Source: an uncultured bacterium
GTDB lineage: Bacteria; Krumholzibacteriota; Krumholzibacteriia; LZORAL124-64-63
Direction: 5' to 3'
Assembly: GCA_963732385.1 (NCBI GenBank)
Contig: CAVSZB010000008.1
Span: 192,001-256,000, forward strand
Length of the DNA stretch: 64,000 bases
Below the pieces are notes generated by a model. The model ran no database searches, was not told the DNA's origin, and worked only from the letters and a program-made list of their open reading frames with translations. This document shows, piece by piece, positions 1 through 64,000 of this stretch (the first letter of the stretch is position 1; every line of letters starts with the position of its first letter). The translations under genes were made by a program, and so were the position numbers.

Positions 1-165
1 AGATTCTCTGGCGAAACACCGGCGTTATGGTTTTTTCCGGCCCCGTGGCGCAAGTCAGGGCAGTTCGCTGCCACGCCCCCGTGAAGTCCCTCTCGGTCGA
101 GGACAGCGGGCACACCGAGAAGTGACTGTATCGGGGAATTCGGCCTGCCCTTTCCGCGGACAAAT

Positions 166-183
166 ATTTTAGAGCACTAAAAT
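166..183. promoter_or_regulatory. Palindrome ATTTTAG-N4-CTAAAAT, candidate enhancer (bEBP) site
   Basis: Perfect 7-bp inverted repeat in an AT-rich patch about 105-120 bp upstream of a sigma54-like -24/-12 element. Confidence 0.4.
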
Positions 184-286
184 TTCTTTACACACAACCT
201 CGCCTCCGTTGGAGCGCAGGCCGCGCGCCATGTATTTAAGTACATGAATGAAAGCAGTTTAGTCGTTTCGCCAGCCCCGCCATTTC

Positions 287-302
287 AGGTACGCGAATTG
301 CT
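287..302 (+). promoter_or_regulatory. sigma54 (-24/-12) promoter candidate
   Basis: AGGTACG-CGAA-TTGCT; GG(288-289) to GC(300-301) spacing is the canonical 12 nt. Confidence 0.6.
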
Positions 303-312
303 AATTTTTTGT

Positions 313-455
313 CAGATGGCGGACACCCGATACCGCCGGCAGGGTGCGGAAGCGTGTCACGAGGGATATCCGCATTCGCCGGCGGCAGCAGACAACGATT
401 CCCCCACGTGTGGATGGATGGGCGGGCCGGTCACTCACTCCGGCCCGCCTCGTTG
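313..455 (+). ncRNA. Candidate structured small RNA or leader
   Basis: 17-bp stem 333-350/369-385 (one bulge, two G-U pairs) and 10-bp hairpin 421-430/440-449 directly downstream of the sigma54 motif. Confidence 0.35.
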
Positions 456-569
456 TGTGCGAGGACGCGGACGGTGTGGACAGCCGCGCCCGGACGGTGC
501 TAGCGTCCCCCGCACCATTGCGAACCGGGGCGTGATCCGGAAGCGGTCCGTGCCCCAGGGGGAGACCGC

Positions 570-2120
570 TTGAGTCCGGATCGTTGTTCGATTCTCGTCT
601 GTGACGACAACCTCGACCACCTCGCGCTCCTCAAGCGGGAGCTTGAGCGCCACTCACCGACGTTCCAGGTTACGACCGTCTCGAGCGCCCAGGTTTTCCG
701 TCAGGAACTGGCGAGTGCCTCCCCTGATGTGGTGATCATCGACGACCTGCTGCGCGAAGTGAACGGCCTGGACCTGTTGCGCGAAGTGATCGCGCAGCAC
801 CCCGACACGGTGGCGATCATGATCACCGGCGCGGGGAACGAGGATGTCGCGGTGCAGGCGCTCAAGTCGGGCGCCGGTGACTGCGTAATCAAATCGAGCG
901 GAAGCTTCGCCCTGGTGCCTTTGGTCGTGGCGCGGGCCCTGGAGCGCAAGGCTTTGCTCGCGAGCAGGATCGCGCTGGAGGGGGGGGGCGGACGGGCCTC
1001 CCGGCTCCACGTGCTCGGTACGCTCGCTCTGGGCGTGGCCCATGATCTGAACGGTCTGCTGGGGGCGATTCTGGGGCGCGCGGAATCGTTGCGCCAGAAG
1101 GCCGGTGTGGATTCCGCGCGGGAGTTGGGGGTCATCGAATCTGCGGCCCGTGACGCTGCTGACATCGTTGGCCGCGTGCTCGACTTCGCCGCCGGTCGTT
1201 CGTCGCCGCCGTCCGTAGCCGTGCCGCTCGCGGCCGCGGTGCGCGATTGCCTCGAGTTCACGCGTGCACGCTGGGAAGCCGACGCTCGGCGGCGCGGGGT
1301 CGCCTATCAGCTCGCTTTGGATCTGCCCGAGGATCTGGAGATCGCAGCGCAGCCCGCCGCGGTGCGCGAGGTGATCACGAACCTGATCGTCAATGCACTC
1401 GAGGCGATGCCGGAAGGGGGCACGCTGTCCGTGCGAGCCCGGCACGACGAACGCCAGGCCCATCTGTTCGTGCAGGACACCGGCGTGGGGATGACCCGCG
1501 CGCAGATCGACGGGCTGTTCGACGCCTGTCGCGGCTCGGAAAAGCCGGGTGGTCACGGCATCGGTCTGGCCACCTGCCGGGCTCTTCTGGAGGGGATGGG
1601 AGGGAGCATCCGGGTCGAAAGCGAGCTGGATGTCGGTACGACCTGCGAGGTCGTGATGCCGCTGCGCGCCGCGACGCCGCCCGCGTCGGCCGGGGCGGAG
1701 GTGTCTCCGGCCGCGCCCTCCTCCGCCGGGATACGGGTGCTGGTCGTGGACAATGAACCGCGCGTGGCGGAGCTCCTGGCGGATGTTCTGGTAGCGGATG
1801 GCCGGCGCGTCATGGTCGCTTTCAGCGGCGAAGAGGCGATGAGCAAGTTCGAGCCGGGCGGCTTCGATGTGATCTTCTGCGACCTCTCCCTGCCCGGCAT
1901 GTCGGGGCTCGAGATGGCGCGCGCCGCACGGGCTCTCGATCCCGTGGTCGCCACGATTCTGGTCACCGGCTGGGGCGGGGAAAGGGAGCTCGCGGGCACG
2001 GCCGGAGCGGCCATCGACCTGACCGCGCTCAAGCCGCTCGACGTTGCGGCGATCCGCTCGTTAGCCGAGGAGGGGGCCAGTGTCGCTTCCGCGCGCCGGG
2101 GCGGCAATGCACTGTACTGA
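570..2120 (+). CDS. Hybrid sensor histidine kinase (REC-HisKA-HATPase_c-REC)
   Basis: N-terminal REC (ILVCDD..IIDD..K), H-box AHDLN, N-box NLIVNA, DTGVGM, GHGIGL, C-terminal REC; TTG start after a GGGGAG RBS. Confidence 0.9.
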   Translation: MSPDRCSILVCDDNLDHLALLKRELERHSPTFQVTTVSSAQVFRQELASASPDVVIIDDLLREVNGLDLLREVIAQHPDTVAIMITGAGNEDVAVQALKSGAGDCVIKSSGSFALVPLVVARALERKALLASRIALEGGGGRASRLHVLGTLALGVAHDLNGLLGAILGRAESLRQKAGVDSARELGVIESAARDAADIVGRVLDFAAGRSSPPSVAVPLAAAVRDCLEFTRARWEADARRRGVAYQLALDLPEDLEIAAQPAAVREVITNLIVNALEAMPEGGTLSVRARHDERQAHLFVQDTGVGMTRAQIDGLFDACRGSEKPGGHGIGLATCRALLEGMGGSIRVESELDVGTTCEVVMPLRAATPPASAGAEVSPAAPSSAGIRVLVVDNEPRVAELLADVLVADGRRVMVAFSGEEAMSKFEPGGFDVIFCDLSLPGMSGLEMARAARALDPVVATILVTGWGGERELAGTAGAAIDLTALKPLDVAAIRSLAEEGASVASARRGGNALY

Positions 2121-2172
2121 TCGCACATTCTAATCATCCGACAACCCACGGTTCTGGCGGTGGTTTTTCCCG

Positions 2173-2245
2173 TTGACAGTATCCTCGGTCGCCTTGACAA
2201 CTACCCATCTTTGGATTATTCATAAAAGACGATTTTCGTATTCAG
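2173..2245 (+). promoter_or_regulatory. Promoter region of the fur-feo operon, with a possible degenerate Fur box
   Basis: TTGACA at 2173-2178 and 2194-2199, followed by AT-rich TATTCATAAAAGACGATTTTCGTATTCA. Confidence 0.35.
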
Positions 2246-2306
2246 AATCAGACGGGCCACCTCGCATCAGGCCCAGTAGGGTGGTTTCAAGCCTCGGAGG
2301 TGTCAA

Positions 2307-2804
2307 ATGGAAGCGGAAATGACGAAGGAAATGGATGACCAGGCGATCCGGCAGAAAGAAAAGGCTTTCCAGGATTACATTCAGACAAAAGGTCTGAAGA
2401 CCACACGTCAGCGCAATACGATTGTTGGTGTCTTCTTCCGCCTGCACGGGCACATCTCCGTGGAGGAACTCCTGCGCGAGGTCAAGAAGGTCAACCCGAA
2501 GATCGGGTACGCGACGGTCTACCGGACGCTGCATCTGCTGACGGCGAGCGCACTGGTCGAAGAGCGGCGATTTGGCGACGGACTGGCGCGTTACGAGGGA
2601 CGTTCGGAAGTGGAGCATCACGATCACATGATCTGTCTGGATTGCGGCCAGATTTCCGAGTTCTTCAATCCCCACATCGAGGCGCTTCAGGAGAAGCTGG
2701 CCCACGACCACAAATTCAAAATCTATCGCCACCGTCTCGAGCTTTACGGCTCCTGTGAGGACGCCGAATCGTGCCAGCGCCGGCGCCGGAAGGTCGGCGA
2801 CTAG
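2307..2804 (+). CDS. fur: Fur-family transcriptional regulator
   Basis: GLKTTRQR, H-S-EEL, ATVYRTL, HHDHMICLDCG, C-terminal CxxxxxC. Confidence 0.92.
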   Translation: MEAEMTKEMDDQAIRQKEKAFQDYIQTKGLKTTRQRNTIVGVFFRLHGHISVEELLREVKKVNPKIGYATVYRTLHLLTASALVEERRFGDGLARYEGRSEVEHHDHMICLDCGQISEFFNPHIEALQEKLAHDHKFKIYRHRLELYGSCEDAESCQRRRRKVGD

Positions 2805-2819
2805 AGCACGACGCGACGG

Positions 2820-4820
2820 GTGGTTCCCGACCCGGAAGCGAGCGCTCGGAATATGGACACCGCCACCGCGGGCGTGGCCGGGGATGTGCTGCTGCTCGTC
2901 GGCAACCCGAACGTCGGCAAAAGCGCCCTCTTCAGCCACCTGACAGGCAAGTACGTCACCGTTTCGAACTACCCCGGCACGACCGTCGATCTGACGCGCG
3001 GCCGCCACCGGGGCGACGGGCGCGAATACGAAGTCGTCGATACGCCGGGCGTCTACTCACTGCACCCGCAGTCCGAGGATGAACTGGTCACTCGCGACCT
3101 GCTGCTCGCCAACCCTCACGCCACCGTGATCCTGGTCCTGGACGCCAAGAACCTGGCGCGGGGACTCCTGCTCGCCCAGCAGCTCGGGGAGTTGGGCACG
3201 CCGTTCTGCGTGGCGCTCAACATGGCCGACGAGGCGCTCAGCCAGGGTCTGCGGATCGACGAGACCGCTCTGGCGGAAGCGCTCGGCGTGCCGGTCGTGT
3301 CGACCGTCGCCACGTCCGGACGCGGGGTCGATGCCCTGGCCCTCGTGATTGCGGAGGCCCGGGTGGGGCTTTTCCGCGGCGTCTTCCGGGGAGAAATCGA
3401 AACCGCCCTTTCCGGCCTCGCCGCGGTGTTGACGGAGGCCGCCGGGGCGTCGTCCGCCCGGCTGCTGGCGCTGGCGGCGCTGCAGGAACCGGCCTCGCTG
3501 CCGGCGTCCCTGCGCGCGGCGCTCGGCCCGGAGGGGTTCGCGCGTATCGAGGCGATTGCCGGTCCGGTGCGACGGCTCTACAACGTTCCTTTGGCGAGCG
3601 CACTCACCGCCACGCGGCTGGGCGAGGTCGGCGCTTTGGTGCGGCGGGTCCAGAACCGCCCGGCGGGGGGACCGGGCGGTCTGGCCTCGCGTCTGGGCAC
3701 GATCGCCGTGCATCCGGTGGGCGGCCTGTTCGCCGCCCTGGGCGTGCTGCTCGCCGTCTACGGATTCGTGGGGATGTTCGGGGCCGGCCTGCTCGTAGGC
3801 TGGCTGGAGAACGGGCTGTTCGGTCACCTGCTCAATCCCCTGCTCACCGCTGCCGTGGTCCGCTGCGTGCCGTGGACGCCGCTGCGGGATTTTTTCGTGG
3901 GCGAGTACGGGTTGTTCACCATGGCGCTCACCTACAGCCTGGCGATCATTTTGCCGGTCGTCGGCACCTTCTTCATCGCGTTCGGTGTGCTGGAGGACTC
4001 GGGGTACATGCCGCGCCTGGCGGTGATGGCCAACCGTTTCTTCCGCCGCATGGGTCTTCACGGCAAGGCGGTCCTGCCGATGATCCTGGGCCTCGGCTGC
4101 GACACGATGGCCACTCTCACCGCGCGCATCATGGAGACCCGCAAGGAGCGCATCCTCGTCACCCTGCTGCTTGCCCTCGGGGTGCCGTGCTCCGCGCAAC
4201 TCGGCGTGATCCTCGGCATGCTCGGCACGGTGTCGTTCGGCGGCGTGCTGATCTGGGTGGGGGTCGTGACGATGGTCATGCTGACCACCGGCGCCGTGGC
4301 TGCGCGTGTGCTGCCGGGGGCCGGCAGCGATTTCATTCTCGAGCTGCCGCCGATGAGGGTGCCCGGAATCCGCAACATCCTGATCAAGACCGGCGCGCGC
4401 CTCGAGTGGTACCTGAAGGAAGCGGTGCCGCTCTTCGTGCTGGGCACGATCCTGCTGTTCGCGCTCGATCGTCTGCACGTGCTGGTCTCGATCCGCAACG
4501 TGTCGGCGCCGGTCGTGCAGGCGCTGCTCGGTCTGCCGGAGCGGGCCACCGATGCGTTTCTCATCGGCTTCCTGCGCCGCGACTACGGTGCGGCGGGACT
4601 GTTCGATCTGCAGCGGCAGGGGCTGATGGACGGCCGGCAGGTCGTGGTAAGTCTCGTGGTCATCACCCTGTTCGTGCCGTGCATCGCGAATTTCTTAGTG
4701 ATGATCAAGGAGCGCGGCCTGCGCACGGCGCTGGCCATCGCGGGCGTGATCGTGGTGATCGCCCTGGGTGTCGGCGGTGCGCTGAACTGGTCCCTGCGCC
4801 TGTTGGGGGTCGAGCCTTGA
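2820..4820 (+). CDS. feoB: Ferrous iron transporter FeoB (start may be ATG 2853)
   Basis: GNPNVGKS, NYPGTTV, DTPG, NMAD G-motifs; LEDSGYMPR, LGLGC, VPCSAQ, ELPP, FVPCIA gate motifs. Confidence 0.95.
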   Translation: MVPDPEASARNMDTATAGVAGDVLLLVGNPNVGKSALFSHLTGKYVTVSNYPGTTVDLTRGRHRGDGREYEVVDTPGVYSLHPQSEDELVTRDLLLANPHATVILVLDAKNLARGLLLAQQLGELGTPFCVALNMADEALSQGLRIDETALAEALGVPVVSTVATSGRGVDALALVIAEARVGLFRGVFRGEIETALSGLAAVLTEAAGASSARLLALAALQEPASLPASLRAALGPEGFARIEAIAGPVRRLYNVPLASALTATRLGEVGALVRRVQNRPAGGPGGLASRLGTIAVHPVGGLFAALGVLLAVYGFVGMFGAGLLVGWLENGLFGHLLNPLLTAAVVRCVPWTPLRDFFVGEYGLFTMALTYSLAIILPVVGTFFIAFGVLEDSGYMPRLAVMANRFFRRMGLHGKAVLPMILGLGCDTMATLTARIMETRKERILVTLLLALGVPCSAQLGVILGMLGTVSFGGVLIWVGVVTMVMLTTGAVAARVLPGAGSDFILELPPMRVPGIRNILIKTGARLEWYLKEAVPLFVLGTILLFALDRLHVLVSIRNVSAPVVQALLGLPERATDAFLIGFLRRDYGAAGLFDLQRQGLMDGRQVVVSLVVITLFVPCIANFLVMIKERGLRTALAIAGVIVVIALGVGGALNWSLRLLGVEP

Positions 4821-5029
4821 CATCGCCGGGAGACGCATCGACCATCCGGTGTCCGTTGTGCGGCTACTGCTTCGCCCTGAGTGACCTGTCCTGTCACGCG
4901 CACTGTCCGCTCAGCCGCGGTTGCCGGGTCATCTGCTGCCCGCACTGTTCACTCAGTTTTCTCGGTCCGCGGCGACCGGCGGTTCCGGCGCCCCGGCGGG
5001 AAGGACTCTGGCACCGGTTATGGAAATGA
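4817..5029 (+). CDS. Small 9-Cys protein (70 aa), feoB-associated metal- or Fe-S-binding candidate
   Basis: TTG start overlaps the feoB stop (TTGA) and its stop overlaps the next ATG (ATGA); CPLCGYC-x7-CHAHCP-x4-C-x3-CCPHC. Confidence 0.75.
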   Translation: MTSPGDASTIRCPLCGYCFALSDLSCHAHCPLSRGCRVICCPHCSLSFLGPRRPAVPAPRREGLWHRLWK

Positions 5030-5682
5030 CCCACCGCGAAGCCCTGGAGGATCTGCTGGAGGCGGTCTGGCTCCGTCGGGAGGTGGGGCGTACGTTCGCC
5101 CTGGCGCGCCATACGGTCCGTCCGGAGAGCCCCGACCTGGCCGAGGTCGCGCGGAGGCTGGCGGACGAGGGCCTGCTGGCCGTGGATGAGGGGAAGGTCA
5201 CGCTCACTGCGGCGGGTGAGGCGCTGGCGGAGTCCGTGGTGCGGCGTCACCGGCTTGCCGAGCGGCTCTACACGGATCTCCTGCAGGGCAACGAGGCGGG
5301 CCAGCAGTCTTTCGCCTGTCGCTTCGAGCACATCCTGAGCGAGGAGGTGACCGTGGCGGTCTGCACGCTGCTCGGCCATCCGCCCACCTGTCCGCACGGC
5401 CACCGGATCCCGCCGGGCGACTGTTGCCGGCGGGCGGCGCGCGAGGTGCGGCCGGTCGTGCGTCCGCTCAGCGAATTCCCGCCCGGTGCGTCGGTGCGTA
5501 TCGTTTTCCTGACGCCGAGCTTCCATCAGCGTCTCGACCGCCTGAGCAGTTTCGGCGTGCTGCCGGGAGCGGTCGTGCGTCTCCATCAGAAGCACCCGGC
5601 CTGCGTGCTGCGCGTGGGCGCGACGGAGGTGGCTCTTGAGCGGGAAGTGGCGGGAGAGATCTATGCCATCGGCGTCGACTGA
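5026..5682 (+). CDS. DtxR/MntR-family metal-dependent regulator with C-terminal FeoA/SH3 domain
   Basis: EDLLEAVW, LTAAG, RRHRLAERL, ACRFEHILS, LGHPPTCPHG; tail RLSSFGVLPG..V is FeoA-like. Confidence 0.88.
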   Translation: MTHREALEDLLEAVWLRREVGRTFALARHTVRPESPDLAEVARRLADEGLLAVDEGKVTLTAAGEALAESVVRRHRLAERLYTDLLQGNEAGQQSFACRFEHILSEEVTVAVCTLLGHPPTCPHGHRIPPGDCCRRAAREVRPVVRPLSEFPPGASVRIVFLTPSFHQRLDRLSSFGVLPGAVVRLHQKHPACVLRVGATEVALEREVAGEIYAIGVD

Positions 5683-6850
5683 TCCGTCGCGGCCGCCCGC
5701 TCCGGATGGGGACGAGAGCTGGCTGCGCATCGCCGTCGACCGCGCGGCGCTGCGGCACAACGCCGCGCTGTTCCGCGCTCTGGCGCCGCCGCCCGTGCGT
5801 CTGCTGGCCGTGGTCAAGGCGGACGGCTACGGCCACGGTATCGTCATCGCCGCGCGCGCGTTTCTGGACGGCGGCGCCGACCTGCTCGGCGTGCACGCCG
5901 TGGCTGAGGCGCAGGCCCTGCGCGCCGCCGGCCTGCAGGCACCGATCCTGATCCTCGGTCCGCTGCCCGGACCGGGGGTGGCGCGGGCGCGGAGACTCGG
6001 CTGTGAGATCACGATCGGCTCGCTGGCGGGACTGGACGCCGCGGTGGCGGCCGGGTCGCCGGGGGACGATCCGCTGCCGGTCCACCTGAAGGTGGAGACC
6101 GGCGTGAACCGGCAGGGAATCGTGGAGGGTGAACTCGATGCCGCCCTGGCGCGTCTGGCCGGCGCGCCGGGCCTGCGGCTGAGCGGGCTGAGCAGCCACT
6201 TCGCCGACATCGAAGACACCACTGATCACGCGTTCGCCAGCGCGCAGATGGCGCGCTTCGAGGCGTGGCGGGCGGCGCTCGCGGCGCGCGGTCACGGCGA
6301 CCTGGAACACCACATGTCGTGCAGCGCGGCGGCCATCCTGTGGCCCGAGTCGCACCGGGCGCTGGTGCGGGTCGGGGTGTCGGCGTACGGGATCTGGCCC
6401 TCTCGGGAGAGCCGGGTGTCGGCGCGCGTCGCCGGCCGCGGCGAACTGGCGCTGCGGTCCGCGCTGACCTGGACCTGCGGCGTCTCCCAGGTCCGCACGG
6501 TGCCGGCGGGCGAGACCGTGGGCTACGGGCGTGCCTGGAAGGCGCCGGTGGAGAGCCGCATCGCCCTGCTGCCGGTCGGCTACGCGGACGGCTGGCCACG
6601 CGCCCTCTCCAGCCGGGCGCATGTCCTGCTGCGCGGCGAGCGGGCGCCGCTGCGCGGCCGGATCTGCATGAACCTCTGCATGGCGGATGTGACCCACATC
6701 CCCGGCGTGACGGCGGGCGATCGCGCCGTGCTGCTCGGGCGTCAGGGCGAGGAAACCATCAGCGCGGAAATGCTGGCCGAATGGCTCGGCACCATTCCGT
6801 ACGAGGTGCTGACGTTGCCCGGGGCTTCCTGGGTGAGGACGGCGGTCTGA
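5663..6850 (+). CDS. alr: Alanine racemase
   Basis: AVVKADGYGHG (PLP Lys), HLKVETGVNRQG, SHFA, VGYG, GYADG, GRICM, TIPYE. Confidence 0.93.
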   Translation: MPSASTDPSRPPAPDGDESWLRIAVDRAALRHNAALFRALAPPPVRLLAVVKADGYGHGIVIAARAFLDGGADLLGVHAVAEAQALRAAGLQAPILILGPLPGPGVARARRLGCEITIGSLAGLDAAVAAGSPGDDPLPVHLKVETGVNRQGIVEGELDAALARLAGAPGLRLSGLSSHFADIEDTTDHAFASAQMARFEAWRAALAARGHGDLEHHMSCSAAAILWPESHRALVRVGVSAYGIWPSRESRVSARVAGRGELALRSALTWTCGVSQVRTVPAGETVGYGRAWKAPVESRIALLPVGYADGWPRALSSRAHVLLRGERAPLRGRICMNLCMADVTHIPGVTAGDRAVLLGRQGEETISAEMLAEWLGTIPYEVLTLPGASWVRTAV

Positions 6851-6860
6851 AGGAGGCATC

Positions 6861-7355
6861 GTGCTCGACGGGATTCGCGGTTTCTTCTCCGCGCATGTGG
6901 CCCCGGCGGCGCCGGGGGTTCAGGGGGCGTCCGAGCGCCGGATCGAGGTCGCCGTCTGCGTCCTGCTGCTGGAGGCGGCGCATGCCGACGCGGATTTCTC
7001 GGCTGCGGAGCGGGAACTCATCGGCACGTTGCTCGGCGAGCGCTTCAGCCTGGCCGGCCCGGAGGTGCGCGAACTGATGACGCTGGCGGAAGCGGAACGC
7101 GCCCGCAGCACGGACCTGTACGGATTCACGCGCCTGATTGCGCAGACCTACGACGATGCGGGCAAGCTCACGCTGCTCGAGTTGCTCTGGCGGGTGATCT
7201 ACAGCGATGAGCGTCTGGAAGCCCATGAGGATGCATTGATGCACAAGCTGGCTCACCTGCTCGGCCTGCACCACGCTGACCTGATCGCCCTGAAGCTCCG
7301 CGTCAAGGAGAGCCGGGGAGCACGCGGCGCCCCCGAGGCGATGCCCGGGGATTGA
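6861..7355 (+). CDS. TerB-family (tellurite resistance/DjlA-N-like) protein
   Basis: LLLEAAHADADF...DLYGFT...LWRVIYSD..EDALMHKLAHLLGL. Confidence 0.8.
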   Translation: MLDGIRGFFSAHVAPAAPGVQGASERRIEVAVCVLLLEAAHADADFSAAERELIGTLLGERFSLAGPEVRELMTLAEAERARSTDLYGFTRLIAQTYDDAGKLTLLELLWRVIYSDERLEAHEDALMHKLAHLLGLHHADLIALKLRVKESRGARGAPEAMPGD

Positions 7356-7455
7356 GTGACGACAGCGTGACGCTCGCTGTACCCCAGGCGGTCGCGCTGC
7401 TGCTCCAGGTACACTGTCGGCTGCATATCCAAACATCAATAGAGGCGCAAAGCCA

Positions 7456-7504
7456 TATCAAGCAGCTGATTATGGCGTGGGGAATTGCTGGCATCCGGAC
7501 TGCA
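7456..7504 (+). promoter_or_regulatory. IHF-like site plus sigma54 promoter candidate
   Basis: TATCAA-GCAG-CTG (7456-7468, one mismatch to WATCAANNNNTTR); TGGCATC-CGGA-CTGCA (7489-7504) with 12-nt GG/GC spacing. Confidence 0.5.
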
Positions 7505-7581
7505 TGCAGTCCGCGCTGGCGATGCAGCCGCCGTTTTCCGGCGACACCACTATGGAACGATCCTGACGCGGAGGTTGATAC

Positions 7582-8709
7582 ATGAAGCTGCGGACCCCGA
7601 TGCTGCTGACCGGGCTGGTTCTGGTCGCTGCGCTTGGCCTGGCCGGTTGCGGCGCGGACCAGGCCACGACCACGGCCACCGACGGCACGACTGACGATTA
7701 TGCCGCCCTGGATCTGGACGCCGAATTCGGCGGTCTCACCGCGACCGACGAGGCCGCGGCGTTCGGCGACATCGCCCTGGAGCAGGCGGTCATGGCGGAG
7801 ATGGACGAAGTGGCGGCCGACCCCCTTGCTGCTGATCCGCAGGTGGCACAGCTCGAGGCGCTGGCCGTCGCCACCGGGGATGCCGCGATGGCCCCGCGGC
7901 CGCGCGTCACGTTCCTGCGCGTCGTGTGGGGTGTGCTGGACGCCCCCCCCGACACGCTTGGCACGCTGGATGAAGGGCCGGACCGGGTCGACTGGTCCGG
8001 TCGGATCCAGGTGGACCGCGGTCTGGTGATCGTGCGGCGCGTGATCAGTTTCGAGCGGCCCCGCGATTATCTGCTGCCCCGTCTTGACCGGCGCACCGTG
8101 GGTTGGGTATCGCACACCGGTCCGCGCAGCGACGGCCTCCTGATCGAGATCCTCGAGCCGCCGGTCCTGCCCGATTCCACGGGCGCCCTGCCGCCGCCTA
8201 ACCGGCTGCGGTTCCGGACGGCTCCCTACGGCGCGGAATTCATCGTCGAGGAGCTCGTTGGTCTCGACGCCACCTTCCCGGTCCTGCCGGAGGGAAATGC
8301 CATCCACTTCACCGGCTTCCGCCCCGACATCTGTCCGCGGGGCTTCCTGGCCGGTTTCTGGCAGTCCCACGGCGACTCGGCGGGGTCGTTCCGCGGCCGC
8401 TGGCTCGGCCTGCAGGGGCGCAGCGACGGTTTCCTGCGTGGCGGCTACGGCTATGACAGCGAGGGGCGCCGCGTTATGGCGGGCAAGTGGATCAGCACGG
8501 CCGGGCAGTTCCGCGGCCTGTTGCGCGGAACCTGGGAGCCGCTGCCCGTGCCAGGGCATGGGCGGTTTTTCGGCCAATGGGTGAACGCGGCCGGCACGGT
8601 GGATGGCGAATTTGGCGGCGAGTTCCTGGCCGCGCCGGAACGCCCGGGAGGTTTCTTCGCGGGTCGCTGGGGGACGCTCTGTCCCGGCGGGGATGTCCTG
8701 CCGGAGTAA
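7582..8709 (+). CDS. Hypothetical lipoprotein with C-terminal GxFxGxW beta-repeat region
   Basis: GGAGG RBS, lipobox LAGC, acidic N-terminal region, about 8 G-x-F/L-x-G-x-W/F strands. Confidence 0.8.
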   Translation: MKLRTPMLLTGLVLVAALGLAGCGADQATTTATDGTTDDYAALDLDAEFGGLTATDEAAAFGDIALEQAVMAEMDEVAADPLAADPQVAQLEALAVATGDAAMAPRPRVTFLRVVWGVLDAPPDTLGTLDEGPDRVDWSGRIQVDRGLVIVRRVISFERPRDYLLPRLDRRTVGWVSHTGPRSDGLLIEILEPPVLPDSTGALPPPNRLRFRTAPYGAEFIVEELVGLDATFPVLPEGNAIHFTGFRPDICPRGFLAGFWQSHGDSAGSFRGRWLGLQGRSDGFLRGGYGYDSEGRRVMAGKWISTAGQFRGLLRGTWEPLPVPGHGRFFGQWVNAAGTVDGEFGGEFLAAPERPGGFFAGRWGTLCPGGDVLPE

Positions 8710-8733
8710 CCACGGCAGTCGTGAGGGCGACAT

Positions 8734-8765
8734 CCGGGAGGCGGCCCGACCGGGCCGCCTCCCGG
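8734..8765. terminator. Hairpin between convergent genes
   Basis: CCGGGAGGCGGCCC-gacc-GGGCCGCCTCCCGG, perfect 14-bp stem. Confidence 0.7.
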
Positions 8766-8778
8766 CGTGAGGGCGGGG

Positions 8779-9375
8779 TCAGTCCCGCTCGATCTCCAGC
8801 AGCCCCGCGTGCACCAGCGGATGCACGACGAGCCGGTGGCGCGCCTCGATCACGAGGTCGACGCGTCCGCCGATCGAACCCTCCCCTCTGATCTCGTAGT
8901 CGTGGGCCGGCGAGTAGGCCTCGATTCCCTTCGCGTCGGGATCGATCGTTTCGACCGGCTCACCCCCCTCGAGTACCAAACCGGCCGGCAGTCCCTTCAG
9001 CAGCGCCTGGATCTCCTCGCCGTAGCGTCGCGCGAAAGCCTGATAGCGGAAGTGGATGCGGGCGGCGCGCACACGGCCCTCATCCGCCAGGCGCAGGCCT
9101 GCCTCGCTTTCCAGACGCGTGCGTACCGCGACGAGCCGGTCGCGCGTGGTCTGGTCCACGATGGCGCGGCATTCGTGGGGGGACAGGCCGACCATGCCGC
9201 GCAGGCGATCGCCGAGCGAGCGTCCGGCGGGCGCCTGCTCCGGGGGGAACTCCAGGTAGCCGGCGTGCCCGGCGCCCATGAGCAGTCCGCACAGGAAGCC
9301 CCGCCCCGCCTCGGGCATTCCCTCGATCACCACTTCGAAAAAGACCGGCGCGGACGTTGGGTTTTTGGCGGTCAT
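8779..9375 (-). CDS. Hypothetical protein (198 aa)
   Basis: Protein-like composition; AGGAG RBS; 12-bp gap after the antiporter gene. Confidence 0.7.
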   Translation of the reverse strand: MTAKNPTSAPVFFEVVIEGMPEAGRGFLCGLLMGAGHAGYLEFPPEQAPAGRSLGDRLRGMVGLSPHECRAIVDQTTRDRLVAVRTRLESEAGLRLADEGRVRAARIHFRYQAFARRYGEEIQALLKGLPAGLVLEGGEPVETIDPDAKGIEAYSPAHDYEIRGEGSIGGRVDLVIEARHRLVVHPLVHAGLLEIERD

Positions 9376-9387
9376 CAGCGCGACTCC

Positions 9388-10923
9388 TTAACGGAAGAAG
9401 AGCAGGGTGATGACGATGAACGTCGGGATCAGGAACGGAATCGAATAGCGGAACATGTAGCCGAAGAAACTCGGCATCGGCACACCCGCCTCTTCCGCGA
9501 TCGACTTCACCATGAAGTTGGGCGCATTGCCGATGTAGGTGTTGGCGCCCATGAACACCGCCCCGGCCGAGATGGCGGTGAGGTCGCGGATAAAATCGGG
9601 GTTGGCAGCGACGCCCGCCACGTGTCCGAGCATGCCCGGCACCGCGGATTCCGGCACGCCGAGGCTGCCGAGGGCCGTGTTGAAGAAGGTCAGATAGGTG
9701 GGGGCGTTGTCGAGGAAGCTCGACAGTCCGCCCGAGACCCAGAAGTAGTGCACCGGTTCGCGGACGGCGCGGATCAGCCCCGCCATGGCGCCGTGCACGC
9801 CGGCCTGCAGTATCTCGAGGGCCGGAATGATCGTAATGAAGATGCCGGCGAACAAAATCGCCACCTCGCGGATCGGCCCCCAGGAGAATTCGTTGCGCGC
9901 GCGCAAGGTCTTCGCGGTTGTCAGGAGCGACAACCAGCCCATGAGCAGCAGGAAGACGTCGCGCACGAGATTCTGGCGTTCGATCACGACGTGCCCGTAG
10001 ACATGCTGCGGCCCCAGCTTGACGGAACCGGAAAACAGCACACCGGCCATGACGCCGAGCAGGAAAAGCAGATTGTGCAGTCCCTCGATGCGCACCCGGC
10101 CCGCGCCCAAAGCGATCTCGGGTGGGCGCGCGGTCTCCCGCCGGAAGGCGTGCTGGTCGATCAAATAGAAGAGCGCGAGCAGGATGACCGTCGCCGTGGC
10201 GGCCTCCCGCAGCAACGCCGTGGTGACCCAGAAGAACGGCACCCCGTGCAGGAAGCCGAGGAACAACGGCGGATCGCCCAGCGGCGTCAGGGAACCGCCG
10301 ATGTTGGCGACCAGGAAGATGAAGAACGCCACCACGTGAACCTGGCTGCTCCGCCACGCATTCGCGCGCAGCAGCGGGCGGATCATGACCATGGCGGCGC
10401 CGGTGGTGCCGATCCAGGAGGCGAGGAGCGTCCCGATCAACAGCAGCAGCGTGTTGAGCGCCGGCGAGCCGCGCAAAGCTCCGCCCACGTAGATTCCGCC
10501 GGCGATCGTGAACAGCGCCCACAGCAGGATGATGAACGGGATGTAGTCGATGACCGCGATATGGATGATCTTCTGCAGCCCCTCGTTGCCGTACACCGCC
10601 AGGAACGGGACCGCCATGAGCAGCGCCCAGGCGGCCGACACCTTCGGGAAGTGATGGTGCCAGAAGCGGGGCGCCAACAGCGGGAAGAGGGCGATCGAGA
10701 GGAGAATCCCGGCGAACGGGAGGGTGCTCCAGAGCGGCAGACGCTCGCCGAACCCGGCCTGATGGACGGCGGCGCCGGTCTCCGCCCCGACGTTCCCGGC
10801 GGTTCCGGAAGCGGGAACCGACGCCATGGCGGTGATCCCGGACATCAGCAGCAGGGCCAGGAAAAGGAGCGCGGCGGTCCGCGGGGGCACCGACCGTCGC
10901 GGCGGCGGAAATACGGATCTCAT
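9388..10923 (-). CDS. Sodium:proton antiporter-like IT-superfamily transporter (CitMHS_2-like)
   Basis: Many TM helices; ASWIGTTGAAM, ANIGGSLTPLGDPPLFLGF, SSFLDNAPTY, GANTYIGNAPNFMV. Confidence 0.85.
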   Translation of the reverse strand: MRSVFPPPRRSVPPRTAALLFLALLLMSGITAMASVPASGTAGNVGAETGAAVHQAGFGERLPLWSTLPFAGILLSIALFPLLAPRFWHHHFPKVSAAWALLMAVPFLAVYGNEGLQKIIHIAVIDYIPFIILLWALFTIAGGIYVGGALRGSPALNTLLLLIGTLLASWIGTTGAAMVMIRPLLRANAWRSSQVHVVAFFIFLVANIGGSLTPLGDPPLFLGFLHGVPFFWVTTALLREAATATVILLALFYLIDQHAFRRETARPPEIALGAGRVRIEGLHNLLFLLGVMAGVLFSGSVKLGPQHVYGHVVIERQNLVRDVFLLLMGWLSLLTTAKTLRARNEFSWGPIREVAILFAGIFITIIPALEILQAGVHGAMAGLIRAVREPVHYFWVSGGLSSFLDNAPTYLTFFNTALGSLGVPESAVPGMLGHVAGVAANPDFIRDLTAISAGAVFMGANTYIGNAPNFMVKSIAEEAGVPMPSFFGYMFRYSIPFLIPTFIVITLLFFR

Positions 10924-10956
10924 GGGCGCCTCCGGGAAACGCGTGAGACAGCGCGG

Positions 10957-10982
10957 AAAAAGCCGGCGTCACGCGGACGCCG
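10957..10982 (-). terminator. Terminator-like hairpin inside the antiporter 5' leader
   Basis: Minus strand CGGCGTC-CGCGT-GACGCCG-GC-TTTTT between promoter and ATG. Confidence 0.4.
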
Positions 10983-11023
10983 AGGTTCAGGCAGCGGTCG
11001 AATCGGAAGTTGAAAACGGCCTG

Positions 11024-11052
11024 AACGTAGGGTAGCTTCCCGGCGCTGTCAA
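11024..11052 (-). promoter_or_regulatory. sigma70 promoter of the antiporter
   Basis: Minus strand TTGACA-N17-TACGTT. Confidence 0.6.
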
Positions 11053-11101
11053 TGATCGCCCGGCCTGGCGCGGGTGGGTTCGCGCTCCGATCGGTCCCGC
11101 C

Positions 11102-12265
11102 GTGAGAATCGCTTTTCTCAGTTCCCAGCACGGCTATTACGGCGGCGAGGTGCATTTGCTGCAACTCGCGCGGGGGCTGGCGCTGCGTGGCCACGAGGTG
11201 GCCTGCTGCGTGCCGCCCGGCAGCGGCCTGGCGGTCCGGTTGGCCGACACCGGTCTCGACGTGACCACCGTGCGGCTCGTGGATTGGTTCGAGCCGGTCG
11301 GGGCCGCGCGCTCGGTCGCCTGGCTGCGCCGTCTGCGGCCGGACATCCTGCACACGCACTGTCCCCGCGACCACTACCTGGCGGCGATGGCCACGCGCGG
11401 CCTCCCGACCCGCAACGTCGGCACGCGCCACGAATTGCTGCCGATCGGGGCGGCGCGGTTCAAGCGGCCGTTCTTCCGCCGGTTCGCCGCGATGATCGCC
11501 GTTTCGGAGGCGGTACGCACGGTCTTCGTGGCCTCGCGCGTCATGGATCCGGAGCGCGTGGTGACGGTTCGCAACGGCGTCGACACCGACCGCTTGATGC
11601 CGGTCCGCGGTAGTCTGCGGAGGGCGGCCGGTCTCGACGAGGATGACGTGCCGGTCGTTGGCTACGTCGGGCGCCTCTCGCCCGGCAAGGGGCTGGATAC
11701 GCTGATCGAGGCGATGGCGTTGTTGCGCCGCAACGGGGGACCTCGGGCGCGGCTCTTCATCGTGGGCGACGATCCGAGCCGCGACGGTGCCTACGGCGGC
11801 GCGCTGCGCCGCCGCGCCGCACAACGCGGCCTGGGCGAATCCGCGCACTTCTTCGGATGGGTGGAGGATGCCGCGGCCGCCGCCGCCGATTTTGACCTGC
11901 TCGTCGTGCCGTCGCGCGCGGAACCGTGCGGCCTCGTCACGCTCGAAGGGATGGTCCACGGCCATGCGATCATCGCCACCGCCGCCGGCGGCACAACGGA
12001 ACTGATTCGCGACGGCAGGGAGGGGCTGCTCGTACCGCCGGGCGATCCGGCGGCGCTGGCGGCACGGCTGGCGCGCCTGCTCGGCGATCCGGAGCTGCGC
12101 GCGCGCCTCGGCGCGTCGGCGCGTCGGCGCGTGACGGGGCAGTTTCCGCTGTCGAGGATGCTCGACGGTGTGGAGGGTGTGTACCGGCGCGTGGGCGAAG
12201 CCGGAGCGGCCGCGCGGGGCGTTGATCACGACGGCGGACAGGGCGAAGGGGCTTTGGAGTTTTGA
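11102..12265 (+). CDS. Glycosyltransferase family 4
   Basis: GGEVH, LHTH, AVSEAV, NGVD, GRLSPGKG, PSRAEPCGLVTLEGM. Confidence 0.9.
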   Translation: MRIAFLSSQHGYYGGEVHLLQLARGLALRGHEVACCVPPGSGLAVRLADTGLDVTTVRLVDWFEPVGAARSVAWLRRLRPDILHTHCPRDHYLAAMATRGLPTRNVGTRHELLPIGAARFKRPFFRRFAAMIAVSEAVRTVFVASRVMDPERVVTVRNGVDTDRLMPVRGSLRRAAGLDEDDVPVVGYVGRLSPGKGLDTLIEAMALLRRNGGPRARLFIVGDDPSRDGAYGGALRRRAAQRGLGESAHFFGWVEDAAAAAADFDLLVVPSRAEPCGLVTLEGMVHGHAIIATAAGGTTELIRDGREGLLVPPGDPAALAARLARLLGDPELRARLGASARRRVTGQFPLSRMLDGVEGVYRRVGEAGAAARGVDHDGGQGEGALEF

Positions 12266-12287
12266 TATCCAACGCTCGTGCTGGGCT

Positions 12288-12316
12288 TTGACTCTCCGAC
12301 CGGTGCGTGCTACAAT
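12288..12316 (+). promoter_or_regulatory. Near-consensus sigma70 promoter of the Omp28 operon
   Basis: TTGACT-N17-TACAAT with extended TG. Confidence 0.7.
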
Positions 12317-12379
12317 CCAACTAATCGGCCATTTCAATATTCGATCATCCACTTTCCAAGCCCTCGCCAGGAGCCGGGA

Positions 12380-13492
12380 ATGTCTCGTTGGAGACCATTC
12401 CTATGGCTGGGGTTGTTTCTGGCGCTCACCACGCAGTCGCCGGGGTGCGGCCGAAAGGCTCCCGTCTTCGCGCCCCCGCCGACGCAGGAGTGGGGCTTCC
12501 TGGGCGTGACCTCCACGCCGTCGGGCGCGGCGATCGCGCTCGACGGGCTGGACACCGGACGGGTAACCCCGGACACCCTCGAGACAATCGTCATTGGGCC
12601 GCACGTGGTGCGGGTGCGGCTGGACGGCTACGTTGCCGAGCCGGAATCGCTGGTGGTCGAGGTGACGGCCCCGCTCATGGCGAGCGCCGCGTTCACGCTG
12701 TCCGAGCAGCAGCAGGCTCCGCTCAAGGTGGCCCTGCTGGAGGGGTTCTCGAACGTCGATTGCCTCGGCTGCCCGGAACTCGCCGCCACACTCGCGGCGG
12801 TCATGGCCGAGCCGGGACACGGCAGCGATCGCCTGCTGCTGATCAAGTACGCGACGAACTGGCCCAATTACCTCGACCCGCACTATCAGACCAACCCGCA
12901 GGACAATACCGCCCGCCTGACGTTCTACCAGAGCGACATCATGGGCATCCCCACGCTGTTCGCCGACGGCGCGCTGGTGGGCGTCTCGGGCCAGGCGACC
13001 GCGGCGGCGGAACTGTCGACGCTCGTGGACGAGCTGCTGGCGGCCGATCCCGGTTTCGCCATCGCCGTGACCGCCACCATCGCCGGGTCGGGTGTCGCGG
13101 CGGAGGCGGTGCTCACTGCCGTGCGTGCCGTCTCGCACCCGGGGGCCGTGCTGCATCTCGCGTTGTTGGAGAATCCCGTCGTCTACGCCGCTGCGCCCGG
13201 CAGCCAGGGGGAGACCGAGTTCCACTGGATCATGCGCGACTTCGTCACCCTTGCCGAATCGCCTCTGCCTCTGGCTGCGGATGAGCCGCGGGAGATGTCG
13301 GGCAACCTGGCCGTGCCGGCCGTCTGTCTCTCCGCGCACCTCGCCGTGATAGCGTTCGTCCAGGATTCCGCCACACGCGAGATTCTTCAGGCGGGCCTGG
13401 CGCCTGTCGTTTCGGCTGTTCCCTTATCGTCGTCGTCTCCGCAATCAGTCCTCGCCACATCCCGGATTTTCAACGGAAGAAGTGGGCCATGA
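12380..13492 (+). CDS. Lipoprotein: PEGA domain + Omp28-like thioredoxin/Ig domain
   Basis: AGGAG RBS, lipobox SPGC, VTSTPSGAAIALDG..TP (PEGA), LLEGFSNVDCLGCP, GIPT, FHWIMR, VIAFVQD. Confidence 0.8.
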   Translation: MSRWRPFLWLGLFLALTTQSPGCGRKAPVFAPPPTQEWGFLGVTSTPSGAAIALDGLDTGRVTPDTLETIVIGPHVVRVRLDGYVAEPESLVVEVTAPLMASAAFTLSEQQQAPLKVALLEGFSNVDCLGCPELAATLAAVMAEPGHGSDRLLLIKYATNWPNYLDPHYQTNPQDNTARLTFYQSDIMGIPTLFADGALVGVSGQATAAAELSTLVDELLAADPGFAIAVTATIAGSGVAAEAVLTAVRAVSHPGAVLHLALLENPVVYAAAPGSQGETEFHWIMRDFVTLAESPLPLAADEPREMSGNLAVPAVCLSAHLAVIAFVQDSATREILQAGLAPVVSAVPLSSSSPQSVLATSRIFNGRSGP

Positions 13493-15555
13493 TCAAATCG
13501 AGAACATCGATCATCCTGGGCCTCGTGGCCTGCTGCCTGACGGCCTCGACCGCGCTGGCCGTGCCACGGGTGATGCTCGTCGAGGGATTCACCAACGTCG
13601 GCTGCCCCTACTGCCCCGACGCCAACGCGGCCACGCACGAATTCCTCGCGGACTACGGTCCGTCCATGGCGATCGGCGTGTCGTACCACGTCTCGTGGCC
13701 GGACAGCGGCGATCCATTCTACACGCTGGCAAATGCGGATTCTTCCATCTACTTCCGCAGGGTGTACTACGGGGTCAACTCGGTCCCCTCGCTCTTCTCG
13801 GACGGCACTTCGACGGTGACCGGCAGCGTGGCGGCCCTGGAAGGGGCGGCGACCACGCGCCTGACCACCGAATCACCGATCACGGTCGCCGTGGAGCAGG
13901 TGATCGAGGGCGGGATGGTCACCGTCACCGCGACGGTCACCGCGGTCGATGCGGTCCCGCTCGGCGATCTGGCGCTGCGCATCGCCCTGACCGAAACCGA
14001 GATCCACTACGCCGTGGCGCCCGGCTCGAACGGCCAGACCGATTTCTACGACACGATGCGCGACATGCTGCCTGACGCGCGCGGCACGAAGTTCACGATC
14101 GGCCTGGGCGAGACCCGGGTCTTCGTCCAGAGCACGCCGGTCAACGTGGCCTGGAACCTGGCCAACATCCGCGCCGTGGTCTGGGTGCAGGACGACCTCA
14201 CGAGAGAGGTGCTGCAGGCGGGCAGCACGGCGCCCAGGCCGGACTACACCTTCTTCTACGGCCCCCGCAAGAGCATCGACGTGGTCAATATCGGCACGCT
14301 GTGCAGCTACGAGTCCATCCTTGCGAACTACGGCAATCTGTCCGATGCCTATGACGTCACCATCACGCCCGACCTGCCGGCCGGCTGGAGCGGCTCGGTC
14401 TGCATCGGCACGACCTGCTATCCGCCCTGGATCACCAGCTTCGTCACCAGCGCTGCTCCGGAAACCCAGAAAATCATCCAGGTGGACATCCAGCCGTTGC
14501 TGACGGCCGGCAGCGGCACGATGACGCTTACCGCCACCAGTCGCGGCGATCCCACGAAGACCTGGACCCGCGTGTTCAAGATGATTTCCGGCGGCGTGCC
14601 GATCCTGTGCATGGACAGCGACGGCGGCTACGATTACGAAACCTACTATAACGCGGCGCTCGATGCGGCCGGTCATCCCTACGCCACCTGGGATCGGCTG
14701 CTCAACGGCGCTCCCAGTGCCGCCCAGCTCGATCATTTCGCCATCGTGATCTGGAACGGGGGACTCGCGTATCCGCCCGTCACGACCACCGACAGGACCG
14801 CGCTCGCCACGTACCTTGACAACGGCGGCCGCCTGTTCATCAGCGGCCAGGACATCGGGTGGTCGCTGTGCGATCCCGCCAGCTCGGACTACAGCGCCGA
14901 GTCGATGGCGTGGTACAACGCCTACCTCGGCGCGGATTATCTCAGCGACGGCATCAACGACCTGTCCCTGAGCGGCGTGGCGGGAGATCCGATCACCGAC
15001 GGGCTGGTGTTCAACCTGAACGGCGGCACCAGCGCCGACAATCAGGACTGGCCGAGCGAGATCCAGCCGCGGACGGGCGCGGTCGGCTGCGTGGTCTACA
15101 GTCCCAACCGTGAGGCCGCAGTCCGCTACGCGCACGGACCGTTCCGCGTGGTGTACCTGGCGTACGGGTTCGAGGGAATGGACACGGAGTCGAGCCGGTT
15201 CACCCTCATGTCCCGCAGCCTCGACTGGCTCGGCATCCAGTTGGTCGGCGTGCCGGGCGAGACGCCGCCGGTGCTGGCCCTGGAGCCGACGGTCGCGCCC
15301 AATCCGTTCAACCCCGCCACTGAGATCGCCTTCACCGTGGGCAGCCCAGTGCCGGTACCGGTGAAGGTGGCGATCTACGACGTGCGCGGACGGCTCGTGC
15401 GCGAGATCTATGACGGCCCGGTCGCGCCGGGAAAATGCACGCTGGCCTGGGACGGCTGTACCGCAACGGGCGCCCAGGCGGCCAGCGGGGTCTACCTGGC
15501 TCGCGTGCGGGTGGCGGACGAGGAGCGCGTCCTCAAACTGGCCCTGACCAAGTGA
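13489..15555 (+). CDS. Secreted Omp28-like thioredoxin-domain protein with FlgD-Ig/T9SS-like C-terminal domain
   Basis: Signal peptide, LVEGFTNVGCPYCP, YH, YGVNSVPS, VVWVQD, C-terminal PNPFNP..YDVRGR..WDG..SGVY. Confidence 0.82.
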   Translation: MIKSRTSIILGLVACCLTASTALAVPRVMLVEGFTNVGCPYCPDANAATHEFLADYGPSMAIGVSYHVSWPDSGDPFYTLANADSSIYFRRVYYGVNSVPSLFSDGTSTVTGSVAALEGAATTRLTTESPITVAVEQVIEGGMVTVTATVTAVDAVPLGDLALRIALTETEIHYAVAPGSNGQTDFYDTMRDMLPDARGTKFTIGLGETRVFVQSTPVNVAWNLANIRAVVWVQDDLTREVLQAGSTAPRPDYTFFYGPRKSIDVVNIGTLCSYESILANYGNLSDAYDVTITPDLPAGWSGSVCIGTTCYPPWITSFVTSAAPETQKIIQVDIQPLLTAGSGTMTLTATSRGDPTKTWTRVFKMISGGVPILCMDSDGGYDYETYYNAALDAAGHPYATWDRLLNGAPSAAQLDHFAIVIWNGGLAYPPVTTTDRTALATYLDNGGRLFISGQDIGWSLCDPASSDYSAESMAWYNAYLGADYLSDGINDLSLSGVAGDPITDGLVFNLNGGTSADNQDWPSEIQPRTGAVGCVVYSPNREAAVRYAHGPFRVVYLAYGFEGMDTESSRFTLMSRSLDWLGIQLVGVPGETPPVLALEPTVAPNPFNPATEIAFTVGSPVPVPVKVAIYDVRGRLVREIYDGPVAPGKCTLAWDGCTATGAQAASGVYLARVRVADEERVLKLALTK

Positions 15556-16163
15556 CGCGTCACAGGGAGGTGCCGATCTTGTTCTGGCAAGTGCCGGGGC
15601 CGCGCTGCGCGCGGCGGGTCGCAGCGGCGACCGCGGTCCTGGTCCTGGCGACACTCATGTCGTGGGGGCCGACGGCTCCGTCGGTCGTCGTCGCGGGCCC
15701 GTCGGCCGGGCCAGCCGTCCCCGACTGGACGCTGCGCACGGCGGACGGCCGGGAGATCAGTCTGCACGGGGCCCTCGCGCAGGGCCCCGTGCTCCTCTCC
15801 TTCTGGGCCCTCTGGTGCAATCCCTGCCTGCACGAGTTGCCCCATCTCGACGCGCTCGCGCGCGACACCGCGGGTCGTCTGACGGTCCTGGCCGTCAACC
15901 AGGACGGTCCCCGGAGCGTGGCGCGTGTCCGCCCCTATCTGCAGTCGAAGAAGTTTGGCCTCACGGTGCCCCTCGACACTTCGGGCGATGTGGCGCGCAG
16001 GATGCAGGTGGGCGGCATCCTGCCGTTCGTGGTCCTGTACGATGCCGATGGCAGGGAATTGTACCGCCACATCGGCTACCGCGATGGCGACGAGGCGACG
16101 CTCCGCGCCAGGGTGATGGCGCTGCTCGGCGTCACGGCCGTGGATTCCGCGGGGGTGAAATGA
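15552..16163 (+). CDS. TlpA-family thiol:disulfide oxidoreductase (alternative start TTG 15579)
   Basis: LLSFWALWCNPCLHELP, VNQD, cis-Pro ILP; N-terminal hydrophobic anchor. Confidence 0.88.
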   Translation: MTRHREVPILFWQVPGPRCARRVAAATAVLVLATLMSWGPTAPSVVVAGPSAGPAVPDWTLRTADGREISLHGALAQGPVLLSFWALWCNPCLHELPHLDALARDTAGRLTVLAVNQDGPRSVARVRPYLQSKKFGLTVPLDTSGDVARRMQVGGILPFVVLYDADGRELYRHIGYRDGDEATLRARVMALLGVTAVDSAGVK

Positions 16164-17629
16164 GGCACGCGGGGCTGCAGCTGGGCGGCGTCATGGTGGC
16201 TGTCATGATCGCGGGCGCGACCGTGCGCGCGGAGACGATCGGCGACGGCCAGGTCTCGGCCGTCGATGCGTTCGAGTACTCCTACAGCACGGAGACCGGC
16301 CGGGAGATCGTCGAGAACTGGCTCGACGCAAGCTGGCTTTTGGGCGGTTTGCGCGCGGGCATCCTGCTCAACCATCAGGCGCCGTCCGAAGAGGGTTTCC
16401 GGGCCAACAGCGTGCGGCACCGCTTCGTGGAGTTCTCCACCCAGGGACTCGACGTGCGGGCCGGTCATTTCTACGGGATGTTCGGTCGCGGCCTGCTGTT
16501 CGCCGCCTACGAGGACCGACGGATCCGCGTGGACACCGCCCTCGACGGCCTGCTGGCGTCGGGTCGGCGCGGCCGCCTGCGCGGCACCGCCTTCACGGGC
16601 GCGCCGAGCGACCTGTCCGTGGACGTGCGCGGTCTCGACAGCGAGGTCGATCTCGGCCATGGCTGGGGGCTGGGCCTCTCGGGCCTGACCTGGCGCGCCG
16701 ACGACCGGGTCGCGGCCGACGGGGACGTGCACCGCGAATGGGTGGCGGCGCCACGTCTGACCACGACGCTCCCGTGGGGAGGTCTCTATCTCGAATACGG
16801 GCGCAAGAAGGGGTGGGACAACGATTTCGTGCCCGACGACGCCTACCAGAACGGACATGCCTTCTACGGGGGGCTCGATCTGGCGGCGGGACCGCTGGGC
16901 CTTTCCTTCGAGGCGAAGGACTACCGTCGGTTCACCGTCCTGCGCAACGCGGACGGCCGCACGCCGCTCAACAACCCGCCGTCGCTCACGCGCGAGCACC
17001 TCTACACGCTGCTCAACCGTGCCCCCCACGCGGTGGACGCCGATGACGAGCGCGGCCAGCAGGCGGAACTGTCGTGGACCGGCCCGGCCGGCTGGGGCAG
17101 TCTGCTGAACCTCAGCCGCACCGAGCGTCATGACGGCAGGCTCCTGTTCGAGGAGGCGTACGCACAGATCGACCAGGATCGGCTCGGAGCCTTCCGGCTG
17201 CGCGGCGGCTTCGGTTATCGCGAAAGCGAGGGGCTGCGGCAGACCGTGGTGACCGAGGTCACGTGGTTCCTGGACGAGCGCGCCAGCCTCACCTTCGAGG
17301 GCGAGCACCAGCACGTCCGCATGGGCGGGGGCGCCGGCTTTGATCTGGGCGCCTTCGACGAGGATTTCCTGAAACTGGAACTGGGCGTGGCGCCCGCCTG
17401 GTCCGTCTGCGCGATGCTGGAGATGAACAACAAGTTCGTCGAGCAGCGCGCTTTCGGCGAAAAGGCCGGGCCGTTCCCGGCGGCGCAAATCGCGTACACC
17501 ACCGAACAGGGCGCCCGTCTTGCCCTGTGGGCCGGCAAACGCCAGGCGGGCTATCTCTGCGCCGGTGGCGTCTGTAAGTATGAGCCGGCGTTCGTTGGCG
17601 TGGAACTGAGCGGGACGGTACGCTACTAA
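16160..17629 (+). CDS. DUF6029-like outer-membrane beta-barrel protein
   Basis: Signal peptide, AGHFYGMFGRGLL, NNPPSLTREH, DERG, C-terminal CAGGVC..P and terminal aromatic residue. Confidence 0.75.
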   Translation: MRHAGLQLGGVMVAVMIAGATVRAETIGDGQVSAVDAFEYSYSTETGREIVENWLDASWLLGGLRAGILLNHQAPSEEGFRANSVRHRFVEFSTQGLDVRAGHFYGMFGRGLLFAAYEDRRIRVDTALDGLLASGRRGRLRGTAFTGAPSDLSVDVRGLDSEVDLGHGWGLGLSGLTWRADDRVAADGDVHREWVAAPRLTTTLPWGGLYLEYGRKKGWDNDFVPDDAYQNGHAFYGGLDLAAGPLGLSFEAKDYRRFTVLRNADGRTPLNNPPSLTREHLYTLLNRAPHAVDADDERGQQAELSWTGPAGWGSLLNLSRTERHDGRLLFEEAYAQIDQDRLGAFRLRGGFGYRESEGLRQTVVTEVTWFLDERASLTFEGEHQHVRMGGGAGFDLGAFDEDFLKLELGVAPAWSVCAMLEMNNKFVEQRAFGEKAGPFPAAQIAYTTEQGARLALWAGKRQAGYLCAGGVCKYEPAFVGVELSGTVRY

Positions 17630-17647
17630 GACGGCCGGCGGCTGTAC

Positions 17648-18319
17648 CTACGGCGCACCGCTCGCCTTCAAGAGACCGCGCAGGAACGGCTCGATACCAT
17701 TCATCAGCAGTTGCACCGCGATCACGGTCACCATCAGGCCCATCAGTTTTTCCATGATGCGCAGGCCGGTGCGCCCGAGGCGGCGCATCACCACGTCGCC
17801 GCCGACCAGGAGCAGGCCGGTGAGGGCCAGGATGACCAGCACGCTGGCCAGCGTGACGATGCGTCCGGGCAGGCCGGGCGCCTCGGCCATCAGGACCATG
17901 ACCGTGGTGATCGAACCGGGCCCGGCCAGCAACGGGATGGCCAGCGGCGTGACGGAAGGATCTTCGGCCTCGTCCTCGTCGGGGTGGTCGTAGGAATGGG
18001 CGCTCTCGATGCCGGTGTGCCAGCGTCGCTGACGCGACTGCAGCATGTCGAGGCCGATCCCGAAGAAGATCACGCCGCCGGCGATGCGGAACGCGGAAAG
18101 GGTGATCCCGAACAGGCGCAGCAGAGTGTTGCCGAGGCCGGCGAACAGCAGCAGGATCGCCAGCGCCACCACCAGCGCGCGGGCCAGCACGCGCCGCCGT
18201 TTCCGGCGGGGCATGCGCGCCGTGAGCCCGCTGAAAAAGGGGATGCAGCCGAGCGGGTCGATCACCGCGAACAGTGACGACAGCGCAAAGACCGCGAAGG
18301 CCCACAGTTCCATCGCCAT
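17648..18319 (-). CDS. MarC-family membrane protein
   Basis: [30 protein letters not shown]. Confidence 0.9.
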
Positions 18320-18497
18320 GAATCACCTCTGCCGGCGGGTAGCGCCCCGCGTGCCGTCCATGGTGGGCGCCGGCCGGCACCCAGGCAAGCCGGTTTTTCT
18401 TCACTTGGGCCGCAACAAGGTGCATCTTCGAAGGTGCGGGGGTCGCCGGCGCGCTCCCGTGGCATTTGCAGCGGCCGAGGCCGCAGGGAGGTTCGGG

Positions 18498-20747
18498 ATG
18501 GCTGTCCGCGATCAGGATGCGCTCGACTATCATAGCCAGGGACGACCGGGCAAGACCGAGGTCGTGCCGACCAAGCCGTGCTTGACGGCCCGGGATCTTT
18601 CCCTCGCCTATACCCCCGGCGTGGCGATTCCCTGCCTTGAGATCGAAAAGAACCCCGCCGACGCCTATCGCTACACGAACAAGGGCAATCTGGTCGCGGT
18701 GATCTCGAACGGGACCGCCGTGCTCGGTCTGGGTGACATCGGAGCCATGGCCGGCAAACCGGTCATGGAGGGCAAGGGGGTCCTCTTCAAGCGCTTCGCG
18801 CACGTGGATGTGTTCGACATCGAAATCGACACGCATGACCCGCAGGAGGTCATCAAGTTCTGCCAGCTGATCGAGCCCACGCTCGGCGGCATCAACCTGG
18901 AGGACATCAAGGCTCCGGAGTGCTTCCTCATCGAGGAGACACTCAAGAAGACCATGAATATCCCGGTCTTCCACGATGACCAGCACGGCACGGCGATCAT
19001 TTCCGGCGCGGCTCTGATCAATGCCTGCAAGATCACCGGGCGCGACATCAAGTCGGTCAAGGTGGTCGTGAGCGGGGCCGGTGCGGCGGCGATCGCCTGC
19101 GCGAAGTTCTACGAGCGGCTCGGCGTCCCGCGCGCGAACTTCCTGCTCGTCGATACCAAGGGGGTCGTATTCAAGGGGCGCCAGGAGGGGATGAACCCCT
19201 ACAAGGAGTACTTCGCTCAGGACACGAAACGGCGCACGCTCGCCGAGGCGCTCAAGGACGCCGATGTCTTTCTCGGTCTTTCGGCCAAGGGGGTCATGTC
19301 GCAGGACATGGTGCGTTCGATGGCCAAGGATCCCATCATTTTCGCCATGGCCAATCCCGATCCCGAAATTACCTACGACGATGCCAAGGCTGCGCGCGCC
19401 GATGTCATCATGGCGACCGGACGCTCGGATTTTCCGAACCAGGTCAATAACGTGCTCGGTTTTCCCTTCATCTTCCGCGGGGCGCTCGACGTGCGCGCCA
19501 CGGCGATCAACGAAGAGATGAAAATGGCGGCTGCCCACGCCCTGGCCGAACTGGCGCGGCAGCCGGTGCCGGATCATGTCTGCGCGGCCTACGGCGGCCA
19601 GCGCTTCGAATTCGGGCGGGAGTACATCATCCCGAAGCCGTTCGATCCGCGCGTGCTGGTGTGGGAAACGCTCGCGGTGGCGAAGGCCGCCTGCGAGACC
19701 GGCGTGGCGCAGCAGCCGATCACCGACTGGGACGCCTACCGCGACCGGCTCGAGGGAATGATCAGCAAGAGCGTGCAGGTCATGCGGACCATCCGCATGA
19801 AGGCGCAGCGCGAGCGCCGGCGGGTGGTTTTCACCGAGGGCGACAACCTGCGGGTGGTCGAAGCGTGCCGTGGCATCCTGGACGAGAAACTGGCGCAGCC
19901 GATCCTGCTCGGCAAGGAGGCGCCGATCCGGGCGATGGCCGAGCAGCTCGGTATCGATCCCGCGGCGCTGACGATCGTCGATCCGGAAAATTCCCCGCAC
20001 AACGAGGTGTACGCGAAGGCGCTGTTCGAGTGGGCGGCGCGCAAGGGATACACGCTTCAGAAGGCGGCCGCCATGGTCACGCGGCCGCATCACCACGGCA
20101 TCATGATGCTGCGCTTCGGGCATGCCGACGGCATGGTGGCCGGAGGCGACCGTCCGTACGTGGACACCATCCGGCGTCTGCTGCCCCTGGTGGAGACGAA
20201 GCCGGGAGTGTCGCGGGCGGCCGGGATGCACGTCATGCTGGTCGAGGGCAAGGTGTTCATCTTCGCCGACACGACCATAAACGTGGAACCGGACGCGAAG
20301 CAGCTCGTCGAGATCTCGCTGCTGGCGGCCGAGGTTGCGCGCTACTTCAATCTGGAGCCGCGCGTGGCCCTGCTGTCGTTCTCGAACTTCGGCGACAACA
20401 AACACCCCAAGACCCGCCAGGTGCGCGAAGCGGTGGCGATCCTGCACCGCGATCATCCGGAGCTGATCGCCGATGGCGAGATGCACGGTGACGTGGCGGT
20501 GCTGCCGGAGTTCAGCGCCCTGAGCTTCCCGCACAGCCGGGTGCAGGGGCAGGCGAACGTGCTTATCTTTCCCGATCTGATGAGCGGAAATATCGCCTAC
20601 AAGCTGGTCGGCAACATCGGACGGCGCGAAGTCATCGGTCCGCTGCTGATCGGCCTGAAATACCCCATCAACGTGATTTCCTACAACTCCGACTTGCGCG
20701 AGATCGTCAACATGGCGGCGCTTTCGGCTTTCCAGGCCGGAAACTAA
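18498..20747 (+). CDS. maeB: NADP-dependent malic enzyme with PTA-like domain
   Basis: [58 protein letters not shown]. Confidence 0.95.
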
Positions 20748-20876
20748 TCCGCGTCGCTCGCGTATTGGGCAGCTTGTCGCCGGGGGGCGGCGACGGGGCA
20801 GGCTGAAGGGATGGGGGCCGGCGTCAGCCGGCCCCCGTGCCAATTTCGTACCCTACCCAAACAGGGGGCCGCGCGC

Positions 20877-21842
20877 ATGACGGACAAGCCGCACGCCGGG
20901 ACCGGTGTTCCGGTCCTCGAGGTGAAAGGCCTGCGCAAGGTCTTTGGCGATCTGGTCGCCGTGGACGGAATCTCCTTCGCGGTCGGCGAGGGGGAGATCT
21001 TCGGCTTCCTCGGTCCGAACGGGGCCGGCAAGACCACCGCCATCTCCATGATCTGCGGACTGCTCACCCCCACCGACGGCGAGATCCTTGTCGACGGCCG
21101 TCCGGCGCGCGAAAACCCTCGCGAGGTAAAACGCCGGCTCGGCGTGGTCCCGCAGGAGATCGCCCTGTACGAGGAGCTCTCGGCCCGCGAGAATCTCGAA
21201 TTCTGGGGCGGCATCTACGGCCTGCGCGGCGCCGACCTGCGGGCGCGGATCGCCAGGGTGCTCGACCAGGTCGGGCTGGGCGAGCGGGCGCGCGAGCCGA
21301 TCAAGAACTTTTCCGGCGGCATGAAGCGGCGATTGAACCTGGCGATGGGCCTGATCCACGATCCGCGGCTGATCCTGCTCGACGAGCCGACCGTGGGCAT
21401 CGATCCCCAGGCGCGGCACAACATCCTCGAGGTTGTGCGCGACGTGGTGCGCGCCGGGCGGACGGTCCTCTACACGACGCATTACCTGGAGGAGGCCGAG
21501 TCGCTCTGCGACCGGCTGGCGATCATCGATCACGGACGCATCCTCGCGCAGGGCACGGTGGCGGAACTCAAGGCGCAACTCGGCGAGGGGAGTCTGCTGA
21601 CGCTTCAGGGCGGCTTTACCGCGGCCCGGTTGGGCGATGTCGTGGCGCAGATCGACGGCCTCGCCCCGCTCGAAGTGGCCGACGGCCGGGCGCTGTTGCT
21701 CGTGGCGCGCGCCAGCGCCGGGGTCGGCCACGCGCTGGAGTCGCTCTACCGTGCGGATCTGCACATCGAGGGAGTCACGATCAAGGAACCCAGCCTCGAG
21801 GACCTGTTCCTCAAGCTCACGGGCCGGGAACTGAGGGATTGA
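20877..21842 (+). CDS. ABC-2 exporter ATP-binding subunit
   Basis: GPNGAGKT, FSGGMKRR, LLDEPT, TTHY, PSLEDLFL. Confidence 0.93.
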   Translation: MTDKPHAGTGVPVLEVKGLRKVFGDLVAVDGISFAVGEGEIFGFLGPNGAGKTTAISMICGLLTPTDGEILVDGRPARENPREVKRRLGVVPQEIALYEELSARENLEFWGGIYGLRGADLRARIARVLDQVGLGERAREPIKNFSGGMKRRLNLAMGLIHDPRLILLDEPTVGIDPQARHNILEVVRDVVRAGRTVLYTTHYLEEAESLCDRLAIIDHGRILAQGTVAELKAQLGEGSLLTLQGGFTAARLGDVVAQIDGLAPLEVADGRALLLVARASAGVGHALESLYRADLHIEGVTIKEPSLEDLFLKLTGRELRD

Positions 21843-23089
21843 TGCTCGGCTTCATCCGCAAGGACCTTATCCGCCGCTGGCGCAGCCCGGCCGCCACCCT
21901 GGCGATGATCGCTTTTCCGCTCTTCATGAGCGGGATGATCGGCATGGTGAGCGGGGGCGGCGGGAGCGATGAAGAACAGTTCCCCCCCATCAAGGTCCTT
22001 CTGGAAGATCGCGATGGCGGTCTGCTCACCGAGTTCCTCAAGGGCGCCATGGGTCGCGAAGAGGTCAGGAAGCGCCTGGAGGTTACGTTGGTCGGGGTGG
22101 AGGGGCGCGCCCGCATGGAAAAGGGCGAGGCCTCGGCCCTGGTGATCTTCCCCGAGCGGTTCACCGACGATCTGCTGGCGGGGCGTCCGGCGCAGATCGA
22201 AGTCGTGCGCAACCCCGCCGAGGGGATCTCGCCGGAAATCGTGGATCAGGGCGTGCAGGCGCTGGCCGCCTATCTCGACCAGCTGCAGCGGCTGCTCGGG
22301 TCCGAACTCGACAGCCTGCGCACCCTGCTCGACGCCGACCAGTTTCCCGCCTCGACCACCGTCGGCGCCCTGGCCATGGCCGTCAATGACCGGTTGCGCG
22401 CTCTCGACCGCTACCTCTTTCCGCCGTTGATCAAGGTCGAAAGCGTGAAGCAGGCGAAGGCTCCGGTGGAGGATCGCTTCAACGTCTACGGCTATATCCT
22501 GATCATGACGACGGTGATGGCGCTGCTGTTCGTGGCGGCGCGCTCGGTGGGCGACCTGTTCGAGGAGCGCAAGAGCGGCATGCTGCGCCGCCAGCTGGCG
22601 TCGCCGGCCGATCTGCGGCTGATCGTGGGCGCGAAGATCGTTTTCGGCATGGTCTTCGGGCTGCTGCTGCTGGGCCTGCTGGCGGCGATCGGTCTCGCGC
22701 TGCGCTGGCTCAAGCCGCCCATCGATATCTTCGCTTCGCTGTCGCTTGGCGGGACCTTCAGTCTGGCGGCGTGCGGCGTGCTGTCTCTGGTCTTTGCGCT
22801 GGTGCGTACGGAGAAGCAGGCCGGCATCCTGGGCTGGCTCGTGATCATGGGGATGAGCGCGCTCGGCGGCAGCATGATCAACATTGAAAACATGCCGCCC
22901 GCCATGCGCAGCCTGTCGCCCTTCACGCTCAACTACTGGGTCATCGACGGTTTCAAGCAGGTGGTGTTCGGCGGCGCGCATCTGGGGGACGTGACGAAGC
23001 ACGTGGCGATCCTGGCCGGAGCCGGCGTGGCGACCGCCCTGGCCGGCTACGGGCTGCTGCTGCGGCGGTCGCGGGAGGTGAAGGCATGA
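21842..23089 (+). CDS. ABC-2 exporter permease
   Basis: Overlapping start; N-terminal TM, periplasmic domain, EERKSGMLRR, C-terminal TMs. Confidence 0.85.
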   Translation: MLGFIRKDLIRRWRSPAATLAMIAFPLFMSGMIGMVSGGGGSDEEQFPPIKVLLEDRDGGLLTEFLKGAMGREEVRKRLEVTLVGVEGRARMEKGEASALVIFPERFTDDLLAGRPAQIEVVRNPAEGISPEIVDQGVQALAAYLDQLQRLLGSELDSLRTLLDADQFPASTTVGALAMAVNDRLRALDRYLFPPLIKVESVKQAKAPVEDRFNVYGYILIMTTVMALLFVAARSVGDLFEERKSGMLRRQLASPADLRLIVGAKIVFGMVFGLLLLGLLAAIGLALRWLKPPIDIFASLSLGGTFSLAACGVLSLVFALVRTEKQAGILGWLVIMGMSALGGSMINIENMPPAMRSLSPFTLNYWVIDGFKQVVFGGAHLGDVTKHVAILAGAGVATALAGYGLLLRRSREVKA

Positions 23090-24276
23090 GGCGTGTCCTG
23101 CATCTCGCCCTGCACGACACGCGGCTGTTCGTGCTGGCCCGCGAGTCGCTCTTCTTCATGTTCGCCATGCCGGTCCTGTTCATGCTCTTCTTCGCTTCGG
23201 TGTTCGGCGGCGGCGGCCCACGGCCGATCATGGTCGCGCTGCCGGTGGTGAACGACGACTCCGGCTGGCTCGGCAGCGCCTTCGTGCGGCAGCTCGAAGG
23301 CGAGCACTTCGAAGTGAAGCTCCTGACGGCGGCCGCCGCGGACAGCGCGCAGCCTCCACGCCTGGTGCGGGTGCCCGCGGATTTCACGGCGCGGATCCTG
23401 GCCGGGGAGCAGGTGTCTCTGCGCGTCGAGAAGGCCGCGCGCAGCGATGCGGAGTTTGATCTGGCCGCGGATGTCCGGCTGAACCGCGCGCAGGTCGGCT
23501 TCCTCGGGAACCTGATCCGCTGGGACGGCGAGCGGGGGGCGGGCGGGGCCGCGGAAATTGTGATCGCCCCGGAGGCGCGCGAGCGTCTGCTGGCGCTGAT
23601 CGCGGAGCCGGCCCGGGTCACCGTGAAGTCGGGCGTGGCCGGACGCGGGCGACCGGTGCCCAGCGGCGCGGGACAGTCCATTCCTGGTATGTTGGCGATG
23701 TTCGTGGTGATGACGACCCTGATCGGAGGAGCCGAGTCGCTCACCCGCGAGAAGCACGCCGGCACGCTGGCCCGCCTGGCCACCACGCCCTTCTCCCGCG
23801 GGGAGATCCTGGGCGGCAAGCTGTTGCACCTGACGCTGGTGGCGATTTTCCAGGCACTCGTGCTCATGGCCGCGGGGGAGGCGATCGGCCGCTTCCACGT
23901 TTTCGGCATCAGCTTCAGCTGGGGCGCGGACTGGCCGTCGGTAGTGCTGTTGCTGGTGCCTTACGGCTTTGCCGTGGGCTGCCTGACGCTTTTCGTGAGC
24001 GGACTGTTCCGCACGACCCAGCAGGCGGAGAGCCTTGGCTGGCTGGCCGGCATGGTGATGGCGGCGCTGGGCGGCTGCTGGTGGCCGATCGAGATCATGC
24101 CGCCGGCGGTGCGCGCCATCGCGCACGCCTTCCCCACTTTCTGGGCCATGCAGGGTCTGCACGGGGTCATCACTTTCGGGCACGGGCCGCTCGCCGTGGT
24201 GCGCCCGGCCGCGATCCTCGTGCTGTTCGGAATCGGGTTCGGTCTGCTGGGGCGGCGCACCATGCAGTTGTCCTGA
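23086..24276 (+). CDS. ABC-2 exporter permease
   Basis: ATGA overlap; EKHAGTLARL..P, GK, LGGCWWP, PTFWAM. Confidence 0.87.
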   Translation: MRRVLHLALHDTRLFVLARESLFFMFAMPVLFMLFFASVFGGGGPRPIMVALPVVNDDSGWLGSAFVRQLEGEHFEVKLLTAAAADSAQPPRLVRVPADFTARILAGEQVSLRVEKAARSDAEFDLAADVRLNRAQVGFLGNLIRWDGERGAGGAAEIVIAPEARERLLALIAEPARVTVKSGVAGRGRPVPSGAGQSIPGMLAMFVVMTTLIGGAESLTREKHAGTLARLATTPFSRGEILGGKLLHLTLVAIFQALVLMAAGEAIGRFHVFGISFSWGADWPSVVLLLVPYGFAVGCLTLFVSGLFRTTQQAESLGWLAGMVMAALGGCWWPIEIMPPAVRAIAHAFPTFWAMQGLHGVITFGHGPLAVVRPAAILVLFGIGFGLLGRRTMQLS

Positions 24277-24316
24277 CGGGCAGTGACGGGTCGCGCGGCG
24301 GCCGCCGGGAGGGTTC

Positions 24317-25717
24317 ATGCGCGAATTCGATGTGGTCGTGATCGGTGGCGGCCCCGCCGGCGAGCGGGCCGCCATCCAGGCCTCCCGCGCCGGCAAGCGG
24401 ACGGCGCTGGTTGAGCGCTTCACCGAGGTCGGCGGCACCGGCGTGAACTGGGGCGCCATTCCCAGCAAGACGCTGCGCGAGAGCGCGCTGTTCGTGCACG
24501 GGCTCACCCTCGCCAGGCTCGATGCCATCCGCTGCGAGCTGGACGGCGAAATCACCATTGGCGACTTCATGCATCGTGAGCGGATGGTCGTCCAGCGGGA
24601 ACTGGAACTGATCCACCGGGCGCTCCGGAAATACGGGGTGGAGCTGTTGCGGGGGCACGGGCGCTTTGTCGATCCGCACACGGTGGCGGTCGAGCGCCCG
24701 GACGGGGAGACACTGCTGCTGCGCGGCGGAGTGATCGTCATCGCCACGGGGTCGAGCCCGAACCACCCGGCTGACGTCGACTTCGACGCGGAGACGGTCT
24801 TCGACAGCGCCAGCATTCTGCGTCTGCCGTGGATGCCGCGGTCGATGATCGTGCTCGGCGCCGGGGTGATCGGCATCGAGTATGCCTCGATCTTCGCGGC
24901 CCTGGGCATCGTTGTGACGCTCATCGACACCCGCGACCTCCTGCTGCCCTATGTCGATCGCGAAATCGTCGGCATCCTGCAAAGCGAGCTGGGCCGTCTC
25001 GGCATCACGATCCTGGGCGGCGTCAGCCACCGACGGATCGAGCGTCTTCCTGGCGAGCCGCCCCGCGTGCGCTGCCTGCTGAGCGACGGGCGCGAGTGCG
25101 CGGCCGACGTGCTGCTGTACTGCGTGGGACGTGATGGCAACACGTCCGACATGGGACTCGAGCAGGCCGGACTGGCGCCCGACTCCCGGGGGCTGATCGA
25201 GGTCGACGCGCAGTACCGGACGTCGATGCCGCACATCTACGCGGTCGGCGACGTGATCGGCTACCCGGCGCTCGCCTCGACTTCGATGGAGCAGGGGCGT
25301 CAGGCGATCCGCAACGCCTTCGGGTTGCGCGGCCCGCGCGGGCAGACCGACATGCTGCCGTTCGCCATCTACTCCATTCCCGAGGTAAGCTACATCGGCG
25401 ATACGGAGGAGACGCTGGCGGAAAAGGGCGAGCCGTACGTGGTCGGGCGGGGACGCTACGAACTCAACCCGCGCGGCCAGATCCTCGGCGCCACGGGCGG
25501 CCTGCTCAAACTGCTGTTCCGTGCCGACTCGCTGCAACTGGCCGGCGTGCACATTGTGGGGCATGCCGCCAGCGAACTGGTCCACATCGGGCAGGCCTTC
25601 CTGGATTGCGGCGCGGACGCGCTGTGCATCGCGGAAACCCTCTACAATTATCCCACCCTTTCCGACCTGTACCGGCACGCGGCCCTGGAGGCGCTCCAGG
25701 CCTCCGGGAAGCGCTGA
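24317..25717 (+). CDS. sthA: Soluble Si-specific NAD(P)+ transhydrogenase
   Basis: IGGGPAG, GAIPSKTLRE (no redox dithiol), GAGVIGIEYA, GDVIGYPALAS, NYPTL. Confidence 0.88.
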   Translation: MREFDVVVIGGGPAGERAAIQASRAGKRTALVERFTEVGGTGVNWGAIPSKTLRESALFVHGLTLARLDAIRCELDGEITIGDFMHRERMVVQRELELIHRALRKYGVELLRGHGRFVDPHTVAVERPDGETLLLRGGVIVIATGSSPNHPADVDFDAETVFDSASILRLPWMPRSMIVLGAGVIGIEYASIFAALGIVVTLIDTRDLLLPYVDREIVGILQSELGRLGITILGGVSHRRIERLPGEPPRVRCLLSDGRECAADVLLYCVGRDGNTSDMGLEQAGLAPDSRGLIEVDAQYRTSMPHIYAVGDVIGYPALASTSMEQGRQAIRNAFGLRGPRGQTDMLPFAIYSIPEVSYIGDTEETLAEKGEPYVVGRGRYELNPRGQILGATGGLLKLLFRADSLQLAGVHIVGHAASELVHIGQAFLDCGADALCIAETLYNYPTLSDLYRHAALEALQASGKR

Positions 25718-25835
25718 CTCAAGTTTTCGCCACCACCGCCGAAAGCGCAGGAGCAGGATCGCTCCCTGTGCGTGGTGTCTGCGGTGCGCGTTGGGGCGGC
25801 TCTGAGGTGTCCTGGCGCGATCGGGGGTTGGGACG

Positions 25836-26963
25836 ATGCCTTACCGGCTGCTCCTGGTGGATGACGACGAGGACCTGCTCGCCTCGATGCGGCGGCTGTT
25901 GCGGCGCGAGTCGGACTTCGTCCTGCAGACGGCCGCCGGCGGCGTGCCAGCGCTCGCAGCGCTCGACTCCTGGCGACCTGACCTCGTGCTGCTCGACGTC
26001 CAGATGCAGGGCATGAGCGGCCACGAAGTGTGCCGTCTCATCCGGGCCCACGCCTGCCACCGGTTCCTCAAGGTCATCCTGGTGTCCGGACGGTCCGACA
26101 CCACCGACCGGCTGGCCGGCTATGTCGCCGGCGCGGACGACTTCCTCAGCAAACCGTTCGACCGGGACGAGTTGCTGGCGAAGGTGCGGGTGTTCGCGCG
26201 GCTGAAACACGCGGAGGAGATCGACGAGATCAAGGGCAGTCTGCTGACCCTCTTTGCGCACGAGACCCGCACGCCGCTTACCGCGATCCTTGGCGCCGCC
26301 GAAATGCTGCTGGCCGATCCCGCCTGCGCGGGTCCGCAGCACGAGATGCTGACGGTGATCCGTGACAGCGGGCGAAGGCTCAACCAGTTCGCCCAAAAGA
26401 CGCTCCGGCTCTGCCAGCTCAAGGGATCGCTGCCTCTGCACCCGACCCGCGAGTCGGTGGCGACCCGGCTGGCAGGGTTGGTGCAGCGCAGCGCGGACAA
26501 TGCAGCGGCGCGGGAGGTGCGGGTGACCGTCGACGCGGATTCCGATCTCCTGCTGACGACGGACTGGACGCTGCTCGATGAGGCGCTTGGCCACGTGCTT
26601 CATAACGCCGTGCGCGTGACGCCGGCGAACGGACAGGTCCGGTTGCAGGCGGAGACGGCCGGCTCGCGCGTGGTCATCCGCGTGGCTGACGGAGGTCCGG
26701 GAGTGCCGAGCTGCTGGCGCGCGCGACTGTTCGACGAGTTCGCCGTGCAGGACCTGCTGCATCACCACAGTGGCCAGGGGCTGAGCCTGGCCATTGCGCG
26801 GGTCGCCATCGAGTCCCTCGGCGGCGGCATCATGGCGGGCGACGCGCCGGGCGGCGGCGCCATGATCACCCTGGATCTGCCGAGCGCAGTCATTTCTCCG
26901 GCCGCCATGGGCGGCGAGACCGTTGTGGCGCGGACTCCTGCGGAGCCGTGCACGGTCAGATAA
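25836..26963 (+). CDS. REC-histidine kinase hybrid
   Basis: LLVDDD, LLDVQM, GADDFLSKP, AHETRTPL, NAV, DGGPG, GQGLSL. Confidence 0.88.
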   Translation: MPYRLLLVDDDEDLLASMRRLLRRESDFVLQTAAGGVPALAALDSWRPDLVLLDVQMQGMSGHEVCRLIRAHACHRFLKVILVSGRSDTTDRLAGYVAGADDFLSKPFDRDELLAKVRVFARLKHAEEIDEIKGSLLTLFAHETRTPLTAILGAAEMLLADPACAGPQHEMLTVIRDSGRRLNQFAQKTLRLCQLKGSLPLHPTRESVATRLAGLVQRSADNAAAREVRVTVDADSDLLLTTDWTLLDEALGHVLHNAVRVTPANGQVRLQAETAGSRVVIRVADGGPGVPSCWRARLFDEFAVQDLLHHHSGQGLSLAIARVAIESLGGGIMAGDAPGGGAMITLDLPSAVISPAAMGGETVVARTPAEPCTVR

Positions 26964-29900
26964 CCGCCAATTCTTCTGCCGTCACCGAGAGCGCGCCGTG
27001 GTCGTTTTCGACGCGACCGGTCACCAGGTATGGGCCGCGTGTGAGCAGCAGTCGGCCGTACTGCTGGTAGACGCGCGGGAACAGCGTCACCTCGCACAGC
27101 GCTGTTTCGTCCTCGAGGGTGAGGAATTTCATCCGCTCCCCTGTTTTGCGCACGTGCGCCGGTTTGGCGCAGACAAGCAGACCCGCCACTTTCACCCGAC
27201 GGCCGGCACAGGCGGGCAGATCGGCGGCCGAAACGGCGCCCAGGCCGCACAGCATCCGGCGCAGGGACGCCAGCGGGTGGGCGCTCGGGGTGAGGTCGAG
27301 CAGGTCGAGTTCGTGCTGCAGTTTCTCGGCGGGGGTGAAGTCGGCGAGGGCGGGGTGCGAGGGGGGAGGAAGGGTGCGGTCGCGGGCGATGAGGGGGAGG
27401 GGGAAAAGGGTGGGGGGGGGAGAGGGCGGGGAGAGCGGTGCCTCGGCGGCGGTGGGCGACAATGGGGACAGGGAGCGTTGGGCGCAGGCTGCGGAGGTGG
27501 TGCGGACTGCGGATACGGTTGGGGCGTAGGAAGCTGCGGATTCCGCGCTTCGCGCGGGGTGCGCGGCGCAGGAGGAGCGGGCGTAGACGCGGCTCCCGCC
27601 GGACCGCCCCCCCTCCCGGCCGCGTAGCAGCGTATGTCGCCACAGCAACTCCGGCCGTGAGTCACCGAGGCCGTCACATGCGCCACAGCGAATCAGATTG
27701 TCCACTTCGGGACGGTTCAGTTCCGGCACGCGCGCGAGCAGCTCATCGAGCGAGCCGAACGGGCCGCCGGCGCGCCGCGCGGCGAGCAGGGCGGCGCGGG
27801 CGCGGTGCGTGAGACCGCGCACGCGGGCGAGTCCGATGCGCACGGCGCCGTCGCCGCCGGTGTAGCCGTCGGCGCTCTCGTTGACGTGTGGCAGCAGTAG
27901 CCGCAGGCCGAGTCGCCGCGCCTCCTCGAGGTAGGTGGCGGCGGTGTAGTAGCCGCCACCGTTATCGAGCACCGCGGCCATGAACTCGGCCGGGTAGTGC
28001 GCCTTCAGCCAGGCGGACTGGAAGGAGAGGATGGCGTAGCTGGCGGAGTGCGCCTTGCAGAAGGCGTAGCCGGCGAAGGTGCTGATCTGGCGCCAGATTT
28101 CCGCGATTCCCTCCGCGCCGACCAGCGCGGCCGCGCCGGTTCGCCGTGCCCCGTCCAGGAAGCGGTCCCTGAGGGCCAGGAAGTCGGCCGGATCCCCTTT
28201 GAAGCTCATCGCCCGGCGCATCACGTCGGCTTCGCCCAGCGACATGCCGGCCACCGCGGCGAGCGTCCGCATGACGTCTTCCTGGTAGATCATCACGCCG
28301 TGGGTCTCGCGCAGGAACGTGAGCGCTGGGTGGGGCAGGACCGTCGGCTCGATTCCGAGGTGGCGTTGCACGAACGCGCGCCCCATGCCGCTGTCGGACG
28401 GACCGGGGCGGATCACGCTGCTTGCCGCCACCACCACCGGGAAGGTGTCGGCCTTGAGTCGGCGCAGGAGCGAGCGCATGCCGGGAGATTCGACGTAGAA
28501 GCAGCCGAGGGTATTTCCCTCGCGCAGCAGGCGACGGGTGGCGGGGTCGTCGTCGGGCAGGTGGCCGAAGTCGAAGGTGACGCTGTGGCGCCGCGCGATC
28601 GCACGGGCGGTGTCGGTGATCACGGCCAGCCCGCGCTGCGACAGGATGTCGATCTTCACGAGGCCGAGCGCCTCGACCGCGTACATGTCCATCTGGCTGA
28701 CGAGGATCCCCTTGCGCGCCCACTGCAGCGGAAACAGGCGCGTGAGCGGCTCGCGGCCGATGACGAGTCCGCCGGCGTGGATGCCGAGATGGCGGGGGAA
28801 GCCGTTCAATTGCCCCGCCGCCCGCAGGAGCGACTGCCACGGCTCGCGGTGCAGCGGCAGGCCCGCCGCTTCGGGCACTTCGGCGATGACGCCGGGATCC
28901 TCGAGCGCGCGGCGCGGCAGACGGCGGCTGATGGCGCCGATCTCGCGGTCGCCGTACCCCTGCGCCTTCGCTGCTTCGCGGAAGGCGGAGCGGGCGCTGA
29001 AGCGGTTCAGGTTGCAGATCATCGTCGTGCGGTCGCGCCCGTACTTGCGGGTGATCCAGGCGAGGACCGCGTCGCGGTCCTTCCAGCCGAAGTCGAGGTC
29101 GATGTCGGGCGGCGACACCCGTTCCGGGTTGAGGAAGCGCTCGAAGTAGAGATCGTGGGTGAGGGGGTCGACATGCGTGATGCCCAGCGCGTAGGAGACG
29201 AGCGCGTTCGCCGCCGACCCCCGTCCCACCGAGGGGATCCCCTCGCTGTTCGCGTGGCGGACGATGTCCTCGACGATGAGGAAGTAGCCGGCGAAGCCGA
29301 GCTTCGCCACGACCGCCAGCTCCCGGTCGAGCCGCTCGCGCGCCGCGTCCGGCACGGGGCCGCGGTAGCGCCGTTCGAGCCCCTCGCGGCAGAGGCGGGC
29401 GAGGCGGGCGCCGGCGTCCTCGCCGGGCGGCAGCGGGAACTCGGGATAGCGCCAGCGCCCCAGTTCGTGGCGGAAGCGGCAGGCGTCGGCGATCGCCTCG
29501 GTCTCGGTGCAGGCGCGCGGAAACTCGGAGAGCAGGATCTCCATCTCGACCGGCGGGCGCAGCCAGCCGCCGGCCGGCGCACAGGCTGTCTCGTCCACGC
29601 TGTCGAGCGTGTGGCCGGTGCGGATGGCGGTGAGAAGCCGCTGCAGCGCGAGCCCTCCCGGCGCTGCCGCGTAGATGTCGCCCCCGGCCGCGATTGGCAC
29701 CTGCTTCGCCGCGGCCCACTGCGCGAGACGGCGCAGGCGCCGCATGACCGGCCCCGCCTGCCCTCCGGCGGTGACGAGCAGCACCCGCAGGGTGTCTCCG
29801 AGCGCCGCCAGGTCGCCCGGCCGGGCGGTGAGTGCGGCGAGCAGCTCCTCGGAGTCGGTCAGGCAGAACAGCCGCCCCGGCCCGCCGTCCGCGTGCGCGC

Positions 29901-30380
29901 GCAGGAAGACCGGCAGTTCGCGCCGCAGGTCGAACCGCGGCGCGACCTGCCGCCGGGTGACGAATTCGCAGATGGCGGCGTAGCCGTCCGCATCGCGCGC
30001 GAGCAGCACGGCGCGCGGCCGCCCCGGCACGAGCGAGCCCGGCACGAGCCGGGGGGGAAAACGGTGGCGTTGCCCTCTGCCCCGCCGTCGTCATCCGCTC
30101 CGCTCACGGCTCCGGCACGGGAAGATGGGCCCTGGGGGCGGTCGCCGGTGGGGAGGTCGGCGGCACGGTCATCGGTGATCTCGGCGCCGTGGATGGCGCG
30201 GATCCCCGCCGCTTCGCACGCCTTCTGGAAATCGACCGCCCCATGCAGGGCGTTCAGGTCGGTAAGGGCGAGGGCGCTCTGCCCGAGCGCCGCCGCCCTC
30301 GTCACGAGATCCCCGGGGCTGGAGGCCCCGCACAGCAGCGAGTAGTGGCTGTGGCAATGGAGGTGGATCATTTCAGGCAC
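26956..30380 (-). CDS. dnaE2: Error-prone DNA polymerase III alpha (DnaE2), interrupted by a -1 frameshift near 30054-30060
   Basis: ORF 30380-29859 gives PHP HLHCHSHYS..ALTD..GAE; ORF 30045-26956 gives LLARD, GRGSAAN, FERFL, PDIDLDF, HLGIHAGG, YAFCKAH, OB-fold FLTLED. Confidence 0.88.
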
Positions 30381-30422
30381 CCGGGCCGGGGGTGCAAAAC
30401 GGCCCTCCGGATGCCGAAAAAC

Positions 30423-30451
30423 AGGATAGGCGAAAATAAGGCGAAAATCAA
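30423..30451 (-). promoter_or_regulatory. dnaE2 promoter with a direct-repeat operator in the spacer
   Basis: Minus strand TTGATT-[TTCGCC-TTATT-TTCGCC]-TATCCT; spacer exactly 17 nt. Confidence 0.7.
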
Positions 30452-30624
30452 GCGGGAAAATGACGGCCGCACCCGAATCTCTCTAACGGAAGCCTTGGCA
30501 ACGATTTTTCGGCGTCGATTTGGCGCCGGGGCAGCGATCTGGCGCGGTAGCCGTCACGCGTATGCTTGCGACATCGCGACCTTGTGACCGCGCGCCGGCA
30601 AGGGCCCGCCGACCGGCTTCAGGA

Positions 30625-30867
30625 TCAGTCTTCCGGGGGTGTATCGGAGTCGCGTTCCAGATCCGCCAGCACGGTCAGGATCTCCTCCCGATGCTCGGGA
30701 GGGGCGAGGACGACTCCCCACCCCTTCTGCGTCTGGAACAGCCCGTCGTACGCCGAATCGTGGTAGGTCCGCAGGACGTGCGGAATTCCCTGGTCGGACA
30801 GGACCGCCTCCAGCAGCTGCGCCTGCATCTCGTCATTCAGGATGGCGATCTTTTCCAGCTTCTCCAT
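30625..30867 (-). CDS. Small DUF2007-like (putative signal transducing) protein, 80 aa
   Basis: GGAGG RBS; EMQAQLLEAVLSDQGIP..YHDSAYDGLFQ..GWG; seen only as the tail of a spurious long ORF in the track. Confidence 0.8.
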   Translation of the reverse strand: MEKLEKIAILNDEMQAQLLEAVLSDQGIPHVLRTYHDSAYDGLFQTQKGWGVVLAPPEHREEILTVLADLERDSDTPPED

Positions 30868-30983
30868 GGCGACAGCCTCCCTGGAGCCGGTGGCCCGGCT
30901 GTTGCGCGCCCGCGGCGTGGCTGTGCGGGGCGGGAGCACGATTCGCCCCGATTGTACCCCATCGAGACAGCGAGGGGGAGGAC

Positions 30984-33257
30984 TTACACCGCCCGGTCCC
31001 GCCCCCCGTCCAGCAGTCTCAAACTGTTGAAGATCACCGCCAGCGAGGCCCCCATGTCCGCCGCGATCGCCATCCAGAGGCTCGCTTCGCCGGCCACTGT
31101 CAGCGCCACGAACGCCCCCTTGACCACGAGCGCGAAGACGATGTTCTCGCGGATCACGCGGTGGACGCGGCGGGAGTGGTGGATGAGCCAGGGCAGGCGT
31201 GCGAGGTCGTCGGCGAGCAGGACGATGTCGGCGGTCTCGAGGGCGGTGTCGTTGCGCGGGGCGCCGCCGGGGCCGCCGGCGCCGGCCATGGCGATGCCGA
31301 GGGCGGCGGCGGCCATGGCGGGGGTGTCGTTGACGCCGTCGCCGACCATCGCCACGGGGCCGTACTTGTCGCGCAGCATCTCGAGGCGGCGGAGTTTGTC
31401 GGCGGGGAGCAGGTCGAAGGCGTAGCTGTCGAGGCCGGCGGCGTCGGACATGGCGCGGGCGGCGGCCTCGTGGTCGCCGGTCAGCATCACGACGGCGCGC
31501 ACGCCGGCGTCGCGCAGGCCGCGCACGGCGGCGGCCGCCTCGGGGCGCAGCGTGTCGGACACGCCGAACAGGCCGCAGACATGGCCGTCGGTCCCGAGCG
31601 CCACCACAGAACGGCCGGCGCGCTCCAGTTCGGCGGCGCGGGAATGGCCGTTGGGCGTCTCGCCGTCCCGGTCGTGCATGAAGCGGTGGCTGCCGATCCA
31701 GAAGCGGCGCCCCTCCACGGTCCCCTCGGCGCCGAGGCCGGGGCGGGCCGTCACGTCGATGGCCGGTGTCCAGATCACGCCGTCGGCCCGGGCGCGGCGC
31801 AGGACGGCGGCGGCCAGCGGGTGCGAACTGTGCTCCTCGAGGGCGGCGGCGCGGGCGAGCAGCTGGGCCGGCGTGTGGTCGGCGTCGAGGGTGACGATCT
31901 CCTGCACTTCGGGGCGGCCGCGCGTGAGGGTGCCGGTCTTGTCGAGCGCCACGGCGCGCAGGCGGGCCGCCGCTTCGAGGAAGATCCCCCCCTTGATCAG
32001 GACGCCGGCGCGGGCGGCCGTCGTCAGACCGGCCACGATGCTCACCGGCGTGGCGATGACGAGGGCGCAGGGGCAGGCGATCACCAGCAGCACCAGGGCC
32101 TGGTAGAACCAGTGGTTCCAGGCGCCGTGGCCGAGCAGCGGCGGCAGCACCGCCACGGCCAGCGCCAGCCCCATCATCGCCGGCGTGTAGACGCGGGCGA
32201 ACTTTTCCACCCACAGTTCGCTCGACGCGCGGCGTGCCTGCGCCTGCTCGACCAGGCGGATGATGCGCGCCAGCGTCGTGTCGGCGGCCGCCTTCGTCAC
32301 GCGCAGCTCGAGCGCGCCGTCGCCGTTGATGGCGCCGGCGAAGACCTCGTCACCGGGCCGCTTCGTGACCGGGATCGACTCGCCGGTGAGCGGCGCCTCG
32401 TTCACCGCGCTCTCGCCGCGGGTGACGACGCCGTCGAGCGGGATCCGCTCGTGCGGGCGCACCAGCGCGGTCACGCCGAGCGGGATCTCGGCGACCGGCA
32501 ACTCGATCAGATCGCCGTCGTGCGGGCAGAGGTAGCGGCCGGTGCGCGGCGTGAGCGCCACCAGGGCGGCGATGGCGCGGCGGGCGCGCCCCACGCTCCA
32601 GCTCTCCAGCAGCAGCGCGAACGCGAACAGGAAGGTGACGCTGGCCGCCTCGAGCCAGTCGCCGATGGCGAGGGCGCCGAACACGGCGATCGTCATCAGC
32701 AGGTTCATGTCGGGACGCAGGCGTCGGGCGGCCCGCCAGGCGCGCGGCGCGACGAAGCTGCCGCCTGCCACGATCGCCGCCAGGTAGAGCAGGCGGGAGA
32801 CGAGCGGCAGGGCGGCGCCGGCCGGCTCCGCCCCCGCCAGCGCGTGGCGCAGGCCGTGCGCGGCGGCGTGCGCCGTGAAACCGGCCGCGATGAGGGCCGC
32901 CGCGCCGACGCAGGCCACGATCCGCCCGCGGCGCAACCAGAAGCCCTCCTCGACCGGGCAGACCCCCGGGGCGCAAGGGTCGACCCAGGGGATGGCCTCC
33001 AGACCGGCCCGCGCCACGCCGCTTCGGACCGCCGCGGCGAATGCCCCGGCGTCAGCCAGGGCGGCGGCGGGTGGCGGCAGGACGGTCAGTTTGCCTGCCA
33101 GCAGGTCGAAAGCGAGGCCGGCTTCGCCGCAGAGGGGGACCAGTTCACGCTTGAGCAGCGCGACCTCCTCGGCGCAGTCCAGGCCGCGGATGCGGAAAAC
33201 CAGCGCTGGCGGTTGCAGTAGCGGCACGGGCCCCTCCGGTGACAGTCCTTCAGGCAT
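30984..33257 (-). CDS. Heavy-metal P1B ATPase (ZntA/CadA type)
   Basis: GLDCAEE, DMNLLM, TGES, CPC, DKTGT, SSHP, MVGDGVND, DMGA. Confidence 0.93.
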   Translation of the reverse strand: MPEGLSPEGPVPLLQPPALVFRIRGLDCAEEVALLKRELVPLCGEAGLAFDLLAGKLTVLPPPAAALADAGAFAAAVRSGVARAGLEAIPWVDPCAPGVCPVEEGFWLRRGRIVACVGAAALIAAGFTAHAAAHGLRHALAGAEPAGAALPLVSRLLYLAAIVAGGSFVAPRAWRAARRLRPDMNLLMTIAVFGALAIGDWLEAASVTFLFAFALLLESWSVGRARRAIAALVALTPRTGRYLCPHDGDLIELPVAEIPLGVTALVRPHERIPLDGVVTRGESAVNEAPLTGESIPVTKRPGDEVFAGAINGDGALELRVTKAAADTTLARIIRLVEQAQARRASSELWVEKFARVYTPAMMGLALAVAVLPPLLGHGAWNHWFYQALVLLVIACPCALVIATPVSIVAGLTTAARAGVLIKGGIFLEAAARLRAVALDKTGTLTRGRPEVQEIVTLDADHTPAQLLARAAALEEHSSHPLAAAVLRRARADGVIWTPAIDVTARPGLGAEGTVEGRRFWIGSHRFMHDRDGETPNGHSRAAELERAGRSVVALGTDGHVCGLFGVSDTLRPEAAAAVRGLRDAGVRAVVMLTGDHEAAARAMSDAAGLDSYAFDLLPADKLRRLEMLRDKYGPVAMVGDGVNDTPAMAAAALGIAMAGAGGPGGAPRNDTALETADIVLLADDLARLPWLIHHSRRVHRVIRENIVFALVVKGAFVALTVAGEASLWMAIAADMGASLAVIFNSLRLLDGGRDRAV

Positions 33258-33408
33258 GGTACCGGGGGGGATCGGTGCCGGCAAGCGGGGGCCTGGCGGC
33301 GCTGCCGGTCTGGCCGGGAGGGGTCGGCAGGGAGTATAATGGATGGGCAGTAATCGGCCGGCGTTCGTGGCTGGCTCCGGTCTGGTGACGACGAAAGGAC
33401 TCCCCCCG

Positions 33409-35991
33409 ATGTGGCACGGCCACCCGGTCGCGGCGCGGCGCGCCGCCGCCCCGCTCGTCTGCCTGCTCCTGCTCCCCTCGCTGGCTCTGGCGGCGGCGGT
33501 CGCCCCTCTGGACGCGGCGGGCCGACCGCAGTGGGTGGCGCGGGTCTGGAACGACTTCCCGGTGCGCATCGAACTGCCGGACCAGGCGGCGCTGGCTGTC
33601 CTGCTGGCGCGGGTTCCGGTGGCGTCGTTCGATCGCGAACAGGTGGCGCTCGTGGCTGCCGGGCCGAAGTCGCGCCGCGTGGTGTGGCAGCCGCGGGTGA
33701 CGGAGGCGGAGGCGTCGGCGCTGACGGCCGCCGGAGTCCCCTTTACGCGGCTGCGCGACCTCGACCGCGAGGGGCGCGAGGCGGCCGAGACGGCGTGGGT
33801 GGCGCAGGCCGCGGGGATCGCGCCGCAGCCGCTCGCCGGCGAGAAGGGGATCTACCACACGCAGGTCCAGATCGGGCAGATCCTGCAGCAGGCGCAGCTC
33901 GACCATCCGGCCATCGCCGCCTGCTACAGCCTGGGCAACTCCATCCAGGGCCGGCCGCTCCAGGCGATCGTGATCTCCGACCAGGTCGGCGTGGAGGAGG
34001 CCGAGCCGGAGGTGCGGCTCGCCGCGACGATCCACGGCGACGAGCCGGTGCAGATGGAGAACCTGGTCACGCTCGTGGAGTACCTGACCAACAACTACGG
34101 CGTCGATCCGGTCGTGACCGATCTGGTCGACCACACCGAGATCCACATCGTGCCGTGCCTCAACCCCGACGGCAACGTGGCCGGCTCGCGCTATAACGCG
34201 AACGGCCAGGACCTCAACCGCAATTTTCCGGTGCCCGACGGCTCGCCCGGCGACGACGGCAGCTACGTCGAGGAGCTCGAAACGGTTCTCGTGAAGAATC
34301 ACGGCGCCGCGCATCACTTCGTCCTCAGCGAGGTGGGGCACGGCGGCGCGCTCGTGGCCAACTATCTGTGGGACTATACCTACACGCGGACGTCCGACGA
34401 CGCGGGGCTCCAGAAGACGGCGCTCGAGTACAGCCAGTACAACCTGCCGATGTACGAGAGCAGCTCGTTTCCGCTCGGCATCACCAACGGCGCCGAATGG
34501 TACGTCGTGCACGGGAGTCTGCAGGACTGGGCGTACCAGGCGACCGGCTGCTGGGATTTCACGCTCGAAGTGAGCGACGTCAAGACCCCGGCGGCCAGCC
34601 AGCTCGACGGGTTCTGGAACGACAACCGCGAGAGCCTGCTCCATTTCATCAAGGCGGCGCGCTACGGCGTGCACGGGCTGGTCACCGCGGCCGGCACCGG
34701 GCTGCCGCTGCCGGCCACGGTCACCGTGACCGGGATCAGCAAGCCGGTCGTGGCCGATCCCGATTTCGGCGACTATTACAAGCTGCTGCCGACCGGCGTC
34801 TACGAACTGACCTTCGCGGCTCCCGGCTGCACGCCCCGCACCTTCAGCGGCGTCGGCACGACCTGGGGGACGGAGACGGTGCTGAACGTGCAGCTGAGCC
34901 CGATCGCGTGGGGGGACGTGTCGGGCACGGTGTGCAATGCGGCGCTGGAGGGGCTGGCCGCCACGCTCACCGTCACGACCTGGCCGCTCGGCGGGCCGGT
35001 GACGATCCTGGCGGGCGACGCCGGCGCGGGGGGCGCCTACACGGCGCATCTGGCTTACGGCGAGTACACCTTCAGCGTGGCCGCCGCGGGGTACGCCGCG
35101 GTCACGCGACGCGTCACCCTGGATGCCGCCGCGCGCACGGAAAACTTCACCCTGCTGCCGGTGGAGGAGTCCGATCTCGTGGCCGATGATTTCGAGGGCG
35201 GCACGGGCGCCTGGACCGGCGGCACCTGGGGTCTCTCCACGGTGCAGGCGTACAGCCCGACGCATTCGCTGGCCGACAGTCCGCTGGGCAGTTACACGAA
35301 CAACGCGACGAACATCGTGACGCTCGCGCCGGTGGACCTGGCCGGGGTCACCGCGGGCACCGTCAGCTTCCGGGCGCGCTGGGACATCGAAGCGGACTGG
35401 GACGCGGTCTTCTTCGAGGCGTCGACCGACGGCGGCACGGTCTGGACGCCGCTGGCGACGGCCTGGACGCAGCCGGCCGCCGGCCAGGGGGGGCAGATCC
35501 CGGCCGGGGCGCCGCTGTTCGAGGGGACCCAGGCCGCCTGGGCGCAGAACAGCGTGGATCTGGCGCCGTGGCTCGGCCTGGCGGACGTGCGTTTCCGCTT
35601 CCGGCTGCGCAGCGACACGTCCCAGGTGTACGACGGCTTCTATTGCGACGACTTCGTCATTCACGTGGCGCGGCCGGCGGTGACCGGCGCGGGGGAGACA
35701 CCGCCCGCGGTGGCGCGGCTGGAATTGAGCGCGGCGCCGAATCCGTTCAATCCGCGCACCGAACTCCGCTTCACGGTAGCGACGCCGGGCCCGGTGTCGC
35801 TTGCGCTGTTCGATCCCCGGGGCCGGTGCGTGCGGACTCTGCTCGCCGGCGCCGAGTTGCCGGCCGGCCCCCATGCCGTGCGCTGGGACGGCGCCGATGC
35901 GCGGGGCGCGCGCCTGCCGAGCGGCGTGTACTTCGCGCGGATCGCCGCCGCCGGCGCTGCCCGCACCGTGAAGGTGGCGCTGGTGCAGTAG
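33409..35991 (+). CDS. Secreted M14 zinc carboxypeptidase with accessory beta domains and FlgD-Ig C-terminal domain
   Basis: HGDE, NPDG, RYNANGQDLNRNF, HGG, NGAEWY..GSLQDW, LEVS; PNPFNP..WDG..SGVY. Confidence 0.9.
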   Translation: MWHGHPVAARRAAAPLVCLLLLPSLALAAAVAPLDAAGRPQWVARVWNDFPVRIELPDQAALAVLLARVPVASFDREQVALVAAGPKSRRVVWQPRVTEAEASALTAAGVPFTRLRDLDREGREAAETAWVAQAAGIAPQPLAGEKGIYHTQVQIGQILQQAQLDHPAIAACYSLGNSIQGRPLQAIVISDQVGVEEAEPEVRLAATIHGDEPVQMENLVTLVEYLTNNYGVDPVVTDLVDHTEIHIVPCLNPDGNVAGSRYNANGQDLNRNFPVPDGSPGDDGSYVEELETVLVKNHGAAHHFVLSEVGHGGALVANYLWDYTYTRTSDDAGLQKTALEYSQYNLPMYESSSFPLGITNGAEWYVVHGSLQDWAYQATGCWDFTLEVSDVKTPAASQLDGFWNDNRESLLHFIKAARYGVHGLVTAAGTGLPLPATVTVTGISKPVVADPDFGDYYKLLPTGVYELTFAAPGCTPRTFSGVGTTWGTETVLNVQLSPIAWGDVSGTVCNAALEGLAATLTVTTWPLGGPVTILAGDAGAGGAYTAHLAYGEYTFSVAAAGYAAVTRRVTLDAAARTENFTLLPVEESDLVADDFEGGTGAWTGGTWGLSTVQAYSPTHSLADSPLGSYTNNATNIVTLAPVDLAGVTAGTVSFRARWDIEADWDAVFFEASTDGGTVWTPLATAWTQPAAGQGGQIPAGAPLFEGTQAAWAQNSVDLAPWLGLADVRFRFRLRSDTSQVYDGFYCDDFVIHVARPAVTGAGETPPAVARLELSAAPNPFNPRTELRFTVATPGPVSLALFDPRGRCVRTLLAGAELPAGPHAVRWDGADARGARLPSGVYFARIAAAGAARTVKVALVQ

Positions 35992-36036
35992 GATCGCGAG
36001 GGGCCGGCGCGGCGGCGAGGCAGCCGCGCCGGCCGA

Positions 36037-37830
36037 TCACACCACGTAGCCGCCCGCCTCGAGCACGCGCGCCGCGATGGCGTCGTGCAGCTTCGCGCGG
36101 TCGACCGGATCATGCTTCGTGAGACGGCGCAGGCCGGCCAGCGCCGTGCGCAATTCGTCCCCCTCCGACGTCATGGCGAGGACCTGTTTGCCCCAGATCG
36201 CGACGCGGTCGATGGCGTCGTGCGCGTAGAGGGTGAGCAGGTCGGCCATGCCGGCGGCCGCCGGTTCGCCGTCACGGGCGGCGCGCTTGCGAACGCGCAG
36301 CAGCGCGCTCTCGCAGGCGTAGGCCTCCATGATCATGTCGGCGGTGTCGGAGAGGATCTCCTGGTGGTCCTTGAGGGTGTCGCCGTGCTTCTGCGCGGCG
36401 AGGCCGAGGGCGGCGAGGATCGTCTTCTTCATCGCCGTGACGAGGGCCGCCTCCGCGTCGAGGAACTGCGGTGGAGCCGGCTCCGCGAACGACGGCAGCG
36501 ACATGAGTTCGTCGCCGACCCGTTTCGCGGCGGCGAACAGCGGCAACTCGCCCTTGAGGGCCTTGCGCAGGATCATGCCGGGGGCGAGCATCCGGTTGAT
36601 CTCGTTGGTCCCCTCGAAGATGCGGTTCACCCGCTCGTCGCGGTAGATGCGCTCGAGCGGGTAGTCGGCGCTGTAACCGTATCCGCCGAGCATCTGCACC
36701 CCCTCTTCGGCGGCGAGGGCGGCAGATTCCGTGGCGAACACCTTGATCAGCGAGCACTCCACGCTCAACTCGCCGATGGCGGCGATGGTGCGGCGATGGT
36801 AGTCGGGGGCGGCGCGGTCGAGCGCGACCACGGCGGCGTCCATCAGGCCGGCAGTGCGGTAGACCATCGACTCGGCCGCGAAGGTGCGCGCGGCGATGTC
36901 GGCCAGCTTGCGGCGGATCAGCGGGAATTCCGCCAGCGCGCGTCCGAACTGCCGTCTCTCCCTGACGTACGGCACCACGTGCTCCAGGACGACCTTGCAG
37001 CCGCCGACCGTGCCGGCGCCGAGCTTGAAGCGCCCCACGTTGAGGATCTCGAAGGCGATGACGTGGCCCCTGCCGATCTCGCCGAGCACGTTGGTTGCCG
37101 GCACGCGGACGTCCTCGAGGATGACCTGGCAGGTGGACGAGCCCTTGATGCCCATCTTGCGCTCCTCGGGACCGATGGAGAGCCCCGGCGTGTCGCGCTC
37201 GACGATGAAGGCGGTGAATTTGTCGCCGTCGATCTTGGCGAAGACGATGAACAGGTCGGCGAAGCCGGCGTTGGAGATGTACTGCTTGGTGCCGTTGAGC
37301 AGGTAGGCGGCGCCGTCGGCGGTCGGCGTGGCGGTGGTGCGGGCGGCGAGGGCGTCACTGCCGGAGCCGGGCTCGGTGAGGGCGTAGGCGCCGATCAGTT
37401 CGGCGTTGCCCAGGCGCGGCAGGTACTGCGCGCGCTGCGCCGGGGTGCCGAAATGGACGATCGGCAGCGTGCCGATGCCGGAGTGCGCGCCGTGCGTGAC
37501 CGTGAAGCTGCCTGACCAGGCCAGCACCTCGCTGACCAGCATGACGGTGGCCTTGTCGGCGCCCATGCCGCCGTGCTCCTCGGGGATGTCGATCAGGAGG
37601 ATGCCGGCGGCGGCGGCTTCCTGCATCATCCGGCGGCCGAGGCCGGTCTGCGCTCCGTGCTCGAATTCCTCGTAGTGCGGCAGCACCGAGCGGTCGATGA
37701 AGGCGCGGACCGTGGCGGCGATGGCGCGTTGTTCGTCGGAGAAGTCCTCGGGCGTGAAGATGTCGGCGGGGGAGACATCCTCGAGGAGGAACTGGCCGCC
37801 GGTGTAGGAAGACGAAGACTCGGTAGGCAT
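36037..37830 (-). CDS. fadE: Acyl-CoA dehydrogenase (FadE/YusJ type)
   Basis: YALTEPGSGSDA, GTKQYISN, KMGIKGSST, RQFG, GGYGY, RIFEGTNEINR. Confidence 0.92.
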   Translation of the reverse strand: MPTESSSSYTGGQFLLEDVSPADIFTPEDFSDEQRAIAATVRAFIDRSVLPHYEEFEHGAQTGLGRRMMQEAAAAGILLIDIPEEHGGMGADKATVMLVSEVLAWSGSFTVTHGAHSGIGTLPIVHFGTPAQRAQYLPRLGNAELIGAYALTEPGSGSDALAARTTATPTADGAAYLLNGTKQYISNAGFADLFIVFAKIDGDKFTAFIVERDTPGLSIGPEERKMGIKGSSTCQVILEDVRVPATNVLGEIGRGHVIAFEILNVGRFKLGAGTVGGCKVVLEHVVPYVRERRQFGRALAEFPLIRRKLADIAARTFAAESMVYRTAGLMDAAVVALDRAAPDYHRRTIAAIGELSVECSLIKVFATESAALAAEEGVQMLGGYGYSADYPLERIYRDERVNRIFEGTNEINRMLAPGMILRKALKGELPLFAAAKRVGDELMSLPSFAEPAPPQFLDAEAALVTAMKKTILAALGLAAQKHGDTLKDHQEILSDTADMIMEAYACESALLRVRKRAARDGEPAAAGMADLLTLYAHDAIDRVAIWGKQVLAMTSEGDELRTALAGLRRLTKHDPVDRAKLHDAIAARVLEAGGYVV

Positions 37831-37868
37831 GTCGGGCGCTCCGCTGTTGAGCGCGCTCTCGCGCGCGG

Positions 37869-39053
<1,185 letters not shown>

Positions 39054-39072
39054 GATTCCCTCTCCTGCCGGC

Positions 39073-41466
39073 CTAGTTGCGCAGCGGTTTGCCGGTCTTG
39101 AGCAGCGACTGGATCCGCTCGAGGGTCTTGCGTTCGCCCAGCAGGCGCAGGAACGCCTCGCGTTCGAGATCGAGCAGGTGCCGCGCCGAGATCGTGGTCG
39201 GCCCCGGCATGTCGCCGCCCGCCAGCACCCGCGCCAGCTCGCGTCCGACCTTGCGGTCGTGCGCCGAAGCGCGGCCCGCCGCCTCGAGGTTGTAGAGCAC
39301 GGTTTCGATGAGCGCCACGCCGGCGCGCCCCATGACCGGCACCGGGGCGGCGGCCGGCGGGGCGTAGCCGGCGTTCGCCAGGGCGAGCGCCCGCTCCTTC
39401 GCCGCCGCGATCCGCTGCGCGCCGTCCATCGACCAGCCGTCCTGCGGGCGCAAGAAGCCGAGCTGGCGCGCCTCCTCGGCGCTGGTGGCGACCCGGGCCA
39501 GGCCGATCGTTTCGAAGGTGCGGCGCAGCGCGGGATACAGGTCGCCCGGGTCGGGCAGCAGCGCCACGTGGCGGCGGTAGAGGCGCAGGCAGCCGCCGCC
39601 GGCCGGCACGACCCCCGCGCCGAACTCCACCAGCCCGATGTACGTTTCGGCGGCGGCGTGGACCGCGTCGCCGGCCAGGGTGAACTCGCAGCCGCCCCCG
39701 AGGGCGAGCCCGTGCGGGGCGACGACCACCGGCACCGCGCACTGCTCCAACCGGTCGGTCGCGCGCTGGAACAGGCGCACGATGCCGTCGAGGTCGGACC
39801 AGTTGCCCTCGATCGCCTCCTGCAGCAGCAGCGCCAGGTTGGCGCCGGCGCTGAAATTGTCCCCCTGGTTCGCCACGACCAGCGCGCGCCAGTTGCGCTC
39901 CGCCTCGTCGCACGCCGCCAGCGTCATGGAGAGGGTGTCCTGCCCGATGACGTTCATCTTGGCGTGGAATTCGAGCGCGAGGACCCCGTCGCCCAGGTCG
40001 ATCAGGCTGGCGCCGGGATTGCGACGCACCTCGCGGCCGCCGCCGCGCAGGCGCGCAAAGTCGAAGACGCGCGGGTCGCTCCAGACCGGGGCGCGGAGGC
40101 CGGCCGTCGCCGTGGGGCCGTGCCGGACGCCGTCGACCTCGGTGTAGAGGCTCTGAGCGCCGTCGGCAAGCAGGGCGTCGACCCAGGCCGGCAGCGGCAG
40201 GTTGTCGGCGCGCAGCCGCTCCGCCGTGGGACGGAAGCCGAGGGCGTCCCAGGTCTCGAACGGGCCGAGCTCCCAGTTGAAGCCCCAGCGGATGGCGCGG
40301 TCGATGGCGTCGGCGTCGTCGGCGATCTCGCCCAAGCGCATCGCGGCGTAGGAGAGCGAGGGGGCGAGCAGCCGCCAGGCCGCCTGTGCCGCCCGGCCCC
40401 GTCCCGACACCAGGGATTGGACGCGGGCGCCCGGGTCGGCGATCGCCTTGCCCGCCTCGACCTCGGCGAACTGCGCCGATTTCTTCGGGCGGTAGGCGAG
40501 CGTGTCGAGGTCGAGGGTGAGGATCTCGTCGCTCCCCTTCTCCTTCCTGTAGAAGCCGCCGCCTGTCTTGCGGCCCAGCAGGCCGGCCGCGACCATGCGG
40601 CGCAGGAAGTCGGGCGGGGCGAAGAGGTCACGGCATTCGTCGTCGGGGGCGGTGGCCTGCACGTTTTCCGCCACGTGCAGCAGCGTGTCGAGCCCCACCA
40701 GGTCGGCCAGGCGGAAGGTGGCGGTGCGGGGGCGCGCCAGGGCGGGGCCGGTGAGCGCGTCGACCTCCTCGATCGTCAGGCCGAGCTCCGTCATGACCCG
40801 CACGGTGGCCATCATCGCGTGCACGCCGACGCGGTTGGCGATGAAGTTCGGCGTGTCCCTGGCCGGGACTATCCCCTTGCCGAGGCGAAGCGCCCCGAAC
40901 TCGGCCACCGCGGCGAGGACGGCGGGATCGGTGTCTACGGTCGGGATCACCTCGAGCAGGCGCATGTAGCGGGGGGGATTGAAGAAATGCGTGCCGAGGA
41001 AGCGGGGGCGCAGCGGCGCCGGCAGCGTGGCCGCCATGGCCGCGAGCGAGAGGCCGGAGGTGTTGCTCGACAGCACGGCGTCGGGGCGCAAAAACGGCGC
41101 GGCCGCGGCGAGGACCCGGGTCTTGATGCCGAGGTCCTCCTTCACCACCTCGATCACCCAGTCCGCCTCGCGCAGGCGCGGCAGGTCGTCTTCGAGGTTG
41201 CCGGTCGTGATCAGCGCCAGGCGCTCCTCGCTGAACAGCGGCGCCGGCTTCTGCTTCAACAGCGCCCGCACCGCGTCGACGGTCAGGCGGTCGCGCACCC
41301 GGCGATCCGTGAGGCCGAGTCCGAGCGCCTGCTCGGCGGGGGTGAGCTCGCGGGGGACGATATCGAGAACCAGCGACGGCACGCCGGCGTTGGCGAAATG
41401 CGCGGCGATGGCGCCGCCCATCACGCCGCCGCCGAGCACGGCGATCCTGCGCACGGGCCAGGTCAT
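39073..41466 (-). CDS. fadN: 3-hydroxyacyl-CoA dehydrogenase/enoyl-CoA hydratase (FadN type)
   Basis: GGGVMG, SNTSG, HFFNPPRY, FSAGANL, GGGCE, GKPLRN end. Confidence 0.92.
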   Translation of the reverse strand: MTWPVRRIAVLGGGVMGGAIAAHFANAGVPSLVLDIVPRELTPAEQALGLGLTDRRVRDRLTVDAVRALLKQKPAPLFSEERLALITTGNLEDDLPRLREADWVIEVVKEDLGIKTRVLAAAAPFLRPDAVLSSNTSGLSLAAMAATLPAPLRPRFLGTHFFNPPRYMRLLEVIPTVDTDPAVLAAVAEFGALRLGKGIVPARDTPNFIANRVGVHAMMATVRVMTELGLTIEEVDALTGPALARPRTATFRLADLVGLDTLLHVAENVQATAPDDECRDLFAPPDFLRRMVAAGLLGRKTGGGFYRKEKGSDEILTLDLDTLAYRPKKSAQFAEVEAGKAIADPGARVQSLVSGRGRAAQAAWRLLAPSLSYAAMRLGEIADDADAIDRAIRWGFNWELGPFETWDALGFRPTAERLRADNLPLPAWVDALLADGAQSLYTEVDGVRHGPTATAGLRAPVWSDPRVFDFARLRGGGREVRRNPGASLIDLGDGVLALEFHAKMNVIGQDTLSMTLAACDEAERNWRALVVANQGDNFSAGANLALLLQEAIEGNWSDLDGIVRLFQRATDRLEQCAVPVVVAPHGLALGGGCEFTLAGDAVHAAAETYIGLVEFGAGVVPAGGGCLRLYRRHVALLPDPGDLYPALRRTFETIGLARVATSAEEARQLGFLRPQDGWSMDGAQRIAAAKERALALANAGYAPPAAAPVPVMGRAGVALIETVLYNLEAAGRASAHDRKVGRELARVLAGGDMPGPTTISARHLLDLEREAFLRLLGERKTLERIQSLLKTGKPLRN

Positions 41467-41532
41467 GGAAACTCCCCGGGGCGCCGCGGGCGCCCGCCGT
41501 CAGGGGTGCGTGACCGGAAGCGCGCTCCCGGA

Positions 41533-41577
41533 TGAATAAGCGTTCACCATGTTAGTGATGACCGGGCACGGTGTCAA
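41533..41577 (-). promoter_or_regulatory. fadN promoter with operator at the start site
   Basis: Minus strand TTGACA(41577-72)-N17-TAACAT(41554-49); palindrome TGAAT-AAGC-GTTCA at 41533-41546. Confidence 0.7.
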
Positions 41578-41597
41578 TCGGCAAACGGCCGGCCCAG

Positions 41598-41699
41598 GAT
41601 TGCCTAGTTGCAATCAGGACAATGTATTGGTACTATCGTAATTGCGGCGTACATCCAGCCGGCCGCCCGCCATGGCGGACAGTTGTGAATGACCATTCA
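41598..41699 (+). promoter_or_regulatory. TetR gene promoter and operator
   Basis: TTGCAA(41608)-N17-TACTAT(41631); TGAATG-AC-CATTCA at 41686-41699 just before the GGAG RBS. Confidence 0.7.
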
Positions 41700-41708
41700 T
41701 GGAGTCAC

Positions 41709-42296
41709 ATGTCCCGACCTCGCCCCGACGACAAGCGGGCGCGCATCCTCGACGCCGCGGTCGTCGAAATCGCGCGCCACGGCTACTACCACACCACGGT
41801 GGCGATGATCGCGACGCGCGCCGGCGTGGCCGACGGCACCATCTACCTCTATTTCCACGGCAAGGAGGAGATTCTCGTCGGCCTGTTCGAGCGCGCCATG
41901 GCGAGTTTCATCGCCGAGGGACGCCAGCTGCCGTCGGCGGGGAACCCCGCGCAGCGGATGCGCGAGCTGATCACCCTGCACCTGAACCTGCTCGGGCGCG
42001 ACCCCGATCTGGCGATCGTCTTCCAGGTGGAGCTGCGGCACAGCCTGCACTTTCTCGACCTGTTCTCGCGCAGCCGCCTGCGCGAGTACCTCGAAGCGAT
42101 CGCCGGCATCATCGCGCAGGGGCAGCGCGAGGGGACGTTCCGCCCCGACCTCGATCCGCTGTTCACGGCGAAAGCGATCTTCGGCATCCTCGACGAGATG
42201 GCCACCGACTGGGTGCTTGCGAAGCGCAACACGCGCCTGGCGGCGCGGGCGGACGAGATTGGCGATCTGGTCCTGCGGGGGATGGGCGCCGGCTGA
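41709..42296 (+). CDS. TetR-family regulator, FadR(YsiA)-like
   Basis: IATRAGVADGTIYLYF..KEEIL, VFQVELR, IFGILDE; divergent from the fad operon. Confidence 0.88.
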   Translation: MSRPRPDDKRARILDAAVVEIARHGYYHTTVAMIATRAGVADGTIYLYFHGKEEILVGLFERAMASFIAEGRQLPSAGNPAQRMRELITLHLNLLGRDPDLAIVFQVELRHSLHFLDLFSRSRLREYLEAIAGIIAQGQREGTFRPDLDPLFTAKAIFGILDEMATDWVLAKRNTRLAARADEIGDLVLRGMGAG

Positions 42297-42354
42297 GCCG
42301 GCGTGGCCGGGGGCGGACCCGTGGGATGGCCGCCCCCGGCGCCGGCGGGCGCAG

Positions 42355-43317
42355 TTACTGCGCCAGCTTGCCCCAGACGGAATCCATGCGCATGCCGCCT
42401 GCCTCGGCCTGGAGGACGTGCTCCCGCGCGGCCTCGGTCTGGCCCTGCTCCGCGTAGGCGATGCCGAGGTAGGCGTGCGCGAGGGCCGCGGAGGGATCGA
42501 TGGCGAGCGCGGAGCGGCACTCGGTGGCGGCGGCGTCGAACTGCCCGAAGCGGCAGAACAACCGGCCGCGGCGGGCGTGCGCGTCGGCGCTGCGCGGGTC
42601 GACCTCGAGGGCGCGACCGTAGACATTGAAGGCCTCCCTGAGCGCCTCCTGCGCCTCGAGCGTTTCGCCGAGCACGACCAGCAGCCCCGCATTGTCCATC
42701 GCGCCGCCCAGGAAGCCACGGCACTCCTGCTCACCCTGCGCCGCGCGCCCCACGCCGATCAGCCCGTACACCAGAGCGCACTGCGTCGACGAGTCGCCCG
42801 GAGACTGGGCGAGCGCTTTCTCGTAGCAATCGAGCGCGCTCTCGGGCCAGCCGATGATGGTGAAGATCGCGCCGAGCTGCAGCTGGCCGCCGGCGATCAC
42901 TGGATCGAGCGCCAGGGCGGCCTGCGTGGCCTCCTCGGCGTTGGCCAGACGGCTCTCCCCCATCCAGGCCGCGCCGAGCAGCACCAGCAGCTGCGCCGAC
43001 GGCGAGGCCTTCGCACGCCCCTCCGTGAGCACCTTCACGGCCGCGGCGGTGTCTCCGGAGCGCAGCGCGGCCAGCCCCACCTGGACATAGCCGGAGGGAT
43101 CCTCGGGACGGGAGGCGATCAGGGCGCGTCCCTCGGCCGTGGTGAGGGTGACGGGCCAGCGGCGGACGGCCGCCTGCCGATCCACGCCGGCGGTCGTGCC
43201 GCCCATGTCCTGCGGCAGTCCCTTGATCGGCGTTGCCAGAGCGGTCACCGGCGTGACCAGGGCCGTCAATATGAGGAGAACGACGGGCCTCTGAAGCTTC
43301 AGGGCAAAATGACGCAT
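42355..43317 (-). CDS. Exported TPR-repeat protein
   Basis: Signal-like N-terminus; repeated A..ALA.DP..A....LG helices. Confidence 0.8.
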   Translation of the reverse strand: MRHFALKLQRPVVLLILTALVTPVTALATPIKGLPQDMGGTTAGVDRQAAVRRWPVTLTTAEGRALIASRPEDPSGYVQVGLAALRSGDTAAAVKVLTEGRAKASPSAQLLVLLGAAWMGESRLANAEEATQAALALDPVIAGGQLQLGAIFTIIGWPESALDCYEKALAQSPGDSSTQCALVYGLIGVGRAAQGEQECRGFLGGAMDNAGLLVVLGETLEAQEALREAFNVYGRALEVDPRSADAHARRGRLFCRFGQFDAAATECRSALAIDPSAALAHAYLGIAYAEQGQTEAAREHVLQAEAGGMRMDSVWGKLAQ

Positions 43318-43443
43318 GACTGGATGACCCCCGGGGATGCAGGTTGCATAATGACGCGTGTTCGTTCAGGAAACGCGGTCTCGGGATACGGGCATCAAGA
43401 GCCGTGCCGGGCCACGGTATCGGGGCGGAGAGGGGAAGTGGAC

Positions 43444-44421
43444 ATGACCGGACAGGCGCGGATTCCCGCCGAGCGGCCGTTGCGGATCGGCATCAGCAGT
43501 TGCCTGCTCGGCCAGAAGGTGCGCTACGACGGCGGGCACAAGCAGGACCGCTATCTCACCGACATCCTCGGCCCCTATTGCGAATTCGTGCCGGTCTGCC
43601 CGGAGCTTGAGGCCGGCATGGGCGTGCCGCGCGAAGCCGTACGCCTGGTCGGTGCCGCGGACGCGCCCCTTATGATCGGCGTCCGCTCCGGCGAGGACTG
43701 GACGGAGCGTATGAACCGCCTGGCGGCCAGGCGCGTGGCGCAGCTCGGAAAAATGGACCTGTGCGGATACGTCCTGAAGAAGGACTCACCAAGCTGCGGC
43801 ATGGAGCGCGTGAAGGTGTACGACCCCGACGGCGGCCTGCCCGACCGGTCAGGAATCGGCCTGTTCGCCCGCGCGCTGCTGGCGGGACTGCCCCTGCTGC
43901 CGGTCGAGGAGGAGGGCCGCCTGAACGACGCCCGCCTGCGCGACAACTTCATCGTGCGGGTGTTCGCCGCGCACCGCCTGCAGACCCTGTTCGCCGCCCG
44001 CTGGTCGCGCGACGCCGTGGTGCGTTTCCACGCCGCCCACAAGTACCTGCTCCTGGCCCACAGCCCCCCCCACCACAAGCAGCTCGGCCAGCTCGTCGCC
44101 GCCGTGAAACAGCACGACCCGCCAACGTTCCGCGCCCGCTACGGCGCCCTGTTCATGACCGCCCTGAAGGTGCGCGCCACGACCAAGAAGAACTGCAACG
44201 TCCTGCAGCACCTCGTCGGCCACCTGCGCGAGCACACCTCCGCCGCCGAACGCGAAGACATCCTCACCGTCATCGAGGACTACCGGCAGGAACTGTTCCC
44301 CCTGATCGTCCCGATCACCCTGATCAGACATTACGTGCGCAAGCATAAGGTCACGTACCTCGCCGACCAGGTCTATCTGGCGCCACACCCGAAGGAACTG
44401 ATGCTCCGGAATCACGTCTGA
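43444..44421 (+). CDS. DUF523 (TudS-like) + DUF1722 (YbgA) protein
   Basis: GISSCLLG..VRYDGGH, VCPE, KDSPSCG, EEEGRL, FH..HKY, YL.PHP.EL.LRN. Confidence 0.9.
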   Translation: MTGQARIPAERPLRIGISSCLLGQKVRYDGGHKQDRYLTDILGPYCEFVPVCPELEAGMGVPREAVRLVGAADAPLMIGVRSGEDWTERMNRLAARRVAQLGKMDLCGYVLKKDSPSCGMERVKVYDPDGGLPDRSGIGLFARALLAGLPLLPVEEEGRLNDARLRDNFIVRVFAAHRLQTLFAARWSRDAVVRFHAAHKYLLLAHSPPHHKQLGQLVAAVKQHDPPTFRARYGALFMTALKVRATTKKNCNVLQHLVGHLREHTSAAEREDILTVIEDYRQELFPLIVPITLIRHYVRKHKVTYLADQVYLAPHPKELMLRNHV

Positions 44422-44565
44422 GCGTTCGGCTGTCAGCCGAATGGGTACGGGTTCGAGTCACTCCGGCAATCCCGGGGCGGTTCAGACGGGGTTTCTGATA
44501 GGGACAGGTCGAAGCGGTTGAGGTGTAATTGAATGTTTAGCATATAGTTAACACAGAACTCGGCC

Positions 44566-44645
44566 ATTATGCAGTGGCGGTGCATTTTCGACGAAAACTC
44601 TGGACTGCAGGCCGCTTAGCGTCTATTATGCAATAACATTGCGTA
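44566..44645. promoter_or_regulatory. Two ATGCA-N7-TGCRT inverted-repeat sites
   Basis: ATTATGCA-GTGGCGG-TGCAT (44566-44585) and ATTATGCA-ATAACAT-TGCGT (44625-44644). Confidence 0.5.
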
Positions 44646-44664
44646 TTGGACGAAAGGACGTGCC

Positions 44665-45888
44665 ATGTACATTCGCCGCACCCTGGAACCTCACTTCCGC
44701 GAGTCTGTCGGCCACTTCCCGGTGATGCTCGTCACCGGAGCCCGGCAGGTGGGCAAGACAACGTTTCTCCGGGAGATCGCCGGTGAAGAGCGGACGTACA
44801 TCAGCCTCGATGATCCCCGCATCGTCGAATTGGCGCGAAATGACCCGGCCCAGTTCATGCAGCGGTATCCGGGACCCGTCATCATCGACGAGATCCAGTA
44901 TGCTCCCGGCTTGCTGCCGTACATCAAGCTGGCCGTGGATGACGAAAGAAGGCCTGGGCGCTTCTGGCTCACCGGGTCGCAGCAATTCCATCTCATGCGC
45001 GATGTGGCCGAGTCGCTGGCGGGGCGCGTCGGCATCATGCACCTGCTTGGGCTCTCGCGCCGCGAACAGGACGGGTCCGCCGACGGCCACGGACCGTTCT
45101 TGCCGACACCGGATGCTCTGGCGTTGCGTCTTGCGGATGCGACGCCGCTCCCGCTGCCGGAACTCTACCGGCGCATCTGGCGCGGTGCTTACCCGGCGCT
45201 GACCCGCGATCCTGGGCTTGACCGGGACCTCTATTTCAGTTCGTACGTGCAGACCTACCTGCAACGGGATGTGCGCGATCTGGCCCACGTGGGCAACCAG
45301 ACGACATTCTTGCGCTTCGTGCGGGCCTGTGCGGCACGCACGGCCCAGCTCCTGAACGTGGCCGATCTGGCTCGCGATGCAGACGTGGCGCCCAACACGG
45401 CCAAGCACTGGCTGTCGGTGCTTGAGGCCTCGGGCATCGTGTACCTGCTGCAGCCCTACCACACGAACGTCACCAAGCGTCTGGTCAAGGCGCCCAAGCT
45501 CTACTTCCTGGACACGGGCCTTTGTTCCTGGCTCACCGGCTGGACCAGTCCGGAAGCGTTGGAAGCCGGTGCGGCGTCGGGGGCGATGCTCGAAACCTGG
45601 ATCCTGGTCGAGATTCTCAAGTCGTGGTGCCACCGGGGCAAGTCGGCGCCATTTTACTTCTATCGCGACAAGGACAAGAAGGAGATCGACCTTCTGATCG
45701 TTCAGGATGAGGTCATCCATCCCCTCGAATTCAAGAAGTCGGCTTCGCCCGGGCGCGACAGCGTGCGGCACTTCGGCACCCTGGCGCGGCTGGACCGCCC
45801 GATCGGGCCAGGTGGTGTGATCTGCTTGGCCGAGTCGTCGTTGCCGCTCGCCGGAGACACCGTGACGATACCCGTGGGGGCCGTGTGA
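44665..45888 (+). CDS. AAA_14 ATPase with DUF4143 and PD-(D/E)xK-like tail
   Basis: GARQVGKT, IIDEIQ, LTGS, ESLAGR, GAYP, K.PKLYFLDTG, EIDL..EFK. Confidence 0.9.
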   Translation: MYIRRTLEPHFRESVGHFPVMLVTGARQVGKTTFLREIAGEERTYISLDDPRIVELARNDPAQFMQRYPGPVIIDEIQYAPGLLPYIKLAVDDERRPGRFWLTGSQQFHLMRDVAESLAGRVGIMHLLGLSRREQDGSADGHGPFLPTPDALALRLADATPLPLPELYRRIWRGAYPALTRDPGLDRDLYFSSYVQTYLQRDVRDLAHVGNQTTFLRFVRACAARTAQLLNVADLARDADVAPNTAKHWLSVLEASGIVYLLQPYHTNVTKRLVKAPKLYFLDTGLCSWLTGWTSPEALEAGAASGAMLETWILVEILKSWCHRGKSAPFYFYRDKDKKEIDLLIVQDEVIHPLEFKKSASPGRDSVRHFGTLARLDRPIGPGGVICLAESSLPLAGDTVTIPVGAV

Positions 45889-46144
45889 CCGGGTTCGAGG
45901 AGGGTGGCGTCTGGGGACCCAAAATCTCTCGATTCCGCTTCTTCGTGTCAAACGGCAGGCCCCTTTTGTTTCCATTGGATAACAGCCGCGGACCTGGCCT
46001 GGTGGTCGAATGCCTCGCGGTGGCGCGTGTCCCGTGTGCCCGATGCGGGCGTGCCGGCGGCGCTTAAGCGCGCCCCGCGACTGCCGATAGGGGCCTGAGG
46101 AGTTCCCCTGTCGCGCTCGAACCGCGAGGACGGATCCTGTCGGT

Positions 46145-47326
46145 ATGGAAACCTGGACTCACACTTTCATTTTCGTCGCGCTCTTCTGCGCGCTGGTGGA
46201 TTTCCTCAAAATTGTGATCGAGCTGTTGGGACGCGGACCGGAGCGCGAATTCAGTTCCGACCCCACCCTGGTCACGGCGGTGATTCCCAGCCACAACGGT
46301 GCCTCCGTGCTTCCGAATACGATCTCGGACCTCAAGCGGCTCCTGCCGGCGGAGCGGATCCTGGTCATGGACGATGGCAGCAGCGACGGCACTGCCGAGG
46401 TGGCCGGAGCGCTCGGCGCGCAGGTCCACCGGTTCGACCAGGGGAAGGGCAAGGTTGCCGCCATCAACTTCGGCATCTTCCGCGTGCAGACGCCGCTGAC
46501 GCTGTTGCTCGACGACGACACGCGGATGGGCGGCGCCCGCCTGCCGACTTCGCTGCTGTCGGAAGATGGCTACGACGCGGTCGCCTTCCATGTCCTGCCC
46601 GACCGACGCGCGCGGGACGGCGCGCACGGCAACAACCTGCTCGGTCACATCCAGCGCTACGAGTACGGCAAAAGCATGGCGATCGGGAAGCGCTTCCACG
46701 ACGCGACGAAATCGGTGAGCTGCGTCTCGGGCGCGGTCGGCCTGTTCCGCACCGAGGATTTGAACCGCTACCACCACGAGCACAGCGGGGTCTTCCAGGG
46801 CGAGGATCTGCAGCGCACGATCATCCGTCTGTTGCATAGCGGCCGCATCGTCTTCGCGAACGAGCCCGCCTGGACCGTGGCGCCATCCACGCTCAGGCAG
46901 TGGTTCGCGCAACGCCTGACGGGCTGGTATCCCGGTCTCTATCATCAGCTCGGGAACTTCTGCCGGCTGCTCGCGCGGCCCGGCGTGTCGTGGCGATTGC
47001 GCTATGAGATGCTCTACAACCTCTACACCACGGTCAGCGACCCGCTGAAAATCTGGTCGCTGTTCGTGATCCTCGCCACGCCAGCGCTGCGCTGGTGGGC
47101 GCCGGCGCTCTACCTGCTCTACCTGCTCTTCGAGCTGTACCCGTACCTCGTGGTGCGGCTGCCGGGCAGCCAGCGGCGCGCGCCTCTGAGCGTGTGGCTG
47201 CTGTATCCGCTGTACGGCGCCCTCAACACCGTGCTGCGTTCCATCGCATTCTTCACCTGGTTCTGGTTCCGCTTCGTCACCAGAAGCATGCGCCCCCGGC
47301 GGGGGCCCAAGGATCGGATCCCATGA
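46145..47326 (+). CDS. Membrane glycosyltransferase family 2 (processive synthase-like)
   Basis: DDGSSD, GK..A.N, DDD, SGAVGLFR, GED, QRLTGW, flanking TMs. Confidence 0.85.
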   Translation: METWTHTFIFVALFCALVDFLKIVIELLGRGPEREFSSDPTLVTAVIPSHNGASVLPNTISDLKRLLPAERILVMDDGSSDGTAEVAGALGAQVHRFDQGKGKVAAINFGIFRVQTPLTLLLDDDTRMGGARLPTSLLSEDGYDAVAFHVLPDRRARDGAHGNNLLGHIQRYEYGKSMAIGKRFHDATKSVSCVSGAVGLFRTEDLNRYHHEHSGVFQGEDLQRTIIRLLHSGRIVFANEPAWTVAPSTLRQWFAQRLTGWYPGLYHQLGNFCRLLARPGVSWRLRYEMLYNLYTTVSDPLKIWSLFVILATPALRWWAPALYLLYLLFELYPYLVVRLPGSQRRAPLSVWLLYPLYGALNTVLRSIAFFTWFWFRFVTRSMRPRRGPKDRIP

Positions 47327-48030
47327 GGCGAACGGCGCGCATCCTGATCGGACTGTTGGGCCTGGCCGGCCTCGCTGGCGTAGCGGCGCCCGGGCGCGCC
47401 ATGGCGGCGCCCAGCCGCGTGGGCGCACAGTTCCGCTACTGGGATTTCAGCAACGGCAACGACATGCGGGATCCGCTCGCGTACTGGGCCTCGCCGCGGC
47501 TTCACGTGCAGCTCGAGCTGTGGGATTTCGAGGAAGGCGTCACGCAGTTCCGTCCGGAGGTCGGCTGGCATCCGCGGGATGCCCGGGGCTCGGTCTACAC
47601 GCTGCAGTGGCGGCACGAGTACCGGCAGGAGCGGTTCACCTTCGCGACCGACCAGATCCTCGGCCGCAGCGTCGTCGGCCGGGCCGAGGTGAGCCCCCTC
47701 GTCGGAGACGGCGACATCTTGTGGGTGTTCGCCGCGGGCGCGGACTACTACTGGGGCTCCTACAATTTTGCCCAGGCCACGCTGATCCACGATCCGCGCA
47801 GCGGCGGCCTGTGGACCCTGCCGCTGCGCGTGCGGCTGGCCACGGAGACGAACGACTGGCTCCAGCTGACGATCGCCCCGGCCAGCCAGCGCACGATCGG
47901 CTGGGCCGCGGATGCGAAGTGGCATTGGCTGCGCGCCGGAGTGGAGCGCAACAACCGCTTCGACTTCACGACGCTCGACAACGTCATCTTCACTCTGGGT
48001 TTCGAACTCGAGCTCCCGCCGGCCGAGTGA
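47323..48030 (+). CDS. Exported aromatic-rich beta-strand protein, possible small OM barrel
   Basis: ATGA overlap with GT2; signal peptide (AMA); alternating aromatic strands. Confidence 0.65.
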   Translation: MRRTARILIGLLGLAGLAGVAAPGRAMAAPSRVGAQFRYWDFSNGNDMRDPLAYWASPRLHVQLELWDFEEGVTQFRPEVGWHPRDARGSVYTLQWRHEYRQERFTFATDQILGRSVVGRAEVSPLVGDGDILWVFAAGADYYWGSYNFAQATLIHDPRSGGLWTLPLRVRLATETNDWLQLTIAPASQRTIGWAADAKWHWLRAGVERNNRFDFTTLDNVIFTLGFELELPPAE

Positions 48031-48240
48031 GCAGGGTGACACCGGCCCGATCCCGGATCTTCATCGTCTTTGTTTGCGGATTTCCCCGCTCTCCTGGGGT
48101 GGGGGAATGGTATGATCGCAACCACGCTCATTGAAAGGTCACGGCGGCGAAGCGGACGGGGTTCCTGGGGGGGAGAGGAACCATCAGCCAGCGATTCCGC
48201 CGAGTCCGGTCCGAATCATCACAGGCAAAGGGGGAAACCA

Positions 48241-49917
48241 ATGATCAGATTCAGACCCGCACGGGTCCTGCTTCGCGGGGCGGCCTTCCCGGTCCTGATA
48301 TGTGCGGCTGCCGCCTGGTTGTTTTCCCCGCTCACGAACGCCCGGGCCGGCATCGACGACAACTTCGAATGGAAGAACGGCAAGCGGGTCCTCTACATCA
48401 AGATCGCGGACGAGAACGCGACCCTTGGCGGGGTGAACATCAAGACCGTCATGGATGCGGCCATCTCCAACTGGAACAACATTTCACCGCCTACCGGCTG
48501 GACCCTGCGGTACCACCTGCCCGGGGAGAACGAGGACATCAAGGTGTCGGTCGGCACCATCACCGACTCCTCCGGGGCACAGAGCAAGTCTGGCGGCGCC
48601 TGCGTGAGCGGGTTCACCGGCAAGAATGTCGAGGGGCTGAAGCTCGAGTTCGATCCCAAGCCGAAGGAGGGGTATCGCTGGGGGCAGACCGGGAGCGACA
48701 AGCTCGATCCGGTGGTGGTGGCCAAGCACGAGCTGAGCCATTGCATGCGCCTCGATCACGAGGGGGGGGTGGACACGGGAAATCTGGCCGATCCCGTGAC
48801 GCCTGGAAACCACAACCACACCCCGTCCGAGCGGGACAAGAAGCACGTGAGCAAGGCGGCGGCGATCGCGCAGAAGGCTGTCGTCGCCCTGGTCCAGCCC
48901 GGCCTGCCGGCGGCCCTGACGCTGCTCGACTGGTCGCACTGCGAGAACGAGATAGACGAGTATCCCTTCCTCGCTCTGGTGAACATGGAAACCCGGCTGC
49001 TGCTCGGTCCTGACGCCGTCGTGCAGCCGGGGGAAATCCAGATGACCCTCGCCGCCGGTGCGAACGTGCCGCCACCCTGGCCGATGCCGGGTTTGCACGA
49101 GCGGTTCGTTCGTGGTCTCTGGGCGGTCACGCCCGACAGTGTTCAGAGCGGTCCCGGGCTGATGGAGGTGCAGATCCCGTACTTCGACGGGGTGACCGAC
49201 ATGGATCCCTGCCTGCCGGAGGAGCTGCTCGACCTTGCCAATCCGCAGTGGGGCCGGATCGTCGATGAAATGACGCTCTATCCCGTCATCTGGAACCCTG
49301 TTCTGGAGGAGTGGACCGACCTGAGGGGGGTGGCTCAGGGGTTCGCCGTCGATCCCGGTCAGAACCTGGTCCACTTCGCGCTGCCCGTCAATCTGCTGAC
49401 CGCCTTCCCCGACGGTGATGGCCACTTTGTCACCTGCCTCGGCGTCGGCGGGCCGTTCGAATACCCTGACTGCAATGGCAATGGCATCGACGACGGGGAA
49501 GAGCTGGGACAAAACTACGAGTTCGACTGCAACGAGAACTGGACCCTGGATGCGTGTGATATCGCCTCCGGCTATTCGCTGGACCTGAACCTGAACGGGA
49601 TCCCGGACGAGTGCGAAACGACCGGCGTGCCCGAGCGGATCGGTCCGCGACTGCTGGGCGCCTACCCGAACCCGTTCAACCCCCGCACCACGATCCGCTT
49701 CGAACTCCCGGACGCCGGACCGGTACGGCTGGCGATCTACGATGTCCTCGGGGGATTGATCCGGACTCTCGTAGACAAGGAGTTGCCCGCGGGCAGCCAC
49801 GAAGCGGTCTGGGACGGAAAAGATTTGTCAGGCCGGGCAATTTCCTCGGGGAGTTACCTGGCCAGGCTGGAAGCAGGGGGGAAAGTAGAGGGGGTCCGCC
49901 TCAGCCTCGTGCGGTAG
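48241..49917 (+). CDS. Secreted zinc metalloprotease (metzincin-like) with DCNxNG repeats and FlgD-Ig C-terminal domain
   Basis: Signal peptide, HELSHCMRLDH, DCNGNGIDD/DCNEN/DLNLNGIPDEC, PNPFNP..WDG..SGSY. Confidence 0.8.
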   Translation: MIRFRPARVLLRGAAFPVLICAAAAWLFSPLTNARAGIDDNFEWKNGKRVLYIKIADENATLGGVNIKTVMDAAISNWNNISPPTGWTLRYHLPGENEDIKVSVGTITDSSGAQSKSGGACVSGFTGKNVEGLKLEFDPKPKEGYRWGQTGSDKLDPVVVAKHELSHCMRLDHEGGVDTGNLADPVTPGNHNHTPSERDKKHVSKAAAIAQKAVVALVQPGLPAALTLLDWSHCENEIDEYPFLALVNMETRLLLGPDAVVQPGEIQMTLAAGANVPPPWPMPGLHERFVRGLWAVTPDSVQSGPGLMEVQIPYFDGVTDMDPCLPEELLDLANPQWGRIVDEMTLYPVIWNPVLEEWTDLRGVAQGFAVDPGQNLVHFALPVNLLTAFPDGDGHFVTCLGVGGPFEYPDCNGNGIDDGEELGQNYEFDCNENWTLDACDIASGYSLDLNLNGIPDECETTGVPERIGPRLLGAYPNPFNPRTTIRFELPDAGPVRLAIYDVLGGLIRTLVDKELPAGSHEAVWDGKDLSGRAISSGSYLARLEAGGKVEGVRLSLVR

Positions 49918-49934
49918 CGGCGGCATGTTCCGGG

Positions 49935-49963
49935 ACCCCGGGGAGGGCAACTCCCCGGGGTTT
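49935..49963 (+). terminator. Intrinsic terminator candidate
   Basis: ACCCCGGGGAG-ggcaa-CTCCCCGGGGT followed by TT. Confidence 0.65.
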
Positions 49964-50113
49964 CCCGGCGCCAGCATCAGGGTCAGATCCACGCTGCGTC
50001 TTGGCTTCGTCCGCACCAGGTGCTAGAATGCGCGCCGGCCTGACCGGAAACGTGGGATCGACCCGGCGACGCCTGGCCAAGCCGGGTCCATAGCTGCCGA
50101 AGGAGAGAACGCA

Positions 50114-51067
50114 ATGCTGAACAAGATCGGACTGGTGGGCGGGGGGCAGATCGGCGGGGTGTTGGCGGCGGAGATCGCGCGGCGGCGGCTGGCGCGTCAG
50201 GTCGGCCTCGTCGACGTCAAGGGGCCCGACGTGGCGAAGGGGAAGTGTCTCGACATCGCCGAGGGATTGCCGGCGATCGGGATCGACGTCGATTTCGAGG
50301 GAGGCAAGGATTACTCGGTGCTCAAGGGCGCCGAATTCGTCATCAACACGGCCGGCGTGCCGCGCACGGTGCGGCCGGACGGCACCTTCCCGAGCCGGGA
50401 GGAGCTGCTCGCCACGAACCTGACGATCACCGACGCGGTGGCGACCGGCGTGAAGAAATACTGCCCGAAGGCGTTCATCATCTCGGTCGCCAATCCGCTC
50501 GACGCGATCGTGTACCGGCTCTACAAGCAGCTGGGCGTGCCCAAGAACCGGATTCTCGGCATGGCCGGCGTGCTCGATTCGTCCCGCTACCGCTACTTCG
50601 TGGCGAAGGCGGCCGGCGTGTCAGTGGAGAATGTCGAGGCCGTGGTGCTCGGCGGACACGGCGACGACATGGTGCCGGTGCGTTCCTGCTGCCGCATCGC
50701 CGGCATGCCGGTCGAGGATTTCCTCGACGCGGCGACGCTCGACGCGATCGAGGCGCGCACGCGCAAGGCGGGCGGCGAGGTCGTCGGGCTGCTCGGCAGC
50801 GGGTCGGCGTTCGTCAGCCCGGCCTGGTCCGCGCTCGAGATGCTCGAGGCGATCGCCTATGACAAGAAGAAGATCCTGGCCGTCTGCACGCTGCTCGAAG
50901 GGGAGTACGGGGTGGACGGGCTGTTCGTCGGGGTGCCGGCGATCCTCGGCCGAGGCGGCGTGGAGAAGATCGTGCAGATCAAACTGACCTCCGCCGAGAC
51001 GACCGCCCTGCAGAAGTCGGTGGCGGCGGTCCGCAAGACCTGCGCCGAAGTGGACGCCTTCAAGTAG
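50114..51067 (+). CDS. mdh: LDH-like malate dehydrogenase with catalytic-loop insertion
   Basis: GGGQIG, GKCLD, TAGVPR, NPLD, GMAGVLDSSR, GGHGD, GSAFVSP. Confidence 0.85.
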   Translation: MLNKIGLVGGGQIGGVLAAEIARRRLARQVGLVDVKGPDVAKGKCLDIAEGLPAIGIDVDFEGGKDYSVLKGAEFVINTAGVPRTVRPDGTFPSREELLATNLTITDAVATGVKKYCPKAFIISVANPLDAIVYRLYKQLGVPKNRILGMAGVLDSSRYRYFVAKAAGVSVENVEAVVLGGHGDDMVPVRSCCRIAGMPVEDFLDAATLDAIEARTRKAGGEVVGLLGSGSAFVSPAWSALEMLEAIAYDKKKILAVCTLLEGEYGVDGLFVGVPAILGRGGVEKIVQIKLTSAETTALQKSVAAVRKTCAEVDAFK

Positions 51068-51091
51068 CGCGTCGCACAGCCTGATGGCCTG

Positions 51092-51127
51092 ACCGCGCCC
51101 TCGCCGCATCGGCGGCGGGGGCGCGGT
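51092..51127. terminator. Hairpin between convergent genes
   Basis: 16-bp stem with one G-U pair and a 4-nt loop. Confidence 0.6.
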
Positions 51128-51140
51128 TGCGTTGGGCTGC

Positions 51141-52382
51141 TCAGATCGCAGGGAGTCCCTTGCCGGGGTCCTTGAGCCCGTGCCCCGTGATCAGCGCCAC
51201 GACCGTTTCGGCGGGGCCGATCCAGCCGCGGGCGCGGGCGGCGATGATGCCGGCGAGGGCGGTGGCGGCCGACGGCTCGGCCCACAGCCCCGCCAGGCGG
51301 GCGAGCAGGCCGATCGCCGCCAGGATGTCCGTATCCGGCACGGACAGGAAGGCGCCGCCCGAGGCGGCGACGGTGCGCCACGCCTTGACGCGGTTGCGGG
51401 GGATGCCGACCGCGATGGAGTCGGCCACGGTGTGGGCGACGACCGGGGTGACGGCGCGGAGGATGGCGGCGCTGTCGAGCGCGACGGGGTCGGCAGTGGC
51501 GGCCCAGGCGCGGGCGAGGGGCGCGGCGCCGGCGGCCTGCACGCCGTAGACGCGGGGGCGTTTCGCCGTCAGGCCGAGCGCGTGCAACTCGGCGAATGCC
51601 TTGGCCACGGACGAGACGATGCAGCCGTCGCCGACGGGGACGAAGACGGCGTCGGGGACGTCAAACCCCAGAGCGAGCGCGATTTCCAGCGCGGCGGTCT
51701 TCTTGCCCTCGACGAGGATCGGGTTGTGGGCGCAGTTGCGGCTGTACCAGCCGTGCGCCGCGATCTCCCGCAGCGAAAGGTCGAAAGCCTCGTCGTAGGT
51801 GCCTTCGACGCGGATGACGTCGGCGCCGTGCACGACGAGTTGCGCCAGTTTGGCGGCCGGCGCGGCGGCGGGGACGAAGATCGTGGCGGACAGGCCGGCG
51901 CGCGCGGCGAGCACGGCGAGGCTGGCGGCGGCGTTGCCGGTCGAGGCGCAGGCCAGGTGCGACGCGCCGAGGGACAGGGCGTGGACGACGCCCATCGCGG
52001 CGGCGCGGTCCTTGAGGCTGGCCGAAGGGAGGCCGGTGTCGTCTTTCAGGAAGAGGCGGGGCAGGTCGAGCGCCTCGCGCAGGCGGCGCGGCGCGTAAAG
52101 CGGCGTGTCGCCGAGCGACCAGGCGGGATCGGGACCGGGGGGCGCGATCGGCAGCAGCGGCGCGAAGCGCCAGAGGTCGGGGCGGCCGCGGGCGGGGAAG
52201 GGATCGGCGCGGTCGAGATCGCGCGAGACGCCGGCGTAGTCGTAGACCGCGTCGAGGATGCCGTCGATGCCGCAGCGGTCGCAGACGAAGCCGGCGTGGT
52301 CGCGCGGGAAGTCGCGCGCGCAGACGACGCACCGCCAGCCGAGCCAGTGCGGGTTCTGTGCGCCGTGGGCGACAGCGCTCAT
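51141..52382 (-). CDS. Threonine synthase-like fold-type II PLP enzyme
   Basis: N-terminal CxxC..CxxC, GDTPL, PSASLKDR, ASTGNA, EGKKT, VPVGDG, EPSAA, TGHGLKD. Confidence 0.88.
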   Translation of the reverse strand: MSAVAHGAQNPHWLGWRCVVCARDFPRDHAGFVCDRCGIDGILDAVYDYAGVSRDLDRADPFPARGRPDLWRFAPLLPIAPPGPDPAWSLGDTPLYAPRRLREALDLPRLFLKDDTGLPSASLKDRAAAMGVVHALSLGASHLACASTGNAAASLAVLAARAGLSATIFVPAAAPAAKLAQLVVHGADVIRVEGTYDEAFDLSLREIAAHGWYSRNCAHNPILVEGKKTAALEIALALGFDVPDAVFVPVGDGCIVSSVAKAFAELHALGLTAKRPRVYGVQAAGAAPLARAWAATADPVALDSAAILRAVTPVVAHTVADSIAVGIPRNRVKAWRTVAASGGAFLSVPDTDILAAIGLLARLAGLWAEPSAATALAGIIAARARGWIGPAETVVALITGHGLKDPGKGLPAI

Positions 52383-52660
52383 TTCGGTTGCCCCGCCGCC
52401 GGAGGATCGCCGGGGCGCCACGTTTCGCTCGAGATGCGTTTGATCCGCTCGCGGACTTCGTCGGGCGTCAGCACCCCCTTCTCGACCAGCAGCTGCAGGA
52501 GCGCGTCGGACGCAAGCTTGGTGCCGAGCGCCAGCTCGCGCACCGTGACGTCTCGACGCTGCCCGTCCTGCACGATCGAGAAGGCGAGTTCGCCGGGGGG
52601 GGGGCCGGGAGCGGCCTGCGGCGGGTCGCCCCCGAACAGTCTGCGCCAGCGGCCGGTCAC
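52379..52660 (-). CDS. Small hypothetical protein (93 aa)
   Basis: Fills the gap between the carbamoyltransferase and the thrC-like gene; ATGA overlap; ALLQLLVEKGVLTPDEV. Confidence 0.65.
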   Translation of the reverse strand: MTGRWRRLFGGDPPQAAPGPPPGELAFSIVQDGQRRDVTVRELALGTKLASDALLQLLVEKGVLTPDEVRERIKRISSETWRPGDPPAAGQPK

Positions 52661-52662
52661 GG

Positions 52663-53640
52663 CTACATCGTCAAGGCCATGATGGCCTTGGCGGTGTGCA
52701 GGCGGTTCTCGGCCTGGTCCCAGACGACCGACTGCGGGCCGTCGATGACCGCGTCGGTCACCTCGAGACCGCGGCTCGCCGGCAGCGGGTGCATGTAGAT
52801 CGCCTCCGGACGCGCGAGTTTCATGCGGCGCTCGTCGCAGATCCAGCCAGGATATTTCTCGATCACCTTCACGGCCGCCTCGCGCACCGGCTCGTGGACC
52901 AGGCAGCCCCACGATTTCGGGTAGACGACCGAGGCGCCCTCGAACGCCGCGTCCATGTCGTCGGTGATCTCGAACTTCGTGCCCATGCGCGCGGCGTTGG
53001 CCCGCGCCCGCGCCAGGATCTCCGGCTCGAGTTTGAACTCCGGCGGATGGGCGAGCACGACGTCGAGGCCGGCGCGCGTCATCATCAGGATCTCGGACTG
53101 CGGCACGGAGATCGGGCGCACGTAGTTGGGCGCGTACGTCCAGGAGACGACGATCCGGCGGCCCCGCAGTTCAGACCCGAACTTCTCGCGCACCGTCATG
53201 AGATCGGCCGCGGCCTGGCACGGGTGGAATTTGTCGCACTGCATGTTGATGACGGGGACGCGGCTGATGGCCGCCACGCTGCGCATGAAGGCGTTCCCGT
53301 TGCCCCAGTCGCAGTTGCGGATGGCGATGCCGTGGCCGTAGCGCGACAGCACATGCGCGGTGTCCTGCGCGGTTTCGCCGTGGCTCATCTGCAGCTTCTC
53401 GGGCGTGAGGTCGTGGGCGTGGCCGCCGAGCTGGGTCATGCCGGCCTCGAACGAGTTGCGCGTGCGCGTGCTCTGCTCGAAGAACAGCATGAACAGCGTG
53501 CGGTCGCGCAGCAGGGCGTGCGGCTCGTCACGGTAGAACTTGCGCTTGAGGTCGCCGGCCGTCGCGAGCATCAGCTCCATTTCGTGGTCGGCCCACTCCT
53601 CGGTGTCGATGTAGTGGCGTCCGCGCAGCGGTTTGCTCAT
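52663..53640 (-). CDS. Knotted-type carbamoyltransferase (YgeW/AOTCase-like)
   Basis: STRT, HPCQ, SWTYAPNYVRPISVPQ, YPKSWG, MHPLP, QAENR. Confidence 0.85.
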   Translation of the reverse strand: MSKPLRGRHYIDTEEWADHEMELMLATAGDLKRKFYRDEPHALLRDRTLFMLFFEQSTRTRNSFEAGMTQLGGHAHDLTPEKLQMSHGETAQDTAHVLSRYGHGIAIRNCDWGNGNAFMRSVAAISRVPVINMQCDKFHPCQAAADLMTVREKFGSELRGRRIVVSWTYAPNYVRPISVPQSEILMMTRAGLDVVLAHPPEFKLEPEILARARANAARMGTKFEITDDMDAAFEGASVVYPKSWGCLVHEPVREAAVKVIEKYPGWICDERRMKLARPEAIYMHPLPASRGLEVTDAVIDGPQSVVWDQAENRLHTAKAIMALTM

Positions 53641-53677
53641 CGTCGTTCTCTCCTTGGGTCGGTGGCGCCGCGGGGCC

Positions 53678-54898
53678 TCAGGGGCAGGGGGCCGCGGCGG
53701 TGAAAGCGTCAGGGAACGCGGCGTAGAAGGCGCTGGCCGCGACGAGATCGTCGATCGGCACGTGCTCGTCGGGCGCGTGCGCCTGCGCCTCCTGCCCCGG
53801 TCCGAAGCCGACGCAGGGCACGCCGTGCATCCCGGCGATCGCCACGCCGTTCGTGCTGAAGGTCCAGCGGCTCACGACGGGGTCGCGGCCGAACAGGCCG
53901 GCGTGGGCCGCCACGCCGGCGCGCACCGCCGGGTGCGTTTCCGGCATGAGCCACGTGGGGAAATACTTCTCCATCGGGTAGACGAGTCCCTGCCACGACG
54001 GCACCTCGTAGACCAGCGTGCGCACCTGCGCCTCCGGCACGCCGGCCGCGGCGACCGTTTCGCGCACCTCGCGCAGGGCGAGTTCGCGGTCCTCGCCGGC
54101 GGTGAGGCGGCGGTCGATGTGCAGTTCGCAGCGGTCGGCCACGGCGCAGAGGCTGGGCGATTCGGAGCCGATCCAGGTGACGCAGCAGGTGCCCTTGCCG
54201 AGGAAGTCGTCGTGGCGCAGGCGGTCGTTGAGCGCCGCGATCGCCGGTACCGCGGGGGCCAGTTTGGTGATGGCGTTGTCGCCGCGCTCGGGGGCCGAGC
54301 CGTGGCAGGAGCGGCCGGTGGCCGCCACGCGGATCTCCATGCGGCCGCGCTGGCCACGCGTGAGCGTCAGCCCGGTCGGCTCCGTGGAGACGACCACCTC
54401 AGGCTTCAGCACGCCCTCCTGCAGGATGTAGTGCCAGCAGAGGCCGTCGCAGTCCTCCTCCATCACTGAGCCGACCATCCAGACCTGGCAATCGCGGGCG
54501 AGGCCCAGCTCGCGGATGATGCGGCCGGCGGTGATCATGCCGGCCATGCCGGCCTTCTGGTCGACGGCGCCACGTCCGTACACGCGGCCGAAGGCGACCT
54601 CGCCGCCGAGCGGTTCGTAGGACCACTGCTCGGGGTCGCCGAGGCCGACCGTGTCGAGGTGGGCGTCGAAAGCCACCACGCGCGGGCCGTCGCCGAGACG
54701 GCCGAGCACGTTGCCGAGGCCGTCGATGCGCACTTCGTCGAAACCGGCGTCCTTCATCTCGTCGGCCACGCGCTCGACCACGCGCGCCTCCCCGCCCGAG
54801 GGGCTCGGGATGCGCACGAGGTCGCACAGAAGGGCGGTGGTCGCGTCGCGCAGTTCGCGGGCGCGGGCCATGATCTCCTGATGACGTTGATGGCTCAT
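53678..54898 (-). CDS. ygeY: YgeY-family M20 metallohydrolase
   Basis: DAHLDTV, GRGAVDQK, EEDCDGLCW, GQRGRMEI, SCHGSAPERGDNAI, WTFSTNGV, AHAPDE. Confidence 0.9.
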   Translation of the reverse strand: MSHQRHQEIMARARELRDATTALLCDLVRIPSPSGGEARVVERVADEMKDAGFDEVRIDGLGNVLGRLGDGPRVVAFDAHLDTVGLGDPEQWSYEPLGGEVAFGRVYGRGAVDQKAGMAGMITAGRIIRELGLARDCQVWMVGSVMEEDCDGLCWHYILQEGVLKPEVVVSTEPTGLTLTRGQRGRMEIRVAATGRSCHGSAPERGDNAITKLAPAVPAIAALNDRLRHDDFLGKGTCCVTWIGSESPSLCAVADRCELHIDRRLTAGEDRELALREVRETVAAAGVPEAQVRTLVYEVPSWQGLVYPMEKYFPTWLMPETHPAVRAGVAAHAGLFGRDPVVSRWTFSTNGVAIAGMHGVPCVGFGPGQEAQAHAPDEHVPIDDLVAASAFYAAFPDAFTAAAPCP

Positions 54899-56349
54899 GC
54901 CTTCGCTCCCCGTCGTCCGCCGCGCATGATTTCCCACACGCGTCGCGCCGCCGCCTGGCAGCGCGCGGCCTCGAGCGGGGCCGGGTCGCCGGCGCGGTAG
55001 ACGCGCCGTCCGCCGACGTACACTTCGGCGATCTGCGAAGCGTGGAATCCGAACAGCATCAGGCTGAGCCAGTTGTCCGGATCGAGCGGTGTGCGCGTGA
55101 AGGCCTGCCCGACGAGGAAGTCGGCCGGGGCGCCGGTGTCGAGCGCGCCGAACGGTTCGCCGAACACCTCGCGCGCGAGGCGGTAGCCGCCGAGCCAGAG
55201 GCGCGCCGCGCCGGAGAAACCGAGCGGCCCGCGGCCCGGCTCGTTGCCGCGGAAGAAGGTGGCGCGCGCTTCGGCCCACATATTGTCGTCGAGGCCGTCG
55301 GTGCCGAAGCAGGAGCGGGCCGGAAAACGGTCCACCGGGGCGCGGCCCACGCCGTTGTTCATGTTCGACCGGCCGGCGTGCGCCAGCCACGCGCCGCGCT
55401 CCTCGATCGCCGCCAGATCGAGCGGCGTGAGGTCGACGCCGTGCGCGAACAGGCTGCCGGAGCGGACGAGCCCGTAGTCGAGCAGTCGTTCGAGCGGATC
55501 CTTCCAGCCGCGATCCTGGCTCACCTCGCGGTCGGTCGTGCCCTCGGCGAGATGCATGTGCACGCCGACGCGGTGCGTGTCGCAGAGCCGGGCCAAAGCG
55601 CCGAGCGTTTCGTCCTCGAGCGTGAAGCTGGCGTGGGCGCCGACGATGCCGCGGAAGCGCGGCACGCCGCCGTCGGGGCGGCCGGCGATCCGGCGCAGGT
55701 AGCGGTCGTTCTCCTCGAGCGTCATGTCGCGGCCGCCCGGTCCGGCGCGGTCGGTCACCTCGTAGCAGAGGCAGGCGCGCAGGCCGACGAGGTCGATTCC
55801 CTCCTCGATGCGGTCGAGGGAGCCGCCGACGGCGGTGAGGCTGGAGTGGTGGTCGAACAACAGGGTCGTGCCGCTGCGCACCGCCTCCCAGGCGCCCGCC
55901 GCGGCCGAGAGGTAGATGGCCTCGGCATCGAGCGCGCGGTCGAGCGGCCACCAGATCTCGGTGAGGATTTCGGTGAACGAGCGCGGCACCTGGCGCGGAG
56001 CCGGCATGCCGGGGGCGAGGGAGGCGTACAGGTGCGTGTGGCCGTTCACGTTGCCCGGCAGGACATTCGCTCCGGACAGGTCGATGACGGTCTCTCCCGG
56101 TTCGGGCGCCAGACCGACGCCACGCGCCACGATCCGGTCGCCGCGCACGCGCAGATCGACCGTCTCGACGCGGGGGCTGGGGTCGGCGCGCAGGTCGAGC
56201 GGGTAGTAGTCCAGGACGCGGCCGTTGCGCAACAGGATGCGCGGCTCCGGGCCGGTGTCATCGGGAAGCGCAGTCGCGCCGGAATCGGCTGTCGAGCGCA
56301 AGAGGCCCTCCTCGCGGGCGGCAGGGATGGGAAATCGCTGGTCTGCCAA
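54895..56349 (-). CDS. ssnA: SsnA-like amidohydrolase
   Basis: HTHLY, DHHSS, CYEVTDR, GAHASFTL, HLAEG, SNMNNGVG, GTDG. Confidence 0.82.
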   Translation of the reverse strand: MADQRFPIPAAREEGLLRSTADSGATALPDDTGPEPRILLRNGRVLDYYPLDLRADPSPRVETVDLRVRGDRIVARGVGLAPEPGETVIDLSGANVLPGNVNGHTHLYASLAPGMPAPRQVPRSFTEILTEIWWPLDRALDAEAIYLSAAAGAWEAVRSGTTLLFDHHSSLTAVGGSLDRIEEGIDLVGLRACLCYEVTDRAGPGGRDMTLEENDRYLRRIAGRPDGGVPRFRGIVGAHASFTLEDETLGALARLCDTHRVGVHMHLAEGTTDREVSQDRGWKDPLERLLDYGLVRSGSLFAHGVDLTPLDLAAIEERGAWLAHAGRSNMNNGVGRAPVDRFPARSCFGTDGLDDNMWAEARATFFRGNEPGRGPLGFSGAARLWLGGYRLAREVFGEPFGALDTGAPADFLVGQAFTRTPLDPDNWLSLMLFGFHASQIAEVYVGGRRVYRAGDPAPLEAARCQAAARRVWEIMRGGRRGAKA

Positions 56350-56534
56350 CGCTCACGATCGGGGCCGAGGGGAAAAAGTTCAAGCAGGGAAACGTATCGG
56401 GCCGGGAATACGGGCGGCTTTACCGAGCGGCGTGGGGTGAGCGTACGGATGGGGGGTGGGGCGTCGTCCTGACAGAGACTGCTACGGAGGCAACGAGTTC
56501 GCTGCCTGCCGCCGGCGGTGTTGTCCGGAAGCGA

Positions 56535-56562
56535 CGGGGCCGCTCCTGGTGGAACGGCCCCG
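56535..56562 (-). terminator. Hairpin downstream of the DUF4340 gene
   Basis: CGGGGCCGTTCC-acca-GGAGCGGCCCCG on the minus strand. Confidence 0.5.
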
Positions 56563-56603
56563 GGCGTGTTTCGGAGTGGGCGGGAGGTGAGCGGGCGGTC
56601 GCC

Positions 56604-57656
56604 CTACTTCGCGACCAGCAACTCCTCCGTCTTCGGGAAGATCGTGTTGACGAGGGAATCGCGCACGATCCAGATCGTGTTGTCGGCGTCGGTGCGCATG
56701 TAGACGCCGCCCGGCGCATCGCCCAGGGCGGGGCGGGTGGCGCCGAAAAAGAGGGTGAATTCCTTGCCGGTCCGGAAGCGCAGCGTCGCTTTGCGGGCCG
56801 CCTTCCAGAGGCCGTACTCCTCGTAGGAGCCCTGCGGATCGGCCACGTCAGCGGCGCGGACAAGAACGAGGGCATTGAGCACGCCGTCGGCCTTGGACTT
56901 GAGCGCCGGCTTCGCCCTGGGCCGCACCATGCGCCACTCGTAGACGCTGCGGTCGGGGCCGGCCGCCGTCGCCGAGTCGCCGACGGCGACGGCCGGGGAA
57001 GAGGCGGGTGTCTGGATGTCCTTGACCAGTTCGGTGATGCGGCCCTCTTCGTCGAGGATGATCGCATCGACGTCATCGCGCACGGCCTCGTAGGCCTGTA
57101 GCTCGAGGAAGTGTCGGGACTGCGGCTTCGCCGGCCCGCTCCAGAGGCCCATCCCGGTCAGCAGGCTGGAGCCGGAGAGGTAGACCGCGTTGTCGCCGGG
57201 TCGGCGCACGAAGTCGCCCGCGGCGCCGGCCGGCTTCCGGCCGACCAGCAGTCGCAATACCGGTTGGAAGTCCTTGCCGAACACCGCCACGCTGACGGCC
57301 TGTTCGTCACTGAGGCTGTAGTCGGCCAGCACGTCGGCAGATTTCGAGCGGAACTCGCCGCGCAGATCGGACAGGCTCTTGATCAGGTCGTTGACCTTCT
57401 GCTGGCTGGCGGGGTGGCTGAAGGCCGTGCGCACCACCCACTTGTCGGGCAGTCGTTCCAGCACCACGGCAGTGCTGTCCGGGCCCTGGCCGAGCACGAT
57501 GCGGGTCAGTTCGTCCTTCAGGAAGGGCGCCGGCAGCAGCTGGGACTGGGCCGGGCGCGAAACCGCGCGCCGGTGCGAAACCTGCTGCAGGATGCTGACC
57601 AGGATCAGGGCGGCCAGGATGCCGCCCAGGAGAAACAGGTTGCGGTTCCTGATCAT
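56604..57656 (-). CDS. DUF4340-domain protein
   Basis: N-terminal TM; two W....P....A...V..L..L...YGL repeats; follows a GldG-like gene. Confidence 0.8.
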   Translation of the reverse strand: MIRNRNLFLLGGILAALILVSILQQVSHRRAVSRPAQSQLLPAPFLKDELTRIVLGQGPDSTAVVLERLPDKWVVRTAFSHPASQQKVNDLIKSLSDLRGEFRSKSADVLADYSLSDEQAVSVAVFGKDFQPVLRLLVGRKPAGAAGDFVRRPGDNAVYLSGSSLLTGMGLWSGPAKPQSRHFLELQAYEAVRDDVDAIILDEEGRITELVKDIQTPASSPAVAVGDSATAAGPDRSVYEWRMVRPRAKPALKSKADGVLNALVLVRAADVADPQGSYEEYGLWKAARKATLRFRTGKEFTLFFGATRPALGDAPGGVYMRTDADNTIWIVRDSLVNTIFPKTEELLVAK

Positions 57657-59410
57657 CGTCCCCCCTCCTCGGTCTGTGCGACGCGGCGATCGATCGCCTC
57701 GCGGTAGCGGGAAGCGTCACGCCGACGGGCCGCGGCGCGGGAGATGCCGAAGATCGCCAGGCACACCGGCACCAGGCCGACGACGAAGAGGCGCCAGCCG
57801 ACCTTTTCGCTGTCGCCCGCCGGCTTGATCGCACGTTGGGTCATCGCCTTGGAACGGATCGAGATGAGATCCGCGCCGTGCGCGAGCGCGTCGACGGCGT
57901 TGAGCAGGAAGGTGGCGTTGTCGGCGGCCTGCACGACGGAGTCGTCGAACATCTTCGCGTCGCCGATCAGGATCAGCTGCGCCGGCTTGCTCGCCAGCGG
58001 CGCCACGATGTCGGACGCGGCGTCGGCCGCTCCGGCGTCGTCGGGCCAGGACGGGACGGGACGGCCGGCGAAGGCGTCGGGGAACGTCCCGGAAACGAGG
58101 ACGGCCAGCGGTTGCGGGCCATCGAACTGCCGGTTGTTGGCGTTGAGGTGGCTGCCCGGCACGACACCCGCGGTGAACTTCTCGGTCCAGCTCTTGTCGC
58201 TGGAGGTGAACAGCGGTGTCGCCTGCAGCCTGAGGCGCTCCAGATCGGCGGTGTTGAGCACCACCGGCGTGCCCCAGAGGTAAAGCAGGCTGCCGATGCG
58301 GTTCGTGAGCGACGTGCCGGAGTTCATCTGCGGCTGCGGCACCAGGATCTGCATCGGCGCGCGCACCGGTTCGTTGGTCTGGAAGCGCATGCCGCCGACG
58401 GTCTGGGTGCGGGGTACGCTCAGGACCTGCAGGCTGCTGTCGAAGAAGTGGTCCGGTACGACGCCGAGGCCGAACGCCTTGAGCATCTCGTCCAGTCCGG
58501 ACCGGCGGGCGGTGGCGCCGATGGTGAAGCCGCCGCGCGCGCCGGGCGTGTACTCGTAGTCGTGAGCCTGCAGAGCGAGAATCACGTTCATGCCGTTGCT
58601 GAGCGCGCGGTTGATCTCGAAGGCCTGCCGCGGGTTCAGTTCGTCCGGGTTGAGGACCAGCAGCACTGCGGCGTCATCCTGGATGCGCGAGTCCTTCCCG
58701 AGCTGAACGTCCTGGACTTCGTAGTGCTCCTCCCCGAGCAGCTGCTTCACGCCCTGGTAGACGTCGCGCGGCTCGGGCGGCTGCATGCCGGCCTGCAGGT
58801 ACATCATCATCGTCTGCTGGTCGATCTGCTGCCGCGGCGCGAACACGGCCACCCGGGCCTGCCGCTCGGTGGTGAGCCGGTAGACCCGCGAGACCAGCTC
58901 GTATTCCAGCGTGGCGAGCGACTGGGGCAGGACCTGGGGGATGACCTCTTCCGGCTTGTCCTTGTAGGCGATCGTCATGGCGCTCCAGATCAGCTTGACG
59001 CCGATCTCGTCCCGTTCCACGGACTGCACCTGGAACGGCCGGAGGCCCTTCTGCGTGAGCTGGTTCTGCAGCTCCTCGTTGTTCTGCGGGTCGAAGACCT
59101 CGAACTGCAGCATGCCGTCGCTGGCGCGCTGGTAGTCGCGCAGCTTGTTGGCGATGTCGCGCTCGAGCGTCTTGAGCTCGGTCGGCATCTTGGCGAGGGG
59201 GGTGATGTAGAGCTTCACCTGCACCGGCACCTTGAGTCCGCCCAGGATCTTCACCGACGCCGGCGACATCGTGTAGAGCTGATCGTCGGTCAGGTCGATT
59301 CGCGCGCCCGGCAGGCTTCCCAGCACGAGGGTGAGGAAGACCGTGATCGCCAGCAGCAGGGCCGCGGCGACGCCGAAGGTGACGCGGAAGTTCGTGCGCT
59401 TGCGTGTCAT
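57653..59410 (-). CDS. GldG-like ABC auxiliary component
   Basis: RIDLTDDQLYTMS, LEYEL, LIGDAKMF, NATFLLNAVD, IRSK, terminal TM. Confidence 0.85.
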   Translation of the reverse strand: MTRKRTNFRVTFGVAAALLLAITVFLTLVLGSLPGARIDLTDDQLYTMSPASVKILGGLKVPVQVKLYITPLAKMPTELKTLERDIANKLRDYQRASDGMLQFEVFDPQNNEELQNQLTQKGLRPFQVQSVERDEIGVKLIWSAMTIAYKDKPEEVIPQVLPQSLATLEYELVSRVYRLTTERQARVAVFAPRQQIDQQTMMMYLQAGMQPPEPRDVYQGVKQLLGEEHYEVQDVQLGKDSRIQDDAAVLLVLNPDELNPRQAFEINRALSNGMNVILALQAHDYEYTPGARGGFTIGATARRSGLDEMLKAFGLGVVPDHFFDSSLQVLSVPRTQTVGGMRFQTNEPVRAPMQILVPQPQMNSGTSLTNRIGSLLYLWGTPVVLNTADLERLRLQATPLFTSSDKSWTEKFTAGVVPGSHLNANNRQFDGPQPLAVLVSGTFPDAFAGRPVPSWPDDAGAADAASDIVAPLASKPAQLILIGDAKMFDDSVVQAADNATFLLNAVDALAHGADLISIRSKAMTQRAIKPAGDSEKVGWRLFVVGLVPVCLAIFGISRAAARRRDASRYREAIDRRVAQTEEGGR

Positions 59411-59411
59411 C

Positions 59412-60137
59412 TCAGTACTTCCTCCCTTCCAGCCAGAGGTTGTTCAGGACGAGAAAGACGGTCGTGAGGCCGAGAAAGTAGGCCAGGTCGGCCGGCTCGA
59501 TCACACCGCGCGTCAACGATGCGAAGTGCGGCATGAGTCCGAGGGAGTTCTGCAGGAAGGAGCCGAACCCTCCGAACCAGCCGTCGATGGTCGAGGCGAT
59601 CGCCGGCATGCCGAGCAGAAAGAGCACGAAGCAGCCGACCATGCCGAGGATGAAGGCCGAGATCTGGTCGCGCATCAGGCCCGACGTGAAGATGCCGACC
59701 GCCATGTAGAGCGCGCCCAGCAGCACCGCGCCGAGGTAGCCGGCCGCGATCGCCCCGCCGTCGGGGTTGCCCAGCACGTTCACCATGATCGGCACCGGGA
59801 GCGTGCCGGCCAGCGCCACCAGATAGAACGAGGTGGCCGCGAGGTACTTGCCGAGCATGACCTCGGAGGAGCGCATCGGCAGCGTCATCAACAGCTCGAA
59901 AGTACCGTTGCGTTTGTCCTCGGCCCAGAGGCGCATGGTCAGGGCGGGAATGAAGAAGATCAGAAACAGCGGCAGATTGCCGAAGAAGTCGCGCATGTCG
60001 GCCTGGCCGGAGAGGAAGAACGGCGTCATGAAGAGGCCGCAGTTGAGGGCCAGGAAGACGATGATGAAGATGTACGCGATCGGGCTGTTGAAGTACGCCG
60101 CGAATTCGCGCCGGAAGATCGTGACGACGTTAGACAT
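59412..60137 (-). CDS. GldF-like ABC permease
   Basis: REFAAYFNSPIAY, PALTMRLWAEDKRNGTFELL.T.P, GKY. Confidence 0.9.
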   Translation of the reverse strand: MSNVVTIFRREFAAYFNSPIAYIFIIVFLALNCGLFMTPFFLSGQADMRDFFGNLPLFLIFFIPALTMRLWAEDKRNGTFELLMTLPMRSSEVMLGKYLAATSFYLVALAGTLPVPIMVNVLGNPDGGAIAAGYLGAVLLGALYMAVGIFTSGLMRDQISAFILGMVGCFVLFLLGMPAIASTIDGWFGGFGSFLQNSLGLMPHFASLTRGVIEPADLAYFLGLTTVFLVLNNLWLEGRKY

Positions 60138-60969
60138 GACGCGCCGCCCCCTTGCCGGCCGCCGACCGTTTGGTCAGGGCGATGAAGAGATCTTCGAGGG
60201 CGATCCGGGATTTGTGCAGCTCGACCAGTTCGCCGGCCCGACCGCGCGCCAGCGTCGTGGCGGCCGCATCGACATCGCGCTCGAACAGCGGGTCGCCGCC
60301 GAGCGTCTGCCGGGCGAGGTCGCCGATCCGGCCGTCGGCCACGATGCGCCCCTCGTTGATGATGACCACCCGGTCGGTGACCGGCGGCACTTCCTGCAGG
60401 ATGTGCGTCGAGAAGATGATGCTCTTCTTGGTCGCGAGGCTGCGGATCAGGTCGCGGATGCCGAGGATCTGCAGCGGGTCGAGACCGCTCGTCGGCTCGT
60501 CGAGGATCAGGATGTCGGGGTCGTGGATCAGCGCCTGGGCGAGACCGGTGCGCTGACGGAAGCCCTTCGACAACTCCATGATCGGCTTCTTCAGTTCGCT
60601 GCCCAGGCCACAGGCGTCGACGCACCAGTCGAACCGCTCTCTGAGACGCGGTCCCTGCAGGCCGCGCGCCCTGCCCACGAACTCCAGATATTCCTGCACA
60701 TTCATGTCGACGTAGAGCGGGACGTTCTCGGGCAGGTACCCGATCCGGCCGCGCACCGCCAGCGGTTGTTCCCGGACGTCGATCCCCGCCACCGTCACCG
60801 TGCCCTCGTCGGGCGCGAGAAAGGTGGTGATGATCTTCATCGCCGTGCTCTTGCCGGCTCCGTTCGGGCCCAGGAAGCCGAGGATTTCGCCCTCGCCCAG
60901 GCGGAAGGAGACAGCATCGAGCGCGACGGTCGTCCCGAACCGCTTTGTCACGTCGCGTACCTCGATCAT
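60130..60969 (-). CDS. GldA-like ABC ATPase
   Basis: GPNGAGKST, LSKGFRQR, LDEPTSGLDP, STHILQE. Confidence 0.9.
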   Translation of the reverse strand: MIEVRDVTKRFGTTVALDAVSFRLGEGEILGFLGPNGAGKSTAMKIITTFLAPDEGTVTVAGIDVREQPLAVRGRIGYLPENVPLYVDMNVQEYLEFVGRARGLQGPRLRERFDWCVDACGLGSELKKPIMELSKGFRQRTGLAQALIHDPDILILDEPTSGLDPLQILGIRDLIRSLATKKSIIFSTHILQEVPPVTDRVVIINEGRIVADGRIGDLARQTLGGDPLFERDVDAAATTLARGRAGELVELHKSRIALEDLFIALTKRSAAGKGAARHV

Positions 60970-61179
60970 CGCGTGACTCCTCAGGGGACGGGTGGTGATA
61001 GGGGGTGGAACACTCACCATACCGCAGAGCGAGACCGGCAAAGCGCCCGGCGTTTCGGATCCGGCGATATGGAAGGGGCAATATACAGGAAGTTGGCGTC
61101 CCGGTTCCAGTCTTCTGCCGTGCGCGGCATCGACAGGGGAGGCGCGCGCGGTTAGGATCGGGGCGCTAGGGAGGCTGAG

Positions 61180-61614
61180 TTGGCGAAAGAAGGACGAAAA
61201 GGCCCGCCGCCGCCGCCCCGGGCGTGGGAATACACGCTGCCGGGCGGCTGGACGGTGCTGGCGGGCCGGACCGACGCGGATAACGAGCGTCTCAGCCTCG
61301 AGGTGGCGAGCGCCGATGACTGGTGGTTCCACCTGCGCGGCGCGCCGGGCAGCCATGTCATCCTGCGGGCGCGCCAGGGGTTCGAGCCGGACCGCGACAC
61401 GCTGCGCGCCGCAGCGGCGATCGCCGCCTGGCACAGCAAGGCGCGTCACGGCGGGATCCAGCCGGTCTCCTGCACGCGCGGGCGTTTCGTGGGCAAGCCG
61501 CGCGGCGCACCGACCGGCACGGTCGAAATCCGGCGTGAGACGGTGCTCAAAGTGCGTCCGGGACTCCCCCCGGGCGCCGGTCCTGACGACACGGAAGAAG
61601 GGGACGACGCATGA
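61180..61614 (+). CDS. Stand-alone NFACT-R (DUF814) RNA-binding protein
   Basis: GRTDADNERL, DWWFH..GAPGSHV, AA..AAWHSK, KP.GAP.G.V. Confidence 0.85.
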   Translation: MAKEGRKGPPPPPRAWEYTLPGGWTVLAGRTDADNERLSLEVASADDWWFHLRGAPGSHVILRARQGFEPDRDTLRAAAAIAAWHSKARHGGIQPVSCTRGRFVGKPRGAPTGTVEIRRETVLKVRPGLPPGAGPDDTEEGDDA

Positions 61615-63038
61615 GGCGCACGCGAATCATCGCCACGCTCGGGCCGGCCGTGGCCGATCCCGGGGTTCTGCAGCGGCTGCTTGCGGCGGGCACGGATGCC
61701 GTGCGGCTGAACTTTTCCCACGGCACCCACGAGGACCACGCGCGTTCGATCGTCCGCCTGCGGGAGGCGGCGGCGGGGCTCGGGCGGCCGGTGGCGATCA
61801 TCGCCGACCTGTGCGGCCCGAAGCTGCGCACCGGCCCGCTCGCCGCCGGGCCGGTGGAGCTGCGCGACGGGGAGCCGTTCACGCTCACTGCGCGCGATGT
61901 CCCCGGCGATGCGCACGAGACCGGCCTGTCGTGGCCGGCGCTCGCGCGCGACGTGCGCGTCGGCGACGCCCTGCTGCTCGACGACGGCGCCCTCGAACTC
62001 AGGGTGGAGTCGACCGACGGCACCGACGTGCGCTGTGTCGTGGTGCGGGGCGGTCTCCTCGGCGCCCGCAAGGGGATCAACCTGCCGCACACACCGGTCA
62101 GCGCGCCGGCCCTCACGGAGAAGGACCGCGCCGACCTCGCCTTCGGGCTGTCCCACGGCATCGACGCGGTGATGCTCTCGTTCGTGCGCCGTCCGGAGGA
62201 TCTGCAGGAGACGCGGGCCCTGATGCGCGCGGCCGGCGCCGACGCCCTGCTCTACGCCAAGATCGAGCGAGCCGAGGCGGTGGCGCGCGTGGACGCCCTG
62301 CTGCCGCACTGCGACGGCATCGTCGTGGCGCGCGGCGATCTCGGCGTGGAGATTCCGCTCGAGGGGGTGCCGCCGGCCCAGAAACTGCTCATCGACAAAG
62401 CGCTGCAGGCGGGCAAGCTCTGCATCACGGCCACCCAGATGCTCAAGTCGATGGTGGAAAGCTCCCGGCCGACGCGCGCCGAGGTCTCCGACGTGGCCAA
62501 CGCCGTGCTCGATGGCAGCGACGGTCTGCTCCTGACCGAGGAGACCGCGGCGGGGCGTTATCCGGTGGAGGCGGTGGCCATGATGGCGCGTGTCGTCGAG
62601 GCGGCCGAGTCGATCTTCCCGCACCGCACCTGGGAGCACCGCTTCGATCCCCGCGCCCGCTCCGGCGCGCCCGAGGCGGTGGCCCATGCCGCGGTGCGCA
62701 TGGCGGCCGAACTGGGCGCTGCCGCGATCATCACCCTGACCCGCTCCGGCAGCACCACGCAGCTGGTGGCGCGCTGGCGGCCGGTCCAGCCGGTGCTTGC
62801 GCTGACCCCCGAGCCGTCGGTGATGCGGCGGCTGAGCCTGGTGTGGGGGGCGCAGCCGGCGCTGCTGGATGCCGAGCAGGATGGCGATCTGCTGCAGACC
62901 CAGGCGCTGGCGGCCTGCGCCCGTTCCGGCCTGGCGCGTCCGGGCGATACGGTCGTTTTGACCGCCGGCTGGCCGCTCTCCGCAGCCGGCGGCACGAACC
63001 TGATCCGGGTGGCGAAGGTGCCGGCTCTGGAGGGGTAG
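61611..63038 (+). CDS. pyk: Pyruvate kinase
   Basis: TLGPA, RLNFSHG, DDG, KGINLP, AKIE, ARGDLGVE, ATQML, PTRAEVSDVANA. Confidence 0.95.
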   Translation: MRRTRIIATLGPAVADPGVLQRLLAAGTDAVRLNFSHGTHEDHARSIVRLREAAAGLGRPVAIIADLCGPKLRTGPLAAGPVELRDGEPFTLTARDVPGDAHETGLSWPALARDVRVGDALLLDDGALELRVESTDGTDVRCVVVRGGLLGARKGINLPHTPVSAPALTEKDRADLAFGLSHGIDAVMLSFVRRPEDLQETRALMRAAGADALLYAKIERAEAVARVDALLPHCDGIVVARGDLGVEIPLEGVPPAQKLLIDKALQAGKLCITATQMLKSMVESSRPTRAEVSDVANAVLDGSDGLLLTEETAAGRYPVEAVAMMARVVEAAESIFPHRTWEHRFDPRARSGAPEAVAHAAVRMAAELGAAAIITLTRSGSTTQLVARWRPVQPVLALTPEPSVMRRLSLVWGAQPALLDAEQDGDLLQTQALAACARSGLARPGDTVVLTAGWPLSAAGGTNLIRVAKVPALEG

Positions 63039-63040
63039 CG

Positions 63041-63817
63041 ATGTTCGGTTTCAAGGCGAGGCGGCGCCGGCGCCTGCTGGCCACGCCGCTGCCGCCGGCG
63101 TGGGAAGCGATCCTGCGCGATGAGGTGGCGCTGTACGCCCGGCTGCCGGTGGCCGACCAGGCCGAGCTGCGCGGTCTCGCGCAGGTCGTCCTGGCGGAGA
63201 AGCGCTTCGAGGGGTGTGGTGGCCTGGCGCTGGACGACCGCATGCGCGTCGTAATCGCCGGGCAGGCCTGCCTGCTGCTGCTGCACCGCGCCGGCGACTT
63301 CTTTCCCCGCCTGCAGTCGGTGCTCGTCTACCCCGTGCCCTTCGTCACCAACGAGGAGCTGGAGGAGGTCGACGGCATCGTCGGCGAGGACGATGGCGAG
63401 CGGCTCGGCGAATCGTGGGGGCAGGGGGCGCTGGTGCTGTCGTGGCAGGACGTGGCGCTCGACCTCACGGCCCCCGACGACGGCTTCAACGTCGTCCTGC
63501 ACGAATTCGCCCACCAGATCGACGAGGAGTACGGCATCTCGGACGGCACGGCCCCGTTCGCCGGCACGGAGGGGGCGCGGTGGGCCGAGGTGTGGGAGAG
63601 CGAGTTCGCGCAGCACGCGGCCGACGTGCGCCGGGGCAAGCGGACCTTCGTCGACGAATACGGCGCCGACGATCCGGGCGAGTTCTTCGCCGTCGCCACG
63701 GAGCATTTTTTCGAGGAGCCGCGCGAACTGCGCGCGCGTCACCCGCGGTTGTACGAGCAGCTGCGGCTGTTCTACCGGCAGGACCCCGCCGCGTGGGGCC
63801 TGGCCGGCAGGGAGTGA
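63041..63817 (+). CDS. MtfA/M90-family zinc peptidase
   Basis: IAGQAC, VYP, GESW..G..LSW, NVVLHEFAHQID, EFFAVATE.FF. Confidence 0.9.
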   Translation: MFGFKARRRRRLLATPLPPAWEAILRDEVALYARLPVADQAELRGLAQVVLAEKRFEGCGGLALDDRMRVVIAGQACLLLLHRAGDFFPRLQSVLVYPVPFVTNEELEEVDGIVGEDDGERLGESWGQGALVLSWQDVALDLTAPDDGFNVVLHEFAHQIDEEYGISDGTAPFAGTEGARWAEVWESEFAQHAADVRRGKRTFVDEYGADDPGEFFAVATEHFFEEPRELRARHPRLYEQLRLFYRQDPAAWGLAGRE

Positions 63818-63845
63818 AGCGGGGAGGCGCCGCTCAGTCCACCGC

Positions 63846-64000
63846 TCAGCCGTCCCGCTCCACGTTGACGACCTGTCCCCCGACCACGACCGCCCGCGCC
63901 GACGTCGGCTGGCAGAGCAGCAGCGCCGCCACCCGGTCGCCGACGCGGTCGTGGCCGAGGTCGTCGAGCGAGAAGATCGCAAGGTCGCAGGCGCGACCCG
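63846..64000 (-). CDS. 3' end of an amidohydrolase (8-oxoguanine deaminase-like), partial
   Basis: Manual translation GRACDLAIFSLDDLGH...DRVAALLLCQP...VVVGGQVV*; not in the ORF track. Confidence 0.65.
   Translation of the reverse strand, partial: GRACDLAIFSLDDLGHDRVGDRVAALLLCQPTSARAVVVGGQVVNVERDG

Follow-up and report, generated by a model that had tools for sequence, protein, structure and literature searches.

In E. coli, DsbD/CcdA and nDsbD carry cysteine pairs in series across a membrane and work with a partner of the TlpA/ResA type (PMC3137068, PMC3173608), and the four-gene locus described here is proposed to have a similar arrangement. As described in those papers, nDsbD is not a thioredoxin but an Ig domain with a Cx5C loop pair that exchanges with thioredoxin folds; in gene 2 of the locus there is an Ig domain with a Cx4C hairpin. 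DsbD, however, spans the inner membrane by a helical domain, whereas the membrane component here is an outer-membrane beta-barrel with one Cx4C pair. The helical domain of DsbD/CcdA (PF02683) was found in none of the four genes, and the CcdA of this genome lies on another contig.

Similar proteins are known from Porphyromonas gingivalis: PorA (PG2172, 6KJK), Omp28 (PG2173, 2R2C), the thioredoxin-domain protein PG2175 and HBP35 (PG0616, 5Y1A). The gene numbers of PorA, Omp28 and PG2175 are reported as consecutive (PMC13744359), and PorA has a Cys92/Cys96 pair (PMC12152298). Unlike the P. gingivalis set, the locus joins HBP35-like and PorA-like domains in one protein and has a probable lipoprotein with a PEGA domain. 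In the accessible text of the papers on the P. gingivalis genes, these are not tied to a redox relay. The "DsbD systems" of ApbE, DUF3570, a thioredoxin-like protein and DUF4266 (PMC8238504) similarly combine an extracytosolic thioredoxin-like protein, a small Cys-pair protein and a DUF protein, with electrons proposed to come from DsbD. The DUF3570 cluster, as presented there, uses covalent flavin at [S/T]GA[S/T] together with ApbE, but this motif is absent from gene 4 and there is no apbE in or next to the operon, so a flavinylated DUF3570 type was rejected. A further likeness is to the Omp28-related selenoprotein NF045500 (GOS_C; PMC13188914), which shares the Omp28-type thioredoxin domain and has UxxC counterparts in the barrel-side paralogues of relatives.

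The locus occupies positions 12288..17629 of the plus strand in the window, a 64,000-nt stretch of contig CAVSZB010000008.1 from an uncultured Krumholzibacteriota bacterium. Its features are as follows.

12288..12316, + strand: sigma70-type promoter-like site TTGACT-17-TACAAT, score 10/12, with a similar site in relatives
12380..13492, + strand: gene 1, probable lipoprotein (Cys23) with a PEGA domain and an Omp28/HBP35-type thioredoxin domain, from profile searches and alignment
12761..12772, + strand: CLGC (C128/C131) of gene 1; an alignment of 64 Omp28-type domains has both cysteines in every row
13489..15555, + strand: gene 2, signal peptide, HBP35-fold thioredoxin domain, Ig domain with a C-x4-C hairpin, domain of about 220 aa, FlgD-Ig/T9SS-like C-terminal domain
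13603..13614, + strand: CPYC (C39/C42) of gene 2, from the sequence
14401..14427, + strand: CIGTTC-YPP (C305/C310), beta-hairpin Cys pair of the gene 2 Ig domain, from alignment and model
15289..15552, + strand: C-terminal sorting-type domain of gene 2 with PNPFNP, from FlgD_ig and TIGR04183 scores
15552..16163, + strand: gene 3, TlpA/ResA-like thioredoxin of a barrel-linked subfamily, start at 15552 or 15579
15816..15827, + strand: CNPC (C89/C92) of gene 3; neither Cys varies among the 53 barrel-linked TlpAs aligned
16160..17629, + strand: gene 4, DUF6029 outer-membrane beta-barrel, present once in the genome; a fused homologue is modelled with 24 strands
17558..17575, + strand: CAGGVC (C467/C472) of gene 4, beta-hairpin in the loop ahead of the final strand, on the extracellular side as judged from strand topology

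The four open reading frames encode, in order, 370, 688, 203 and 489 aa. A preliminary description of this DNA had listed four genes, their overlaps, a promoter, the PNPFNP motif and the Cys pairs CLGC, CPYC, WCNPC and CAGGVC, and all of these were found. The single promoter that it placed ahead of gene 1 was the sole site of its kind in 6.1 kb (shuffled sequence gives a mean of 0.3), and 15 of the 16 relatives examined had a promoter-like site scoring at least 9/12 in the 260 nt before gene 1, compared with 16 of 320 background windows. The genes were said to be chained by overlaps, and the tetramers ATGA (13489, genes 1/2), GTGA (15552, genes 2/3) and ATGA (16160, genes 3/4) are indeed present. 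The start of gene 3 is nevertheless uncertain, and GTGA may not be the real one, because an in-frame TTG at 15579 follows an AGGGAGG at 15564-15570. No Rfam match was obtained in positions 11000-19000 of the window and no plasmid match was found. The genes also stay together across the loci of relatives, as the preliminary description expected, and chance clustering was ruled out by this conserved gene order; the sampled genomes were kin, mostly from one phylum and outside the Bacteroidota.

The identity of gene 4 as a DUF6029 protein is clear (PF19494, 153.3 bits against a gathering cut-off of 27), while its profile gave no sequence match in the PDB. A fused homologue was modelled with pLDDT 92.6 and pTM 0.90: TlpA runs straight into strand 1 of a barrel of 24 strands as counted by DSSP, the Cys pair is on a hairpin and the model ends with strand 24. 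The barrel had been described as ending in CAGGVC; in fact one further strand, ending in Tyr, comes after it. The hairpin is predicted from the model to be in the last extracellular loop. Conservation of these cysteines was almost complete, as all 120 close homologues and 119 of the 120 distant ones had the pair (239/240), and this part of the preliminary description held. There is no second, periplasm-side Cys pair in the barrel, so that any relay needs a periplasmic domain touching the extracellular loop directly, a point against it.

Gene 3 exceeded the cut-offs for AhpC-TSA/Redoxin (PF00578/PF08534) with 54.3 and 44.4 bits (AhpC-TSA cut-off 26), in agreement with its proposed thioredoxin identity. 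It fell below the cut-offs of the TlpA equivalog NF047696 (39.9 vs 230 bits) and the ResA equivalog NF002854 (48.1 vs 170 bits), and its TlpA profile matched PDB 2m72 best. Along with both CxxC cysteines, the later Pro of the cis-Pro loop was invariant in the 53 aligned barrel-linked TlpAs. TlpA lies directly 5' of the barrel in 33/34, 20/20 and 16/17 loci, the misses being at contig ends, and in 77 of the 120 homologues listed TlpA and the DUF6029 barrel form a single polypeptide; the fused or split state changed at least three times on the tree. The preliminary description had regarded TlpA as an anchored thioredoxin, but because it is fused to an outer-membrane barrel in many relatives it is probably not anchored in the inner membrane, and this anchoring was rejected. 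Judging from the linkage and fusion observed and the contact predicted, TlpA and the barrel are likely to act as a 1:1 unit. Fold searches with the fusion model gave no position for TlpA in relation to the lumen. Covariation was calculated on 149 TlpA-barrel pairs plus that of the window (about 77 effective), with an uninformative signal dominated by relatedness.

Both probably exported proteins encoded upstream contain Omp28-type thioredoxin domains, about 31% identical to each other. For gene 2, Omp28 (PF11551) scored 45 bits, over the cut-off of 34.9, whereas gene 1 with 18.3 bits remained below it, so the earlier assignment was borne out by the profile for one protein only; gene 1 was also under the cut-off for the Omp28 lipoprotein NF033782 (15.2 vs 150 bits). 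The profile of its thioredoxin domain nevertheless found PDB 2r2c at E 0.004, and profile search placed the PEGA domain at its N-terminus. Gene 1 contains the CLGC proposed for it, but because the lipobox SPGC (Cys23) is atypical, its lipidation is given here only as probable.

The N-terminal domain of gene 2 superimposed on HBP35 with Z 24.2 and rmsd 2.5 over 216 aligned residues; HBP35 was also the top Foldseek match, and gene 2 has the two-domain fold of HBP35, thioredoxin plus Ig, with an N-terminal CxxC. The top match of its Ig domain was PorA (Z 11.5, rmsd 2.8, 114 aligned, 10% identity), with unrelated Ig domains scoring within 1 of it, and a sequence profile of the Ig domain did not find PorA. 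C305/C310 in this domain is a fifth conserved Cys pair in the operon, which the preliminary description overlooked. C-x4-C was present in 55/55 complete Ig copies upstream of the barrel, some of them near-identical to the barrel motif (CYGGVC, CVGGVC), and absent in 13/13 Ig copies of downstream Sec paralogues. DsbD_N was touched by only 1 of 41 members of this Ig fold with the Cx4C hairpin, at E 0.067, and nDsbD was not among the 50 matches listed for the gene 2 model, a two-domain query, in the fold search. At the C-terminus, FlgD_ig scored above its cut-off (36.3 vs 27 bits) and TIGR04183 below (19 vs 23 bits).

Exported thioredoxins that adjoin the module in relatives are often UxxC forms with selenocysteine. 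The Omp28-CTD paralogues just 3' of the barrel in relatives have TGA at the first Cys and a conserved hairpin downstream. Both Omp28-type domains of the window are CxxC, with scores of 29.5 and 49.6 against 200 bits for NF045500, and UxxC was seen only in the paralogues of relatives. In the paralogue clade a UxxC redoxin is found just 5' of TlpA in 14/26 loci; on sequence grounds, the partner in this clade differs and the chemistry appears to be the same. The genome carries CcdA+TlpA, SprA-, PorV- and C25-family genes (profile search gave SprA_N, PorV and C25 matches), 87 FlgD-Ig matches, SelA and tRNA-Sec.

A shared thiol-redox function of the module is supported by the natural TlpA-barrel fusions and the UxxC forms of the adjoining exported thioredoxins, and conservation of the cysteines and gene linkage agree with it. 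The preliminary description went further and proposed a relay; that the operon specifies a DsbD-like relay of thiol-disulfide exchange across the outer membrane, with thioredoxin folds alternating with Cys hairpins, is in our judgement an even proposition. In such a relay, a CcdA-type inner-membrane protein, encoded elsewhere in the genome, would feed electrons to the periplasm, and TlpA would bind to or within its own 24-stranded barrel as a 1:1 unit. The plug-less barrel may be wide enough for TlpA, so that its CxxC could be brought to the last-loop hairpin, and this hairpin would then reduce the Omp28/HBP35-type domains of genes 1 and 2. The C-x4-C hairpin of the gene 2 Ig domain could serve as an nDsbD-like onward carrier, recharging other secreted CxxC/UxxC enzymes. 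A broader proposal, which we put forward more tentatively, is that of an outer-membrane counterpart of DsbD, in which a thioredoxin-plugged barrel hairpin would pass periplasmic electrons to the surface and a secreted Ig hairpin would spread them to type IX-exported thioredoxins and selenoenzymes; this may be the missing electron source for HBP35-like surface thioredoxins across the FCB group. HBP35 itself is a surface protein with Cys-dependent insulin-reductase activity, and it has also been found to complement an E. coli dsbA mutant (cited in PMC2907840), which would allow electrons to flow either way and counts against a relay. So does the finding that PorA can do without its four cysteines in the signalling role known for it (PMC12152298).

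Alternatively, the barrel may be a channel for uptake or exchange in which the loop disulfide is structural; TlpA and the Omp28 proteins would then fold or repair the disulfides of the module itself or reduce a substrate (metal, haem, selenium or a thiol compound) before passage. Disulfides in extracellular loops of barrels, including cross-strand hairpin pairs, are often structural, which weighs for this explanation and against a relay. HBP35 binds hemin and is required when hemin is limiting (PMC2907840), again in favour of such a channel, as is the outcome of two exact-pattern metagenome scans of low sensitivity for TGA at either barrel Cys, with 0 matches and 1 chance match in an unrelated gene; this outcome also counts against a relay. 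However, a folding helper would not be expected 1:1 with every barrel copy, nor repeatedly fused to it, and in 110/120 of the distant homologues the mature barrel has no other Cys. The model has no TonB-type plug and the operon no transporter genes, and we consider such a channel unlikely.

The barrel could also be a pore of usher size dedicated to exporting PorA-like/Omp28 proteins or to holding them at the surface, with TlpA as gating plug and cargo disulfide proofreader and the hairpin acting in gating or capture, without net electrons. FimD (Z 15.3, rmsd 4.0, 356 aligned) and PapC (Z 14.8), ushers whose outer-membrane barrels have 24 strands like the model, were indeed the best structural matches of the barrel, and the PorA-like Ig domain is at most 5 kb from the barrel in 54/59 genomes. 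PorA is reported to arrive at the cell surface of P. gingivalis independently of the T9SS translocon, by a route that is not known (PMC7712824), which also favours export. Identity to FimD/PapC was only 8-10%, though, and the match may reflect strand number alone. The plug and the N- and C-terminal chaperone-binding domains of a fimbrial usher are missing from the model, and the neighbours are thioredoxin-fold genes, with no pilin or chaperone genes. Barrels of the paralogue clade keep TlpA and the Cys pair with no adjoining Omp28 domain in 11 loci, and 17 further loci have neither an Ig domain nor an adjacent Omp28 domain. Gene 2 is missing altogether in 2/28 loci; where present it has its own CTD, and SprA/PorV-like genes are found in the genome. 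We regard an export pore as rather unlikely.

DUF6029 has been proposed as a polysaccharide-export porin from HHpred similarity to plug-less Wzi homologues (PMC9603273), and a GT4 glycosyltransferase gene lies directly upstream (the operon being flanked by GT4 and MarC genes), but an OPX-coupled, 18-stranded porin is very improbable here and was rejected, as the barrel models at 24 strands, its constant neighbours are thioredoxin-fold genes while the upstream genes vary among the loci read, and the TlpA fusion would be left unexplained.

Surface thioredoxins such as HBP35 are active in vitro, but the accessible text of PMC2907840 assigns them no definite role in the cell and mentions no reductant beyond the outer membrane. 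Should the relay be true, Gram-negative FCB bacteria would own a thiol wire to the exterior, separate from conduits based on haem or flavin, and DUF6029, Omp28 and the cysteines of the PorA N-domain would gain a function; if the barrel is instead an export pore, the T9SS-independent surfacing of PorA would be explained. The open-access literature searched gave no description of the module as a system. New here are the TlpA-barrel fusions, the conservation of the barrel hairpin, the fifth Cys pair and HBP35 fold of gene 2 and the UxxC neighbours. The natural fusion makes the relay directly testable in one protein, and a separate TlpA-barrel fusion of 687 aa was found in the distant CTSGTC paralogue clade.

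The preliminary description had placed one promoter and, behind it, four overlapping reading frames in 12288..17629 (+), and the frames, their overlaps and their Cys motifs were all present in the window sequence. The promoter-like site was the only one found in 6.1 kb; 15 of 16 relatives had, 5' of gene 1, a site of at least 9/12, compared with 16 of 320 background windows. By Pfam, the DUF6029 domain of gene 4 (the barrel), AhpC-TSA/Redoxin in gene 3 (TlpA) and Omp28 in gene 2 were recovered, while the Omp28 call for gene 1, a probable lipoprotein, stayed below threshold beside a PEGA domain. Barrel and Omp28 domains had a single location in the window's genome (96% complete), within the module. 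Two other reading frames of the window had no Pfam match:

7582-8709, a 375-aa probable lipoprotein with aromatic-glycine motifs repeated in its C-terminal part
8779-9375 (-), a 198-aa ORF immediately behind the gene for a CitMHS_2-family transporter (9388-10923)

The expected co-occurrence of the genes was borne out in relatives. TlpA lay directly 5' of the barrel in 33 of the 34 fetched barrel loci and the PEGA-Omp28 lipoprotein (gene 1) was present in 28, all misses of either being contig ends; gene 2 was absent from two of these 28. Among 151 genomes of the phylum, which are kin and give counts that are not independent, DUF6029 was matched in 74, Omp28 in 52 and the Ig domain type of gene 2 in 60. 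The barrel was also matched in 51 of the 52 Omp28 genomes and 59 of the 60 Ig-domain genomes (the exception is 75% complete), and the Ig domain lay at most 5 kb from the barrel in 54 of the 59, the other five being assemblies of 200-670 contigs. It is clear that the module is real and conserved. It is also unstudied: no description of it as a system was found in the main texts of the open-access papers searched. Frameshifts in module genes were seen in the loci L003, L017/L054, L057 and L115; those in L003, several in number, could be due to sequencing error.

A signal peptide, a WCxxC thioredoxin and the barrel were joined in one protein in 77 of 120 homologues among the matches listed (216 found). 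The fused or split state changed at least three times on a FastTree tree, read for topology only, that sampled 39 of these fusions alongside 41 split barrels and 6 outgroups. The paralogue clade, distant barrels with the motif CTSGTC or similar, had its own TlpA directly 5' of the barrel in both sets of loci read (11 of 11; 16 of 17). It also contained one in-frame TlpA-barrel fusion of 687 aa. TlpA had been described as anchored; because it is fused to the barrel in many homologues, it is probably not tethered to the inner membrane. An AlphaFold2 model of one fusion (pLDDT 92.6) had a pTM of 0.90, which suggests that the TlpA and barrel domains are confidently placed relative to each other. 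It showed 24 barrel strands, joined by short turns on one side and by long loops on the opposite side, and no plug domain of the barrel's own; the best structural matches of the barrel were the 24-stranded ushers FimD and PapC (identity 8-10%). Atlas clusters of 526-695 aa proteins from Krumholzibacteriota, Verrucomicrobiota and Acidobacteriota (rows 2, 3, 8), in which an AhpC-TSA domain is accompanied by a long unannotated stretch, resemble the fusion by these features and are possibly further TlpA-barrel fusions.

The Cys pair of the barrel (CAGGVC) proved to be conserved. Among the matches listed, C-x-GG-[VI]-C was present in 120 of 120 close homologues and C-x4-C in 119 of 120 distant ones (208 found; named members include KSB1, Calditrichota, Balneolaceae and Gemmatimonadota), and in 110 of these distant homologues the mature barrel had no other Cys. 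In the fusion model the pair lies on a hairpin of two strands that connects strands 23 and 24, predicted by topology to be extracellular. No second Cys pair was present on the periplasm side of the barrel, and therefore a relay, that is, thiol-disulfide exchange across the outer membrane, would need TlpA to reach the hairpin loop through the lumen. Loop disulfides are often structural, which counts against such a relay, and a channel with a structural disulfide is a possible alternative. In two low-sensitivity exact-pattern metagenome scans, the hairpin was not seen with selenocysteine.

Gene 2 carries a fifth Cys pair of the module at residues 305-313 (CIGTTC-YPP). The profile of its Ig domain gave 72 rows over the loci, where some genomes are represented more than once; 55 rows were complete copies upstream, 13 belonged to paralogues downstream and 4 were fragments. 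C-x4-C was present in all 55 complete upstream copies, often in tandem domains, and absent from all 13 downstream ones; several motifs (CYGGVC, CVGGVC, CEGGVC) are nearly identical to the barrel's own. One homologue (L075:8086-9882, -) has four tandem C-x4-C Ig domains followed by a CTD. In many relatives gene 2 begins with the Ig domain and lacks the Omp28 domain, so in the window's version the conserved hairpin domain is linked to an Omp28-type domain. A model of residues 25-372 (pLDDT 95.4, pTM 0.91) placed the pair on a beta-hairpin. The N-domain matched HBP35 (Z 24.2, rmsd 2.5, 216 aligned), and the Ig domain matched the N-domain of PorA best (Z 11.5, rmsd 2.8, 114 aligned), on a par with unrelated Ig domains. 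The recurrent TlpA-barrel fusion and this twin hairpin on a putative PorA-like domain are what the window contributes. In P. gingivalis, PorA (PG2172), Omp28 (PG2173) and a thioredoxin-domain protein (PG2175) are reported as near-adjacent by gene number (PMC13744359). A rival explanation is that the barrel is an export pore for the PorA-like protein: it is usher-sized, and PorA is reported to arrive at the surface independently of the T9SS translocon (PMC7712824), but the paralogue barrels have no PorA-like neighbour.

HBP35 is reported to be surface-located and to reduce insulin in a Cys-dependent manner, although, against a relay, it can also stand in for DsbA (PMC2907840). Directly 3' of the barrel, relatives have one to three Omp28-CTD paralogues with TGA at the first motif Cys and a conserved downstream hairpin, and UxxC (CxxC with TGA, for putative Sec, in place of the first Cys) Omp28-related proteins are reported as a listed selenoprotein family (PMC13188914). 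By a crude motif search, 14 of 26 loci of the paralogue clade have a UxxC redoxin just 5' of TlpA. The exported partner thus varies in type and keeps thiol/selenol chemistry. A thiol-redox role common to the module's parts is well supported; that it transfers electrons across the membrane is what we infer, and this is testable. Secreted Omp28-Ig-CTD gene arrays (one to three genes) with in-frame TGA in UxxC, and, in this phylum too, a second cassette type (a UxxC redoxin that often bears a CTD-like tail, then TlpA and a DUF6029 barrel with CTSGTC) were seen in these loci:

L069:4960-10014 (-), TGA-bearing array
L070:4636-7539 (-), TGA-bearing array
L018, L023, L024, L033, the same arrays 3' of the barrel
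L081, L082, L084, L085, L101, L103-L105, L108-L111, L113, L115, second cassette, UxxC redoxin 5' of TlpA
L107:5527-6536, second cassette, further instance

In the arrays a conserved GTGTG-loop hairpin follows the TGA by ~27-45 nt, and gene callers would truncate these genes. Within the phylum, numerous further Omp28 matches sit in open frames of ~620-640 codons and may be of the same TGA/UxxC kind. Both cassette types co-occur in some genomes.

In the DsbD cascade, thioredoxin folds are reported to exchange with an Ig domain having a Cx5C loop (PMC3137068, PMC3173608), and the module matches its alternation of thioredoxin folds and non-thioredoxin Cys hairpins. Judged from the conservation, linkage and fusion of its parts, together with predicted folds and hairpin position, the chances are about even that the module is a DsbD-like relay across the outer membrane. 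Electrons would then pass from TlpA to the barrel hairpin, the Omp28-type thioredoxin, the Ig hairpin and further exported thioredoxins, with contacts, surface location, order and direction as we infer them; if this reading is right, the module would work like the DsbD cascade. The report that PorA cysteines are dispensable for PorY activation (PMC12152298) speaks against the relay. The polysaccharide porin suggested for DUF6029 (PMC9603273) fits poorly. By the features tested, the module is neither a DsbD nor an usher, nor is it a DUF3570 system of the reported type (PMC8238504).

The window's genome also encodes CcdA adjoining another TlpA, SelA and tRNA-Sec, together with SprA-, PorV- and C25-family proteins and 87 FlgD-Ig matches. 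Two of its sites (G000) are:

contig C4:166094, a 2254-codon SprA-like frame
contig C7:223775-226731, a C25 peptidase and a PorV-like protein encoded side by side

SprA-like, C25/PorV-like and many FlgD-Ig C-termini in a genome outside the Bacteroidota suggest, by sequence likeness, a type IX-like system whose sorting domain is divergent.
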